Of a DNA stretch of 64,000 nt, positions 1 to 64,000 are shown piece after piece. This DNA comes from Dictyostelium discoideum. Taxonomy: Eukaryota. The translations under genes were made by a program, and so were the position numbers. Where the stretch lies: positions 3,168,001-3,232,000 of the forward strand of contig CM000152.2 in assembly GCA_000004695.1 (NCBI GenBank), written 5' to 3'. Below the pieces are notes generated by a model. It saw only the letters and a program-made list of their open reading frames with translations, had not been told where the DNA came from and did not search any database. Position 1 is the stretch's first letter; each line of letters starts with the position of its first letter.

Positions 1-134
1 TATGGCGATAACAATAATATATTTTCAGATGAATCAAATAACTACAATAACAACAACAATAATAATGATTATAACAACAATAATTATTATGATAATAACA
101 ATTATAATGAAAATTATAATGAAAATTATAATGA

Positions 135-218
<84 letters not shown>

Positions 219-3153
219 TAATAATAATTACTATAATGAAAATAATAATCAACAACAACTACAACAAAACTATAGCAACAATAATTACAACAATGAATAT
301 ATAAATAACTTTAACAACAATGATAATAGTTACAACAATAATAATAATAATAATAATAATAATAGTAACTTCAACAACTACAATAATAATAATAATGGTT
401 ATGACAATAGTTATAGTAATAGTAATAATAATAATTATTATGATAACAGTAATAACAACTCTAAAAATGATAATCAATATAACCAACAACAGCAATATTA
501 TCAAGAAGAAGAACAACAACAACAACAACATGAAGAATTTGAAAAAGAAATTGAACAAAAAGAACAAGATTCAAGTCCAATTAATGTTAATAGAAATCCA
601 AATAATTCAGTTATGATAAAGATTGGTGAAGTTGAAGTACCAGAGGATATTTATAATCAAAAAGTTGAAAAATGGAGAAATGATTTTAATAGTATTTTTA
701 GAAATCTTGAAACATTGGAGATTGATTATACAAAAGCAACATTTGGTTTACCAAAAGATACAACAGTTAGAAGTATTTTTTGGAGAATTGCATTAGGTAC
801 CTTATCAAAAGATCCAACCACTTGGGTTGAAAGAACAAATTCAAGTAGAAAGAAATATGAAACATTTAAAAAGAATTATATTATTAATCCAAGAAATTCA
901 AAAGATCAAGATGCAGATCTTCAACAACAACAGCAACAACAACAACAACAACAAAGAAAACCAGTATCATTAATTGATGACCCATTATCACAAAGTGAGG
1001 ATAGTTTATGGAATCAATTTTTTGATAATGAAAATGCACAAAGAGAGATTAGTCATGACATTTCAAGAACGTATCCAGGTTTAGGATTTTTCGAAAGATT
1101 AGATATTCAAGATATAATGATTAGAATATTATTTATATTTAGTAAACAATATCCAAAGATTAAGTATCTTCAAGGTATGAATGAAATATTGGCACCAATT
1201 CTATACTCTGTCTACAACGATTCACATTGGTTCAATAATAGAGATGTATTCTCAAAGAAAAACTATGATAAAAAGAATAAACAATATGAACATTTCGATT
1301 TTGTATTTGATCAACAATATCAACAAGATTATTATCCAGATGGTCCAATTCAGTATCCAACCAATAGTAATAATTTTAATGGTGCTGGTAGCAGTGGCAG
1401 TGGTGGCAGTGTCTCAAGAAAGGATGGAGGTATTGGTGCTTTTCTTAGAGATCCACAATATTTCGAACATGATTCTTATTTCATTTTCGAATCATTGATG
1501 ACAATCGTTGGCAAGTGGTTTACTTCACCACCATCATCACCACAGCCACCACCAAGAGTTCAAGGCCAATTTAAGAAGCTTTATGATCTCTCTGAGCGTG
1601 ACGCCTCTGACCAAGCTGTTAATATTGTGGTTGTAGATCAATGTCTTAGAATGTTTGAAGATTTGAAATTTATTGAACCACAACTTTACAGTTACTTAAA
1701 ACAAGATCTCGGAATTGAACCTCATCTCTATTCACTTCGTTGGATTAGAATCATTTTGGCTCAAGTATTTCCATTGGATTCTCTATTGATACTTTGGGAT
1801 TCAATCTTTAAAGAATCGGTAACAGAATTCTTACCATACATCTGTTTGACAATGTTAATTATGATCAAAGATCAAATCATCGAAAAGGATTATTCCGAAT
1901 GTTTACAAGTTCTCTTTCATTATCCTGTCACTCAAGATATGCCAATGTTATTAAATACAGCTTATTCAGTCCGTGAAAAAATTCAAATGGCAAAACAACA
2001 ATACAATATTCCAATTAGTACTCCTGTATCAACACCTTTACCAACTTCTTTATCAAGACGTTCAATTAAAGCTTATCCTGTATCAACTTCTTCAACTATA
2101 GTAAATCAATCAACTACTACTAATAGTAGTAGTAGTAGTACTACTACTTCAACAACTTCTGCCAATAGAGGTTTATCACATTCTTCACAATCATATAGAT
2201 CAAGTAGTGGTAGTGGTAGTGGTAGTATTAGTAATCAAAATAAAGGAAATGGTCAATCTGGTATATTTTCATCATTCACATCAACATTTAAACAAATTAT
2301 TAATGATTTAAATGAATATAATGAAGAATTCCAATTAGCAAAAGAGAATGAACAATTAAAACAACAAAAATCAAAATTACAAAAAGAAGTTGATACATTA
2401 AAAGAGACTCAAACTCATGTCATTAGTAGATTAGAAAGAATTTTATTCTCATTTGTTGATTTTAAACAAAAACATATTCATGATCAAGATAACTTTGAAT
2501 CTGTTGATGCAATGGAAAAAGAAGTAACTTCAATCTTGAATGAAGTTTTAAATAGTCAAACAACAATTGCAAATTTAAATAACAGTAAAAATAGATTGCC
2601 AAATAAAAGTGTACAACAATCAACTATTTCACAACAATCAACTACTCCACAACAATCAATCACTCAACAAACATCTTCTCCAAATATAGTATTAAAACAA
2701 CAACAACCAATCACTGTTATTTCACAACAACAACAATCACAACAACAACAATCTCTACAACAAGAACAACAGCAATCTACCCAACAACAACAATCTACAC
2801 AACAAGAACAGCAATCTACACAACAAGAACAACAGCAATCTACACAACCACAACAATCACAACAAAATAACGATAATAGTCCATTCCAACAATATAATAA
2901 CGATAATAGACAAGAAAAAATATCATTAGAAGATGAAGTCTTTTTTGATAATCAATTTGTATCAGTTCAATCAACAAATAAAGAATTTCAATTGAAAACA
3001 TTATCACTTCCAAATGTAGAGATTCATGAAGATGATTTGGTTGAAGTTAAAACTCATGATAGTACAGTCGATGAAGATGAAGATGGTAATCCAATCACTG
3101 AACAATATAATTACAAGCAACAATTAGAAGCAAGATGGGGTTTTAATAAATAA
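1..3153 (+). CDS. TBC/RabGAP domain protein. 5' partial: frame 1 is open from nt 1 through the poly-Asn region into the 613..3153 ORF, with no intron detected in the window.
   Basis: Frame 1 has no stop from nt 1 to the TAA at 3151-3153. The translation carries the TBC arginine-finger region (REISHDISRTYPG) and glutamine-finger region (YLQGMNEILAPILY). The Asn/Gln-rich N- and C-terminal low-complexity tracts are typical Dictyostelium coding sequence. The ORF-track entries 2..304 and 320..616 are off-frame readings of the AAT repeats. Confidence 0.85.
141..235 (+). repeat. (AAT)n microsatellite inside coding sequence (poly-Asn tract of the TBC protein).
   Basis: About 32 uninterrupted AAT units. 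Confidence 0.95.
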
Positions 3154-3358
3154 AATAAAATAATATGACATAAAATAAAAATAATTTGAAAGAAGAAAAA
3201 AAAAAAAAAAAAATTTACTCATTGGATTATTTTTAATTATTTCTATTTATCCTTAATTTTATAATTATTTCTATTTATCTTTAATTTTTTTTTTTTTTTT
3301 ATTTTTTTTTTTTATACAGCTTATAAATTTTTTTTCTTTTTTTTTTTTCTTTTCTAAT

Positions 3359-4577
3359 TTATTCACTTAAGAATTGAAGAGCAGTAGTTTTTTCAGCAAC
3401 TAATTCTTCAGTTGTTAGATTAATTAAATTTTTACTCAAATCATCCATTTGTAAACCTTGAACGATAGTGTATTTACCATTTGCACATTTAACTGGGAAA
3501 GAAAAGATAAGACCTTCTGGAACACCATAGGAACCATCGGAATAAACACCCATTGAAACGTATTCACCTTCAGCAGTACCAAGTACCCAATCATGCATAT
3601 GATCAGTGATTGCTTTTGCAGCGGAAGCGGCAGAAGATAATTTTCTGGCGGCAATAACTGCAGCACCTCTTTTTTGAACGGTTGAAATGAATTCACCTTG
3701 TAACCATTTTTCATCTTTGATTGCAGTACTGATTGGAGTTTTACCAGTGCTAAGATTAATATAACCACAACGATAATCTGGATATTGAGTTGATGAATGG
3801 TTGCCCCAGATAATTACATTGTGGACATCCTTGACATTTACACCTGCTTTCAAGGCTATTTGAGATTTGGCACGATTTTGATCGAGACGAGTGAGACATG
3901 TAAAGTTCTCCTTTGGAATGCCATTGGCTGATACTTGTGCAATGAGTGCATTGGTATTGGCTGGATTACCAACTACCAATACTTTAACATTCTTATTTGC
4001 ATGTTCGGCGAGTGCTTTACCTTGAACTTTGAAGATTGCTGCGTTTGCTTTCAAAAGATCAGCTCTTTCCATACCTTCTCTACGTGGCATAGCACCAACT
4101 AAAATTGCATAATGTACACCAGTGAATGCTTCTTTAACATCGGCAGTTATAACTGTATCAGCGATCAATGGATATGCACCATCTTGAATCTCCATTACAA
4201 TACCTTTCAATGAGTCTACCATTTGTGGAATATCTAAAAGATGTAATTTAATACGTTGATCTAAACCAAACATATCACCTTTACATACATTGAAAATTAA
4301 TGAATATGCAATTTGACCTGCTGCACCAGTAATTAATACATTAATAACTTCATTGCTCTATTGTATTTTATTTTATTTTTTTATTTTATTTTATTTTTTT
4401 TTAATTTATATAATAATATAAATAATATTATATTATTTAAATAATATAAAATAAAATATTAATATCGGAAATTAAATATCGGACATATAATTAAAATAAT
4501 AAATAAAATGAAATTAAATTAAATTAAAAAATAAAATGAAAAATAAAATAATTAAAATAAAATAAAGTATTTACCAT
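3359..4577 (-). CDS. Cytosolic-type NAD malate dehydrogenase. Exons: complement(4575..4577) [ATG only], complement(3359..4357). Intron 4358..4574 (GTAAAT...CAATAG).
   Basis: The translation of 4357..3359 begins [20 protein letters not shown] (a Rossmann GAAGQIAY motif) and continues with MDH1-like sequence to ...ALQFLSE. There is no in-frame ATG upstream of the in-frame TAG that doubles as the acceptor AG. An ATG followed immediately by GTAAAT lies 217 nt upstream. It gives M+SNEV..., which matches the canonical MSEPIRVLVTGAAGQ start of cytosolic MDH. The 3-nt first exon is inferred (confidence about 0.4). The main exon is secure. Confidence 0.8.
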
Positions 4578-5382
4578 TTTATATATTTAATTATATTATA
4601 TTATATTATTTTTTTTATTTGTTTGGAAAAATTATGAAGAAGAAAAAAAAAAAAAAATTGTGAACAACACATGACCTGTTTTTTTTTTTTATTTTTTTAT
4701 TTTTTTTTTTTCAATTATTTTTTTTTAATTTTAATTTAATTTTTATTTTATTGTGCGAACCCACCAGCCCCAATTTTACTTTGATATTTTGGAATAAAAA
4801 AAAAAAAAAAAAAAAAAAGGTTGGAAAAATGTGAATTCATTGAAGATCTTTGAACACAATTGCAAACGAAAAAAATTTTATTATAATCCAAAAAAAAATG
4901 ATTTTTCATTTTTTTGGAAATTATTTATTTAAAAAAAAAAAGATATTTTTATCTTTTTTTTATCTTTTTTTTAGAACTAATAAATAAATAAAAAGTTTAT
5001 TAACCAACGATAATAAAAACAAATTCTTTTTTTTTTTTTATTTTTTTTTTTTATTTATAAACTATTTATAATTAAAAAAAAAAATAAAAATAAAAATATC
5101 CACTAAAACATTTTCAAAAAATTTAAATAAATAAAAATAATAAATAAATAAATAAATAAATTATAAAATTTTTAGGTATATCAATTTTAAAATTATAGTT
5201 AGAACCAAAAAAAAAAAAAAAAAAAAAATGAAAATTTAGTCACAAAAAAAAAAAAAAATAAAAATAAAAAAAAAAAACCAACTGATTTCCTTCGTTCGTT
5301 TTTTTTTTTTTTTTTTTTGCTTTATTTTTTTTTTTTTATTAATTTTTTTTAAACAAAAACTATATTATTAATCTTAAAAAAT

Positions 5383-6731
5383 ATGGGTGAAATACAAAGA
5401 GGTGGATTTAGAGGAGGAAGAGGTGGAGGATTTAGAGGCGGTAGAGGTGGAAGTGGTGGTGGTTTAGATAGAGGTGGAAGAGGTGGTTTCAGAGGTGGTA
5501 GAGGTGGAGGTGGTTCAGATAGAGGTGGAAGAGGTGGTTTTAGAGGCGGTAGAGGTGGAAGTGGTGGTGGTTCAGATAGAGGTGGTAGAGGTGGCTTCAG
5601 AGGTGGATTTAGAGGTGGTAGAGGTGGGGGTGGTTCAGATAGAGGAGGTAGAGGTGGATTTAGAAATGGTGGTAGAGATGGATTTAGAAATGGTGGAAAA
5701 GATAATGAAGATAGTTTCAAAAAAAGTGAAGAAAATAACAACAACCAAGCAACAGCTATTAAAAAAACAAATAATAAAAGATCAGCTGATGATTTAGATG
5801 ATAATATCGATACAACTTGGAAGAAACAAAAGTTTGAAGTTGACCCAAATAATGAATTTGAAAACACAAGTGATATTGAAACTGAAGGGGGTGATGATAA
5901 AAAAGCCACTAAAAAACAACCAAAACCACCAAGAAAAACACCAAAACAAAAGAATTTAGGTGATTTAGATCCAAGTATTGAATTTATGTCAAAAGAGAAT
6001 CAAGCAATCATGTTTACAAGAAAGAATGCAGAATTTTTAAAATTAAATACATCAAATGCTACCTCATTCAAAGAATCACATTTTATTGAACCAAAGGCAG
6101 ATATTGAAGATTTATCAAATTTCATTAAATCAATTCATCCATTATTACATACATATCCTGATAGAAAGAAATATAAAGTTCAAAATGGTGCACCACTAGT
6201 TATAATTGCAACTTGTTCTGCAACTAGAGCAATTGGTATTTCAAAGTAAGATTTTTTTTTTTTTTTTTTTATTTATTTATTTTATTTATTATGTATATAA
6301 ATAAATAATAGTTTTATTAACTTTTTTTATTTTTTATTTATTTATTTAGAGTTTTAAGTGAATTTAATATATTTACAAAAGTTGGATTATATTTTGCAAA
6401 ACATAAAAAGATTGAAGAACATACAGAAGTATTAAATAATTATCCAGTTAGAATTATTGTTGGTACACCAAATAGATTATTAAAATTAGTTGAGAATGGT
6501 TCATTAAAACTTAAAGGTTCAGTATTAGTTCAAGGTGATAAAAAACAACAAGCTCAAAATGCACTCATTGAAACTGATGAGGAAACTCGTTATTTAATCA
6601 TTGATAAAAGTTTTAAAACCTTAAAAGGTGAAGATTTATTCAGAATCAGTGGTACTGATTTATTTGAATTTTTCGATAAATCTTGTAAAGAGTTAGTTTT
6701 ATCTGGTAAAATGAAAGTATCAATAGTTTAA
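5383..6731 (+). CDS. RGG/FRGG-box (GAR-domain) protein with a CMSS1/Cms1-like C-terminal domain. Exons: 5383..6245, 6350..6731. Intron has a GTAAGA donor at 6246 and an acceptor ...TTATTTAG at 6349.
   Basis: The N-terminus has 12 (F)RGGRGG repeats. The C-terminal part (KYKVQNGAPLVIIATCSATRAIGISK | VLSEFNIFTKVGLYFAKHKKIEE...VRIIVGTPNRLLKLVENGSLKL) resembles the helicase-like core of human CMSS1 (LMLIICSSAVRALE...LFAKHIKVQ...VGTPGRIKELV). The intron phase is consistent (phase 2). The second exon is an open 381-nt frame sitting in 80% AT DNA. Confidence 0.65.
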
Positions 6732-7235
6732 CCAATTTTAAAAAAAATAAAATAAAAAATAAAAATAAAAAAAATAAAAATAAAAGGAACATTTGGTGTA
6801 TGTGTTTTTCCCACTTTTTATTAAATTTTCCACTTTTTTAAATAATTTAAAAATAAAAAAAAAAAAAAAAAAAAAAAACAATTTTACAAACACCAAGCAC
6901 ACTAACACACTTCATACAACCATATTGTTTTGTTTACCAAAGTGTTTTTATTATAATTTAAAAAAAAATTCAAAATGATTTAATAGTTGGAATTAGCGCG
7001 TTTATTCAATTTGTCGGTTAAAGTGAAAATTTTCCCTCCCAACTTTTTTTTTTATTTTTATTTTTTTTTATTGCCGACTAGATTTTTTTTTTTTTTATAA
7101 ATTAAAAAAAAAAATAAAAATCTTTTTTTTTTAAAACATTTATTAAAACTTATTGTGTACATATATATATATATATATAAAAAAGTTAATTAGTTAATTA
7201 ATTAATTTATTATCAATTAAAAAAATAAAATAAAA

Positions 7236-7548
7236 ATGGGTCTTGATATTCAAACAGAAATCGATAAAATTGTAATTGAAAAGGTTAAACCAGAAGTTGA
7301 ATACTATGACGTTATGGGTGGGTCACATAGATGGGAAGTCAAAGTGCACGACCATGGTAAAGTTGCATTAGTCGATACTATGCCAAGATTAGCACCAGTT
7401 GGTCAAACCGCCGATTTCTCAATTTGTCAAGCAGCAAGAGTGTCATATGGTGCCGGTACTAAAAAAGTCACTGAAGATAAAGGTTTAATTCGTTATCTTT
7501 ATAGACATCAACATACTTGTAAGTATATAAATAAATAAATAAATAATG

Positions 7549-7579
<31 letters not shown>

Positions 7580-8238
7580 ATTAACAATTTTTAATTTTTA
7601 ATTTTTTAGCACCATTTGAAATGGTAGAATTTAAATTTCATTGTGTAATGCCAGTATTTATCGCACGTCAATGGATTAGACATAGAACAGCAAATGTCAA
7701 TGAATATAGTGCACGTTATTCAGTATTACCAGATAAATTTTATCATCCATCAATTGAGGAAGTTAGAAAGCAATCAACATCAAATAGACAAGGTGGTGAA
7801 GAAGCATTGGAGCCAAAAACCGCCCAAGAGTTTTTAGACTATTTAGATAAAGTTGAAGAAAACTATAAAACCTATAATGAACTCTTAGAGAAAGGTTTAT
7901 CACGTGAATTGGGTCGTATTGGGTTACCAGTTAGTATCTACACTGAATGGTATTGGAAGATCGATTTACATAATCTTTTCCATTTCTTAAGACTTCGTAT
8001 GGATAGTCATTCTCAAAAAGAGATTAGAGATTATGCAAATACAATATTTGCTCTCATTCGTCCAATTGTACCAGTTGCTTGTGAAGCATTTATAGATTAT
8101 GCTTTTGAAAGTTTAAAACTTACACGTTTAGAAATTGAAGCAATTCGTACTGGTAGTCCACTCAATACTACAAATAAAAGAGAAATAGAAGAATTTGAAG
8201 AAAAGAAGAAATTATTATTCCCAAATACTCAAGCCTAA
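7236..8238 (+). CDS. thyA: Flavin-dependent thymidylate synthase ThyX (thymidylate synthase-complementing protein Thy1). Exons: 7236..7518, 7610..8238. Intron GTAAGT at 7519, acceptor TTTTTTAG at 7609.
   Basis: The ThyX signature RHRxxxxxxxS is present as QWIRHRTANVNEYSARYS. The exon junction reconstitutes ...RHQHT-SPFE, the conserved ThyX HxHxSPFE block. Intron phase 1 is consistent. Dictyostelium is the eukaryote in which Thy1 was first described. Confidence 0.9.
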
Positions 8239-8427
8239 AAAAAATCACAAAACACAAAACACAATTATTTAATTAATTAAATAATCTTCATCCTTTTTTG
8301 TATATAAAATAAATAAAACAAATATTATTAATGTATTGTTCATTTTGTTATGAAACAATTCATTTTCTAAATAAAATATATATGTTATCACAATAAAATT
8401 ATTTATTTATATTTATTTTTTAAAAAA

Positions 8428-8745
8428 TTAATCATCAAGAATGATTTCAGAATCATCTTGGTATTGTTGTTGTTGAGGATTTTGTTGTTGTTGAAGTCTA
8501 TTATTATTACGTTGATTTAATTGTTCTTTTTGTAATTCTTCTAAATTTCCAGAATAGGTTGAAACATCCAATTCTTTTAAAGTTTCATTTGTAATTTCAG
8601 TATCTTGGGTTATTATTTTTATTAAATTATCATAGATTTTATTTTGTGGATTATCAAATGCTGGTGGTAAATTGGATAATGGACTGTTTGAATTTGGATT
8701 ATAACAATATGTATTCTTTACAAAGTTTTCTTTTTTAATTTCCAA
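8428..8745 (-). CDS. Unassigned 105-codon open frame with no ATG (the ORF-track start is TTG). Possibly the 3'-terminal exon of a small gene, with the acceptor at TTTTATAG near 8846.
   Basis: The frame is open for about 420 nt between an in-frame TAG (about 8846) and the TAA at 8428. It has Dictyostelium-like Gln/Asn-rich composition but no in-frame methionine at all. The only nearby ATG (about 8812) is out of frame and terminates after 22 codons. No 5' exon was identified. Confidence 0.2.
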   Translation of the reverse strand: MEIKKENFVKNTYCYNPNSNSPLSNLPPAFDNPQNKIYDNLIKIITQDTEITNETLKELDVSTYSGNLEELQKEQLNQRNNNRLQQQQNPQQQQYQDDSEIILDD

Positions 8746-8857
8746 TGCATCTTGAATTGTAAAATTTTCTTTTAAATTATCTTTATTTTTAAATTTATAA
8801 ATTTCTTTAAATCTATCTTCAACTTTTTTAACTTCTTCATTTGTATATAAACTATAA

Positions 8858-8943
<86 letters not shown>
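8858..8943. repeat. (AAT)28 microsatellite in the Dbr1 3' flank.
   Basis: Perfect trinucleotide run. Confidence 0.95.
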
Positions 8944-8944
<1 letters not shown>

Positions 8945-8980
8945 TAATAAACATATTATATATATATATATATATATAGT

Positions 8981-10108
8981 TTAGTCTTTTTTTTTTTTTA
9001 CATACTTTGAAAATAATTCAGGATCTAATGGTTTTTTAGTTGGACTATTATATGTTTCTGAAATATGTTTAGTTTTACTTTGAATTAATATCCATTGTGG
9101 ATCATAACATAATTTTAATGGTTCACCAATTGGTACTTTTTGTTCAAATTCAAGTACCTGTAAGAAATCACGATTTGGTAAAACTTTATCTAATCCAAGG
9201 AATCTTGTAAATTCATTTGTATTAGCTTTATTTGTATTTGTTTTTTCAATTGATGGTTCATTAGTTTTATTTGTAGGAGAAGTGGTAGGATTATTATTAT
9301 TATTATTATTATTATTATTTGAAGACTCTGTATTAGTAGTTGTTGTTGTTGTTGTTGTTGGATTATTTTCTTTATTTTCATTATTTTCATTATTTTCATG
9401 TTCAACCAAAGCAGCAAATTTTGCATGCAAATGAGCAGAGAACCAAAATTTTGGTTTTAAATGTTTTAAAGTTGCCATTGTAGCTGGATTACCTAATTCA
9501 CCTTTTTCAGAATCTTCAATTAAACCCTTTTTATAACGTAATAATGAATTACGATCACCATAATCAATTATACCCATTGGCCAATCATGAGAGATGATAA
9601 TTTCTAGTGTTGGATCGGTGATTTGCATAAATTTGAAAATATCCAATTCTCTAATATGGTATACACTACGTAGATGGTCGTCAGAGAATGGTTTGGTTTC
9701 AAAATAACCTTTTTGATAATCGTATTCCTTAAAGATACCTGACAAACCACCAATACGGATACCACCAAATTGAACAACATTTGATCTGCCCATGAAATAG
9801 ATATTCTCGCATAACCAACCACCATTATTGATTTCAGAGAAATGATTGGACGATTCATGATTACCACCAATCACTAATGTTAACATTGGTGCTTTAAGTT
9901 CACCACTATAATATTTATAAAATGATCCCATAGTTTTATATTTTGGTTTAACTGCTAATGATTTTAAATCATGTAAATTCCTCAATGCTTCATAATCGCC
10001 ACAACATAATAACAAATCAACCTTTGTTCCTGTAACCTTTTCTATATTAATTATTGAATTATAAATTGTTTCAATTTCACCATGACAACATCCTTCAATT
10101 GCAATCTT

Positions 10109-10150
<42 letters not shown>

Positions 10151-10260
10151 TATAAATAAAAATAATAATAAAAAAAAAAAAAAATTAATATTAAAATTTA
10201 TAAATAATAATAAATAAATAAATAAATAATAATAGTAAATTAATAAATACATACTTTCAT
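8981..10260 (-). CDS. dbr1: RNA lariat debranching enzyme Dbr1. Exons: complement(10255..10260) [ATG AAA], complement(8981..10105). Intron 10106..10254 (GTATGT...AATAAAG).
   Basis: Exon 2 starts IAIEGCCHGE... (the Dbr1 metallophosphoesterase N-terminus; human MRVAVAGCCHGELD) and carries GDYEALRN and GNHE motifs. The ORF-track entry reads through the intron as junk poly-K/F. An ATGAAA|GTATGT micro-exon 149 nt upstream restores M-K-IAIEGCCHG. Confidence 0.85.
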
Positions 10261-10566
10261 TATTATGTGTATATTTTGTTTTGTTTTTGTTTTTGTTTTA
10301 GTTTTGTTTTTTTTTTTTTTTTTTTTTTCTTTTAAATGTATATATATATTAAAATGTTTGAATGAAATAATAAAAAATATTATGAATATATTGAATGAAT
10401 TTCACAAAAAAAAGAAAATTAAAAAATGAAAAAAAAAAAAAAAAAAATAAAAACATTTTTATTTTTAATTTTATTTTGTTTTAATTTTAATTTTATTTTG
10501 TTTTATTTTTTTTAATTATTTTTTAATTATTTTTTAATTATTTTTTTTTTTAAAAATTTAAATAAA

Positions 10567-12486
10567 TTAGGATCTAAAATCTAATACACAAACAGTACTA
10601 TTAGAATAGCAAGCACTAATTTTATCACCAGAACTATTCCAACAAACTTCAAAAATACCACCACTACCTTTATAACTTTTAACAAGGGAACCATCTTTAA
10701 CAGACCAAATATGAAGATACTTATCAAAGGAACCACTTGCAAGATATTCACCATTTGGAGAGAAGGAAACAGTGTAAACTGGATCCATATGTTTCTTTAG
10801 ACTATATATACATTTACCAACGTCGACATCCCACAATTTGATGGTATTATCGAAGGAAGCACTGGCCAACACCAGATTTTTATTGGGATTGTTTGAATCG
10901 GGCCCCGTAGGAGACCATTTTATAGTGTAGATCTCTTTTGTGTGATCCTTGAAATCGAATAGACAACCACCAGTTTTCATTGACCAAATTTTGGCAGTAT
11001 AATCATCGGAGCACGACGCTAGCAGGGTGCCAGTAGGGTCCCATTTAATTGCATTGATTTCGTCGTGGTGACCTTGGAAATTCATTATAGGTTTCTCTTT
11101 ACCAATTTCACAAACGTAGATCATCTTATCGGTTGAACATGTCGCAAATTGTGTATTATTTCTCCAATCTATATCCAACGTTGGTGCCGTATGAAATTCA
11201 AATTGTTGTTTCACCCCTCCTGTCTTTACATCCCATACAATCGAAGTTTTATCAACACTACCACTTAATAAATAATTACCTTTTTTATTCCATTTCAATG
11301 AAAATATTGGAGCTTGATGTTGTTCTAAAATATATATTAAATTACCATTCTTATTCCAAATTCTACCTAAACCATCATATGATCCTGTTGCTAATAATGA
11401 TCCATCTGACTAAAAAAAAAAAAAAAAAAAAAAAAATTTAAAAAAAAATTAAAAAAAATTGAAAATTAAAAAAAAAACAAAAAAAGTGTTGTGGGGATGT
11501 ACATACACTCCATTCTAAAGTTGTAACATCTATTGTTTTTTCATTATAATTTGGATTACGATGATTTAATACAAGTGAAGAAACTTGTTCTTTTGAATTT
11601 TCACAAGGCCCTGGCGGAATTTTCCAAATTCTAGCAGTACTATCACCACTACCAGATGCTAATAATGATTGTGAAGGGTTCCATGCACAAATAAATACTT
11701 CATTACTATGTCCTAAAAGTGTTGTAACTTGAGAATCCGGTATCTCGATTGAATCTATTATTTATTATTATTACCATTATTATTATTTTTTTATTATTAT
11801 ATTATGAATATCATTAAGTGAAAATTAAATTTACCTTCTTCTTTCATTTTAACATCTCTATCATATTTATCTTTTTCTTTATCATGTTTATCACTACTAC
11901 TACTACTACCACCACCACCACCACTACCACTACCAACACCAACAACATTAATTCGATGAGTTATTGATGACCATGATGATGATGATGTAGTTGTTGTATT
12001 TGTATTACTTTCTTTTTTATCTTTTTTATCTTTATTTGAAGAATTACTGTTGGTATTGATATTATTACTATTGTTATTGTTGGTACCACTATTTAATGAA
12101 TTGTTTTTATTATTAGAGGATGATGATGATGAGGATGAGGATGAGGATGATGATATTGAATCATCTTTCTCTTTAATGGTTGTATTTTTTTCATTCTTTT
12201 TCTTTACTTGACAAACATGATTTGAAACTAATGAAAATGGTTCTGTACAATTGATTTCAGTACCATCTTCTTGAAGGTGCGCTTCAACCTCCATATATTG
12301 AAGACCTTTTTGAAGTACTGAAACTAAACTACCATGTGGTACATTCGATGCATTTATATCGGACTTAGATACTAAACTTTCATTATAAAAACTAAATGCT
12401 GCATGTTGAAATCCACTCTCTAATAAATATTTATAAATTAAGAAATTAATTTCATCACTTGTTATATTAATTGTTGATGATGACAT
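10567..12486 (-). CDS. TBL1/TBL1XR1 (Ebi)-like LisH + F-box-like + WD40 repeat protein. Exons: complement(11835..12486), complement(11507..11754), complement(10567..11409).
   Basis: Exon 1 carries a LisH domain ([24 protein letters not shown]...[13 protein letters not shown]), almost identical in pattern to human TBL1. Exon 2 reads ...[40 protein letters not shown]...VTTLEWS. Exon 3 reads [22 protein letters not shown]...VCVLDFRS, where human TBL1XR1 ends VCVLDLRK. Donors are GGTAAA and GTATGT, acceptors TAATAG and TTTTTTTAG. Phases 1, 0, 0 are all consistent. Confidence 0.85.
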
Positions 12487-12724
12487 GTTTGGGTTTTTCT
12501 TTTTCTTTTATAATTATTATTATTAATATTATTATCAATTCATAATCTATAGGATATGTTTATTTTATTTTATTTTATTCTTCTCTTTATTTTTTATTTT
12601 TATTTTTTTATTTTTTATTTTTAATACAACTTTAAGTTTATTTCTTTTTTTTTTTTTTTTTATTATTTATTTTCTTTACCCCACCTCTTTTAGATTCTTT
12701 GGTGATAGGAAATAATTTGAAACA

Positions 12725-12729
<5 letters not shown>

Positions 12730-12758
<29 letters not shown>

Positions 12759-12768
12759 CAATTTTTTG

Positions 12769-12826
<58 letters not shown>

Positions 12827-12830
12827 AAAA
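12730..12830. repeat. poly(dA) tracts of about 27 and about 55 nt, separated by a 13-nt spacer, in the promoter region of the TBL1-like gene.
   Basis: Homopolymer runs 12730..12756 and 12770..12824. Confidence 0.95.
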
Positions 12831-12860
12831 CCATCCGTTAAATTTAAGTTAAAGTTTGAA

Positions 12861-12898
<38 letters not shown>

Positions 12899-12986
12899 TT
12901 GTAATAATAATTAATACCAATTTTATTTTGTTTTATTTCATTGAACTTTTTTATTTTTTTATTTTTCTTAATAGAAAAAATTAAGT

Positions 12987-14048
12987 TTACAATCTCTTAT
13001 AAACTCTAACATAATCAACAGTCATGTTTTGAGGGAAAATGGTTGAATCAATTGGATTTCCACCCCAATCACCACCTACAGCAACATTAAAAATTATATA
13101 AAATGGAGTTGTTGTTGGTAATGGTAATTCAGTTGTTGGTTCAATTTTAAAATATGGAATATTATTAATCATCCAAATAATTTGATTTGAATCCCAAATA
13201 ACACTATATAAATTAAAATCTGAACTAAATGATTCAGTGATAGTTTTACCTCCACTTTCTTCATTTTGATTACATTGTGTACTATAATGATATGTACCAT
13301 AGATTGTATCATCTTGACCTAAATTCTCCATAATATCAATCTCTCCACCTGTTGGCCAACATAGATTTGTCTCTGGCATTAACCAAAAAGCTGGCCAATA
13401 TCCTGGAATTCAAAAAAATAAAAAAAAAATAAAAAAAAAATAATATTATTAAAATTAGTAAATTTTGACTAAGCACCCCTCCCTACCCATCACCTCCTTT
13501 TTTTATTATGTAATATTTAACATACCTTGACCATATGGTAATTTAATACTTGCTTCTAATCTACCAAATGTTGTATTAAATTTACCTGATGATGTAATTT
13601 TACCTGATGTATAATTATGACCCTTTGGAGAGAAAAAAAAAAAAAAAAAAAAAGAAATAAAATAAAAATAAAAAATGGTTAGTATTGGTGTGATTGATAA
13701 ATTTTAAAAATAAAAAATAAAATATTTATAGCATACTTGATATTCTTGTTGTTTGGCAATAATATTTAAATAACCATTTTCAACAATGATATTTTCAGGA
13801 ATATAATCTTCCAATTCAGCATTGTAATCATATGATTGGGAAATTTCATTCCAAATTGATAAATCTAATGAATCACCTTCAAATTCATCTTGAAAAATTA
13901 GATTCCATCCATCATATGATATTGGTTCTGTTGATGAGGATGATGATGATGATGTTGATGAGGATGATGAGGATGATGAGGATTCAACATCTTTAATAAA
14001 AACTATAAAAAGAACAAAGAAAATAAATAATTGAATATACTTGTTCAT
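12987..14048 (-). CDS. Secreted glycoside hydrolase family 16 (laminarinase / beta-1,3(4)-glucanase-like). Exons: complement(13737..14048), complement(13526..13622), complement(12987..13402).
   Basis: The protein has a signal peptide (MNKYIQLFIFFVLFIVFI), then a Ser-rich linker, then GH16 blocks: GHNYTSGKITSSGKF...GRLEASIKLPYGQGYWPAFWLMP and the catalytic EIDIME motif. Introns use GTATGC and GTATGT donors with CCAAAG and TTCCAG acceptors. Phases are consistent. The ORF track splits this gene into two fragments. Confidence 0.8.
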
Positions 14049-14302
14049 TTTTTTTTTTAGAATTGGTGAATGGTCGTGGTGTTTCAAAAAAAAAAAAAAA
14101 AAAAAAATCAATTTTCATAATTTTTCAGATATTTTAGATTTTTTTTTTGATTCCATTTAATTTAATTTTTTTTTAATTTTATTTTTATTTTTTTTTTTAC
14201 CCTTATTTTTTTTTAATTTTATTTTATTTTTTTATTTATTTTTATTTTTTTCAAACATTAATTAATAATAAAAAAGAAATTTCTGAATAGTGGAAAAAAA
14301 AA

Positions 14303-14845
14303 ATGATTGAAAATATTGAAACGGAAAGATTAGTTTTAAGGGATATGAAATTAGAAGATAAATATGACATTTTTGAATATAGGTCAGATGGTGAAACTAA
14401 TAAATACCAAAGTTGGATTCCAAAAACTATAGATGATGTTCAAGAATTTATTAAACGAAATCCAAATGAATTTAATAAACCTGATACTTGGTATCAAATA
14501 CTAATTATATGTAAAGATAATAATTGTATAATTGGTGATATAGGTATTCATTTTATTGATATCGGTAATAATAAACAAGTTGAGATTGGTATAACATTAA
14601 ATAAAAAATATCAAAAAAGAGGCTATGCAATTGAATCGTTAAATGGAATAATTCAATACCTTTTTAAAACATTAAATAAACATAGAATTACTGCATCTGT
14701 TGATCTAAATAATACAAATTCAATAAAGCTATTTGAACAATTACATTTCAGAAAAGAAGCTCATTTTAAAAAAAGTTTATTTATTAACAATGAATGGGTA
14801 GATGATATTATCTATGCATTACTTTCTGAAGAATGGTTAAAATAA
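14303..14845 (+). CDS. GNAT-family N-acetyltransferase (RimJ/RimL-like). Single exon.
   Basis: A 180-aa ORF with an ATG start. The N-terminus reads ERLVLRDMKLED. It has the GNAT acetyl-CoA-binding region (QVEIGITLNKKYQKRGYAIESL) and the C-terminal pattern typical of Acetyltransf_3 proteins. Confidence 0.7.
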   Translation: MIENIETERLVLRDMKLEDKYDIFEYRSDGETNKYQSWIPKTIDDVQEFIKRNPNEFNKPDTWYQILIICKDNNCIIGDIGIHFIDIGNNKQVEIGITLNKKYQKRGYAIESLNGIIQYLFKTLNKHRITASVDLNNTNSIKLFEQLHFRKEAHFKKSLFINNEWVDDIIYALLSEEWLK

Positions 14846-14855
14846 AAAAATAAAT

Positions 14856-14915
<60 letters not shown>

Positions 14916-15212
14916 TGATAATTAAAAAAAGTATTAATAAAATAAAAAAATTGAAAAATATTTAAAATAAAATAATTATTGAAGAATAACAAAAAAAGAA
15001 AAAAGTATTTTTAGTATAATTTCATAATTATTGGAAACCATAAATCGTTTGGGGATTTTCATGTCCTTAAAAACCCAAATTATTTTATTTTATTTTATTT
15101 TTTTTTTTTTTTTTTTGTTTTTTATTTTTTATTTTTAATTTTATTTGAATTTATAAATAATAAATAATTTTTTTTTTCTAATTAATAATTTGGGTCTCCC
15201 TTGAAACAAATT

Positions 15213-15251
<39 letters not shown>

Positions 15252-15978
15252 GTTCCTTTACCACATGGAATACTATTACGGAATTTTCCTATTTCTTAAA
15301 GAACATTAATATTATTATAAATAAAAATTCGAAAAATAATCTTATACTGCTTATATTTGTAATTATTTTGGGATTTAAGATAAAAAAAATAAATAAAATA
15401 AAAAAATAATTAAAAATAATAATTATTTGAATGGGAAAAAAAAAACTAATAAAAAAATAATTAAAAAAATAATTAAAAATGAAAAAATAAAATAAAATAA
15501 AATTAAAAAACAATGTTACCACACTAAACATAAAGGAATTGTTTTATTTTTTTTTTTCTTTAGATGTAAAATTAAAAATTTTATCCTAACTGAAAGAATA
15601 TTATTATTATTATAAAAAAAAAAAAAAAATTAATTTTTTATTTAAATTTATATGTAACAACCCCCCATCTAAAAAAAGAAAAAAAAAAAAAAAAATTTTT
15701 ACTGTTATTATAATCCAGCCCTGTCAATTAATTTTTTTTTTTTTTTTTTTTAATTAAATTATTTTTTTTTTTTTTTTTTTTTTTTTTTATTTTTTTTTTT
15801 AAATCAAAATTTTTTTTTTTTTTTTTTTTCATTTCATTTTAAATTCTTTTTAGGAACACATCTATATTTATATATATTTAATGATTTAATTCTTTTTCTT
15901 TTTTTTTAATAAAAAAAATCTTTTCCTTTTTTAATAAATAATTAATAAATTGTAAAATAATAATAATAAAAAAACAAA

Positions 15979-16240
15979 ATGGTTTATGCAAATAATAATA
16001 TTGATCCAAATGCACCATGCTATGTATCTGAGTGTGCCGAACTTTTATCAGATAAAGTAGGTGGTGTTGTTCTTGGTTGTACTGACCAATGGTTTGCTGA
16101 ATGTGTAAACCTCATTAAACACTCAGCTCCAGTTTGGGATGCTGAAAAATATGTTGATACAGGTAAATGGATGGTATGTATAATTGAAATTTAACAAGAA
16201 ATTTAGCTTTTAAAAAACTCTATCAATTCAATTTCAAAAA

Positions 16241-16274
<34 letters not shown>

Positions 16275-17233
16275 AAAAAAAAAAAAAATTTTCAATTCCA
16301 AAAAATATCTTTTTTTTTTTTTTTTTTTTTTTTTTTCAAAAAAATATCTTTTTTTTCAACTTGTGCTAATATTTTTTTTTATTTTTTTTTAAAAAGGATG
16401 GTTGGGAAACAAAAAGACATAATCCAGATCATGATTGGTGTATTATTAAATTAGGTATTCCAGGTGTAATTTATGGATTTGAAATTGATACAGCCTATTT
16501 TACAGGTAATTATCCACCACATGCATCAATTGAAGCACTTTGTGATGATAGTGATCCAAATTTCAACACATTGAAAGAATCAAATAATTGGGAAGTAATT
16601 TTAAACAAATCCGATCTTGGCTCATCATGTAAAAAGTATTTTGAGTGTAAAGTTGAAAAACGTTTCACTCATATTAAATTTAGAATTTATCCAGATGGTG
16701 GTGTTGCAAGATTACGTGCCTACGGTAGGGTTGTTAAGGATTGGACATTAGTGATTCCAGGTGAATTGGTTGATTTGGCTGCCATTGAAAATGGAGGTTT
16801 AGTAACTCAAGTAAGTGACCATTTCTATGGCAATAAAAACAATATCATCATGCCAGGTCGTTCAGTGAACATGGGTGATGGTTGGGAAACCAAGAGAAGA
16901 AGAGGTCCAGGAAATGATTGGTTAACTGTAAAATTAGCAAAAGAAGGTATTGTCAAAAGAATTGAAGTCGACACCAATTGGTTCAAAGGCAATTTCCCAA
17001 CATCTTGTTCAATCGATGCCATTCATTCAAGTTCTGCTCCAGATGAAACTCATCTTCAAGATTATGAATGGACAAATATTCTTCCAAACTCTCCATTATG
17101 TGGCCATCGTCGTCATTTCTTCCAAAATGAATTGGTAAACAATGATAAACCTTTCACTCATATTCGTTTAAATATTTTCCCAGATGGTGGTGTTAGTAGA
17201 TTAAGAATTAATTGTTCATTACCAGATTCAAAA

Positions 17234-17274
<41 letters not shown>

Positions 17275-17311
17275 CAGTAATAGTTTTAAAACCTCAGATA
17301 GACAACAATAA
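15979..17311 (+). CDS. allC: Allantoicase. Exons: 15979..16173, 16397..17311. Intron GTATGT at 16174, acceptor AAAAAG at 16396.
   Basis: The exon junction reconstitutes GKWM|DGWETKRH (allantoicase GKWMDGWETRR). Two allantoicase repeats each carry the YPDGGVARLR / FPDGGVSRLR motif. Phase 0 is consistent. Confidence 0.85.
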
Positions 17312-18150
17312 AATAATTAATTTTTTTTTTTTTAAGAAAATAAAAAAAAATAAAAAAAAAAAATAAAAAAATTAAAACTTCCAATTATTTTTTTTTTTTT
17401 TTGGAAATTTCCAAAAAAAGAATTTTTTTTTTTTTTTTCAAAATAAGAAACAGAATTAAAAAAAAAATGCATCTCTATTTTTATTTCTTTTTTTTGATTT
17501 ATATTTTCGTGTTTTTTTTTTTTTTTTTCAAAATTTTTTTTTTTTTTTGTTTTAGATATTTTTCCCCAGTGACGGAGTGTTTATAATAATTTTAAAAAGA
17601 ATTTTGTATTAAACATGTTTGTGTACCAAAAAGGGGCCAATTAACCACAGAAAATTTCAAAATTTCTGCGTCCGTTTTTTTTTTTTGATTTTTTTTTTTT
17701 TTTTGATTAATTTTAATTTATTTTATTTTTTTTTTTATTTTTTTTTTTTTTTTTATTTTTTTTTATTTTTTTTAATTTTTTTTTTTTTCTCTGTTTAACA
17801 CCAGTGTTTTTTTTTTTTCTGGTCATTGTTGATACTGCATAATTATAAGGGTAAGTGCACATACAAACATATAATAATATTTTTGATCATTTTTTTTTTC
17901 TTTTTTGGTAAAATAAAAATTACCACAAAAAAAAAAAAACCAAAAAAAGAAAAAAATAAAAGATGAAAAATCAATTTTTTTCAGTTTTATAAAAATAGTT
18001 TAAAAAAACACCTCAAATATCTCACCTACACATTAATAGTTGGTTTCTTTTATTTTTTTTTAATTTTTTTAATTTTTTTTTTTTATTTTTTATTTTTTAC
18101 TGGTACTGGTGTTTGTTGTTTGACTTGTTTATTTTAATAATTTTTAAACC

Positions 18151-18185
<35 letters not shown>

Positions 18186-19405
18186 TATTCTATTAATAAT
18201 TTTTTATTTTTACTTTTTTATTTTTTTATTTTTTTTTATTACAATTTCAAAAAAAAAAAAAAAACAATAAAAAATAAAAAAAAATGAAATAAAAAATTAA
18301 AATAAAAATGAAATTAAAAATTTTAAAAAAAAAAAAAAAAAAATAATAATGTGAAAATAATATAAAAAGATAAAAATGAAATGTGTGGTCAACAAACAAT
18401 ATGTTGATAATTTTTAAATTACCAAACATAAAATCTATTTATTTTTAATTTTCTCAATTTGAAAATTTTATGCTATTTGTAGATTGAATGTGGGGATTTG
18501 TGGTGATTTATCCCCACATTTCACCACATATAGTTTTAAAAAACAAATTTCCAAATCATTGTGTTGACAAAAAGGGAGGGTGTGATGGAGAAATTTAAAA
18601 AAAAAAAATTAATAAATAAAAAAAACTCACATTTCAAAAATGTATTTTTTGCACTATTATAGGCAAAAATAAAAAAAAAAAAAATTTAAAAAAAATAAAA
18701 AAAAAAAACCCCTTTGTTTTTGTGATATCAAATGATTATATCATTTTTGTTTTTTTGTTTTTTTTATTTTATTTATTTTTTTTTTATTTTATTTTTTATT
18801 ATTATTTTTTTTTTTTTTTTAATTCTTTTCAATTTAAATGAGCAATTTGAAAATTTCATCCAATTTTTGTATGTCTAAATTCAAATTAATTTATTTTTAT
18901 TTTTATTTTAATTTATTTTTATTTTTTTTTTTTAAAAGTTTGTTTAGATAAAAAAAAAAAAATAAAATTAAAAATAAAAAAAAAAAAAAAAAAAAAAAAA
19001 AATTACATTAGAATACACTACAATATTTATTTATCTGGTAATTAAATAAACCAACATATTCCTTTTATTAGTATTTTTTTTCAATTACATTTAAATATTC
19101 ACGTTTACGCCTTTTCCTGTTAATTGTTGTTATAATTTAAAAAAACCCAAAATTTCAAACAGCGATAAAAGATACAACAAAAAAAAAAAATAAAAATAAA
19201 AAAGAAAAAGATAAAAAAAAAAAAAAAATAAAACACAGGGTAAACCTTTTATATTAGATTGCATGGTTTTTTATTAATTTTTTTTATAAATTTTAATTTT
19301 AATTTATTTTTGTATTAATTTATTTGTTTTGATAAAAACACATACCAATATAATTATTTTTATAATAAACCAACCAATCGCACTTTTTTTTTTTTTATTT
19401 ATTTG

Positions 19406-19444
<39 letters not shown>

Positions 19445-20088
19445 TTTTATTATTTTTTTATGGTTTTCTTTCTTTTTTTTTCTTTTATTTTAAAAATTTA
19501 TCATTTGGAAATATAACATATATATAACAAGTGTGTGTGCGTGTGAAATATTTTTTTAAATTTTTTAAAAAAAAAAAAAAAAATTTATTGTGTATGGTAT
19601 TATTAAATTAGTTATTATTCATATTCAATTTCAATTTTTCGATTTCCACTGTTATTGTTTTAATTAATTCCATAGTTTTTTTTTTTTTTTTTTTAATAAA
19701 AATTAATTTATTTTAATTTTATTTATTTGTTTTATTAATTTAAAATATATTTTTTTATTTTTTTTTTTTTTAAAAAAAAAAAAGGACCTAATTATTAATA
19801 TATTTTAATTTTTTTTTTTTTTTTCCAATTTTATTTCTTCAATTTCCATTTCCAAATTTCAAAACCTTTATTATATTATTATTTTATACTATTACAATTA
19901 TATAATTTCATACCCCCAATTCTTCACTTTTTCAAATCTTTATTTTTTTTTTTTTTTTATTTTTTTTTAAAAAAAAAAATAGAAAATTAAATAATATTTA
20001 TTTTTTTGAAAGATAATTTTTAGGATATATACAACAGATTAAACTCAAACGAGAAATTATTTAAATTGATTAATTATCTAAGAGGAGG

Positions 20089-20127
<39 letters not shown>

Positions 20128-20140
20128 AATAACCCCCACC

Positions 20141-20148
20141 CCCACAAA
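20141..20148 (+). promoter_or_regulatory. CCCACAAA motif (resembles the Dictyostelium upstream sequence element [AT]CCCA[CT]AA), about 105 bp upstream of the Rh transporter ATG.
   Basis: It is the only C-rich element in an otherwise A/T-only promoter: AACCCCCACCCCCACAAATATCC. Confidence 0.25.
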
Positions 20149-20179
20149 TATCCAATATATCTTAAAAATAGTTATATAT

Positions 20180-20246
20180 AAAATAAAATAAAATAAAATA
20201 AAATAAAATAAAATAAAATAAAATAAAATAAAATAAAATAAAATAA
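20180..20246. repeat. (AAAAT)13 pentanucleotide repeat immediately 5' of the Rh transporter ATG.
   Basis: Perfect repeat ending 8 nt before the start codon. Confidence 0.95.
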
Positions 20247-20253
20247 AAAAAAA

Positions 20254-21961
20254 ATGTCAAAAGATGAACATAAATTACCTCTTTCAAAGAGAAAGGAATC
20301 AATTATCTTTATGATGATATTATTTGCATTCCAAGTATTTATGGTTGTATTATTTTCAGTATGGGTTAGATATTCAAAGAATGAAGTGAATTATAGTACT
20401 TTAACACCTGAACAACTTCAAGAATTAGAAGCAACAGGTGGTGTAGTTCAAGAGGAAGTTACAAATATATATGGATATTTTAGAGATATTAATATTATGA
20501 TCTTTTTCGGTTTTGGTTTCTTAATGACTTTTTTACGTCGTTATGGTTATTCAGCACTCGGTTATACATTCATCATCTCTGCTTTGGTTGCACAATGGTC
20601 AGTTTTAATTTACGGTTTCTTTGAAACTGTTGATCATAAAAATGATCATGGTGGTGATTATGCCTCAACTTTCGAGATGTCCCAAACTGTGCTTTTGCAA
20701 GGTTTGTTCTGTGCTGGTGCCGTTATGATTAGTTATGGTGCTGTTCTTGGTAGAGTCACCCCATTGCAAATGTTGGTTGTGGGTATATTTGAGCCAATTT
20801 TTTATTTCTTGAATATGTTTATCGGTGAGATGAATTTAGAGGCAATTGATGTCGGTGGTGGTATGTACATTCATTTGTTTGGCTCAGTATTTGGTTTAAC
20901 CATTGCATGGTTCTTGACAGATAAGAAATCCAAAGATTGTGAAGATAATAGTCCATCCTATACTGGTGACTATTTTGCTATGGCTGGTACATTGTTCCTT
21001 TGGATGATGTGGCCATCATTCAATGCTGCAATTGCACCATTGGGCGAACCACAATTCAGAGCCATTGCCAATACATTCCTTTCATTGACTGCCTCCACTA
21101 TCGCCACATTCATCGTCACTAGATTGTTCGGTCATTTAGGTCACAAAATCGATATGGTACATGTTCAAAATAGTTCATTGGCTGGTGGTGTGGTTCAAGG
21201 TTGCTTAGCTCATATGAACATTAATCCAGGTGGTGCTATTGGTATGGGTTTTTTAGCTGGTGTAATTAGTGTAATTGGTTATCTCTTCATTTCACCATTC
21301 CTTCAACGTAGATTCAATATTCAAGATACTTGTGGTATTCATAATCTTCATTTCATGCCAGGTTTCATTGGTTCCATTGCTGCTTGTATTGCCGCTTGGA
21401 AAGGTCTTAACGATAGATCACTCTATAATCCAATTGAATTTAATCAAATTTTCCGTGCTGGTGAAGATCAAGCTAGAAATAATGCAGCTGCTACCTTCAT
21501 TTCAATTGGTATTGCAATTGCTGGTGGTTTATTCGTCGGTATGATTCTTAAGGCACTTAAAAAAGTTGGTGGTCTTAAAGCTAAACAATACTATCAAGAT
21601 AGTGCTTTCTGGCATGTACCAATCGATTATCCAAAAGATGTCGAATATGTTGTCGAACAAAATAATTTACCAATGCCAACAACTGATAATGGTGATAATG
21701 TAGTTGGTGGTGGTGTTGAAATGAAAAAGCATAATAATAATAACAATAAAAAAGAAAACGGATATCGTAGAGATTTAATCCGTTTACTCGAAACTTTAGT
21801 TAGAAACGAACAATCAACTGATTCATCCTATAGTGATTCAGATTCATCTGATGAAGAAGAAAAAGAAAGAAGAATTAGAAAATTAGCAAAGAAATCTTAT
21901 CGTCGTTCAAAGAAATCACACTCTGAACATCAACCACAACATCAACCAGAAGAATCAACTT

Positions 21962-21994
<33 letters not shown>

Positions 21995-22056
21995 CAACTG
22001 CCGAAACAACTGATAATGGTGGTTCTTCAACAAATTCACCTACTTCAAAAGTTTAA
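20254..22056 (+). CDS. Rh-type (Rhesus-like, Rh50 family) ammonium transporter with a Ser/Asn-rich acidic C-terminal tail. Single exon.
   Basis: A 600-aa ORF with about 11-12 predicted transmembrane helices and Rh-family blocks (GGDYASTFE..., DVGGGMYIHLFGSVFGLTIAWFL). It is one of the Dictyostelium rhg-type genes. I cannot say which paralogue. Confidence 0.8.
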
Positions 22057-22135
22057 AATTTTTTTGTTATAAATAAAAAAAAAAAAATAATAAAATTTTA
22101 TAATATGCATATATAATTATCTTTTTTTTTTAAAT

Positions 22136-22813
22136 TTAAATTTTATTTGATATTTTATTTAATAATAAAATTGATTCATTTATATTTAATTGAAAAGTTT
22201 TAATGAATGAATGTAATTTACCAAGTGAACCAATTGCAACCATACTAAATTTAGCGAAATGACCAAAACCTAATATACCACCATTAATATTACCAGCTTC
22301 AATCATTACTAATATTGCAATTTCTATTGGTTTACATATAAAATATTTAATTGTTAATAATAATTTTTCAATAAATTCCTTTGATGGTTGAATAATTTCT
22401 TTTTTATTTTGTTTAACAAGTTTTAATAAAAATTCTTTAAATATTTCAATTGATTCAAATAATTCTTTAATTCTTTTTTTTGACTAATTTAAATTATAAA
22501 AAATAAAAAAAATAAAAAAAAAAAATAAAAAATTAATATCTAAAATTATTATTATTATTGTTTATAATAATATGTATGATTAATTACCATTTGAATATAT
22601 TTTAAAGATGAAAATTTCTTTTGAACTTTTGAATATCTGAGATAAATTTTTGAAAATATAATAAATTCATTTTTACATTCAATATCAATATCTATTATTT
22701 CTAATAATTTATTTATACAATCTTGATATTCCTCTAAATTAATTTTATTATTATCTTCATTTTTATTATTTGTAATTTTCTTTTTTTTATTTAATTTTTT
22801 ATTTATATCTTCT

Positions 22814-22899
<86 letters not shown>

Positions 22900-24063
22900 G
22901 GATGAATAGTATTTTTCAAAATTATTAATAAAATCAATAACATTTTCATTTATTTCTTTTTCTTGTTGGTAATCTTTATATTTATTTTCTAAATATTCAT
23001 CACTTTGTTCTTTAAGTTGGTTAATTAAATTTTGACATATTGGTTTTGGCATTGGTTGATCTATATCTATATTATTATTACTATTATTATTGTTATTATT
23101 TGATTGATTTAAATTACCAATGATATCTTTAATTAAAGTATTTCCATTAATAATAGTTGTTATTTTTCCATTTGAATCCACTTTTGTTTCAATAACCTCT
23201 TTAATGATTGATATAGGTTTAATTTCTGAATAATTATTTATTATTATTGGTTTTTCAATTTTATTTATATTTATATTTATATTTGTATTATTATTATTAT
23301 TATTATTATTATTTGGTGTTTCAGTTTTTATCTTTTTATTTTGTTGATTTAGGTCAACGTTTATATTATCAATTGTTCTTTTATTATTTGAATTTGTTAT
23401 TGTTGTATCTAAATTGGTTGAATCAGTTTTATCTTTTTTTGAGATATTGGCTGAATCATTAACTTTTTTAGATTCTTGTTTAGTTGGTTTTGTTATTAAT
23501 TTTAACTCTGTTGTTGGTTTTGGGGAAGTTGTTGGTGTTGGTGTTGTTGTTGATGTTGTTGTTGTAGTGTTTGATGCAGATTTTGGTGCTGATGTTAATG
23601 ATGATAAAAGGTTTGTTTTGGGTGTTTGTTTTGGTGAAGGAACGATTTCCTTTTTCTTATTATCCTTTGTGGTTGTTGCTGTTGTTGTGGTTGTTGCTGT
23701 TGTAGTTGGTTTAATATTTGTTGATTTTTTAGGTTCCTCTAATTCCAAATTTTTATTACTGTTTGAAACTATATTATCTTTTTTTTTATCTGTGCTTTTA
23801 TTGTTTACATCATTTTTTGTATTTGTGGTTGTGGTAGTGGTAGCTTTTGTTTTTGGATTTGTATTTGTATTTTTTGTATTTTTTGTATTTGTATTATTAA
23901 TGGTGTTTGAGGTTGTATTATTCTTTTGATGAGAAGTTACAATATTTTGTTTGGGTTTTGTTGTTATAATAGGTTCAGATAATAAATCATCAAATAATGA
24001 TTTCTTTTTTTGCTGCTTTATTTCATTTGCTGCTTCTTTATTCGCTTTATTTTGTGCATACAT
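22136..24063 (-). CDS. Hypothetical protein with a Thr/Asn-rich low-complexity N-terminal half and a structured C-terminal domain. Exons: complement(22588..24063), complement(22136..22483). Intron GTAATT...AAATTAG.
   Basis: The true ATG is at 24063. The ORF-track start at 24174 is poly-A read-through. CAAATG|GTAATT at 22588 opens a 105-nt intron. The following 348-nt exon is a clean open frame in phase (SKKRIKELFESIEIFKEFLL...GNINGGILGFGHFAKF...LNKISNKI*) within AT-rich DNA, which is unlikely by chance. The family is not recognised. Confidence 0.5.
22815..22899. repeat. (ATT)28, coding poly-Asn on the minus strand.
   Basis: Perfect repeat inside the hypothetical gene 22136..24063. Confidence 0.95.
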
Positions 24064-24112
24064 TTTACATAAAATCAATTTTTTATAAAATTTGAAAATA
24101 AACAAAACGAAG

Positions 24113-24159
<47 letters not shown>

Positions 24160-24875
24160 GAATAATATTTTCATTCCTTCGTTTATTTTTTATTTACTAT
24201 TTTTTTTTTTTTTTTCAAGTTTTTTAAATATCTTATTTTTAATTTATTTATTTTATTTATTTTTTTATTCTGTTCACCCATTTATCTTTTTTAAATTTAA
24301 ATTAAATAGTTACCTTTTTTATTTTTTTTTATTTTTTATTTTTTTTTAATAATTTTTTTTTTAAATTTTAAATGAAAAAAATAAATTAAGTCAGGATTAT
24401 TTTTTTTTTATTTTTTTTATTTTTTTTTTCAAACATTCAAACTTGACATTAAATATATATATATTACCAATTCAATCAAATCAATTTTATAAATGAATAA
24501 AAAAAAAAAATAAATAAATAAACGATCAAAAAAAAAGAAAAGAAAAAAAATAAAAAAAATAAATAAATAAACGATCAAAAAAAATAATAACTTTTAATTT
24601 TGATTTTCAAAATAATTTTAATAATCAAAATTTAGTGTTTAATATCTTAAATTTTCAAATCATTTTAAGAAATTTAAAAAACGCCTGGTGGGATATATTC
24701 GGAATTCAATCCCATTTAAATTTTATTTTTTTTAATTTTTTTTTTTTTCCAGATATTTTTTTTAAAAAAAAAACAATTGTTTTTTTTTAAAAATAATTTT
24801 TTTATTTTTTTATTTTTTTATTTTTTTTGTACAATCAGTTTTTAGAATACCATATTAAACAAAACAAAAAAAAAA

Positions 24876-25504
24876 ATGAAATTACTTTTATTATTAGTTA
24901 GCATTGTTTTATCAATTAGTTTAGCATCATCAATTGTTGTTATTCCATATTCATATCCATTATATAAACAAGTAAGTTTCTTAAAAAAAAAAAAAAAAAA
25001 AAAAAGAGGAAATAAAAGATTCTAACACCAAAAAAAAAAATAAAAAAAAAATAGTGTGATAGTCGTTGGGGAGGTAATGAAATTATTAATCAAACAATTT
25101 GTGATGTAGGTTGTTTAATGTCATCTTGCAGTATGGCAATTGCTGGTAGAGGTATTACACTTAATAATGTTGTTTCAACACCAGGTTCACTCAATTCTTG
25201 GTTACAAGCTAATAATGGTTATGTAGGTGATGATCTTTTAGAAGAGATTGCTTTAACTAGAGTTTCACCATCAATTGAATGGGTTGGTTCATATTCTGCA
25301 GCTGATTTCACTATGGATCAAGTTGTAGATATGATCAATAAACAAACCATTGTTATCATTAATGTTTTACAAGGTGCTCATTTCGTTTTGGCTGTTGGTT
25401 ATGATCAATCAAATTCTTTATTCTATGTAAATGATCCAGGTTTTGATACTCTCACCTACACTTATGCTGATGTTGTTGGTTATCGTATTTTCAATATGAA
25501 TTAA
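24876..25504 (+). CDS. Secreted papain-fold peptidase, C39-like (Peptidase_C39_2-like). Exons: 24876..24971 (signal peptide), 25055..25504.
   Basis: Exon 1 reads MKLLLLLVSIVLSISLASSIVV... with a GTAAGT donor. Exon 2 reads CDSRWGGNEIINQTICDVGCLMSSCSMAIAG...GAHFVLAVGYDQSNSLFYVNDPGF. The Q..C..[SG]C-small-M/L block and the downstream HF[VI]V..GYD....Y.NDP block match the nucleophile and His regions of bacterial C39-like peptidases. The assignment is from motif memory only. Confidence 0.5.
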
Positions 25505-25514
25505 AAAGAAAACT

Positions 25515-25547
<33 letters not shown>

Positions 25548-25670
25548 CAATAAAAAAAAAAACAATAAAAATAAAAAACTAAACATGTATAGTGTTTGGT
25601 TTTTAATTGTTTTGCATTCATTTTTTTTTTTTTTTTTTTTTTTTTTTCCTAAACACTTTTTAGTACAACC

Positions 25671-25709
<39 letters not shown>

Positions 25710-26119
25710 CATAAAGAATTTTTTATATTAATAATTGTATTGGTTAATAATTTTTAAAATAGATAACAGATTAATTTCTTTTTATTCATTTTTTTTTAAT
25801 AAATAAAAAGTAACATAACATGTTTGTGGTTTATTTTCAAGAATATGGTTCCAAACATTTTTTTTTTTTTTTTTTTAAAAAGGATATAATATTATTATTA
25901 ATCATTTGATTTCTATAATTATAAGAAATGAATACTTTGTATCATAATAATATTTTTTTAAAAAAAAAATGAATAATTAAAAAATAAAAAAAAGGTATTT
26001 AAATGAGGTTTTAATTTTTTTTTTTTTTAATTATAATTCTCATATAATTTTATTAATATTTGTTTTTATAGTTTTTTTTTTAAAACCTTTTTATTAAAAT
26101 TTTAAAAACAGACAAAAAA

Positions 26120-26593
26120 ATGAGATCAATCCTTATTTTATTAAGTTTATTATTAACTATTGCATTTGCATCAGCAAGTTTCCCATACCAATGTGGTCCA
26201 TATAGTTGTCAATTTGGTCAAGTTTGTAGAATTGATAATGGTGTTTCTAATTGTATTCCAATTAATGATTGCCATGAAGTTTCATTATCAACAAAAGTAG
26301 TTGGTACTTGGGTAGATGGTTCGCGTGGTAATAAAAGATTCACTCAATATGATATTACAATCACAAATAATTTAAATACAAATATTAAACAAATTTACAT
26401 TGCCACTGATTACACTTTAAGATTAAGAGATCATTCAAATAACTCAATTTGGAATGTTAACCTTTTACCAAATGGTATCCTCACTCTTCCATCATACCAA
26501 CCATCAATCAATGCTCATGCTTCCTTTACTTTTGGACTCATTATTGAAGGTACTCAACCTGCAAATTTAAATGTTTTATCAGTTTCTTTCTAA
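26120..26593 (+). CDS. Small secreted protein, copy 1 of 3. Signal peptide, then a 6-Cys knot, then a CBM2/CBM49-like carbohydrate-binding beta-sandwich.
   Basis: 157 aa. The N-terminus reads MRSILILLSLLLTIAFASA. The Cys knot is QCGPYSCQFGQVCRIDNGVSNCIPINDC. The C-terminal domain has the CBM2a-like spacing W.DG....F..Y.ITITN...I..IYI.....L......IWNV....NG.L.LP........A.FTFG.I.EG..P.NL. Nearly identical copies lie at 28112 and 30023. Confidence 0.6.
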   Translation: MRSILILLSLLLTIAFASASFPYQCGPYSCQFGQVCRIDNGVSNCIPINDCHEVSLSTKVVGTWVDGSRGNKRFTQYDITITNNLNTNIKQIYIATDYTLRLRDHSNNSIWNVNLLPNGILTLPSYQPSINAHASFTFGLIIEGTQPANLNVLSVSF

Positions 26594-27243
26594 ACCATAT
26601 ATCCATTTTAAATTAATCAAAAAAATACCATAATAAATAATTTATTATTTATTTTATTTATTTTATTTTATTCTTATTTTATTTAATTTTATTTTGTTTT
26701 ATTTTTATTTTTTTTTTTTTTTATTTTATTTTATTTTATTTTATTTTTTTTTTACAATAATGATACTAATATTAAAAATTAATAAAAAAAATCTTAAATT
26801 ATCTTGTGTCATATGAATGATATCATTGGTGCAAGGCAAAAGTGAAGTAACTTTTCAAAAGTTGACGAAGGGTGATTTTTTTATTTGGAGGATTTTTTCT
26901 AAAAAAAAAAAAAAAAATAAAAGAATAAAATAAAAAAAATAAAAAAAAAAATATTTTTAGAATTTTTTAAAAAAAAAGTCAACCTGGGATCAAGATATTT
27001 TTAATTCAAATAATTGAAATGATAAAAATTCTGGTAGGCAAAAGCAATCACAAATATCTAAAAATTATTTTTAAAAAAAAAAATAAAAAAAAAAAAAATG
27101 GTTTTTTTTTTTAATATTTAAACCCATTATTTTTATTTTTTAATTTTTATTACATCATCATTCATTTCAAATAAAATAATTTTTTTTAACATTACCTCTT
27201 TTCAGTATTATTCAAATATCCTTTAAATCAACCAAATAACAAA

Positions 27244-27319
27244 ATGAAATTAAACTTTATTGGAGGCCAAAATCGTCAAGGACCAACTACCTCAAGTAAC
27301 AAACCAAGTGGAAGATCAG
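27244..27319 (+). other. Conserved orphan mini-exon (ATG...GGQNRQGPTTSSNKPSGRS|GTAAGA), copy 1. Putative first exon of an unidentified or alternative transcript.
   Basis: An ATG-initiated 25-codon frame ends exactly at a canonical GTAAGA donor. The same peptide and donor context recur in the other two repeat units. No downstream partner exon was found in-frame for copies 1 and 2. Confidence 0.3.
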
Positions 27320-28111
27320 GTAAGATATCTCAACTCTCTCTATCTCTCTCTCTCTCTCTAAAACAATTAATAAATAATAAACCATTACTGACATTTATAA
27401 AAATTAAAAAAAAAAAAAACAAATAAAAAAAAAAATTAAAAAAGTTTTCTTTGCATAAATAGTATAAAACCCTTACGCGCGATTATTTTTAATTATTAAA
27501 TTAATAATAAAAAGTTAAATGAACATTTTAGAATATATTAAACCCTAATTTGTTATTCATTCAATATTTTTCAATAATCATTAATTATTTAAATAATTAA
27601 GTTTTTATTATTAGTTTAATAATTTCCAAATATTTTTTATATTTCAAAAAATAAAAAAAATAAAAAAAAAAAAATAAAAAAAAATAAATTAATTAAATCG
27701 AAAAACATATAATGTTTTTTTTTTTTTTTTTGCTGGAAAAATAAAAAAAATTAAAATTTGTTTTGGGTGGGATCTATTTTTTTTTTTTAAATAACAATTA
27801 TTTGATACTAGCTTTTATTATTCAAAAAAAAAAAAAAAATGTAAGGAGGTAATACATCTTGAGATTGTACCATCTATTATTTAAAAAAAAGAAATTTTAT
27901 ATTATTAATTACTTGATTTCTAAATTAATAATAAATGAATATTTGGTGTCATAGGTATTGAAGGAAAATATTAAAAAAAAAATAATAATAAAAAAAAAGG
28001 TATTTAAAGGTTTAAATAATTATTAATTCTAAATAATTAAACATTCAAATATTAATTTTTATTAAAGCTATAAAAACAAGGTATTAAAAAAAAAAAAGAA
28101 ATCTTATTAAA

Positions 28112-28585
28112 ATGAGATCAATCCTTATTTTATTAAGTTTATTATTAACAATTGCATTTGCTTCAGCAAGTTTCCCATACCAATGTGGTCCATATAGTTG
28201 TCAATTTGGTCAAGTTTGTAGAATTGATAATGGTGTTTGTAATTGTATTCCAATTAATGATTGCCATGAAGTTTCATTATCAACAAAAGTAGTTGGTACT
28301 TGGGTAGATGGTTCACGTGGTAATAAAAGATTCACTCAATATGATATTACAATCACAAATAATTTAAATACAAATATTAAACAAATTTACATTGCCACTG
28401 ATTACACCTTAAGATTAAGAGATCATTCAAATACTTCAATTTGGAATGTTAACCTTTTACCAAATGGTATCCTCACTCTTCCATCATACCAACCATCAAT
28501 CAATGCTCATGCTTCTTTTACATTTGGTTTCATTCTTGAAGGTACTCAACCTGCAAATTTAAATGTTTTATCAGTATCTTTCTAA
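28112..28585 (+). CDS. Small secreted Cys-knot + CBM2/CBM49-like protein, copy 2 of 3.
   Basis: It is 157/157 aa alignable with copy 1, with a handful of substitutions (S43C, N108T, L141F, I143L). The flanking non-coding DNA is also conserved. Confidence 0.6.
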   Translation: MRSILILLSLLLTIAFASASFPYQCGPYSCQFGQVCRIDNGVCNCIPINDCHEVSLSTKVVGTWVDGSRGNKRFTQYDITITNNLNTNIKQIYIATDYTLRLRDHSNTSIWNVNLLPNGILTLPSYQPSINAHASFTFGFILEGTQPANLNVLSVSF

Positions 28586-29150
28586 ACACCTATCATTTTA
28601 AGTTAATCAAAAAAACACCATAATAAATAATTTATTATTTATTTTATTTTATTTTTTTTAATTTTATTTAGTTTTATTTTATTTTATTTTAAAACGTTGT
28701 AATAATTTAAAAAACATTATTTAAATCGTTATTTTTTTTCTATTTTTTTTTTTTGAAATGTATTAATATTTAAAATTAATAAAAAAAATCTCAATTTATC
28801 TTGTGTCATATGAATGATATCATTGGCACAAGGGAAAAGTAAAGTAACTTTTAAAAATATCAGGTGATTTTTATTTATTTTTTTATTTGGATTTTTGACA
28901 ACCTGGGATCAAGATATTTTTAATTCAAATAATTGAAATGATAATTTGGGTTGGTAAAAGCAATCACAAATATCTAAAAATTATCTAAAAAAATAAAAAA
29001 AATAAAATTTTTTTTTTTTTTTTAATATTTAAACCCCATTATTTTTTTTTAGTTTTTATTACATCATCATTCATTTCAATAAAATAATTATTTTTAACAT
29101 TACCTCTTTTTTTAATATTCAATAATCCTTTAAATCTGCCAATTAACAAA

Positions 29151-29226
29151 ATGAGAACAAGCTGGACAGGTGGCCAAAATCGTCAAGGACCAACTACCTC
29201 AAGTAACAAACCAAGCGGAAGATCAA
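29151..29226 (+). other. Conserved orphan mini-exon (MRTSWTGGQNRQGPTTSSNKPSGRS|GTAAGA), copy 2.
   Basis: See 27244..27319. The N-terminal 6 codons differ. The GGQNRQGPTTSSNKPSGRS block and the donor are conserved. Confidence 0.3.
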
Positions 29227-30022
29227 GTAAGATATTATATTACCCCTCCAACAAATTATTAATTAAACAATCATTACTAACATTTTTAAAAATAAAAAAT
29301 TAAAATAAAATAAAATAAAAAAGTTTTCTTTGCATAAATAGTATAAAACCCTTAAGCGCAATTATTTTTAATTACTAAATTAATAATAAAAAGTTAAATG
29401 AACATTTTAGAATATATTAAACTCTAATTTGTTATTCATTCAATATTTTTTAATAATCATTAATTAATTTTTAATGAGTATTTTAATAATTTAAAATGTT
29501 TTTTATATTTCAAAAATATAATAAAAAAATAAAAATAATAAAATAATAAAATCTAAATACATTTGTAATGTTTTTTTTATTATTTCTGGAAAAAATAAAA
29601 AATGAATAAAATAAATAAAATTTGTTTTGGGTGGGTTCTATTTTTTTTAAAACACCAATTATTTTGATATTAGCTTTAACATCTATTATATTAATTTTTT
29701 AAAATATTCTGGAAAAAAATGTAAAGAGGTAATAGATCTTAAGATAGTACCATCTATTATTTAATAAATGGTAAAATGGAAACTTTTTATTATTAATTAC
29801 TTGATTTCTAAATTAATAATAAATGAATATTTGGTGTCACGGGTGTTAAAGAAAATATTAAAAAAAAAAAACAAAAAAAAAAAAAAAATAATTTAAAAAA
29901 AAAAAAAAGGTATTTAAAGTTTTTAAATTATTAATTCTAAATAATTAAATATCAATAAAAATATTTATTAAAGCTATAAAAACAGGTATTAAAAAAAAAA
30001 TTTTATTTAAATAATTATTAAA

Positions 30023-30496
30023 ATGAGATCAATTCTTATTTTATTAAGTTTATTATTATCAATTGCATTTGCATCAGCAAGTTTCCCATACCAATGTGGT
30101 CCACATAGTTGTCAATTTGGTCAAGTTTGTAGAATTGATAATGGTGTTTGTAATTGTATTCCAATTAATGATTGCCATGAGGTTTCATTATCAACAAAAG
30201 TAGTTGGTACTTGGGTAGATGGTTCGCGTGGTAATAAAAGATTCACTCAATATGATATTACAATCACAAATAATTTAAATACAAATATTAAACAAATTTA
30301 CATTGCCACTGATTACACTTTAAGATTAAGAGATCATTCAAATAACTCAATTTGGAATGTTAACCTTTTACCAAATGGTATCCTCACTCTTCCATCATAC
30401 CAACCATCAATCAATGCTCATGCTTCCTTTACTTTTGGACTCATTATTGAAGGTACTCAACCTGCAAATTTAAATGTTTTATCAGTTTCTTTCTAA
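30023..30496 (+). CDS. Small secreted Cys-knot + CBM2/CBM49-like protein, copy 3 of 3.
   Basis: It is near-identical to copies 1 and 2 (T13S, Y28H). Its downstream flank has diverged from that of the other two copies. Confidence 0.6.
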   Translation: MRSILILLSLLLSIAFASASFPYQCGPHSCQFGQVCRIDNGVCNCIPINDCHEVSLSTKVVGTWVDGSRGNKRFTQYDITITNNLNTNIKQIYIATDYTLRLRDHSNNSIWNVNLLPNGILTLPSYQPSINAHASFTFGLIIEGTQPANLNVLSVSF

Positions 30497-30891
30497 ACCA
30501 TCAAAACAAAAAAAAAAAAAATACCATAATAAATAATTTATTATTTATTTCATTTCATTTTATTTTATTTTTAATTTATTTTTTATTTCATTTCATTTTA
30601 TTTTATTTTATTTTAATATATTTTATTTTATTTTATTTTATTATATATTATTTTTTTTTGAATTTGTTTTTAGAAATGTTTATTTAAATTTATAAATTTT
30701 TTTTTAAGGGAAAAAAAAAATAAAAAGATATTTTAAATCTATGAAAACAAAAAAAAATCAGGCATATCAGTTTTTGATTGCGCAATATTTTCAAAAAAAA
30801 AAAAAATTAATAGAAATTATTTGGAAAAAAGTGGTTTTATTTTTCTTTTTTTTCCACAAATCCAAAAATATCTGGGTCGATCATATTTATA

Positions 30892-30923
<32 letters not shown>

Positions 30924-31015
30924 AATAATTTTATTTTTTTTTTTGGGTTTTAAATTTTTTTTTTTTATTTTATTTTTTTTCTTTTTTATACTTTTCAAAA
31001 ATTAGTTAATATAAA

Positions 31016-31127
31016 ATGTTCCCAAATAGTAACGGCCCAAACAAGATGAAAGCACTTGTTGCCCCATCGAATTCATCTACCACATCCAAAACAAATAACA
31101 ACAATTTACCCCCAAATGGAAGATCAA
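31016..31127 (+). other. Diverged orphan mini-exon (MFPNSNGPNKMKALVAPSNSSTTSKTNNNNLPPNGRS|GTGAGT), copy 3.
   Basis: The DNA has diverged but still keeps ATG...GGAAGATCAAG|GT. Phase 1 would splice in frame to the TGTCAG| acceptor at 32273-32274 inside codon 3 of the 32265 gene (intron about 1.15 kb). This is speculative. Confidence 0.25.
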
Positions 31128-31504
31128 GTGAGTTTTTTTTTTTTTTTTTTCCTCCAAACACACAAACACTAATTGTATAAAATTAATAAAAACTAATATT
31201 AATCATAAAATTTTTTTTATTTTTTTATTTTATTTTCTTCAGTTTTTGGTCCATAAAACAGTATAGTGAAACCGGATTACCTATTTACATTTAATAAATA
31301 AAGATGTAAATCAAAATGTAAAATTAAATTTATATATTTTTTTTATTTTTATTTTTATTTTTTATTTTTTTTTTATTTTTATTTTTTAAAATAGAAAAAG
31401 AAAAATTCTGTTTTTGGATGAAATACAACTTAAAGGTATATCATGACAATGATGGGAATTTTGTTGAAACTTAATTCTTCAACTGTTGACGGTATTGAAT
31501 TTTT

Positions 31505-31622
31505 GGTTAAATAATAATGATTTTTTTGTTGATTGAATTTGCTGAATTTTATTTTAAATAATTAAGTTTTTTAAATAAAATTCAGCAAATTCCACCAAGT
31601 GAAAAATCATAATTATTTAACC
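31505..31622. repeat. Long inverted repeat / hairpin. The perfect 20-bp arms GAATTTGCTGAATTTTATTT (31535..31554) and AAATAAAATTCAGCAAATTC (31572..31591) extend to imperfect arms of about 50 bp.
   Basis: The reverse complement of the right arm matches the left arm for over 45 of about 55 positions. The loop is about 17 nt of A/T. Confidence 0.85.
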
Positions 31623-31735
31623 AAAAAAATCAATGATCAAGTTTTTAATTTTTAATATGGATTTAATATATAAAAATTGAGCACCCAAAAATACAAAAAA
31701 ATCATATAAAATATAAAAAAAATGAATGTAACCAT

Positions 31736-31767
<32 letters not shown>

Positions 31768-32264
31768 CTAATTATTTATATGTTAATTTATTTCCTCTAT
31801 TTTCGTATACTAAATTCATATTTAAAAAATAAAATTAAAAAATAAAATAATTATCTTGATTTCTCAAAAAAATAAAAAAAAAAAAAATTAAAATTAAAAA
31901 ATCATTTTTTTTTATTTTTTTTTATTTTTTTAATTTTTTTATTTTATATAAAATCATTTTTTTTATATTACACACCACAATTGCATGTTCTATTTCTATT
32001 TTTCTCTTCTATTTCATTAATTTTTTTTTTTAAAACACTAACTAAATTAAAAAAAAAAAAATTAAAAAATTAAAAAAAAAAAAAAAAAAAATTTTAAAAA
32101 AAATTATAAAAAAAAACACACACAATTTTAATTTTACACACCCGAACAAATATACGTAATACCAAAGAAAATTTTATTTTTATTTTTTATTTTTTTTATT
32201 TTTTTAGTTCATTAAATAAATAAAAATAAATAAAAATAAATAGACAAATAAATAAATAAATAAA

Positions 32265-34279
32265 ATGTCAGATAAAGAAATCGAAGATAATGAATTTGAA
32301 AATGAAGAAGAAGAAGTAGAGGAAGAAGAAGAAGAAGAAGAAGAAAATGCTATATTTACAAATGAAGAAGAAGAAGAGGAAAAAAAAGATATAATGGATG
32401 AAATTAAAGATAGATTTAAAGAAGCAAATTTTGATGAATTTGATGAAACAGAGATTATTAATAATGGTAAAGAATTAATTAAACAATCAAATATATTATT
32501 AGAAGAGATTAAAGAATTGGAAAGTGGTAAAGAGTTATATCAACATAGTAAACAATTGGTTGATACGGTATTAAAGAAACAAGAAGCCAAAGAGTTGATG
32601 GAAAAAGGGTTGAATATATTGACAGAGGTAAAACAAAATCAAGAGGCACAAGCATTGATTGGTGAATGTAAGAACTTTATCGACCTATTCAGTAAGGAGG
32701 ATAAAGTTCAATCAATCATTCAACAGGGTAAAGAGCTATTGGAGGGAATGAAGGACGAAAACGGCGAATTCAATCTCACCTCGACTAAAGCCTCGTTAAA
32801 TAGAGAAGCCATTGAATCCCTATTCGCCCAAGGTTCCACCATCTTTAAGGAGTTTAATGAGAATGATCAAAATTCACTCTACTTGGATAAAATGAAAAAG
32901 TTATTCTTTGATTTAAAAGAAGCAGAATCAACTCGTATCACTTTATTAAATGGTATTGCTGAGGGTAAGAAATGGGTTGAATCATTAAAAGAAAAAGATC
33001 CACAAATTAAAAGTTTAGTTGATGAAGGTGAACAAATCTTTAATCAAATAGCATCTAATCCTGAAGTATCATCACTCTTTAATGATAGTAAAAAAGTTTT
33101 TGAAAATCTTTTAACTTCTGAAACAAAATTAGATCCATCTTCACCTGAAGTATGTTAAAAAATTATAATAATAATAATTATAATTATAATTATAATTATT
33201 ATAATAATTCTAATTTTTTTTTTTTTTTTTTTGAATTATATTATAAAGTTTAAAGTATTAATTGAAAGAGGTGAAAAAATTGCAGGTGATTTAAAAGAAC
33301 AATTAAAATCAAATAAATTAGTTGGTGAAGTAACTCAAAGAGAAGATGTTAAAATATTTTTAGAAAAAGGTAATAAATTCATTTCTGAAGTTAAATCAAA
33401 AGAACAATTAATTGATTTCTTAAAACAAAATAAAGAGTGTGTATTTTTTTTTTAAAAAAAAAAAAAAATGTTTTTTTTTTAATAATACTAATATTATTTA
33501 TTTTTATTAAATTTAGTTTTATAAAAGAAATTAAAAATACAATTGTACCATTTATTACAGATCAATTATTAAAAGTACAAATACCAACAGTTAATGGTAT
33601 TACAAAAGGATTTAAATATGAATTATCAAATTTAGTATTTGCAGGTTTAAATATACCACCAGAGGGAGTCGATGTTGAATTTAGTGAAACCAATAGTATA
33701 ACGGCATCAGTATCAGGGTTCACTGCACAATTAAAGAATTTCTCATGGTCATATAAACAAGAGGGCTTCCCATATTTAAAGGATCAAGGTCTTGCTAGTG
33801 CAAATTGTCAAAAGGGTTTCACATCATTGACTTTTGATATTGAAACTAATAAAGAAACCAATACACCAGAGATTAAAATTACAAATATCGTTTTTAAAAT
33901 TGAGAATTTGGAAGTATTGGTTCAAGAATCTGGTAAAGTTAAATGGCTTTACAATTATTTGATTTCAAAGTTTAGTGAATCAATTAAAGAAGTTGTTGAA
34001 AATAAAATTAAAGGTACAATCACTGGTCATATCAATACTTTATCAACTAAAATTAATCAAATCGTTGGTCAATATTGGAATAAATTAATTGATAAAATTA
34101 AATCTCCTTCTTCAAATTCAACTTTAAATTCACCATCACAATCTGAAAATAAAATTACTGAATTAAATAATGAAAATAATGAAAATAATAATAATAATAA
34201 TAATAATGATGAAGATAGTGAAAAAAAAGAATGTAAAAACAAATCTGATGAAAAAGAAGAAATTAAAGTTGTATCATAA
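32265..34279 (+). CDS. Acidic coiled-coil N-terminal region followed by a BPI/LBP/CETP-like lipid-binding (BPI-fold) domain. Exons: 32265..33149, 33249..33436, 33517..34279.
   Basis: Exon 1 ends ...SSPE|GTATGT. Exon 2 (acceptor ATAAAG at 33248) carries FKVLIERGEKIAGDLKEQLK...FLKQNK and ends with a GTGTGT donor in phase 2. Exon 3 (acceptor ATTTAG at 33516) starts D-FIKEIKNTIVPFITDQLLKVQIPTVNGITKGFKYELSNLVFAGLNIP, a BPI N-terminal domain pattern, and runs through a helical ...IKGTITGHINTLSTKINQIV. All phases are consistent. The ORF track lists three separate ORFs. Confidence 0.6.
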
Positions 34280-35047
34280 TTAAATTACAACTATCTTTTT
34301 TTTTAATTATCTATAATATATAATAAAATTAACTGATATTAATATCAGAAATATTTGAATTTAATAAACAAAACTTTTTTTTTTTTTTTTTTGACTATTA
34401 TCAAAATTATCTGATTAATCGCTTAACAATTAAAAAAAAAAAAAAAAAAAGTAAAATAATTAAGATTTAATTCTTTTATTTATTAGATTTACTTAAATAA
34501 TAAAAATAAAAAAATAAAAACGAGGCAATTATTAAAAAAACAGAATAGTTAATAAAAAAAAATAAAAATAATAAAATAAACCAACAACAAATCAATTTTT
34601 TTAAATTTTTTTTTTTTTTATATAAAACATATTCCCTACTAATTGTTTTTTAAAATAAAAAAAAAGTTACAAAAAATGAATGATAAATAATTAAATTTAA
34701 TAAACTTTTTTTGATTAGAAAAAAAAAAAAAAAAAAAAAAAAAAATTCAAAATTTCAAAATATATAATAATATCATTCATTTTTTTTATATTTTATATCA
34801 TAGTGTATTTGAGTTTCCTATATTTTTCTATACTAAATTCATAATTATAATAAAAAAATTAAATCATTTTAAAAAATAAACTTTTTTTTTTTTTTTTTTT
34901 TTGAAGATAATTAAAAATTGTTTTTTCATTTTCACTTTCATTTTTTTTTTTTTTTTTTTTTTTCTTTTTTATTAATTTGACATCACCACCAACCACACAA
35001 ATACATATATATATAAATTTATATATATATAATATAAATAGAGGAGA

Positions 35048-39210
<4,163 letters not shown>

Positions 39211-39423
39211 ATAAATTAAAATAAATAAATAGAATAAAAAAAAAAAAAATTAAAAAAATTAAAAATTAATTCTTTCTCTTTTTTTTTTTTTTTTTTATCA
39301 TTATCCAAAAATAATTAATTACTTAATTTTCTATTTGTAATTTTATGTTTATTTTTTTTATTTTTTTAAAAAATTTATATTGACAAGTAAATGATAAATA
39401 TTGGTATTATTAATGTATTTTAT

Positions 39424-39461
<38 letters not shown>

Positions 39462-39517
39462 TTATTTTACTTTTTTTTTTTTTTTTTATTTTATATTTTA
39501 ATTTAGGTTTTATAAAT

Positions 39518-40159
39518 CTATTCTAATCTATCTTTTAATAAATCTGATTTCTTAATGGCTGGTTTAAATGATAAATCGATCTTTTGGAGATCAACTTTTG
39601 CCCTTCTGATAACTCTACCAGCTTGAAATTTCTCTATTCTATTTCTTTCTCTTGTTAAATGTGGTAATTCCTCTGATTTGAAAGTTTCTGGATCTTCAGC
39701 TGATCTACAAAATTTAATAAACATTGCTCTTTCTGTTATTGGATGAAGTTGAGCATGTGATAATTTACCAATAATTTTCTCTTTATCATCAATATTCTAC
39801 AATAAATAATTTAATAATAATAATAATTAATGATTAATTATAAATAATTATAAATAAATATAAATAAATATATCCATATATTTAATAATGATTTAATGGT
39901 GCCTATTTTTAATGTCAACCTACTAAAAGGAATTTTCTTTCTTTATAAAACTTTTTACTTGAGATTAAACCATTGATTCTACCCCATTCTATTGAAATGT
40001 TTTTTAATGGTAAACCACCACCTGTAATTGTTGCTGGGACAAAATCATTATATCTAACTAATTTAGCACCTGCTTTACCTTTAACCTTACGATCAAAGCA
40101 ATATAAATGTTTAATTGGGTATGTACTTTATTATTATTATTTAATTTTGTATTTTTATT

Positions 40160-40190
<31 letters not shown>

Positions 40191-40225
40191 TTAAAATGAG
40201 TTTGTTGTTTTTTTTTTTTTGTTGT

Positions 40226-40257
<32 letters not shown>

Positions 40258-40475
40258 GATTTTTTATTGTTTTGGTTTATAAAAATATTGAATTAGTATT
40301 TCCTAATAATTTTATATATATCTTAATGTTTTATAATTTATATGTTTGATGATTACGTTGGAGCGTTTGGATCTTTAATTTCCATTGTGTTTCTACCACG
40401 AACAAAGAATCCTCTTTTGAAGATTGATTGTGACAATCCACTAGCTAATGATGTGATTGATTTAAATGAGTTCAT
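39518..40475 (-). CDS. Small conserved-looking protein of 199 aa in 3 exons, function unassigned (possibly mitochondrial). Exons: complement(40357..40475), complement(39924..40125), complement(39518..39796).
   Basis: Exon 1 reads MNSFKSITSLASGLSQSIFKRGFFVRGRNTMEIKDPNAPT with a GTAATC donor. Exon 2 (acceptor AATAAAG) reads TYPIKHLYCFDRKVKGKAGAKLVRYNDFVPATITGGGLPLKNISIEWGRINGLISSKKFYKERKFLL with a GTAGGT donor. Exon 3 (acceptor TTATTGTAG) reads NIDDKEKIIGKLSHAQLHPITERAMFIKFCRSAEDPETFKSEELPHLTRERNRIEKFQAGRVIRRAKVDLQKIDLSFKPAIKKSDLLKDRLE*. Phases 2, 0 are consistent. The ORF-track entry 39973..40194(+) is antisense to exon 2. Confidence 0.45.
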
Positions 40476-40816
40476 TTCTTTGAACAATTAGTAATATGAA
40501 AGGAAAAAAAAAATGAATTAAACATAAAAATGAAAAAAAAAAAAAAAATGAAAAAAAAATAAAAAAAAAAAAAAAAAAAAAAAAAAAATGAAAAAAAACA
40601 TTGAGCGAATCACGACTTTTTTTTCCAAAAAAAAAATAAAATAAAAAATTGATTAAATAAATAAAAAAATGATTAGAAAAATCCTAAAACATTATGTGAA
40701 GGTTAAATTTTAATTTTAGAATTATTTTTTTTTTTAAATTTTTTTTATTTTTTTTTATTTTTTCTTATTTTTTTTTTGTTTTGTTTATATTATTTTATTT
40801 TTTTTTTCTTATTTAT

Positions 40817-43777
40817 TTATTTATTTGATTTTGAAACTTTGGAATTGAAGCCAGCCATTTGTTGATATTTAGGTTTCTTTGGAACTTTTCTATCTCTATT
40901 TCTATTTTTAACATTTGCGGTTTCATAAAAGTGAACACCAACTTTTGAAGCATTGATTGCCTTTCTACGTTCTTTTTTACTTGGACCAGCTTCTGAATCT
41001 GATTCAACTTCTGGCATTTCATTATATTCTTTTCTTGTTTTTTTACCAGTTGGTTTTTGAGTTTCAGTTGTTGTTTTGTTTGTTGATTCTGAAACTTTAT
41101 TTTGAATTGATTCAAGCTTTTTAGTTAATGATGGTGCGGTTTTACTAATAACTGATTTCTTTTTAACAATTGGTTTTTCTTCTTGGATTGGTTCTTCATC
41201 TTGACCATCATCTTCTTGAGCGACATCTTTTTTGGTAACCTTCTTTTTAGCTGCAGCTGGTTGTTTCTTTGGTGGTTCTTCAACAACTGGTTCTACAACA
41301 GTGGCAGCTTTATTAGACTTTTTGGTTACTTTCTTTGGTGGCTCTTCAACAACTGGTTCAGTAATAACTGGTTGTGCAACAGCAGCGGAGGCTTTAGCAG
41401 ATTTCTTAACGACTTTCTTTGGTGGTTCTTCAACAACTGGTTCAGCAACAGCAGCAGTGACTTTGGTTGCAGATTTTTTAACGACTTTCTTTGGTGGCTC
41501 TTCAACAACTGGTTCAGCAACAGTGACTTTGGTTGCAGATTTTTTAACGACTTTCTTTGGTGGTTCTTCAACAACTGGTTCAGCAACAGTGGCGGCAGCT
41601 TTTGTTGATTTCTTAGCAGCAACTTTCTTTGGTGGTTCTTCAACAACTGGTTCAGTTGCAACAACTTTTTTATTTGATTTAACAGCAGCAACAGTTGGTT
41701 TTTCAACAATTGTTGGTTTAGTATCTTTGGAAACTGCTTTTTTATTGGTGGTGGTGGTAGTTGGAGTTACTACTTTTTCAACTTTTTCTTTTTTAACAGC
41801 AACTTGTTTAGTTGTTACTGGTGATTCAACATTTTTTACAGATTTTTTATTATTAATTGGTTCTTGTTTAACTTTAATATTTGATGATTTCTTTACATTT
41901 TTACCATTTGATTTAATTTGATCAACCTTTTCTTCTTCATCATAATCCAAATCACCATCTGCTAAATCATCATAATTTTCTTCACCATATAAAATATCCT
42001 CATCATCTAATTCCTCTTCTTCACCTGATAATTCTTCATCATCTTCATCGTCGTCATCTTCATTATTATCTTCTTCTTTTTGATATAAATCATCCCAATC
42101 TGGTTCTTCGTCAAATGGATCAACATATTCTTCACCATGAGCATCCTCTTCAGTGAATTCAGATTTAACTGGAATATTATTTAATTTTTGATTAACAACT
42201 AAATCACCATAAAGTTTTCTTCTTTCTTTTAATAATTTGTCAGTATCTTGATCAACTTCAGCTTCGTCAAGATATTGTTGTGGTTGAGTAGTGGTTGTAT
42301 TATCATTATCATTATTATCAGTTGATTCTAATTTAATTTTATTTAATTCATCTTCTTTTTCTTGTTCTGGAGTTAAATGTGGTGGTGCTTTAAAGTAAGG
42401 AATTTTACCTTTTTGATAATCATAAAGAACAAGTTTAGCACAAGCATTCATATTTGGTTGTCTTTTCTTTAAGAGTTTACCAGTTCTTTCGGCCATTTGA
42501 GTGAGGAAATCTTCATGATCTTTCCATTCGGCAATGTTATAAGTTTTAACGATATATTCTTTTTTAATACGATTTAAAACCTCTGGAATGAAAATGGTAG
42601 CATCTTCTAAATTTTCAACACGAACAACACCTTTTAATACGAGTTCAGCTTCTGAATCACCAGTGGCAGGAACGACACCTGGACAATCGATTAAATAGAT
42701 ACGTTTCATGAGGGTAATATATTGCCAAACTTTAGTTTCACCAGGAATTGGAGCAGCTTTACAAACTACTTTACTCTTGAGTGTATTGATGATTGAAGAT
42801 TTACCAACATTTGGATAACCAATGAAACCAACAGAGATTTGTTTCTTATCGGAATGTAATTTTGAGAATTGACGAAGTAATTGAATTAATGAACCTTTAC
42901 CGAATGGATTAGTGATTGAAGCGTGGAATGCCAATGTTGGATATTCCTTTGAGAGGATCTTAACCCAACGTGCGGTTGCCCAAGTTGGTACGAGATCACA
43001 TTTATTGAGAATGAAAATCAAATGTTTATGTTTTGAAGTCTTTTTCAATTGTTGTTCGACATGACGAGAACGAGTACCCATTGGATCACGAGCATCCAAA
43101 ACTTGTACCAATACATCGGAGGAATCGATAACTTTGTATAATTCACCCCAAATTCTCTTTGATGTACCTTTATCGAAAATATCCTTACGACGAGTTTCAA
43201 TTTCATCTTCATCAGGTTTAATATTTTTATCTTTAGTTTCATCGTATCCACTGGTGATTTCAGCTGCTTTGTTAATCATATTCTCATAATCGGTAACTGC
43301 TTTTAAATTTGGACGTTTACGTTGTTTCTTTGGTCCGAATGTGGTTTGAAATGATTCGGTGGTTAAAAGATTCATTTGAGTTTTCTTGGTACTGTCTTTC
43401 AATAAACCCAATGGTAACTTTGATGCATGTAACAATACCTTGTATGGATTGTTAACTTGTGATTCCATTTCTTCTCTAAATGTATTCAATTGATCTTGTC
43501 CAATAGCACGTGTATTACCAAACCATCTACGATCTGGTCTGATTCTAGTATCATGTGATGTATCCTTTGACATGAATGCACCACTAATTAATTTACCATC
43601 TCTTGTTCTAGTTGGTCTTTCACTATACATAGCCAACCTCTTAATGGTGGCACGATCTCTAAGGTTGGTTTTTGTCTTTGATACAATTCTATCTGGATTA
43701 TTTTGATTATTAGATTTATTAATTCTATTAGTAAAACTATTTGATTGATGGGTTCTTGGACCTCCTGGTTTAACCAT
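40817..43777 (-). CDS. Nucleolar GTP-binding protein 2 (GNL2/Nog2/Nug2) with a long Lys/Val/Pro-rich repetitive C-terminal extension. Single exon.
   Basis: The N-terminus [12 protein letters not shown] matches GNL2 RDRATIRRLNMY. The circularly permuted GTPase motifs are present (KCDLVP, then [12 protein letters not shown], then DCPGVV). The C-terminal 300 aa are about 21-aa tandem repeats of the type [21 protein letters not shown]. Confidence 0.9.
41250..41700. repeat. About 63-bp imperfect tandem repeats encoding the GNL2 C-terminal [19 protein letters not shown] units.
   Basis: About 7 units. The spurious antisense ORFs 41183..41921 arise from this. Confidence 0.85.
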
Positions 43778-44070
43778 TTTTTTTTTCTATATATATTAAA
43801 TGTATAAATTTAAAAAATTTATACACAATCAAATAATAATAATAATAAAAAAAAAAATAATAAAATAATAAATAAAAAAAAAAAAAAAAATAAAAAAAAA
43901 AAAACGACTCGGCTCGTTTTTTGAGAAAAAAAAAAAAAAAAATTCGAAAATAAAAATAAAAATAAAATTAAAAAAAAAAAATAAAATAAAATTAATTAAT
44001 ATCTCAATGGGTTTAATAATCGAAAATGTAAATCATTTTTTTTCCTTTTTGTTTTATTTTTGATTTATTA

Positions 44071-44103
<33 letters not shown>

Positions 44104-44416
44104 CTTCTTGTCTTATTTTTGATTTATTATTTATATTTTTTTTTTTTTTTAATTTTTTTTTTTTTTAATTATTTTATTTTTTTTTTTTAAAAATAATTTT
44201 ATTTTTATTTTTAATTTTATTTATTTTTTTAAAGAAAATCTATAAAAAAAAAATAATAATAAAATATAAAAATAATTAAAAAAATAAAAATAAAATATTT
44301 TTAAAAAAAAAAAAAAAAAAAAGCTTTGGGAAATTTTTTTATTTTTTTTTTTTTTATTTTCAAAAACATAAAGCAAAGAAGTAACAAATACAAATAAATA
44401 CAAAATAAATTAAATA

Positions 44417-45908
44417 ATGATTTTTAGAGGTTTAAAATCTTTAAAAAATGGTTTCAATACAAATAATATTTTAATTTCAACTAATCAATCATTTAAAAGA
44501 TTTAATATTACTCCAATAACAACATCATCATTATTTAGAAACTTTACAACCAATATCGAACCAAAAATCGAATCTTCAACCGTTAATACTACCACTACAA
44601 ACATACCATTAAGTCAATCACAAACTGAAAACATACCAATTACACCAAAAAAAACATTTCAACCAGTAAAATTAGATGGTAAATTATTAGCTTCTCATAT
44701 TGTAAGTAGTGTTTGATATATTATTTCTTTATTTTTTATTTTATTTTATTTTATTAACAATAAATAAATTTATAATATAATTTTATATATAAATATATAA
44801 AATAGAAAAAATCAATTAAAGCAGATACAGAAGATTTTATTAAAAACTCTGGTGTAACACCAAATTTAGTTGTAATTTATGTAGGAGATAGTAAACAAAT
44901 TGAATCTTATATTAAAGCAAAGAGAACGGGATGTGAAGATGTTGGATTTAAATTTACATTGGATAGATTTTCATCAGATATTAAAGAGGACCAATTAATA
45001 AAAAAGATTAAATATCATTCTGAAGATCCTTCAGTTCATGGTATAATCGTTCAATTACCATTACCTGATAATTTGAACAAAGATGCAATCATTCAATCAA
45101 TTGATCCAAAAAAAGATGTTGATGGTTTAACTTCAACAAATTTAGGTCAAATTATGATTTCTAAAAAGTAAGTTTTTTATCTTTTTATTTTCATTTTTTA
45201 TATCATACTAATTATTTTTTTTAATGGTAAAAAAAAACAGACCATTATATATACCATGTACACCATTAGGTATTTTAGAAATTTTAAAAGCTTATAAAAT
45301 TAAAGTTGAAGGTAAAAATGTAGTTGTATTAGGACGCAGTAATTTAGTTGGTAGAACCATTGCAACTATTTTATCACAAAAGGATTTAACAAATCCATCA
45401 ATTATGAATGGTGCAAATGTTACCATAATTCATAAATATTCAAAAAATCATCTTGGATCAATTAGACAAGCTGATTTAATTATTGTAAGTTTTTTTTTTT
45501 TTTTTTTTTTTTAATAATTTTTTAAATTTGGTGTAGGACAAATAATAATAATAATAATTTTTTTTGGTTTTTTAAAAAAAAAAATAGTCTGCAACAGGTG
45601 TGCCAGGATTAATTAAAAAAGAAGATTTAAAGAGAGGAGTAATTTTAATTGATGTTGGTATTAGTTTTAAAGAAGATAGTACAAAGAAATCAGGATATAA
45701 AATGGTTGGTGATATAGATCCAGAGGCATACAGTAGATCGATTGCATACACACCTGTTCCAGGTGGTGTCGGTCCTTTAACTGTGGCTTGTCTTTTAAGA
45801 AATGTTTTAAGATCTGCAATTTTACAATATAGAATTCAAAGTGCAAGAGTTGGTTCTGCTTTAAATAATAAATTTACTGAAAAAAACAATAATAATAATA
45901 ATAATGTA

Positions 45909-45939
<31 letters not shown>

Positions 45940-46010
45940 TCAACGATGATAATAATAATAATAATATTGATAACAAAAATAAAAATAAAAATAGAAAAAG
46001 TAGAAAATAA
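44417..46010 (+). CDS. Methylenetetrahydrofolate dehydrogenase / methenyl-THF cyclohydrolase (FolD / MTHFD2-type). It has an N-terminal presequence-like extension and an Asn-rich C-terminal tail. Exons: 44417..44701, 44806..45167, 45241..45484, 45588..46010.
   Basis: FolD blocks are split across exons: VKLDGKLLASHI | KKSIKADTEDF...NLVVIYVGDSKQIESYIKAKRTGCEDVGF...DPSVHGIIVQLPLPDNLNKDAIIQSIDPKKDVDGLTSTNLGQIMISK | KPLYIPCTPLGILEILK...GKNVVVLGRSNLVGRTIATIL...ADLII | SATGVPGLIKKEDLKRGVILIDVGIS...YTPVPGGVGPLTVACLLRNV. All three introns use GTAAGT donors. Phases 0, 2, 0 are consistent. Confidence 0.85.
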
Positions 46011-46567
46011 ATTATTTCTATTCTTGGAAAATTAAAATTTTTTTTCAAAAAAAAAAAAATATATAAAATAACAAAATTAAAAATAAAAATTAATTAAACA
46101 ATTATTGAATTTACAAAATTGTGGGTAGGGGTGTTTTGTGTGGAAATTCAAATTAAACCACACATATTATCAACAAAAGTGTTTTCGAACAAATTTGTCA
46201 TCGAAATATTTTATTTTACAATTTTTTTTATTTTTTTTTTTTTTATTTTTTTTGCATTCACCTAAGCGAATAATTTTATTTTTTTAAAATTTTTGTTTTT
46301 TTTTTTTAATTTTTTATTTTTTTTACCATTTAATCTTAAAAACTTTTTTTTATTTTTTTATTTTTCATACTTTTTATTAATTTTATTTCTTTTATTTCTT
46401 TTTTTTAAAATTTTTTTTTTTTTAATTTTTTTTTTTTTTTTTTAATAATAATAATAATAATATTGTTATGATAAGTAATAACAATATATAGTAAAATTAC
46501 ATCCCACAGAAACAACAATAAAGATAAATAAAAAAGCCTTACATACATATATATATAAAATTAAATC

Positions 46568-47113
46568 ATGTCACGGTTAATAATTAATAAAAGTAATAGT
46601 AGAATTTGTAATACAATAGTTAAAAATTATTTAATTCAAACGAAATACACATTACAACAACAACAACACCAACAACAACAACAACAACAACAATATGTTA
46701 GAAGTTATTGTAGTTTACAACAACCAAAACCATCAAAACCAAATATGATAGAGATTGTTACTCATTTTTTTGATAAAGTTAAAAATAAATCATTTATAAT
46801 TGAAAACTATTTAAATAATCCGATTCCTGAACAACAACAACAATTAAATAAAAATATAAAAATCAATAATACAGATAAAGATAACGACACTTTAGAACAA
46901 ATCCAACTTTTAGATCCATTAAACAATTTAGGAAAAAGAAAAGGAAATGAAATTTTTAAAGTTGTTGAAAATGATTTATCAAACATGACACATAATATAA
47001 TGAAAACTATTACCGATGGTGTTAGTGCAAATAGTACTTATTCACCTTCACCTTCAAAAAAAACACATCCAATTTTATCTTCAATTTCAAGTTATTATTT
47101 TGAATTAAAAGTA

Positions 47114-47177
<64 letters not shown>

Positions 47178-48167
47178 CACTCTCCTCTCACACAATAATA
47201 GAATAAATAATAATTTTTAATTTTTTTTTTTTTTAAAAGGGTAAAAGAATAAGACCAACAATTGTATTGTTGTTATCAAAAGCGTTATCATCAACAGTAC
47301 ATGGATCACAATTAAAATTAGCGGAAATTGTTGAAATGATTCATACAGCAAGTTTAGTGCATGACGATGTTATTGATGAAGCATCAACTAGAAGAGATGT
47401 AATATCGATTAATCATAGTTATACAAATAAATTGGCAATTTTATGTGGTGATTATTTATTGGCAAGAGCATCAGTAGTTTTATCAACAATTAGAAATCCA
47501 GATGTAACTGAATGTATGTCAACTGCCTTGGCCGAGTTGGTTGAGGGTGAATTTATGCAAGCAAAATCAAATGGTGTCGTCTCTTTTGATAATTATTTAC
47601 AAAAAACTTATTTAAAAACTGGTTCTTTAATTACAAACAGTTGTAGATCTGCTGCTATCCTTTCTGGTGCAGATTCAAACATTATAAATATTTCAACTGA
47701 ATTTGGAAAGAATTTAGGTTTAGCTTTTCAAGTATGTAATTAATAATAATAATAATAATAATAGATAATAATAATAATAGTAGATAAAATTTTGTTTGTT
47801 TTATTAATAATAAAAAATATACAATAAATAGATTGTTGATGATTTATTAGATTATACAGGATCAGCTGAAGAATGTGGAAAAGCTACATCAGTTGATTTA
47901 ACTTTGGGATTAGCAACAGCACCAGTTTTATATGCAACCCAAGAATTCCCACAATTAGAGAAATTAATTAAAAGAAAGTTTTCAGAGATTGGTGATGTTG
48001 AAGAAGCAAAGAGGTTGGTTGCTTTAAGTAAAGGTATCGAGAAAACTAGAAATTTAGCTATCGAATATTGTAATCGTGCAATTCAATCCTTATTAAAATT
48101 ACCACAATCTGAATCAAGAGATCTTTTAATCACATTATCTCATATTGTTGTTACAAGAACAAAGTAA
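46568..48167 (+). CDS. coq1: Trans-polyprenyl diphosphate synthase (Coq1/PDSS1-type, ubiquinone side-chain synthase). Exons: 46568..47110, 47240..47731, 47832..48167.
   Basis: The first aspartate-rich motif is ASLVHDDVIDEASTRRD. The second, GKNLGLAFQ|IVDDLLDYTG, is rebuilt across intron 2. Exon 2 starts GKRIRPTIVLLLSKAL. Donors are GTAAGT and GTATGT. Acceptors are TTTTAAAAG and ATAAATAG. All junctions are phase 0. Confidence 0.85.
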
Positions 48168-48281
48168 AAATACGAAGTTATTTAAAAAGAAAAAAAAAAA
48201 AAAAAAAAAAAAAATGAAAATAAAAAAAAAAAAAAAATAAAAAAGTTATATGGTTCTTTTTTTTTTTCTTTTTTTTTTTTC

Positions 48282-48325
<44 letters not shown>

Positions 48326-48941
48326 GCCACAGCAGCAGCCACCTTTTTTTTAAAATAATTTTTTTAATAAAGTTTTGTTTGCATCTTTTTTTTTAATTTC
48401 CTTAAACCCAATTTTTTTAATCTCAAAAATGATTTGTTATAAAATTTTTTTATTTTACCTTGTTCAAAAAAAAAAAATCCAAAAAAAATCAAAAAAAATA
48501 AAACAATAAGATTCATATAAAAAAGAATAAATCAACGAGAATCCAATAAGAAAAAAATAATAAAAAAAAAAAAAAAAAATGATTACAATCTGACTCTGTA
48601 CAAAAAAAATAAAAATAAAAAAGTCTAACGGAACAAAATTGAATGTTGTACTTTTACTATAATTAAATATACCACCTCTAATGCCACATGATTTTATTTA
48701 GAAAATTAATTTTTTTTTATTACAATCGCCTTTTTAATCTGATCATCTCCAAAGAAACTTGATTTTTTTTCCACTTTAGAATTATATTTATTAAATTTTT
48801 TTATTTTATTTTATTTGATTATTATAATAATTTTTTTTTATCTTCTATAAATAAATAAATTTTTTTTTTTTTTTTTCATTATTATTCAAAAATAACCTTT
48901 TCAAAAATATAAATTTAAAGTTTTAAAATTATTTTCAAGAA

Positions 48942-49706
48942 ATGAAAAATAAATTAATTAATCTATTATTTTCATTAATTTTAATTTTTTTATCCATTAA
49001 TGCTTCCCAGAGTTTAGGTGCACATAAAACCACTGTCACACCGACCCCAACTCCAAATATTACAGTGACTCATACTTTAGCTCCTAATATTACAGTTACA
49101 CCAACCTCAACTCCAAATATTACAGTTACTCCTACCTCAACTCCAAATATTACAGTCACACCAACATCAACTCCAAACATTACAGTTACTCCAACATCAA
49201 CCCCTAATATTACAGTTACACCAACATCAACTCCAAATATTACAGTTACACCAACCTCAACTCCAAATATTACAGTTACACCAACCTCAACTCCTAATAT
49301 TACAGTTACACCAACCTCAACTCCAAATATTACAGTTACTCCAACCTCAACTCCAAATATTACAGTTACTCCTACCTCAACTCCAAATATTACAGTCACA
49401 CCAACCTCAACCCCTAATATTACAGTTACACCAACCTCAACTCCAAATATTACAGTTACACCAACTTCAACCCCTAATATTACAGTCACACCAACATCAA
49501 CTCCAAATATTACAGTTACACCAACATCAACTCCAAATATTACAGTTACTCCTACCTCAACTCCAAATATTACAGTCACACCAACATCAACTCCTAATAT
49601 TACAGTCACACCAACCTCAACTCCAAATATTACAGATACTCCAACCTCAACTCCTAATATTACAGATACTCCAACCTCAACTTCAAATATCACAATTTAT
49701 TTCTAA
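48942..49706 (+). CDS. Secreted mucin-like protein: a signal peptide followed by about 21 near-perfect tandem copies of the decapeptide TPTSTPNITV, each carrying an N-x-T sequon.
   Basis: The ATG ORF starts MKNKLINLLFSLILIFLSINASQS. It then has 30-bp DNA repeats that are over 90% identical, with mostly synonymous third-position changes. No transmembrane or GPI-like hydrophobic C-terminus is present. The antisense ORF 49070..49693 is a repeat artefact. Confidence 0.7.
   Translation: MKNKLINLLFSLILIFLSINASQSLGAHKTTVTPTPTPNITVTHTLAPNITVTPTSTPNITVTPTSTPNITVTPTSTPNITVTPTSTPNITVTPTSTPNITVTPTSTPNITVTPTSTPNITVTPTSTPNITVTPTSTPNITVTPTSTPNITVTPTSTPNITVTPTSTPNITVTPTSTPNITVTPTSTPNITVTPTSTPNITVTPTSTPNITVTPTSTPNITVTPTSTPNITDTPTSTPNITDTPTSTSNITIYF
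49046..49690. repeat. 30-bp coding minisatellite (about 21 units, TPTSTPNITV).
   Basis: Units differ mainly at synonymous positions. Confidence 0.95.
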
Positions 49707-50303
49707 TTGACTTTTTTTATTTAGGACTATTTTCATTACTCTAACATTACATCAAATTAATTTTTGTTATCTCATAAATGAAAAGATGTTTTTTCAATAT
49801 TAAAGGAAATGATAAATAAATATAACCAGGGTTTTCTTAAAATTTTTTTTCCAAATAAACTATTTTAATATTTATTTTAACTATTTTAAAAAACATTTTA
49901 TTTTCTTGAATGAGAATCTAGGATATTGGTATTAATAATATTAATAAAGAATTTATTATTGTACAACCATTTATAATATTATTTAATATTATTTAATTTT
50001 GTTTATTTATTTATTATTCTTAAAATATATTAAGACAATTAGCAATCGAGAGACTAATACAAGATGTTTTATTTAAATCTCAAAGAGGATTGATAGTTAT
50101 TATTTATTTTTATATGTATTGCATGAATTAATTAGGTTTCTTTGAACATTTTTAAAAACTTTTTATACTAAAATTTATAACTTCTTTGGTCTTAAAAATC
50201 TAAGAATATATTAAAACAGAATTGATATTAAAAAAATAAAAAAAAAGTTTTTTTGAATTGAGATTAAAAAAAGCAAGGGGCAGGTTAACTTTTCACCATG
50301 TAG

Positions 50304-51470
50304 TTAACCCTCGAAAGCTCAATTCAAAAAAAAAAAAAAAAAAATTATTGAAAATAAGAAAAAATCAATTAAGTTTTTTAACGGTTTTTTTTTAAAAAAC
50401 TAAAAATAAAAATAATAATTAGATTGTTTGGTAATTAAAATGAATATTTATTTGATTAAATTAATTAATTAATTTTTTTTTTATTAATTTTTTTCATTAT
50501 TTTTTCTTTGAAAAATCTGAAAAAAGTGGAAAAAATTGAAAAAGTTGAACTTGGAGCGTACTTTCTAAGGGTTTGGTGACCATTTAAATCTTCCAAAATA
50601 GTTTTACGAAATTCTCTATAGGATAGGCTATATTTGTTATAATTTTTGTGAACCACAAAGCTATTTACGATATAACATTCTATGATATACCAAAACAGTG
50701 TTAAATACCACTTTTTATTATGACCCGAATAAAATTCTTTTTTTATTCTTTGGTCTTGGCGGTCGCAGCACCCATGTTCATACGATAACTCACCAACACA
50801 ATAGAAAGTTTAATAGGTTCTGAATTCATTCTTTCCATTGAATTTGATTTATAATCCTCCTCTGTTGTTGGATCTTTAATTGTTTGAACCACCACATTCT
50901 ATAATAATAGTAAAACATCCTATTTCATTAATTAAACTATCTTCTTCTTCTTGAATTGAATGAGATAATAAATCAAAGTGACCTTCATCGTCTTCACCCT
51001 ATCAGAATTCATATTGTCAAAATTTGTTGAAATTTGTTGTTCAACTTTTTGTTTTTTTTTTTCCATTTCAAAATTTTTTTTATTAAATATATTGTTATTG
51101 AGGTGGAGGATAAGATATTACATTAAACTATATTTTTTTTTCTATTTTAATGAAATTAAAAATGAAAATAGCGCAACAGTACCACCACGCACACTGAATT
51201 TTTTACAATCATTCCAAAATATCATTAAAATATATAATGTAAATTTTTAGTAGAATTAAATAATATTATCATTGCAATCCAACAAAATGATCAATCACTT
51301 AAAAAAAAGTTTTTACTTTTTTTTTTTAAACGCAAAAATAAAAAAAAAAATAATAAAAAAAAAAAAAAAAATTCTGCACACGTCCATATAATTTGTTTTT
51401 ATTTATTTTTATTTTTTAAAAAAAAAAAACCTTTTTATTGATTTTTTGAATTGAGCTTTTGAGGGTTAAT
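50304..51470. mobile_element. Non-autonomous piggyBac-like DNA transposon (MITE-like, 1159 bp) with 24-bp terminal inverted repeats and TTAA flanks.
   Basis: Left end: TTAA|CCCTCGAAAGCTCAATTCAAAAAA (50304..50331). Right end reverse-complemented: TTAA|CCCTCAAAAGCTCAATTCAAAAAA (51470..51443). That is 23 of 24 identical positions. The CCCT... terminus and TTAA target-site duplication are the piggyBac superfamily signature (Trichoplusia ni piggyBac: TTAA|CCCTAGAAAGATA). The interior is A/T-rich and has no transposase-sized ORF. Confidence 0.6.
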
Positions 51471-51478
51471 TGCCCTAA

Positions 51479-51512
<34 letters not shown>

Positions 51513-51539
51513 TAATTATAAAAAAAAAACCTAACCAAT

Positions 51540-53021
51540 ATGAATTTTAAATCAGTTATTTTATTATTATCATTTTTGTATTTTATATCAATAGTTGGTT
51601 GTTTAAAAACTGAAGATATTAATTATTATCAAGATGGTGAAAAACTAGTGTTTCAAATAAATCCTAACTCTGGATTTAATGGTAACAATTTGGTAATTTC
51701 TGAATTTCCATCAATTGCATCAAAAGGAAATTTTAACCAATCAAAACAACTTTTAAATATGCCATTTTTTAATTTAGACAACGGTTCAGTTTCATACAAC
51801 TTAACACTCCTTAAATTGTAAGTTTTTTTTTTTTTTATTTTCAAAAATTATCAGAATATTTTTTATTTTTCGTTTTTCGTTTTTCGTTTTTTCTAAAATT
51901 AAAAAAAAAGATCACCAAATTCATTACCATATAAAGCATATTTATCACCTTTTATTGGTGATGGATATAATTATACACTCTATTTTAATTTATTTGAAAA
52001 AACAAATTATTGTTCAAAAGCAAATTTCAAGAATTCAGAAGAATATACTTATCAATCATGTATTAATGGTGGAAAAAATAATGATTCTTTTTCTCAAGCT
52101 GGTGATCTATTTGAAGCATCATATGATATTTCCCAAGTTGATTTAGTTAGAATTAACTATAAAGCAACTCAATTTAACTATGGTTGTTCTAGAAATACTT
52201 GGTTTAATATTTATTGTGATAAAAATCAAGATTTCAAATTACTTGGTATGGGTGCTAATTATTGTAATTACGAGGTTAATATTTTATCATCTCATGCTTG
52301 TCCAGTGTACTCATCTATTCCTTATAACAAAATTGGTGATAGTACCTATGAACTTAATGTTGGTCCACTCTATAATCATACTGCTCTATTTTACTATATC
52401 AATGGTTCTATGATTAAATTCGATCTTAACTCCACTTCCCAATACACACCATCTCCAACACCATCTGAGACACCATCTCTAACACCATCTGAGACACCAT
52501 CTCCAACACCATCTGAGACTCCATCCGAGACACCATCTGAGACACCATCTCCAACACCATCCGAGACACCATCTCCAACACCATCTGAGACTCCATCTCT
52601 TACACCATCTGAGACACCATCTCCAACACCATCTGAGACTCCATCTCTTACACCATCTGAGACTCCATCTCTTACACCATCTGAGACACCAACTCCAACA
52701 CCATCCGAGACACCATCTCCAACACCATCCGAGACACCATCTCTAACACCATCTGAGACTCCATCTCTTACACCAACCTCAACACCAGTACCAAGTCCAA
52801 AGGTTTATTGTAGATCCAATCGTTTTGGAATTACAATTAATAGTACTGAAACAGTTTCATGTAGAGGATTTGGAAAAACAAAATGTATAACTAAATTGGG
52901 AAGTGAGTGTAGCACTGATAATCTAGATGGAGAAATAGTTTGTACTTCTAAATCATTACAATGTTTTGGTACCAACATTCAATGCATTTCAGGTGATGTT
53001 TATTGCTCAATTGATTTCTAA
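51540..53021 (+). CDS. Secreted MRH (mannose-6-phosphate receptor homology)-like domain protein with a (TPSETPSP)n Ser/Thr/Pro stalk and a Cys-rich C-terminus. Exons: 51540..51817, 51911..53021.
   Basis: Exon 1 has a signal peptide ([21 protein letters not shown]) and ends ...LLKL with GTAAGT at 51818. Exon 2 (acceptor AAAAAAAG) has MRH-like Cys spacing: NYCSKANF...SCINGG...[16 protein letters not shown]...[18 protein letters not shown]. It then has about 14 copies of the 24-bp repeat encoding TPSETPSP/L. Phase 2 is consistent. The ORF-track ATG at 52248 is internal. Confidence 0.55.
52440..52795. repeat. 24-bp coding minisatellite (about 14 units, TPSETPSP/L).
   Basis: Lies within exon 2 of the MRH-domain gene. 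Confidence 0.9.
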
Positions 53022-53208
53022 ATAAATAATTAAATGTTTTGGAATACTTTTATTAAAATTAACAAAACATTTCATTCACTCCAGATCTCTAAATTTTTTT
53101 TTTTTGTTTTCCTTTTTTTTTTTTCTTGTATTTAAATTTTTTCAATAACATTCTTTGATATTTGAAGTTTTTAAAATATTTGATTTTGAATTTGATTTTT
53201 TTTTTAAA

Positions 53209-53239
<31 letters not shown>

Positions 53240-54078
53240 CACATTTGATATTTATAATATATTAAATTTTTATTTGTTGGAGTTTTGGTTCCCTCTTTTT
53301 AAAAATTTTTAAAGTCCTTAGTGTAAAAAAATACACCCCTTTCAAATCGGGATAGTTTCTTTAGAATGTTGGATGATGAAAAAATATATTTCCAAGGGAG
53401 AATTCCAAAAGATAAATATCCAATATTTAAATTTTAATTATTTATTGGTTTGGATTATTAAACTATTATTTACTCCTGAAGTCGGTTTTATTTTTCCATT
53501 TTTTTATATTTTTATTAGCAATATTTAAAAAGAGATGGATTTATTTTTATATTTTAAAATAATTTTTACTGAAGACAAGCAAGTACACAAGCAGACTAGA
53601 AAAAAAAACGTAAGAAATTTTACTATTTTATGAGAAATTAAACTACCACAAATTCTCATATTTTAAGAAACGAATAGCAAATTATTAGATATTCAAAAAA
53701 TGAGTGATAAAGATTTTAAAAGATAGTATGGGGTATCCAAGTATTTATTCTTCCTTTGTGAGAAACTACAAAGGAGATAGAACAGATATAGGCTCTCATT
53801 TGCATTTCGGTTATATTATTTAAATTTTTTTAAATTTATTTAAATTAATTATAGGGAAAAAAAAATAATATTAAAAAAAAATAATTAATAAAATTAAAAT
53901 AAAAGAAAATAAATTAAAATAAAATAAAAATAAAAATAATTAATTTATATTAAATAAAAAAGATAAAATAAAATAAGTAAATATTAATGTTTTTTAAATA
54001 CTGCAAAAATGGTGTATAAAATTATGAAAATGGTGTAATTAAAAAAAAAAATAATCTTTAAAAATAATATATTCTTTT

Positions 54079-55044
54079 TTATTTATATCTACATCGGTGA
54101 ATGGCACAATTTCCATTAATTTTTTTTATTTCTCTGAGTTCAAATTCTGTAAATAAAAAATTTTCATTCACCACATCTTGTAACAAAGGTTGAGAATTTA
54201 AAAGATAATGGTTATCAATATTAATATAATTAATATCTACGACAATTATTAAATAAAAAGGGATATTCCAATTTTCATCATTATTGAAACGACCAATACA
54301 AATAACAAAAGAGTTTGATTTATAAAGAGGAAACGATTTGAAAGTATGTAGGTATGGTTCAGTGAAAAGCTCTGGAACTGAAACAGACATTGGAATAAAA
54401 TTCAAAGTGGAAGGTAGTAGTTTTAGTTTATTGATGATTGGTGAAAAGATAATCGGAGTCCCAACTTCACTTGATAATTCTCAATCAATGATAAAAGACA
54501 AAGGCATTGTTTCTTTACCACGGCACTTATCTAATGGTTTTGATTGGTTTGAAAAAATTTGTGGACTTGTTGGTGGAACCCCAACAATTCCACAAATTTT
54601 TTCATATTCCTCTTGTTTAAAATTGGGAATCACAAAGTTTTTGAGATTAGCATGCGCACATAATGGACATACTACCATTAAATAAGATCGGACATCAGTA
54701 TACATATTCGGATAGGCGAGTTTATTCTCTTTAAGTATATTTAAAATTTTATATGGCAGAGAGTGATCCAACGTATGGAGGAAATAAACATGACCCCAAA
54801 ATTCTGAATATGATACATATATTGAAAGTTTTTGTCTTTTTTCTTTATTTGCGCCCTTCAAACACAAATTTTCACCTTCTAAACATGTGATATTATAACC
54901 ATTTTTATCTTGAAATGTTTTGAGGGAAATATTATTTTCTTCAATTTTCTCTCTAATACCTAATCGGGTTTTTACACTTCTATCTCTTAAATAAATAACC
55001 ATTTTATTAATTATATCTATTGTAAGACATACTATTTGGGACAT
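54079..55044 (-). CDS. Hypothetical protein of about 274 aa. Exons: complement(54519..55044), complement(54079..54377). It possibly has additional 5' exons at 55250..55460.
   Basis: ATG at 55044 (MSQIVCLTIDIINK...). Donor CGTG|GTAAAG at 54519 and acceptor TTTCAG at 54378 join ...SKPLDKCR to VPELFTEPYLHTFKSF... in phase. The ORF-track pieces 54481..55095 and 54079..54405 both start at TTG. No family is recognised. A 54-bp palindrome lies inside exon 1. Confidence 0.4.
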
Positions 55045-56072
55045 TTTTATTTGATGATTAAAAAAAAATAAAAGTTGAAGAAAATTTAAACACAAAAAAA
55101 TTTTCTCACAAAAAGTCGTTTGGTTTTTTTTTTATTTTTTTTTTTTATTTTTTTTTATATTTTTTTAAAAGTTTAATTTTTTTTTAATTTTTTTTTTTTT
55201 TATTTATTTGAAAATTTTTTGATATTTTTTGTTCTAATCAAAATATCTAAGTTTGAATTTGATTTTCTTACCTTCATTAAAAGTGTGGCTTCTTTAAAAG
55301 GACATTTAATCTCGATCATAGCATCATTTTCATACTCTGTTCCATATGCCATCGCTCTTTGTACAAAATGATTGAAAAATCTTTTTTCTTTACCTTCGAA
55401 ATATCAAGAGCCATGGCCTGGGAAGTGTATTTACAATCTTTTGAATAAAAAAAGTCTTGCCACTGAGTAAATTTTTTAATTAAAATTTTTTTTTTTTAAA
55501 TCACAGTAATTATTAATAGTTTTTTCAGATCTGGCAGAAATTTAAATTTTAATTATTTTCATAATTTCGGCATAATTATAGGGGAAATTAAAATTTTTAA
55601 AAAGGCTGTATTGTAATTTCTCATTTTTTAAAACATAAAAATATATGATATCTTATATTATTGAAAATTATAATAAAATGATAAAAAATAATGGGTGTAA
55701 AATAAATATTTAAATAAAAAATTTTAAAATATAAGATTTTTAATTTTTTTAAATAATTTATTCCTTATTTATTAATCAAAACATAATATTATTTATCTTT
55801 TTTTTTAATATATTTTATTATTTTTTTTTTTAAAAATAATAAAGGTTAGAATTTTTATAAATAATTTTATTTTTTTATAAAATATCCTATTTTCTAATAA
55901 TTATTATAATTATTTAAAAAAAAAATTTCAAAAAAAAAAATAATTAAAAAAATTTATAAAACTCTAATATATTTTCTTATTTTTTTAGTATTAATTAAAT
56001 TTTAATAAAAAATGCTTTTTTTTATTTATAATAAGTTTCATTTTTTTATATAATAATTTATAAATCAAAAAA

Positions 56073-56123
<51 letters not shown>

Positions 56124-56158
56124 ATGAAAATTATCTTTTGTTTAAAAAAAAAAAAGAT

Positions 56159-59100
56159 TTATTTTTCAATTAAAATAGATTTTGATTCAGAAGAAAGACC
56201 AGGTAAAACACAAACTTTTAAATAATTCTTTTCTGCTTTTGCAGTAAAAGAAGGAGAGTTAGCTTGAGGTGAATTTGAAGATTTTTCATGAATTGAATCA
56301 ACCTTTACAAATTTCAATTCTGAAGGACCTTTTTGATTACGATATTGAATTGAATCTTTGAATTCAAAAACCAATTCTTTACCATTTAAATGTTTTGAAT
56401 ATAAATTTGATAAGAGGGTAATTAATACAGTTTTTTTATTGGTTTCCAAACAGAGATCATGTTCATTGATTATGTGAATAACGAAAAAGTCATCAGAGAG
56501 TTTACTGAATGAAATTTTTTCAATTGCAGAGAAGGGCACTTTACGTTTAATTGCAAACCATGAACCATCTTTCTTTGGTTTATGTGGTGTAATTGTGAAA
56601 ATGGTTTCATTGGTAACTAATAATGAACGTTTTTGAATCTTATGATGACGACTAACTTTGGAAACATTTAAAGAGAGTTGAAGAACAGCATTTGGACCTT
56701 CTTCTCTTTTTAAGGTTGCAGTGGTATAGTTATCTCTTGTGAGTGAGAGGAAATCACCAATAAAGGCAGCTTTACTAAGTTTAATGGATTGTCTATTTCT
56801 CTCTTTATTATTTTGGAAAATACTAATTGATTGATTCTTTAGTTTAACACATTCTCTAACGAGTAACCAACCTCTATAGGTCCTTTGAATTTTAATTGCA
56901 GCTAAAGTACGTAAATACCATTTTCTTTGTTTATACATTTTCCAAACTGATCCAATTTTAGTGGCTAAATCATTTAATCTCTTATTTCTTTTATCCTCTA
57001 ATAAGAACAATGGTTGTGGATTACGAATGAAAATCTTTGTTTTACCATATTGAACCTCCTCTTTGATGTTGATTTCTTGAGTTAATTCACCCATTAAGAG
57101 ATTAACACCCTTTTCAGCATCACCTGACCATTTTGGCCAAGTTGATTTACCAATCATATAATAACGACGCATAAATTTAGAGAAAGTTTGACGATAACAA
57201 TAACCTGCACGACGTACTAATAAATTTTCAAAGAGACCAAGATAAGCCACTTGTTCAGCACATTTACTTTGATCCCATTCCAATGCTCTCATATTTGAGT
57301 TTGGTTTAATACAACGAACATAATGTGGTGAACAACTGTAAAGTGATTTCAATAGTGAAGTAACTTGATTCTTAAATTGGAAACCAGCAGTGATTGGTCT
57401 TTTCTTATCGGTTGGAATAAATGTTTTTGCAGCATTATTTGCAAAACCATTCTTTGAAAATTTATCACGATTCTTTTTCTCTTGTTCTGGATCGACTTCA
57501 AGTGGTGGTACATATTTGAAAATTTCGACCAATAGTGAACAACTACTACTTGTGGCCAATGTAACTAAATCATTAAATAGTGTATCTCTATTCTTATCGA
57601 GGAAACCATCGATATTATAGAAAACTTTACCAGCATAATGATTGATAATGAATTGTGAATTCTTTTGTCTCTCTACCTTTGAATAATGAGTATGATTTGA
57701 AAAGTGTTTATTTAATTTATCGATCATAGTTTGATCATTACCTTCTGGGAAAAGACATTCTTCATCCAATAATGAAAGAATACCAATTGGCTTCTTTTCA
57801 ATTAAATCAACACATGCTTTATTATTAATATATTGAACTGGAATCCATGTAATACCCTCTTGGACGTATTCTTCTTGTTCAGTTTTCAATGTTAGATCAA
57901 TGAAAATTTGTTGAAGTGTTTCATTGACATAATTGATACAAAATTGTTCGAATGAATTGTTCTCAAAGATTTCAAAACCATAGATATCCAATACACCAAT
58001 TACTTTACCAATGGTTTTAACTTCAATGGATTGATTGATCTTTCTAACGATGAAATCAAATAATTTACTATAGGTTGCTTTAGCAAATGCATCACGTGCA
58101 TACATAGCTTGTTCAACGGTTTGTGGTACTGAATAGGTTGAAATACGTGCACCTTGACCTGTACTAATCTGACGAGATACCAATGAACTTTCCAATACTA
58201 TTGCATCAACACCCATCAATGATGCTATTGTATTTGCTAATTTTTTATCGGAAATTACCGAACCATTACCAGAGGCGGATTTATTGAATGAAAGATTACC
58301 CAAGAGTAAAATTGCTGATAATGTTGCAAAGATTTCCTTTTGTAATGGTTCATCGATTCCAACCACCTTCATTGCATTCTTTGTTTGTTTAAATCCAATT
58401 TGATCATCAATACCATCGGCAGTGAAACAACCATTACTTGCATTTCTAGTTAAATAATGATATTGATCCGGTGATAATAGATTGTATGTTTTCTTTTCCT
58501 CCTCTGATGAACCTTTTAAAAGTTGATAGAAAATATGAAAATTACGTTCACCTTGAGTTTGATTGATTACACGTGACTTTTCCAAGAGGTAATTTGTAAT
58601 TTTACCACCTTCTGGATCACCTCCCAAATTGAATTGAATCTCCATATATTTACCAAAACGACTTGAATTATTGTTACGTAATGTTTTTGCATTACCAAAT
58701 GCTTCCAATAAAGGATTAGACTCTAAAATGGTTTTTTTAACTCTTTCTACCTCTGTACTACTACCAGTAATACTTGCAATATATTGCATAATATATTTAC
58801 TTGCTTCTGTTTTACCTGCTCCTGATTCTCCTGATATAATAATACATTGATTCTCACCCTCTGATCTTAATGCTCTATATGCTTTATCAGCAATACTATA
58901 AATATGTGGTGGAATTTCAAATTCATGTTTACCTTTATATAAATTAATTTGATCATTTCCATAAATTCCTAATTGTTTATATGGATTCATTGAAACTAAT
59001 ACTGGTCCGATTGATGTCTTTTTTTTTATTATTTTAAAAAAATAAATAAAATATATAAAAAAAAAAAAAAATTTATAAATTAATAGGAGATCTCTTTTTA

Positions 59101-59407
59101 TTTTATCATTTATTATTCATTATTTATTATTATTATCATTATTTATTATTGTTATTTATTATTTTTATTTTTTTATTTTTTACATACATAAATTAAACCT
59201 TCTTTGTATCTAATTTTTAAATTCTCATGTAATGAAGATTCTGATACTTCAGTAAGCATAATTAAATCTTCAACTCCAACATTTTTAGTTAAATCTCTTT
59301 TAAATGTTGCCTAAATTGGTTAAAAAAATAAAAATAAAAAAAATAAAAATAAAAACTGTTAGTCTGATATTTTTTTTTTATTTTTTTTTTTTTGATCATT
59401 TTTAGTC

Positions 59408-59444
<37 letters not shown>

Positions 59445-59470
59445 AATAATTATTTAAATTTATTTACCAT
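56159..59470 (-). CDS. Class I myosin heavy chain, short-tailed (motor + IQ + TH1). Exons: complement(59468..59470) [ATG only, tentative], complement(59188..59310), complement(56159..59017).
   Basis: The main exon starts TSIGPVLVSMNPYKQLGIYGNDQINLYKGK and has a P-loop (GESGAGKTE), switch regions, an IQ region and a basic TH1 tail with no SH3. The upstream exon reads ATFKRDLTKNVGVEDLIMLTEVSESSLHENLKIRYKEGLIY with a GTATGT donor, the myosin-I N-terminal IYT.IG context. An ATG|GTAAAT lies 157 nt further upstream and would give M-ATFKRDL. Acceptors are AAAAAAAAAG and AATTTAG. All junctions are phase 0. Confidence 0.8.
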
Positions 59471-59571
59471 TTTAGATTAATAAATAAATATATAGATAAA
59501 AAAAAGAAAAATAAATAAATAAATAATTAAATAAGGTATATAAAATATTTATACCACCAACACCATCGATG

Positions 59572-59611
<40 letters not shown>

Positions 59612-60128
59612 ATTTTTTAATTTTTTTTTTTTTTTTATTTTTAAAAGAAAATTTTTTTGATGGTTAGCTAAGTTTATTTGAAATTTTTTTTTTGTTTTAC
59701 AATAAAGCTGCAAATGCAATTTTATTTTTTATTTTTTTTTTTTTTAATGCTTTTTCATTTTATTTTTACAACCAAACATTTTTTTTTTTAAGGACATTTT
59801 GGTAATTCATATGATTTTTTTTTAGTTTTGGAATATTTTTTTAACACATATTTTTTATTTTTATTTTTTATTATTTTTTTTTAATATATAAATCAAAAAA
59901 ATAATTATTTTATTTGTTTTTTTTTTTTTTTTTTAATATTAAACATTCAACAAAAAAAAAAAAAAAAAAAAAAAAAAAATGAACCAATCAATTTTTTTTT
60001 GTTTCTTATTTTTTTTTAATATTTTATTTTAAATATATTCCCTCTCGTTGTTCTTCAAAATAAAAAAATAATTAAGTGTCAGATTTGAATGTTTTTACCA
60101 ATATTTATTTATAATTAATTTTAAAAAT

Positions 60129-60167
<39 letters not shown>

Positions 60168-60228
60168 TATTATTTTTATTTTTATTATTAATATTGAATT
60201 ATGATTATGATTATTTATTATTTTAATT

Positions 60229-61981
60229 TTATTGTAAGAATTTTGAAATTAATTTATTTCTTTTTTCAAATTCAATATTATTATTTTTTAGATATTGTGG
60301 GTCTTTACTTGCCAAAGTCATTGTTTGACCCATAGCAGTTACAGAATTACACTCAATACCACCAAAAGGAGTTGAAGTAATGGTGAAATAAACCAATTCA
60401 TAGTTACTCCCATCGACTACATACCTACATAGATAATCTTGTGGATTTGAAACTTTAATTCTAAGTATCTCTGGATATTGATCAGAGAATCTACTTACAT
60501 TGAATAAATTATCATCACCAAAGTTTGCAATTAATAGACCAGTTGAATTATCAACAATAAATATGGAACCTTCAGAATTTGTATAAGTTCCAACAAATGC
60601 ATCATTTGGTATTTCTTTTGAGTATTTTTCAGTGGTTAAAGTTGGTTTTAATTTTGAATCAGGTATGAATGGTGATTGCGGCTGGCTACCAGCTTCATAG
60701 AGTAGTTGTTCATAAACTGGTATTAAAATTTCAGAGGCAGCTTTAGTGAATACATCAGGTGTTTGAAAGGCTAACAATGATGAGAATAACATACCAATTT
60801 TCAATGGTCTAATTAATGCCATTTGAGTTCTATAGCCTGATAATTGACCAGCTTTTGATTTAACCCAAATGCTATTAGCTTGGTCATAAAACATTTCAAA
60901 TGGTGTGCCATATACAGTATCACCATCGTTAAGCAAACTAATTGGAGACATTGCTTCATTCAAAGTGGTTGAGTCTAAAATCTCTGGATTCTCATTCAAC
61001 CAAAACATCATATAATTGCACATATCTCTTGCGGTGGAATATAAATTGCCCATTGGATTACTCCAACCTAATTCTTCAACTGGTGAAATTGTATAACTTC
61101 CATTTGGCCAAAGAATTAAACCTTGTGCAAGATAATCTTTAACATCATCATAATAGAATGATGAATTCATCATACCAAGTGGGAATAATATCTTTTCCTT
61201 TACATATTTTTCATATTCAGTATTGGCTGCTTTTGCTAAGGTTCTACCCAATAGAGCAATACCAAGATTTGAATAATGAGTACTTTGATAACTTGGCATT
61301 ATTAAAAACATTTTCGATAATCTTTCAATTATAACCTCTTCAGAACAAATATCCCAATCGGCCAAATCATCGAAATCACATGGTACCTCTCTTGGTAATC
61401 CAGATTGATGTGATGATAACTCTCTAAAAGTTGGTGACTTTTTTGTATTATATAAATTACCAATTGAAAACTCTGGGAAATATTTTGAAACTTCATCATC
61501 CAATGATGATATTGTACCTTTATCTCTTAATTGGAACATCATTAAATCTGTAAATGTTTTTGTAATTGATGCAATTCTTATACTAAAAAATAAATAATAT
61601 AATAAAAAAATAAAAAAATTAATACTTATTGTTTTTTTTTTTTTAATTTATATTAATTAAATATAAATAAAGAAAAGAAAATACATACGCATTATCAATT
61701 GTTAAAGGTGGAGAATTTTCATCAAGTGGATTAACATTACCATAAGTTTTTGACCAAACAATTTCATCACGATAAACTATTGAAGCAATGAAACTTTTAA
61801 TTCCATTATCTTTCATACCTTTTTTAATAATTTCATCAACTTCTTTATATGCTTTTTGAAGTGTTGGATCATTTTGATTAATTTTAATTGGCTCTGGGTA
61901 ATTTGGACATGATAAGATTAAATTAATTAAAAAACAAATAATTAAAAAAATTGTAATTGACTGTTTATTCATAATTTTCAT
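60229..61981 (-). CDS. Secreted beta-lactamase-family serine hydrolase (class C beta-lactamase / PBP-like fold). Exons: complement(61689..61981), complement(60229..61582).
   Basis: Exon 1 has a signal peptide (MKIMNKQSITIFLIICFLINLILS) and ends ...TIDNA with a GTATGT donor in phase 2. Exon 2 (acceptor TTTTTTAG) begins (A)IRIASITKTFT, which is the S-x-x-K active-site motif, and continues over about 450 aa of beta-lactamase-fold sequence. The ORF track shows two separate ORFs. Confidence 0.8.
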
Positions 61982-62742
61982 TTTTGGAAATTATTAGATT
62001 TTACTAACAGTTTAAAAAAAAATAAAAATATAAAAATAAAAATTAAAATAAAAAAAAAAAGGTTATGACATTTTTTTTTTAATGTTGTTATTATTATTAT
62101 TAAAAAATAAAAATAAAATAAAATAAAAATAAAAATAAAAATAAATTTTGCTACTGTTTTTTATAAAAAAAAAAAAAACACAACAAACCAACCAAAAATA
62201 GTTTGAATGTGAGTGTGAGTGTGGGTAGTTTAATTGTTAAAATTAGAGCAAAAAAAATAAAAAAAACAGTTGGTTGTTTTTATTAATCAAATTAAACCTT
62301 TTATTTTTTTTATTTCAATTAAATAACTTTTTTTTATTTTAATAATACCAAGATAATATTTTTTTTTTTATTATTTTTGTATTGATAAAAAAAAAAAATA
62401 TTTTCTTTTTTTTTTAAACAACCAACCGATTTTATTTATTTTTAATATAAATTTGGTATATAAAAATAGAGAACTCAAAAATACAAAATGATATTAAATA
62501 TAAAAAAATGAATATAAATATTTATATTAACTTGTTTTTTGAATTTTTTTTTTTTTTTTTTTTATTTTTTTTATTTTTTTTTTTATCATTAAATATTTTT
62601 GGTTTTTTGAAAACAAATAAAGTTTTATTTATATTATGAATTTATAATGAAAAGTTTGATGGTAAAATTATTTAGATAATATTCTTCCATAAAATTAAGG
62701 TTATTTAAATTTTAAAATTCTTATTTATTTTTATTTTTAGTT

Positions 62743-64000
62743 TTAAAACTTCTTTTGAGATTCTTCATAGAAATCAGTTTGATATTTAACTAATTTTTTA
62801 AATCTTGAACCTTCAGTTTTAATGAGATTCATTGGAGTGTCATATTCCACTAATTCACCTTTATCGATTACAGCTATTTTAGTACTATCTATAATAGTAT
62901 CAAGTCTATGAGCTATTGTTAACATTGTACAATCATTAAAGTTCTCGTCGATAGTTTGTTTTAATAATGCAGCAGTAACATAATCAATACCAGAGGTAGC
63001 TTCATCCATTAGGACCACTTTAGAATTCTTTAAAATTGTTCTTGAGAGACATAATAATTGTTTTTGACCAAATGATAAACCATCACCATTCTCTTGGACT
63101 CCAGATTCCAATTTCAAAGGCATTGAAGAGATTGCATCCTTTAATTTAACTTTTTCAAGGGCTGTCCAAATTTCATCATCAGTATACTTATTGAATGGAT
63201 CAATATTCATACGAATACTACCAGAGAAAATGAATGGATCTTGTGGTACGATACCTAAAGCATCTCTAAGTTCATGTAAACCAACTTTTGAAATATCAAC
63301 ACCATCAATGAAAATTGAACCTTTTGAACATTCAACCATACGGAATAAACTAATACCAACTGTACTTTTACCTGCACCAGTACGGCCAACCACACCAATA
63401 TGATCTTTTGCATTGATTTTGAATGAAATATTCTTTAAACTTGGATCTGCGGTTGGACGATATTTAATTTCGACATTCTTAAATTCAACCTCACCCCTTG
63501 ATGGCCATTTTGTAAAGTCCATTTCAATTTCACCATCTATATCGATTTCATCCTCGAATTCTGAAGTATGTCTAATACCTTCTCTTGGGGTTTTAATATA
63601 ACTTTCAACTCTTTCAACTGAATTCATCTTTACCTCCAACTCTGTCATTTGTCTAATAGTCCAATTTAAGTAGGAACAAATTCCCAATGCAGTAGTTACA
63701 GCCAATACAGAGAAACCAGTATTTGAACTAAATAATGAAGAGAATGCAGTGAAAAACACAATTAGAGCTGTAATGAATTCCAAACGAATTCCAACCCATC
63801 TATGAACTGAAAAACTGTAAAAGAATAAACGTAAATTTATATTGATATGATTTTGCATCATTTCAATGAATCTCTTTTGTTGTTGATAACATCTTATTGT
63901 AACCAAACCATTATATGCCTCTGCCAATAATGAAAATACTGGACTTCTTGTAATACTTTCCATTCTCTTTAATTCAACCGATGAAGCACGATAAAGTTTT
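62743..64000 (-). CDS. ABCC-family (MRP-like) ABC transporter, C-terminal part covering the end of TMD2 and NBD2. The 5' part lies beyond the window end.
   Basis: The frame is open to nt 64000 (...KLYRASSVELKRMESITRSPVFSLLAEAYNG). NBD2 has Walker A GRTGAGKST, the signature LSFGQKQLLCLSR, Walker B VVLMDEATSGID and the H-loop TIAHRL. Confidence 0.85.
   Translation of the reverse strand, partial: KLYRASSVELKRMESITRSPVFSLLAEAYNGLVTIRCYQQQKRFIEMMQNHININLRLFFYSFSVHRWVGIRLEFITALIVFFTAFSSLFSSNTGFSVLAVTTALGICSYLNWTIRQMTELEVKMNSVERVESYIKTPREGIRHTSEFEDEIDIDGEIEMDFTKWPSRGEVEFKNVEIKYRPTADPSLKNISFKINAKDHIGVVGRTGAGKSTVGISLFRMVECSKGSIFIDGVDISKVGLHELRDALGIVPQDPFIFSGSIRMNIDPFNKYTDDEIWTALEKVKLKDAISSMPLKLESGVQENGDGLSFGQKQLLCLSRTILKNSKVVLMDEATSGIDYVTAALLKQTIDENFNDCTMLTIAHRLDTIIDSTKIAVIDKGELVEYDTPMNLIKTEGSRFKKLVKYQTDFYEESQKKF

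Follow-up and report, generated by a model that had tools for sequence, protein, structure and literature searches.

The sta array and its neighbours

The window analysed here, 64,000 nucleotides of chromosome 3 of Dictyostelium discoideum AX4, contains three head-to-tail open reading frames (ORFs) of 474 nt on the forward strand, each encoding 157 aa, with unit periods of 1992 and 1911 bp (Table 1). Sequence look-up returned an exact database match for each: copy 1 is staB, copy 2 is staA and copy 3 is DDB_G0280277, which has been given the gene name somC (PMC9117722). The known genes and the ORFs of the window are the same residue for residue. The genes are thus already known, and the observation is real but ordinary. 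The tandem triplication originally proposed, with its gene starts and periods, agrees with both the ORFs and a self-BLAST comparison, which recovers the three-unit repeat. The matches pair 26117–26860 with 28109–28857 (91.5% identity), 26980–28757 with 28899–30662 (84.1% over 1851 nt) and 26117–26753 with 30020–30658 (94.3%), all with E = 0, well clear of the background set by low-complexity A/T sequence. Copy 3 stays highly similar to the other units up to ~30680, beyond which there is only weak similarity around a third small gene. A fourth near-identical copy, Q54VM7, lies inverted ~35 kb from the array and, going by accession numbering, is probably ecmL.

Table 1. Features of the array, in window coordinates.
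Feature	Position	Strand	Evidence	Content
staB 5' intergenic region/promoter, left edge of array	25890–26119	+	Alignment of 10 promoter copies from three species	Diverged distal block at ~25893–25950; TATA-like GGTATTTAAA at 25994–26003
staB (copy 1)	26120–26593	+	ORF; exact match to Q54VL1 / XP_641344; Pfam CBM49, 53.4 bits	157 aa, predicted secreted; N-terminal Cys-rich module (C43S, five Cys); CBM49 at residues 55–142
Conserved spacer blocks upstream of small gene 1	26980–27174	+	Spacer footprinting	26989–27022 and 27133–27174; candidate promoter
Small gene 1 (AX4 DDB_G0280387)	27244–27458	+	Annotated as unspliced 60-aa ORF; exact match to Q54VL0	Proposed exon 1 27244–27319, intron 27320–27444, exon 2 27445–27458; 29-aa peptide MKLNFIGGQNRQGPTTSSNKPSGRSVFFA
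Highly conserved block 3' of small gene 1	27485–27538	+	46 of 54 columns invariant in five spacers	Presumed 3' UTR
staA promoter	27885–28111	+		Distal block TTGATTTCTAAATTAATAATAAATGAATATTTGGTGTCA at 27913; TATA-like GGTATTTAAAG at 27999–28009
staA (copy 2; synonym pDd26, DIF-inducible)	28112–28585	+	Exact match to P08797 / XP_641346; CBM49, 56.3 bits	157 aa, predicted secreted; six-Cys module and CBM49
Small gene 2 (AX4 DDB_G0280389)	29151–29337	+	Annotated as unspliced 50-aa ORF	Proposed exon 1 29151–29226, intron 29227–29323, exon 2 29324–29337; product MRTSWTGGQNRQGPTTSSNKPSGRSIFFA
somC promoter	29773–30022	+		Distal block exact at 29801; TATA-like element at 29909–29919
somC (copy 3; DDB_G0280277)	30023–30496	+	Exact match to Q54VK7 / XP_641348; CBM49, 53.4 bits	157 aa, predicted secreted; six-Cys module and CBM49
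3' flank of copy 3	30497–30680	+	Homologous to copy 1 and 2 flanks	Right edge of high-identity repeat
Small gene 3 (AX4 DDB_G0280279)	31016–31256	+	Diverged homologue of the spacer genes	Proposed exon 1 31016–31127, intron 31128–31242, exon 2 31243–31256; product MFPNSNGPNKMKALVAPSNSSTTSKTNNNNLPPNGRSIFGP

Several blocks outside the sta coding sequences are repeated as predicted, with small corrections of position: ATCTTGTGTCATATGAATGATATCATTGG is exact at 26801 and 28798 (predicted at 26795 and 28791), CAACCTGGGATCAAG...GATA at 26980 and 28899 (predicted at 26980 and 28901), and the upstream block at 27913 and 29801, with 7/39 mismatches at 25906 (predicted at about 25898, 27913 and 29813). 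The label of non-coding suits the spacer blocks less well, as they group around a short, conserved ORF that carries splice signals. In both D. citrinum and D. cf. discoideum the syntenic site, flanked by the same Peptidase_C39_2 and LBP/BPI-like genes, also contains a three-copy array.

Proposed small two-exon genes in the spacers

Each spacer contains a tiny conserved two-exon ORF of 29–41 aa, for which the AX4 annotation gives different gene models. The ORFs keep an ATG context, a GTAAGATAT donor, a TACTRAC branch site and an AAAG/TTTTCTTTGCATAA acceptor, their indels are in frame, and the splice-junction pattern is found 3 times against 0.03 expected. The proposed intron of small gene 1 contains a (CT)n insertion. 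In small gene 3, the donor, acceptor and stop are conserved in a three-species alignment; D. citrinum has a 1-nt indel just past the proposed stop, and the junction in the AX4 54-aa model (P0031) is 1 nt off the proposed one. The homology of small gene 3 to the spacer genes shows that the ancestral unit comprised a sta gene and a small gene, the latter presumably translated. Footprinting of five spacers from three species also marks the blocks upstream of small gene 1, which include the repeated block at 26980 and are a candidate promoter. The block on its 3' side, presumed to be the 3' UTR, is 97% identical between spacers 1 and 2.

It is possible, if on balance doubtful, that these ORFs are not genes, the AX4 hypothetical proteins being spurious and the blocks either serving the neighbouring sta genes as enhancers or insulators or being decaying relics. 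Exon 1 shows no third-position bias in its variable sites (6, 8 and 9 by codon position), among the 5.8 billion proteins covered by a profile search only the three AX4 small-gene entries matched, and D. citrinum spacer 1 lacks the small-ORF element altogether. The small-gene identifiers are absent from the main text of the searched literature and from the covered part of one supplement, in which no expression evidence was found. Such a reading must nevertheless accommodate a start context, donor, branch site, acceptor and stop that are invariant in five spacers across three species, an intron that varies in 66% of columns compared with 28% for the exon, and indels of 3 and 6 nt inside the ORF. 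The diverged third gene has the same two-exon architecture, as does a fourth gene in D. cf. discoideum. The spliced gene model is preferred here.

Probable cellulose-binding modules without a catalytic domain

In the Sta proteins a short, disulfide-rich module at the N-terminus precedes a single CBM49, and there is no catalytic domain. The Pfam CBM49 model (PF09478) matches all three significantly, at 53–56 bits against a cutoff of 23.4, while the CBM_2 model gives no match at E ≤ 1 in any of them. With an AlphaFold model of the staA protein (pLDDT 87.5), the best Foldseek matches are mainly CBM2 cellulose- and chitin-binding domains, including 3ndy_E, 6qfs, 1exg and 2rtt (TM ~0.6 on target). 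The domain had been described as CBM2a- or CBM49-like; CBM49 holds, and the CBM2a likeness extends to the fold only. Among 16 dictyostelid homologues, W64 and W111 never vary and Y126 is almost invariant. The proposed six-Cys knot is unsupported. No cystine-knot family was detected in the N-terminal module, where a TILa match was sub-threshold (E = 0.026), the predicted structure has four short strands, and staB, with Ser at position 43, retains only five of the six Cys. Hydrophobic residues 3–16 and an A-S-A motif give the N-terminus the look of a signal peptide, in keeping with the predicted secretion, and cleavage would leave a mature protein of ~137 aa.

The founding CBM49, from tomato SlCel9C1 / SlGH9C, belongs to the same Pfam family and binds crystalline cellulose (Urbanowicz et al. 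2007, as cited in PMC6541295 and PMC12821622). It is the C-terminal appendage of a GH9 cellulase, whereas the Sta proteins carry a Cys-rich N-terminal module and no catalytic domain. The Luke lectins of Acanthamoeba castellanii are likewise amoebozoan wall proteins that are secreted, lack enzymatic activity and consist of CBM49 domains; they belong to the cyst wall, bind cellulose and are produced when the terminal wall forms (PMC6541295). Luke lectins join two to three CBM49 domains by Ser/Pro spacers, while Sta proteins have a single one with the six-Cys module. Any multivalency of the Sta proteins would need to arise through that module or through oligomerisation. The predicted Sta domain also has among its best structural matches the beta-sandwich of bacterial CBM2a domains (Cellulomonas fimi Cex/CenA CBD, 1exg and 6qfs; C. 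cellulovorans EngD, 3ndy; TM ~0.6 on target, E from 1e-4 to 7e-3, 13–18% identity), CBM2a being a relative by fold or clan and not a family member. Within D. discoideum, St15, ecmC/D/F/G/L and CelB have the same domain and extracellular matrix context (Wang et al. 2001, as cited in PMC6541295; PMC12821622). CBM49 matrix proteins, like Sta, peak in abundance at culmination or in the fruiting body (PMC12821622). Most of the others are larger, multi-domain or dispersed single genes, in contrast to the conversion-homogenised tandem array of the Sta set.

Published expression data agree with the identity of the genes in being late and stalk-specific. Per-copy RNA and peptide values may be blurred, as the copies are 97–99% identical and reads and peptides are hard to assign, but in RNA data from Kin et al. 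2018 (supplement 5) values at 20 h, at 24 h and in stalk (TPM) are 30, 82 and 854 for staA, 61, 73 and 3961 for staB, and 6.5, 31 and 1235 for DDB_G0280277, with all three near zero (≤ ~1.6) in cup, spore, vegetative, prestalk and prespore samples; in published proteomics, staA protein appears only in fruiting bodies and staB protein in culminants and fruiting bodies. The expected link to culmination is thus seen in both RNA-seq and proteomics, with the genes on at 20–24 h. In the literature staA serves as a marker for the terminal differentiation of the stalk, and a somC promoter-lacZ fusion is active in all mature soma (PMC9117722). One sentence of a 2026 proteomics paper names staB among proteins directly shown to bind cellulose (PMC12821622). 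Gene identity, stalk expression and this listing all favour the wall or matrix polysaccharide-binding role put forward in the original prediction.

Chitin-binding CBM2 domains, or domains from chitinases and GH20 enzymes, account for several of the top Foldseek matches, and ligand specificity therefore does not follow from the fold alone. Binding to another polysaccharide, such as chitin-like or galactose/GalNAc-rich matrix polymers, by proteins that are not cellulose-associated is improbable, however, given the crystalline-cellulose binding of the founding tomato module, the listing of staB and the coincidence of expression with the cellulose-walled stalk.

Conversion in an old array

The three copies differ in a pattern that changes along the unit. 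Protein differences number 3 between copies 1 and 3, 4 between 1 and 2, and 5 between 2 and 3, compared with the 2–4 first counted. Copies 1 and 3 are closest in the coding sequence (CDS), since they have the fewest nucleotide differences (6, against 13 for copies 1 and 2 and 15 for 2 and 3), and also in the proximal 3' flank. In the promoter it is copies 2 and 3 that are closest, with ~80–89% identity in the two 100-column windows nearest the ATG, falling to 0.51 in one A-rich, gappy window further upstream. Copies 1 and 2 are more alike only downstream of ~26770, and the suggestion that they generally resemble each other more than copy 3 is wrong for both CDS and promoter.

Comparison among three genomes supports the suggestion of ongoing gene conversion. 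CDS differences are 6–21 nt within species and 25–36 nt between species, with a mean dS of 0.099 within compared with 0.235 between and a dN/dS of ~0.12. Four-taxon site patterns in the CDS are concerted at 14–15 sites and orthologous at 0. A second concerted stretch lies at ~27419–27566 (concerted 5, orthology 0) and takes in the conserved block 3' of small gene 1. Orthology prevails over concerted patterns elsewhere, by 6:1 upstream of staB, including its promoter, and by 17:2 in the spacer. Similarity of the CDS within species, together with position-specific orthology of promoter and spacer, indicates conversion confined mainly to the CDS. Spacers are slightly more similar within species (79.6%) than between orthologues (76–78%), so conversion is not strictly limited to it. 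From CDS nt 160 on, staB and somC are identical, unlike their flanks, a pattern resembling a conversion tract.

Independent recent triplication in each species, with similarity reflecting young duplicates instead of conversion, would also make CDS paralogues group by species. The arrays are indeed unlike in structure, as the first period in D. citrinum is 925 bp and the array of D. cf. discoideum includes an additional fragment, its middle copy being frameshifted. Positional orthology largely refutes this very unlikely history: the small-ORF N-termini MKLNFIGG (spacer 1) and MRTSWTGG/MRISWIGG (spacer 2) are common across species, copy-specific motifs are common to the copy-1 promoters of D. 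discoideum and D. citrinum, and the site ratios and the tract-like staB/somC identity point the same way. An assembly artefact, in which a single gene was expanded or haplotypes were stacked, has nothing to recommend it beyond the general risk in A/T-rich repeats and is refuted by the 6–15 CDS differences between copies, spacers only ~80% identical, three copies in a second, independent D. discoideum assembly (GCA_054883475.1, which matches 20.5 kb of the window at 99.7% identity), arrays at the same site in two other species, and separate entries for staA (CAA30707.1) and staB (CAA73552.1, with the copy-1-specific Ser 43).

A stalk matrix array

Taken as a whole, the locus is very probably an old staB–staA–somC array of stalk cellulose-binding genes whose coding sequences are kept alike by conversion and whose unit also carried a second tiny gene. 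The genes are silent until culmination and then very strongly transcribed in stalk cells, with the copy 3 promoter also active in the basal disc and cups. Once exported, the proteins would use the CBM49 face to bind the crystalline cellulose in the walls of stalk cells and in the stalk tube, and they may coat or bridge microfibrils by cross-linking through the Cys-rich module. Three tandem copies and the inverted fourth may provide dosage for a burst of matrix synthesis.

The array is very probably older than the divergence of D. discoideum, D. cf. discoideum and D. citrinum, with recurrent conversion, mainly of the CDS, holding the proteins at 97–98% identity. The duplicated unit would have included the two-exon gene. 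Promoters and most of the spacer would escape conversion and diverge, and the copies would therefore differ in regulation and not in product. No earlier report of the conversion mosaic or of the re-reading of the small neighbouring ORFs was found in the literature searched. Beyond the known genes, what is added for this family is the conversion mosaic of the array and a new reading of the small ORFs beside it.

Organization of the sta Array

The window is extremely A/T-rich (13-36% G+C per kilobase), and an ORF scan finds three plus-strand ORFs of 474 nt starting at 26120, 28112, and 30023, giving the periods of 1992 and 1911 bp in the original prediction. Exact-sequence look-up in AX4 identifies copy 1 as stalk-specific protein B (staB), copy 2 as stalk-specific protein A (staA), and copy 3 as DDB_G0280277, which was given the name somC by Forbes et al. 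(2022). These three genes, their CBM49 domain, and their late stalk-specific expression are already known from the reference annotation and earlier publications. Within the window, tblastn finds just these three copies.

Comparing the region 25000-32500 with itself by BLAST gives three long collinear matches. The repeated blocks first quoted as examples of conserved noncoding sequence do exist, a few bases away from the positions assigned to them (see the table). In an alignment of the three units, the coding sequences (CDSs) are 97-100% identical except for the last ~90 nt, where copy 2 falls to 87-89% identity with copies 1 and 3. Copy 3 keeps high-identity homology with the other units as far as ~30680, and the array therefore extends from ~25890 to ~30680. 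The CDSs differ at 6 nt (copy 1 versus 3), 13 nt (1 versus 2), and 15 nt (2 versus 3), thus making copies 1 and 3 the closest pair, not copies 1 and 2 as had been suggested. The corresponding protein differences are 3, 4, and 5, where 2-4 had been counted. All six differences between staB and somC are confined to nucleotides 12-159 of the CDS. The closest promoters are those of copies 2 and 3, with ~80-89% identity in the two ATG-proximal windows and a drop across an A-rich, gappy stretch farther upstream.

All tandem copies in three species carry a distal block ~200 nt upstream of the ATG, ATTATTAAT..TTGATTTCTA..TAATAAATGAATATTTGGTGTCAT, which is most diverged in staB, and a TATA-like element, GGTATTTAAAGG, ~110 nt upstream of the ATG. 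Together these are candidate stalk-specific cis-elements. The array is bordered on the left by a Peptidase_C39_2-family gene, the kept left neighbor in all three species, and on the right by a weak LBP/BPI/CETP-family gene. Downstream of the array is a near-palindrome of 141 nt (84.5% self-complementary).

A fourth near-identical paralogue, Q54VM7, differs from staA by 3 amino acids and 16 nt. It sits inverted ~35 kb from the array, and the sequence it has in common with the array is limited to the CDS and ~100-200 nt of flank. Accession numbering indicates that it is probably ecmL (DDB_G0280245), a gene reported at 14113 TPM in stalk.

Features of the sta array and related loci (window coordinates unless a locus is named; L003, D. 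cf. discoideum locus; L005, D. discoideum locus with the fourth paralogue)
Feature	Position	Strand	Description
Peptidase_C39_2-family gene	25118-25504	+	last exon
staB (copy 1)	26120-26593	+	Q54VL1, XP_641344
staB codon 43	26246-26248	+	C43S
staA (copy 2)	28112-28585	+	P08797, XP_641346
DDB_G0280277/somC (copy 3)	30023-30496	+	Q54VK7, XP_641348
Self-BLAST match	26117-26860 vs 28109-28857		91.5%
Self-BLAST match	26980-28757 vs 28899-30662		84.1% over 1851 nt
Self-BLAST match	26117-26753 vs 30020-30658		94.3%
First quoted block	26801, 28798		exact copies
Second quoted block	26980, 28899		exact copies
Upstream quoted block	27913, 29801; 25906		exact; 7/39 mismatches at 25906
Conserved spacer blocks	26989-27022, 27133-27174, 27261-27287, 27440-27472, 27485-27538
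ACCCATTA	near 27118, 29030		DUSE-like, seen by eye
AAACCCATTA, AAACCCCATTA	27115-27125, 29028-29038		~120 nt upstream of small-gene ATGs
Small gene 1, DDB_G0280387	27244-27458		proposed 29 aa, C-terminus GRSVFFA; predicted junction 27319/27445
Imperfect (CT)n microsatellite	27330-27362		inside proposed intron of small gene 1
Small gene 2, DDB_G0280389	29151-29337		proposed 29 aa, C-terminus GRSIFFA; predicted junction 29226/29324
Small gene 3, DDB_G0280279	31016-31127 + 31243-31256		proposed 41 aa, C-terminus GRSIFGP
Near-palindrome	31494-31634
mir-3047-like match	31532-31593		below gathering score
LBP/BPI/CETP-family gene	start ~32265		right neighbor
Site patterns, upstream	25899-26120		concerted 1, orthologous 6
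Site patterns, CDS			concerted 14-15, orthologous 0
Site patterns, spacer	26832-27419		concerted 2, orthologous 17
Site patterns, block	27419-27566		concerted 5, orthologous 0
Fourth paralogue, Q54VM7	L005 6001-6474	opposite	~9 kb left of window start
Truncated sta fragment	L003 1735-1956		beside C39-peptidase gene
Extra diverged small gene	L003 ~7299-7413		upstream of copy 1, …SGKSVFFA
Frameshifted middle sta copy	L003 10001-10509

Candidate Small Two-Exon Genes in the Spacers

Across five spacers from three species, the best-conserved blocks cluster around a small ORF. One tiny ORF follows each sta gene, with splice signals and reading frame kept in D. citrinum and D. cf. discoideum. The AX4 annotation has DDB_G0280387 (60 aa) and DDB_G0280389 (50 aa) as unspliced genes, and its 54-aa model of DDB_G0280279 implies a noncanonical junction, shifted by one base. 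In the alignment of the spacer ORFs, the start context ACAAAATG is invariant, as are the donor (GGAAGATCA(A/G) before the junction and GTAAGATAT after it) and the acceptor region (AAAG, followed across the junction by TTTTCTTT(G/T)CATAA). The proposed intron contains a TACTRAC branch site and has 66% variable columns versus 28% in the exon, and the ORF indels, of 3 and 6 nt, are in frame. In the window, 0.03 occurrences of the junction motif are expected and three are found.

Spliced as proposed, the spacer ORFs would encode 29-aa peptides with the C-termini GRS[VI]FF[AS]. Over the whole family, the predicted peptides are hydrophilic and 29-41 aa long, with a GP-N-R/K-Q/M core and a G-R/K-S-[VI]-F-[FG]-[AP] C-terminus. 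The final four complete codons come from exon 2, and the [VI] codon straddles the junction. Small gene 3, a diverged homologue just beyond the array, is conserved in each of the three species, and its proposed stop is followed at once by a 1-nt indel in D. citrinum. The (CT)n microsatellite of small gene 1 is missing from D. discoideum spacer 2, from both D. cf. discoideum spacers, and from D. citrinum spacer 2. In the three D. discoideum-complex species examined, all members of the family seen sit next to the sta array, with no match at the D. purpureum locus or in the surroundings of the dispersed fourth copy.

There is a substantial chance, if the lesser one, that the small ORFs are spurious. 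Their variable sites number 6, 8, and 9 by codon position, without a third-position excess, and a profile search for additional members of the family returns only the three AX4 entries. The spliced peptide models have no exact entry in the protein collection, and searching the literature with the DDB_G identifiers gave neither a match nor expression data. We hold a real spliced gene to be the likelier reading of each small ORF. Evidently, the unit that was originally duplicated comprised a sta gene together with a small gene. It is conceivable, though on balance doubtful, that these conserved two-exon micro-genes represent an undescribed class of developmental peptides or small regulators that was co-amplified with stalk matrix genes.

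Searches for noncoding RNA genes returned little. ARAGORN finds no tRNA genes in the window, and Rfam gives no match there at gathering score; at E <= 1 within 25700-31800, the only match is the mir-3047-like one (E = 0.29, 23.9 bits versus a gathering score of 53). Ahead of the small genes, the AAACCCATTA and AAACCCCATTA motifs look like the upstream sequence element (DUSE) of Dictyostelium ncRNA genes. No match to an ncRNA model accompanies these DUSE-like motifs, and the resemblance may be coincidence.

A CBM49 Domain and a Cys-Rich Module

The Pfam CBM49 profile (PF09478) matches copies 1, 2, and 3 at 53.4, 56.3, and 53.4 bits, respectively, with a gathering cutoff of 23.4, confirming the CBM49 half of the CBM2/CBM49-like label in the original prediction. 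The match covers residues 55-142 and profile positions 2-79 of 80. Besides CBM49, a scan of Pfam-A at E <= 1 yields just a weak TILa match and nothing for CBM_2 (PF00553). Membership in CBM2 was rejected for want of an HMM match, and the part of the earlier CBM2-type label that stands is a likeness at the level of the fold. An AlphaFold model built from an alignment of 16 dictyostelid homologues (mean pLDDT 87.5, >89 over the CBM49 domain) has a helical signal sequence at residues 2-19, four short strands (23-47) in the Cys-rich module, and a beta-sandwich. A Foldseek search of the PDB with this model has CBM2 cellulose-/chitin-binding domains among its best matches, with TM scores on the target of 0.57-0.63 (EngD 3ndy_E; Cellulomonas fimi 6qfs and 1exg; and Streptomyces 2rtt). 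When PDB sequences were searched with a profile, no solved relative turned up. Sequence thus places the domain in CBM49, and its fold is CBM2-like. Of the aromatic residues that might form a cellulose-binding face, two (W64 and W111) do not vary in the alignment of homologues, and two more (Y77 and Y126) are near-invariant.

The N-terminal part begins with a predicted signal peptide, for which cleavage after A-S-A can be read from the sequence. Six cysteines (25, 30, 36, 43, 45, and 51) are kept in most homologues, and the N-terminal module is wholly missing in two distant ones. The Cys-knot first proposed for this module finds no support, as no cystine-knot or other Cys-rich family gives a significant match in Pfam or PDB profile searches. 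TILa is matched by copy 1 alone (E = 0.026, 15.1 bits versus a cutoff of 27), and the PDB search gave one nonsignificant match (E = 0.24), to an eggshell Cys-rich protein. In staB, Ser replaces Cys at codon 43, leaving five cysteines, an odd number. This C43S change is restricted to AX4-line staB among the 15 members listed of the 90% cluster, and an old staB database entry (P0002) likewise has Ser at residue 43.

Stalk Expression and Ligand

Published data have in effect already supplied the developmental RNA-seq comparison proposed with the original prediction, and they agree with it. staA is a marker of terminal stalk differentiation, and many late stalk genes encode cellulose-binding-domain proteins that are likely builders of the stalk wall (Kin et al. 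2018). All three tandem genes are in the stalk-specific set of that study's supplementary table. At hr20, hr24, and in stalk, the values are 30.5, 82, and 854 TPM for staA (synonym pDd26), 61, 73, and 3961 TPM for staB, and 6.5, 31, and 1235 TPM for DDB_G0280277, with the caveat that reads or peptides from near-identical copies are hard to place on one copy. In cup, spore, vegetative, prestalk, and prespore samples, the three genes are at ~0, or at most ~1.6 (Kin et al. 2018). A lacZ reporter under the somC promoter was active throughout the mature soma, i.e., stalk, disc, and cups (Forbes et al. 2022). In a life-cycle proteome (PMC12821622), StaA was detected in fruiting bodies only and StaB in culminants and fruiting bodies, and staA is annotated there as DIF-inducible.

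The ligand could be something besides cellulose, and chitin-binding domains do appear in the structural matches. The same proteome study (PMC12821622) counts staB with the proteins for which cellulose binding has been shown directly, and we consider another ligand improbable. With cellulose as the ligand, the CBM49 domain of the secreted Sta protein would bind stalk cellulose, and the Cys-rich module may bridge or anchor the protein.

Gene Conversion on an Old Array

Three-copy arrays are also found in D. citrinum and D. cf. discoideum, flanked by the same Peptidase_C39_2 and LBP/BPI-like genes. D. purpureum has a single gene, 66% identical and in another gene neighborhood, so it is uninformative on the origin of the array. 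CDSs differ by 6-21 nt within species versus 25-36 nt between species, with a mean dS of 0.099 within versus 0.235 between and a dN/dS of ~0.12. The species-specific substitutions S9G, S20T, Y28Q, and V61I are common to every D. citrinum copy listed, and N40K occurs in the D. citrinum tandem copies and in one further entry, which locus-tag spacing suggests is probably the dispersed copy.

Greater likeness within species might mean that each species triplicated the gene independently. The neighbors of the array are the same in all three species, the small ORFs have N-termini specific to their position across species (MKLNFIGG in spacer 1; MRTSWTGG or MRISWIGG in spacer 2), and copy-1-specific promoter motifs are common to D. 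discoideum and D. citrinum. The array therefore predates speciation, and independent triplication is very improbable. That the triplication is an assembly artefact is excluded because a second D. discoideum assembly, GCA_054883475.1, 99.7% identical to the window over 20.5 kb, carries the same three genes.

The old array has been reworked by gene conversion, as the original prediction had proposed. A four-taxon scan of site patterns in units 1 and 2 of D. discoideum and D. cf. discoideum gives a mosaic of concerted and orthologous segments (see the table), which is the signature of conversion. The main conversion tract spans the CDS, and a second, short tract lies in the spacer. Whole-spacer identity is 79.6% within species versus 76-78% between orthologous spacers, and some homogenization therefore leaks beyond the CDS. 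A counterpart of the dispersed copy is placed in D. citrinum by locus-tag spacing, and it carries the substitutions specific to that species, so that conversion seems to extend to the dispersed copy as well.

The array has also changed in length and content. The first spacer of D. citrinum is short, with a period of 925 bp. In D. cf. discoideum, a frameshift disrupts the middle sta copy and has been spanned by an intron in the annotation, and the locus has a truncated extra sta fragment and an extra diverged small gene, which indicates birth-and-death turnover in the array.

Implications

The original prediction was essentially right in its interpretation as a whole. In the explanation that we hold to be highly probable, three tandem genes and one dispersed copy would make a small secreted protein in a burst at culmination. 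Conversion would keep the products uniform across copies, and promoter divergence would give each copy a distinct expression domain.

What is now documented is the evidence that the staB, staA, and somC CDSs are homogenized by conversion while their promoters are spared. This homogenization bears on per-copy RNA-seq, proteomic, and knockout data for widely used stalk markers. Reads and peptides cross-map among the three genes, and single knockouts are probably buffered by the remaining copies. DDB_G0280387, DDB_G0280389, and DDB_G0280279 probably need reannotation as a family of small spliced genes. If true, conversion that evens out the CDSs and leaves the promoters untouched would offer a clean natural case of regulatory sub-functionalization among identical proteins.

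Follow-up and report, generated by a model that had tools for sequence, protein, structure and literature searches.

Micro-proteins encoded by small open reading frames (ORFs) are known from other organisms, e.g. tarsal-less/pri of Drosophila and the micropeptides of vertebrates. Here we analyzed a 64-kb stretch of Dictyostelium discoideum chromosome 3 (the window), in which tandem CBM49 (staB-like) genes form an array with a mini-gene after each of them. All three mini-gene loci already exist as hypothetical proteins of strain AX4, DDB_G0280387 (Q54VL0), DDB_G0280389 (Q54VK8) and DDB_G0280279, none of which was recognised as belonging to a family. We found no mention of the three gene IDs in the main texts searched or in the supplements of PMC6198379, and the annotation of a recent D. 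discoideum assembly calls no gene at the three positions. The initial annotation described three ATG-initiated frames ending in phase 1 at GT donors; splice parsing of the sequence bore out these frames, and the peptides quoted for them were correct.

We consider it likely, with a probability of roughly 65%, that the mini-exons are exon 1 of complete, independent two-exon genes encoding peptides of 29, 29 and 41 aa. Transcription would start approximately 80-100 nt before the start codon, which lies in the context AAAATG, and a short canonical GT-AG intron (125, 97 or 115 nt) would be spliced out. An 11-nt coding remnant of exon 2 would then supply four residues before a TAA stop, followed by a conserved 3'UTR of about 70-130 nt with an AATAAA-type signal, near which the transcript presumably ends. 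The predicted elements, in coordinates of the window, are as follows.

27147..27170, + strand: copy 1, invariant block TTATTACATCATCATTCATTTCAA, located some 75-97 nt upstream of the ATG
27244..27319, + strand: copy 1 (AX4 locus DDB_G0280387), coding part of exon 1, MKLNFIGGQNRQGPTTSSNKPSGRS and one further base (G), in phase 1
27320..27444, + strand: copy 1, intron of 125 nt, donor GTAAGA, acceptor AAAAAG
27344-27359, + strand: copy 1, (CT)n run in the intron
27386-27392, + strand: copy 1, branch point TACTGAC
27445..27458, + strand: copy 1, coding part of exon 2, TT TTC TTT GCA TAA, completing V-F-F-A, stop at 27456-27458
27459..27590, + strand: copy 1, conserved 3'UTR block with a near-invariant stretch at 27482-27535
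27503-27514, + strand: copy 1, poly(A)-like signal AATAATAAAAAG inside the 3'UTR block
29056..29079, + strand: copy 2, invariant upstream block, the same as that of copy 1
29151..29226, + strand: copy 2 (AX4 locus DDB_G0280389), coding part of exon 1, MRTSWTGGQNRQGPTTSSNKPSGRS and one further base (A), in phase 1
29227..29323, + strand: copy 2, intron of 97 nt, donor GTAAGA, acceptor AAAAAG
29275-29281, + strand: copy 2, branch point TACTAAC
29324..29337, + strand: copy 2, coding part of exon 2, completing I-F-F-A, stop at 29335-29337
29338..29470, + strand: copy 2, conserved 3'UTR block with a near-invariant core at 29361-29414
31016..31127, + strand: copy 3 (AX4 locus DDB_G0280279), coding part of exon 1, MFPNSNGPNKMKALVAPSNSSTTSKTNNNNLPPNGRS and one further base (A), in phase 1
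31128..31242, + strand: copy 3, intron of 115 nt, donor GTGAGT followed by poly-T, acceptor TTTTATTTTCTTCAG
31191-31197, + strand: copy 3, branch-point candidate AACTAAT
31243..31256, + strand: copy 3, coding part of exon 2, TT TTT GGT CCA TAA, completing I-F-G-P, stop at 31254-31256
31257..31330, + strand: copy 3, 3'UTR with AATAAA at 31293-31298 within the conserved stretch TTTAATAAATAAAGATGTAAATCAAAATGTAAAATTAAAT

The predicted spliced peptides are MKLNFIGGQNRQGPTTSSNKPSGRSVFFA for copy 1 (29 aa, ending ...GRS-VFFA before the stop), MRTSWTGGQNRQGPTTSSNKPSGRSIFFA for copy 2 (29 aa, ending ...GRS-IFFA) and MFPNSNGPNKMKALVAPSNSSTTSKTNNNNLPPNGRSIFGP for copy 3 (41 aa, ending ...GRS-IFGP). With ^ marking the junction, exon 1 ends in TCAG^GTAAGA, TCAA^GTAAGA and TCAA^GTGAGT in copies 1, 2 and 3, respectively; the junction is conserved across the copies, as had been proposed, with the consensus GGAAGATCA[AG]^GT in place of the ...(A)G^GT given at first. 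The acceptor junction of copies 1 and 2 is AAAAAG^TTTTCTTTGCATAA, 125 and 97 nt past the donor, and that of copy 3 is TTCTTCAG^TTTTTGGTCCATAA, with exon 2 starting at 31243 and TTTTTGGTCCATAA identical in all three type-3 orthologues. The mini-exons had been described as orphans, no acceptor having been found for copies 1 and 2, and as possible remnants whose 3' exons were lost in the duplications; with an acceptor and an exon 2 at these short distances the exons are not orphans, and the genes are complete.

Syntenic loci were examined in D. citrinum (L006), D. cf. discoideum (L007) and the assembly GCA_054859205.1 (L009), which contain two, eight and one members, respectively, giving 14 members together with the three described here. 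Orthologues of copy 1 are present in L009 and L007, and those of copies 2 and 3 in L007 and L006. Copy number changes quickly among these siblings (3, 8, 2 and 1), and the family is small, fast-evolving and tandemly amplifying. We scanned both strands of the window for a signature consisting of an ATG-initiated ORF no shorter than 15 codons, a GT[AG]AG[AT] donor in phase 1, an intron of 50-230 nt and a [VILM][FY][FHLG][ASP]-stop tail, and obtained exactly three sites, which are the three copies; the same scan of P. violaceum and D. purpureum control loci gave no sites. The mini-exon pattern is more than chance. Neither a family member nor conserved gene order around the gene examined was found at the BPI-like locus of P. 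violaceum or at one CBM49 locus of D. purpureum. Searches with a peptide profile against collections of 5.8 and 1.84 billion proteins yielded no homologue beyond the species complex; they returned the AX4 models, a single fused automatic model of an orthologue (P0025) and three weak matches to unrelated repeat-rich proteins. Among the loci and databases searched, the D. discoideum species complex is the sole group in which the family is seen.

The AAAATG context, the phase-1 donor, the branch point and the acceptor are kept in 14/14 members. The phase-1 frame is the sole frame open with an ATG in every member, and in this frame exactly three whole exon-2 codons precede a TAA or TGA in all 14, whereas the exon-2 run of the other two frames varies from 8 to 48 and from 5 to 51 codons. 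The introns measure 80-125 nt, with donors of the form GT[AG]AG, branch points of the form ACT[GA]A[CT] and acceptors ending in AG; they match the species norm, since the mean intron is 146 nt (PMC3188802) and those of the adjacent BPI-like gene are 99 and 80 nt. Among relatives the intron lengths vary freely (125, 88, 96, 97, 87 and 83 nt) and the interiors have diverged, leaving only the donor, branch point (ACT[GA]AC) and acceptor conserved, as is also the case for the copy 1 intron across species. The D. cf. discoideum orthologue of copy 3 keeps AACTAATATTAATCAT and the pyrimidine tract, and the remaining intron differs. The exon-1 length differences between orthologues (+6, +3, +3/+3 and others) are all multiples of three, and the type-specific N-termini MKLNFIGG and MR[TI]SW[TI]GG are each retained across species. 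Exon 1 of the 14 members has a GC content of 0.33-0.47 versus 0.12-0.20 in the introns; for copy 1 the values are 0.38 in exon 1 and 0.14-0.19 in the flanks and intron. Six type-1/2 genes, drawn from four assemblies, share an identical upstream block TTATTACATCATCATTCATTTCAA, which is probably a core promoter, a transcription start or part of a 5'UTR.

The most conserved stretch of the mini-genes is the 3'UTR rather than the ORF, leaving room for a role at the RNA or DNA level. The 3'UTR block, in which the AATAAA-type motifs sit, is 96% identical between copies 1 and 2 and near-invariant in four assemblies. The loci might produce a spliced non-coding RNA, with a short ORF yielding no functional peptide and with the 3' block or the act of transcription being what matters, a reading that we regard as unlikely. 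It agrees with a pN/pS of about 1 in some pairs; between orthologues the ratio ranges from 0.29 to 1.03 with only ~20 synonymous sites per pair, which suggests that selection on the amino acids is weak or limited to patches. It is also consistent with the lack of protein homology and with the absence of the proteins from the supplements of a life-cycle proteome (PMC12821622), where a basic peptide of 29 aa is easily missed. A non-coding RNA does not readily account for the AAAATG and the sole open frame in 14/14 members, the in-frame indels of exon 1 or the fixed position of the tail and stop. RNAalifold found zero consensus pairs in the exon 2 and 3'UTR region of 13 sequences, and no Rfam family matched at the gathering score or E <= 1 beyond chance-level hits to an unrelated palindrome. 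A tRNA scan of the window gave nothing relevant. Detection peptides suggested for weighing this possibility include the predicted QGPTTSSNKPSGR and the predicted ...SVFFA C-terminus.

All three loci (DDB_G0280387, DDB_G0280389 and DDB_G0280279) are in the differentially-expressed lists of Additional file 7 of Rosengarten et al. 2015 (PMC4403905), where they are listed as changing early in starvation under a tentative assignment of the columns (time points). Scans of a metagenome/metatranscriptome collection with the exon junctions and the exon-1 cores gave 0 matches, and an exact look-up did not find the spliced peptides in a collection of 15 billion proteins. We infer that the predicted junctions are used and that the product is translated and functional.

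Units 1 and 2 of the array are ~87% identical throughout, so the conservation between copies 1 and 2 alone provides no evidence of selection, and the mini-genes could be functionless relics hitch-hiking on a recent tandem duplication, with their signals shared by ancestry only. The informative comparisons are those with copy 3 and with other species. AT-rich noise dominated a permissive blastn comparison between unit 3 and the other two units, and segment-wise global alignments evaluated against composition-matched shuffled controls were used in its place. Between copy 3 and copies 1/2, exon 1 gave a z of about 3 and exon 2 with the 3' block a z of 2.3-2.7, whereas the intron and the flanks, the latter with identities inflated by AT-richness, gave z values from -1.0 to 1.5, not above composition-matched chance. 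In copy 3 and the five extra members of D. cf. discoideum, the flanks and introns are unalignable, and the start, frame, splice signals, tail and stop are still kept. Moreover, a GC-rich island is maintained although the GC content of non-coding DNA in the window is only 10-20%, and the loci are listed as regulated transcripts. Such a relic is improbable. The view of the initial annotation that these are real first exons under constraint is upheld, as the start, frame, donor and phase are preserved in the diverged copy 3 and in 11 other members from three assemblies.

Slightly less probable still is that the AX4 annotation is right as deposited, with copies 1 and 2 read without splicing as ORFs of 60 and 50 aa, and with copy 3 spliced into the frame ...GRSSFWSIKQYSETGLPIYI. 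These models are the deposited ones, and the 60- and 50-aa proteins match exactly the unspliced ORFs of the window, i.e. they are read-throughs that ignore the intron. The read-through tails consist of unconserved, indel-rich and AT-rich intron, with interspecies lengths that differ by non-multiples of three. The 54-aa protein of DDB_G0280279 (P0003) shares exon 1 of copy 3 and uses its intron, in a frame that lies one base off GT-AG: its junction TCAAG^TTTTTGG requires a TG-AG or GT-CA intron. The copy 3 junction sequence is identical in a second D. discoideum assembly, and two sibling species have no extra G. The P0003 frame is not conserved: it shows non-conservative substitutions among the three type-3 orthologues and runs for 16, 11 and 17 codons in them, whereas the IFGP-stop tail of the canonical frame is identical in all three. 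The automatic model P0025 of GCA_054859205.1 has the same ATG start and the same first intron as the two-exon structure; the way it continues, via a GC-AG micro-exon, into an unrelated ORF further downstream was judged an artefact. The AX4 models of the three loci are probably wrong, which would make for a modest correction of the annotation.

The initial annotation had also raised the possibility that the mini-exons act as alternative promoters or first exons, with copy 3 splicing within codon 3 of the BPI-like gene (DDB_G0280281). On such a reading, copies 1 and 2 would join the next CBM49 gene. With this class they share an ATG exon, a consensus donor and a downstream gene on the same strand with an in-phase AG, and the mini-genes and their neighbours all lie on one strand. 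The acceptor proposed for copy 3 is in phase 1 as claimed, but its AG is at 32270-32271, and an exon would start at 32272, instead of at 32273-32274. In place of pyrimidines, an A-rich run lies in front of this AG, and its use would need an intron of 1,144 nt versus a mean of 146 nt, skipping the conserved, pyrimidine-rich acceptor just 115 nt past the copy 3 donor; in D. citrinum this intron would span an opposite-strand FNIP-repeat gene between mini-gene 3 and the BPI-like gene. Metatranscriptome mRNAs of a BPI-like orthologue begin 35-48 nt before its ATG with a plain leader. As for copies 1 and 2, no acceptor was identified in the CBM49 genes after them; these are single-exon genes with a signal-peptide start, which in our judgement leaves the mini-exons unsupported as their alternative promoters. 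The difference from alternative first exons is that a nearer, conserved acceptor (97-125 nt downstream) closes the mini-gene ORF after four residues. Five extra mini-genes of D. cf. discoideum have no CBM49 or BPI-like gene directly downstream, and the mini-genes are tentatively listed as changing early in starvation whereas staB-type genes are described as late stalk genes. Taken together, these observations make a splice into the neighbours highly implausible. The mini-genes are an ordinary gene-structure finding, with no evidence for unusual splicing or hidden N-termini of neighbours.

If the two-exon genes are translated, their peptides would be basic, low-complexity and without acidic residues, with a conserved central G-P motif and a conserved C-terminal G-[RK]-S-[VI]-F-x-x end. 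This end may be the functional part, probably as a short linear binding or modification motif. Reading G-R-S as a PKA site was rejected, the arginine being at -1 and not at -2 or -3, so that it is not RRxS. Since homologues were seen nowhere beyond the species complex and no domain was recognised (Pfam at E <= 1 gave no family for the five members tested), any function is a guess. It is quite doubtful, though conceivable, that the loci encode bioactive micropeptides (29-44 aa) that are translated and make up a previously overlooked family restricted to the D. discoideum complex, in which the C-terminus would serve as a recognition, processing or modification motif and the peptides would have a regulatory or signalling role in early starvation. 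To our knowledge, the genes for small peptide signals such as SDF-1 were never identified; that the mini-gene peptides are precursors of such signals is pure speculation.

Three D. discoideum reference models probably need correction, from single-exon ORFs of 60 and 50 aa and an off-frame protein of 54 aa to two-exon genes of 29, 29 and 41 aa, and the simple sequence signature of the family offers a means of finding additional members. Should the peptides be produced, they would constitute a lineage-specific, rapidly amplifying micro-protein family in a model organism where such genes are hardly studied; if not, the loci would be an example of conserved spliced short transcripts.

The mini-genes resemble micro-proteins such as tarsal-less/pri in having very short ORFs (29-44 codons here), a lineage-restricted occurrence and motif-focused conservation, and in being easily missed or mis-modelled. 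They have no sequence similarity to these micro-proteins, and differ from them in carrying an intron 11 nt before the stop, in being monocistronic and in forming tandem arrays. Unlike tarsal-less/pri, these arrays, whose products are predicted from sequence, change copy number between sibling species.

The three mini-genes (copies or types 1 to 3; AX4 loci DDB_G0280387, DDB_G0280389 and DDB_G0280279) belong to a small family of complete two-exon genes that is confined to one lineage and amplifies in tandem; they most likely encode basic micro-proteins of 29-41 aa that share a conserved C-terminus. They lie on D. discoideum chromosome 3, in an extremely AT-rich window (GC content 14-32%), within three tandem units at 26.1-31.3 kb. 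Each unit holds one CBM49 (staB-like) gene, followed at a distance of 519-650 nt by a mini-gene, and a BPI-like gene lies downstream of the units. One database source gives the name "STAB protein" to a near-identical CBM49 protein. A 6.43-Mb contig of GCA_054883475.1 carries the 157-aa CBM49 protein of the window and shows 99.6% identity to the window across 20 kb.

Features of the locus (window positions) and predicted spliced products
26120-26593, 28112-28585, 30023-30496: CBM49 genes of units 1, 2 and 3, single-exon
26788-26880, 26979-27070: ~90-nt blocks of unit 1
about 28780-28870, 28895-28990: ~90-nt blocks of unit 2
27244-27319, 29151-29226, 31016-31127: exon 1 of copies 1, 2 and 3
27320-27444: intron of copy 1, 125 nt, branch point TACTGAC, acceptor AAAAAG
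29227-29323: intron of copy 2, 97 nt, branch point TACTAAC
31128-31242: intron of copy 3, 115 nt, branch-point candidate AACTAAT, acceptor TTTTATTTTCTTCAG
27482-27535, 29361-29414: conserved 3'UTR block
32265-34279: BPI-like gene DDB_G0280281, three exons, 611 aa
Product of copy 1: MKLNFIGGQNRQGPTTSSNKPSGRS-VFFA-stop
Product of copy 2: MRTSWTGGQNRQGPTTSSNKPSGRS-IFFA-stop
Product of copy 3: MFPNSNGPNKMKALVAPSNSSTTSKTNNNNLPPNGRS-IFGP-stop

The initial annotation had placed the three ATG frames and their donors exactly; in all copies exon 1 ends in phase 1 with GGAAGATCA[AG] in front of GT[AG]AG. It had found no acceptor or second exon for copies 1 and 2, but a short canonical intron follows the donor in all three copies. 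Phase-1 splicing would add four residues before a stop, and homology is still recognisable between exon 2 of copy 3 (TTTTTGGTCCATAAAACAGTATA) and its counterpart in copies 1 and 2 (TTTTCTTTGCATAAATAGTATA). Intron sizes are typical by comparison with the BPI-like gene (99 and 80 nt); D. discoideum introns have a mean length of 146 nt (PMC3188802). The exons form GC islands (0.38-0.46 vs 0.10-0.21 around them). A (CT)8 microsatellite (27344-27359), present in the copy 1 intron only, explains most of its extra length. Predicted peptide stretches of the products include LNFIGGQNR and QGPTTSSNKPSGR, and the C-termini SVFFA, SIFFA and SIFGP.

Identity between units 1 and 2 is about 87% along the entire intergenic stretch, so their agreement reveals nothing about selection, and copy 3 provides the informative comparison. 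Scored against composition-matched shuffles, copy 3 resembles copies 1 and 2 only in exon 1 (z about 3) and in exon 2 plus the 3' block (z 2.3-2.7), with no resemblance in the upstream flanks, intron or distal 3' flank (z -1.0 to 1.5). The N-termini of copies 1 and 2 differ at 9 positions in 18 nt, a difference that is old and maintained, since other species keep MKLNFIGG in type 1 and MR[TI]SW[TI]GG in type 2.

Syntenic loci in D. citrinum (L006) and D. cf. discoideum (L007) were reached via CBM49 protein homologues, and a locus in GCA_054859205.1 (L009) via a profile match. Type 1 has orthologues in L007 and L009, and types 2 and 3 each have orthologues in L007 and L006. L007 also holds five more diverged members between a peptidase-C39-like gene and the first CBM49 gene. 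These stand in tandem at 2487-7520, spaced about 1.2-1.5 kb apart, without interleaved CBM49 genes; the matching place in D. discoideum measures only about 600 nt, so copy number shifts quickly between sibling species. All 14 members have an AAAATG start, a phase-1 donor (GTAAGA or GTGAGT), an intron of 80-125 nt with a branch-point motif and AG acceptor, and a stop after exactly three whole codons, the tails being VFFA, IFFA, VFFS, IFFS, IFHA, IYLA or IFGP. As a family signature for searching further genomes this gives an AAAATG ORF, a GTAAGA or GTGAGT donor in phase 1, an intron of 80-130 nt and a [VI][FY]xx-stop tail. The phase-1 frame is the only one open with an ATG throughout the family; in the other two, the upstream ORF and the exon-2 length are both free to vary. 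Between orthologues, exon 1 differs in length only by multiples of three; intron lengths differ arbitrarily and intron interiors have diverged except at donor, branch point and acceptor. Constraint on the amino acids appears weak except in the patches G-G-Q-N-R-Q-G-P, N-G-P-N-K-M-K and G-[RK]-S-[VI]-F; pairs of orthologues, each offering about 20 synonymous sites, have pN/pS values of 0.29-1.03. A signature scan found no sites beyond the known ones in 2 x 64 kb of the window, and none in the P. violaceum and D. purpureum loci fetched.

Existing gene models depart from this structure. The AX4 proteins of DDB_G0280387 and DDB_G0280389 (60 and 50 aa) are, letter for letter, the unspliced mini-ORFs, running into the intron. 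DDB_G0280279 is spliced, with a 54-aa product (...GRSSFWSIKQYSETGLPIYI) that implies one base more at the exon 1 junction (31124-31132) than the DNA shows; the explanation is a non-canonical junction in the model or a reference that differed by one G. Its frame requires the junction TCAAG^TTTTTGG, and with it an intron of type TG-AG or GT-CA. A second D. discoideum assembly has the same junction sequence, and two sibling species have no extra G. Read in this frame, exon 2 of the three type-3 orthologues spans 16, 11 and 17 codons and changes radically, whereas the canonical-frame IFGP-stop tail is invariant; this variability and the non-GT-AG junction favour the canonical models.

Splicing of copy 3 exon 1 to codon 3 of the BPI-like gene, as proposed, would keep the phase arithmetically, yet several observations speak against it. 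Such a transcript requires a 1,144-nt intron that bypasses a conserved, strong acceptor in favour of one that follows an A-rich run; in D. citrinum that intron would cross an opposite-strand FNIP gene, and metatranscriptome mRNAs of a related BPI-like gene start 35-48 nt upstream of their ATG. The stretch separating mini-gene 3 from the BPI-like gene contains a near-perfect palindrome (31500-31627; 64-nt arms, 86% complementary, no spacer); Rfam returned only chance-level miRNA-precursor hairpin matches to it (E 0.25-0.58, far below the gathering score). An automatic L009 model, P0025 (10001-10953, 135 aa), links a mini-gene with an unrelated ORF further downstream by way of an 8-nt micro-exon and a GC-AG intron skipping the stop codon, and this fusion is probably an annotation artefact. 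Lost 3' exons, or alternative promoters for the CBM49 genes, are unneeded with complete mini-genes, and no CBM49 or BPI-like gene directly follows any of the five extra L007 members.

Transcription of these mini-genes is supported only indirectly, by the presence of the three gene IDs among the differentially expressed genes that Rosengarten et al. 2015 list (PMC4403905, Additional file 7). By tentative column assignment, DDB_G0280387 and DDB_G0280389 are both listed as "DOWN" in suspension for early hours, and DDB_G0280387 is additionally listed under "UP" for 6 h. The copy 1 transcript would be expected to begin near 27150-27180, with 3' ends about 60-130 nt past the stop. A protein-collection look-up, metagenome scans and life-cycle proteome supplements yielded no junction reads, cDNA or peptide, and the main texts of the literature searched do not mention the IDs.

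The best-conserved stretch of the mini-genes is the 3'UTR block, which exceeds the ORF in conservation and in which ATTATTTTTAATTA[TC]TAAATTAATAATAAAAAGTTAAATGAACATTTTAGAATA is almost invariant across species. RNAalifold predicted no structure and Rfam gave no match for the block; a role as poly(A) signal or in 3'-end formation is possible. The two ~90-nt blocks, which are not AT-rich, are situated after the CBM49 stop and ahead of the mini-gene ATG. They resemble one another, are conserved over four assemblies about as well as the mini-exon, and contain the palindromes TCATATGA, TGATATCA and TTCAA-N4-TTGAA and an invariant inverted repeat, AAAAGT-N6-ACTTTT, with a variable spacer. The lengths of their indels do not keep to multiples of three, so their role is probably cis-regulatory and not coding. 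The CBM49 coding sequences share roughly 91-98% DNA identity, copy 1 being nearer to copy 3 than to copy 2, and the unit 3 flanks have diverged beyond alignment with those of the other two units. This pattern points to gene conversion or to strong selection acting on the coding sequence.

Pfam gave no family match for the mini-gene products, and profile searches of protein collections gave no homologue beyond the D. discoideum species complex. As a working guess, we infer that the product may be a disordered basic peptide acting through a short linear motif at its C-terminus. Although real, the finding is an ordinary one, and its practical value lies in the corrected gene models and the family signature.

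Follow-up and report, generated by a model that had tools for sequence, protein, structure and literature searches.

What is the 1.16-kb stretch of DNA, bounded by inverted repeats, that lies directly upstream of a gene start in the laboratory-strain genome of Dictyostelium discoideum, and how did it come to be there? It falls within a 64,000-nt stretch of contig CM000152.2, which was analysed as a whole (hereafter the window). An earlier note, made from the sequence, had proposed a piggyBac-like, TTAA-flanked, non-autonomous transposon, and our analysis indicates that the feature very probably belongs to a D. discoideum family of piggyBac-like DNA transposons, as a non-autonomous copy with an internal deletion.

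The limits of the element provide the first clues. A 24-mer search places one terminal inverted repeat (TIR), CCCTCGAAAGCTCAATTCAAAAAA, at 50308-50331 on the plus strand, corresponding to the 3' end of the element in transposase sense, and the other, CCCTCAAAAGCTCAATTCAAAAAA, at 51442-51465 on the minus strand, corresponding to the 5' end (the forward-strand letters there are TTTTTTGAATTGAGCTTTTGAGGG, of which CCCTCAAAAGCTCAATTCAAAAAA is the reverse complement). The two agree at 23/24 positions. Read directly from the sequence, a TTAA target-site duplication without strand adjoins each TIR on its outer side, at 50304-50307 on the left and at 51466-51469 on the right, exactly as the earlier note had described for its 24-bp repeats. 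The element measures 1158 bp alone and 1166 bp when both TTAAs are counted; the repeats had been given as 1159 bp apart, which is correct to 1 bp, while the end set at 51470 is one base beyond the true one at 51469. TTAA occurs at 1.7% of window positions, and the chance of two flanking TTAAs is ~3e-4. Low-complexity A/T inverted matches are plentiful locally (317 pairs in 2.2 kb), as would suit an inverted repeat that arose by chance in intergenic DNA rich in A and T. Against this, the 24-mer, with up to 3 mismatches allowed, is found at just these two sites in 64 kb and not once in 100 dinucleotide shuffles, the same termini recur at other loci around the same internal sequence, and the insertion is cleanly absent from other strains. 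The shuffles, the recurrence elsewhere and the shared interior refute a chance origin, which we regard as vanishingly improbable.

The sequence of the termini is that of a piggyBac element. According to a 2017 survey, the TIRs of this superfamily start with C[C/A/T][C/A/T] (PMC5381638), and the window termini read CCCTC[A/G]AAAGCTCAATTCAAAAAA at both ends, with the terminus variants ACCTCG and CCTCG in other copies of the family. The 5' ends across the family are CCCTCAAAAG, the exception being ACCTCGAAAG in the copy that we call L005, and the 3' ends are CC(C)TCGAAAG, resulting in a consistent A/G difference between 5' and 3' ends at position 6 of the TIR. Thus, the mismatch between the two window TIRs largely tracks end type and not decay. 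A 14-nt exact copy of a sub-terminal part of the TIR (TTTTTTGAATTGAG) is also present at 50249-50262, ~40 bp to the left of the insertion, followed by ...AAGGGG.AGGTTAAC (context 50245-50290). A near-identical version of it is kept in three isolates in which the insertion is absent, and the 14-nt copy is therefore not part of the 1158-bp element. Perhaps an older relative has decayed here to a solo end, whose partner did not turn up in the window.

The interior of the element identifies the gene that it once carried. On the minus strand we find the first ~60 and the last ~125 codons of a transposase, as two decayed pieces of one gene. From the 5' end inwards, a non-coding region upstream of the transposase ATG (51067-51441, minus strand) matches the L005 element, a fuller copy described below, from position 1 to ~437. 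It is followed by the 5' remnant of the transposase (50895-51066, minus strand), which has its ATG at 51066, covers approximately residues 1-60, and was recognised by translation and by its match to the N-termini of the predicted proteins P0011, P0012 and P0013; this acidic N-terminal piece reads MEKKKQKVEQQISTNFDNMNSD...EDDEGHFDLLSHSIQEEE. An internal deletion junction (...TATTATAGAATG/TGGTGGTTCA..., 50892-50894, minus strand) marks the place where ~1.08 kb is gone, equivalent to positions 617-1698 of the full-length copy. Beyond it, the 3' remnant (50465-50891, minus strand), identified by translation, Pfam, HMMER and BLASTN, corresponds to approximately residues 404-530 of P0012. It contains frameshifts and stops, retains the motif ...GCCDRQDQ...KKWYLTLFWYIIECYIVNSF..., includes ...YEHGCCDRQDQRIKKEFYSGHNKKWYLTLFWYIIECYIVNSFVVHK..., and in BLASTN matches positions 1699-2261 of L005. 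The remaining 3' non-coding part (50332-50464, minus strand) aligns with the region past the transposase stop codon in L005 and in two other copies, L001 and L006.

Only the C-terminal end of the DDE_Tnp_1_7 domain is kept in the window copy, and the match of the C-terminal remnant to the Pfam profile is correspondingly weak (profile positions 309-349, E=0.0024), its 17.7 bits falling below the gathering threshold of 22.4. An exhaustive HMMER search aligns the same remnant with residues 433-516 of P0012 at 95% identity (E=3.8e-48), and it is this identity that supports its assignment to the DDE_Tnp_1_7 family. A word-indexed protein search with the 91-aa remnant as query retrieved one partial gene model, P0011; the transposase itself was found by exhaustive HMMER. 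The proposed piggyBac affinity is therefore confirmed by the 95% identity of the interior with the end portions of a DDE_Tnp_1_7 transposase gene. Equally, the element holds no transposase-length reading frame, as had been claimed (the longest ORF within it is 90 aa), and the missing ~1.08 kb encoded residues ~61-403, including D249 and D328, that is, two of the three catalytic aspartates. Since the first two aspartates of the triad are deleted, the window copy is non-autonomous, in agreement with the original proposal.

The transposase to which these remnants belong is P0012 (KAM9971246.1), a 530-aa "hypothetical protein" from a wild D. discoideum assembly, which matches Pfam PF13843 DDE_Tnp_1_7 with E=8.1e-50. 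Its gene model contains a false intron that masks one frameshift, located in a poly-T run (L005:5435-5450); once the frameshift is repaired, the 556-aa conceptual protein covers DDE_Tnp_1_7 profile positions 2-349 of 349 (E=9.6e-51). P0012 is also similar to the piggyBat transposase structure 9c0f (E=4.7e-22) and to the T. ni piggyBac structure 6x67 (E=1e-12), and its D249, D328 and D438 align with D268, D346 and D447 of T. ni piggyBac (PDB 6x67), the catalytic DDD triad. Identity to animal piggyBac-derived proteins is 25-29%. A cysteine-rich C-terminal domain (zf-Tnp_2) is typical of active piggyBac members, without being strictly defining. Pfam finds no match to it in P0012. Beyond the stop codon of P0012 lie ~160 bp of AT-rich non-coding DNA, and the 3' end of the P0012 element comes too soon to accommodate such a domain; two unrelated piggyBac proteins, P0019 and P0021, give weak zf-Tnp_2 matches, just below the Pfam cut-off. 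The search for a DDE_Tnp_1_7 transposase able to mobilise the element, which the earlier note had called for, thus led by protein HMMER to a candidate in a wild strain. This near-full-length gene, the sole one seen, lies in L005, where it is split by the frameshift, has no 3' terminal repeat and has no C-terminal cysteine-rich domain, so that no demonstrably competent autonomous copy was found. Searching with P0012 minus its low-complexity N- and C-termini yielded two further diverged copies in D. cf. discoideum.

Six further copies of the family were identified in three assemblies, and TTAA adjoins every end still present in them. With the window included, this amounts to 11/11 preserved ends over seven copies, which is what had been anticipated for related insertions. 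The P0012 locus, L005 (assembly GCA_054859355.1), has a 2.27-kb element (L005:4569-~6835) that starts with TTAA followed by ACCTCGAAAGCTCAATT... and has lost its other terminus. L001, situated near the G6PD gene in assembly GCA_054883475.1, starts with TTAA followed by CCCTCAAAAG..., stops short of its other terminus, and is without an additional ~197 bp of the element 5' non-coding region. It is 98.3% identical to the window copy and has the identical deletion junction, TATTATAGAATG/TGGTGGTTCA; among the loci reached, these two copies share it. The presence of one junction at another locus indicates that the deleted derivative itself transposed, and therefore that a transposase was needed in trans. 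L006 has a different internal deletion and keeps the 3' terminus, followed by TTAA; at L006 2495-2713, the 5' non-coding region has its positions 154-378 inverted and upstream of the remaining element, an internal rearrangement. In D. cf. discoideum, L007 and L008 have both termini with TTAA on each side, and their flanks are identical, which indicates one insertion that was later duplicated inside a transposon-rich segment. These two roughly 80%-diverged copies (L007 1236-4293 and L008 4369-6736) lie beside reverse-transcriptase/tyrosine-recombinase (DIRS-like) genes. The 5' 24-mer is identical in L001, L007 and L008, each time directly after TTAA, and the 3' terminus CCTCGAAAGCTCAATTC of L006 and L007 (CCTCGAAACCTCAATTC in L008) is in each case followed by TTAA. 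Among the JGI metagenome contigs scanned, none matched TTAACCCTCRAAAGCTCAATTC.

The same copies expose a problem of annotation. The hypothetical-protein models KAM9971246.1 (L005 5001-6672), ACTFIT_002955, which is P0011 (L001 10001-11334), and KAM9963518.1 (L006 3001-3611) are transposon remnants, in which the "introns" skip frameshifts or join unrelated sequence.

The AX4-like assembly GCA_054883475.1 has a chromosome with the insertion and, over window positions 30799-53832, 99.8% identity to the window. As this independent assembly contains it too, the insertion is not an assembly artefact, and together with L001 it gives the AX4-like genome at least two copies of the family. To examine the site elsewhere, the orthologous region was taken from three other assemblies by way of the neighbouring GTP-binding-protein gene. 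The site is unoccupied in GCA_054859385.1, GCA_054859355.1 and GCA_054859205.1, with continuous flanks in 3/3, and this continuity places the insertion boundaries where they were first noted and sets the duplication at 4 bp. The occupied allele of the window reads ...CACCATGTAG TTAA [element] TTAA TTGCCCTAATTTTTT, and the empty allele of the wild isolates ...GAATTGAGATT.AGAAAAAGTAAGGGTGGTAGGTAACCTTTT..CCAC.T.G TTTA TTGC.CTAATTTTTT.... Flanking by TTAA is hence upheld by both window ends, by every preserved end of the six copies and by a single 4-bp empty site. The empty site itself had been expected to be a single TTAA: a single 4-bp site is indeed present in the three isolates, but it reads TTTA and not TTAA in all of them (L002 ~4735, L003 ~2880, L004 ~4790 on the reverse strand). 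Consequently, a canonical insertion requires either a prior T-to-A change in the recipient lineage or a non-canonical target. A T-to-A polymorphism that made a TTAA target in the recipient lineage would be the simplest account of a detail that is not fully explained. Non-canonical insertion into TTTA, with the TTAA overhangs then fixed by mismatch repair, is less likely than a simple target polymorphism.

These empty alleles also bear on the direction of change. The excision of piggyBac elements is precise and restores a single TTAA. Being scarless, it leaves an empty site that by itself cannot tell loss from gain, and the element could in principle be ancestral at this locus and excised in the wild isolates, rather than gained in the lineage of the laboratory strain; the flanking intergenic DNA, in which window and isolates differ by 7-11%, implies time enough for either. 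However, precise excision should have restored TTAA, and the empty alleles are TTTA in 3/3. Moreover, L003, from D. cf. discoideum, is ~89% identical to the window, compared with 92-93% for the other two isolates; as the most diverged it probably branches outside the rest, in which case loss would take two excisions. Loss would then demand two excisions plus parallel TTAA-to-TTTA changes, and gain one substitution plus one insertion. An ancestral element is on these grounds quite unlikely, and, as judged from the alleles themselves, the natural TTTA sites appear better explained as never occupied.

A gain in the laboratory lineage would have brought the element close to a gene. From the right TTAA to the ATG at 51540 the gap is 70 bp (51470-51539), the distance first reported, and the orthologous models of two other assemblies (L009 and L002) are annotated as beginning at this ATG. 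The label "MRH-domain" given to the downstream gene has no Pfam support: the two large exons contain neither an MRH nor another domain by Pfam. The gene (51540-53021) encodes a hydrophobic, signal-peptide-like N-terminus and a long PSETPS-type Ser/Thr/Pro repeat, and its orthologous models are 462 aa in the AX4-like assembly and 397 aa in a wild isolate. The element stands with its 5' end back-to-back with this gene. The interval between the insertion point and the ATG is 70 bp in the laboratory allele versus ~170-345 bp in the wild (L002 ~4384-4735, L003 ~2705-2880), and the shorter laboratory interval implies that ~125-290 bp of native upstream sequence was also lost next to the insertion. 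Given the 70-bp gap and this loss, the transposon makes up most of the proximal upstream DNA of the downstream gene. From its position, an effect of the element on the promoter of the downstream gene is plausible but unproven. That the insertion was co-opted as a functional part of this promoter in the laboratory strain is a stronger proposition. It draws on the 70 bp that separate insertion and ATG and on a laboratory allele which, without ~125-290 bp of native sequence, has a proximal upstream region made mostly of transposon; yet the gene is present without the insertion in three isolates, and in a genome with very short intergenic regions such proximity is expected by default. Co-option would accordingly seem unlikely.

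Other features of the window were also recorded. The segment 53082-56087, specific to the laboratory lineage, comprises ~3.0 kb that do not resemble the 0.37-0.53 kb occupying this place in the three wild isolates. Its ORFs, of 108, 115 and 204 aa, gave no Pfam match. A 24-nt, 96% complementary inverted repeat of hairpin type is located at 54550-54573/54581-54604. No terminal repeats, Pfam matches or second copy within the window were found for the segment. The minus-strand ORF at 40817-43777 encodes protein EAL67371.1/DDB_G0280289 of D. discoideum AX4 with no differences, and no tRNA genes were found in the window.

How does the family compare with known systems? It has in common with T. ni piggyBac and with piggyBat of Myotis lucifugus a TTAA duplication, TIRs beginning CCC and, in the family copy P0012, a DDE_Tnp_1_7 core with an aligned DDD triad; as in other elements of the piggyBac superfamily, internal-deletion derivatives are mobilised in trans. 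In contrast to T. ni piggyBac and piggyBat, its 24-nt termini show the position-6 A/G difference and its host is an amoebozoan, and unlike animal piggyBac, with the low transposase identity given above, its best copy is without zf-Tnp_2. The earlier description as MITE-like is loose. MITEs are usually under ~800 bp, have no coding remnant and reach high copy number. The element resembles piggyBac-derived MITEs in being non-autonomous, in its TIRs and TTAA flanks, and in having been amplified from a deleted progenitor (the junction is in two copies), but it differs from them in its length (1158 bp), in its recognisable transposase remnants and in the few copies, two among the loci reached, in which the junction is seen. 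It is a deletion derivative, then, rather than a typical MITE.

Another possibility is that the element belongs to thug-S, thug-T or DDT, which are reportedly Dictyostelium-specific classes of DNA transposons going back to Glöckner et al. 2001, and is piggyBac-like at its tips only. Like thug-S and thug-T, it is a small, low-copy, poorly characterised DNA element of the same genome. The sequence comparison covered thug-S: its two published derived miRNA sequences, AUUAAUUUCGGCAGCCAUAUU and UAUGGCUGCUGAAAUUAAUGUGG (PMC4894637), have no counterpart with 3 or fewer mismatches either across the window or among the family copies, the element thus differing from thug-S in having no miRNA hairpin sequences. 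Furthermore, the transposases of Tdd, DDT and thug are reviewed as having no significant similarity to known transposases (PMC5633606), whereas that of the present family is a DDE_Tnp_1_7 protein (E=8e-50), similar to a known superfamily. Membership of these classes is, in consequence, very improbable, and a piggyBac affinity throughout the element is preferred.

The standing of this superfamily in Dictyostelium requires some comment. In the 2017 survey, Amoebozoa were represented by Entamoeba invadens alone (PMC5381638), and it had been suggested from the window sequence that piggyBac elements may be uncatalogued in Dictyostelium. This suggestion is weakened by Table S1 of a 2026 preprint on D. 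giganteum (bioRxiv 10.64898/2026.03.01.708701), where "piggyBacA-1_DD" appears as an entry of Repbase; the table is titled as similarity to D. discoideum, and the suffix _DD is shared with Gypsy-1-I_DD. The entry implies that the superfamily is already catalogued for D. discoideum. The text of the same preprint has piggyBac as "not reported in D. discoideum", and this disagreement with its own table shows that the Repbase entry has so far been absent from the Dictyostelium literature. The chances that piggyBacA-1_DD is the family of the window element are somewhat better than even, and judged by its name it is probably this family or a close relative. The element itself is unremarkable within a well-understood superfamily, and Repbase probably already includes its family.

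In the mechanism that we propose, an autonomous copy would have supplied transposase in trans, the transposase would have bound both termini and excised the deleted derivative, and the derivative would have been pasted into a TTAA 70 bp upstream of the start codon during the ancestry of the laboratory strain. The central transposase region occurs in annotated proteins of two wild assemblies and in none of the AX4 and AX4-like proteomes, a comparison that depends on gene calling. Because no such protein is annotated in the AX4-like proteome, a weak negative for the same reason, the window copy is probably now immobile in the laboratory lineage. Overall, the results show the family to have been active at about the divergence of the sequenced strains. 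What is new here is a clean strain polymorphism at the insertion site, a shared deletion junction pointing to trans-mobilisation, a wild-strain transposase that is nearly intact and has no cysteine-rich domain, and the finding of transposon remnants annotated as host genes in new assemblies. An insertion of the laboratory strain is now linked to its family and to that nearly intact wild-strain transposase. In the literature searched, the DNA transposons of D. discoideum still stand apart from known superfamilies (PMC5633606), and a correction would be useful.

A more far-reaching scenario, which we consider speculative and rather unlikely, is that a piggyBac family whose transposase has no cysteine-rich domain continues to move in natural D. 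discoideum populations, that the frameshift in L005 is a homopolymer assembly error, and that the family creates presence/absence differences in promoters between the laboratory lineage and wild strains. If so, deletion derivatives would be mobilised, and at this locus most of the proximal upstream region of a gene for a secreted Ser/Thr/Pro-rich protein would have been replaced. An endogenous TTAA-specific transposon would then be usable as a genetic tool in Dictyostelium, and a competent transposase in wild strains, if one exists, might offer an endogenous means of insertional mutagenesis.
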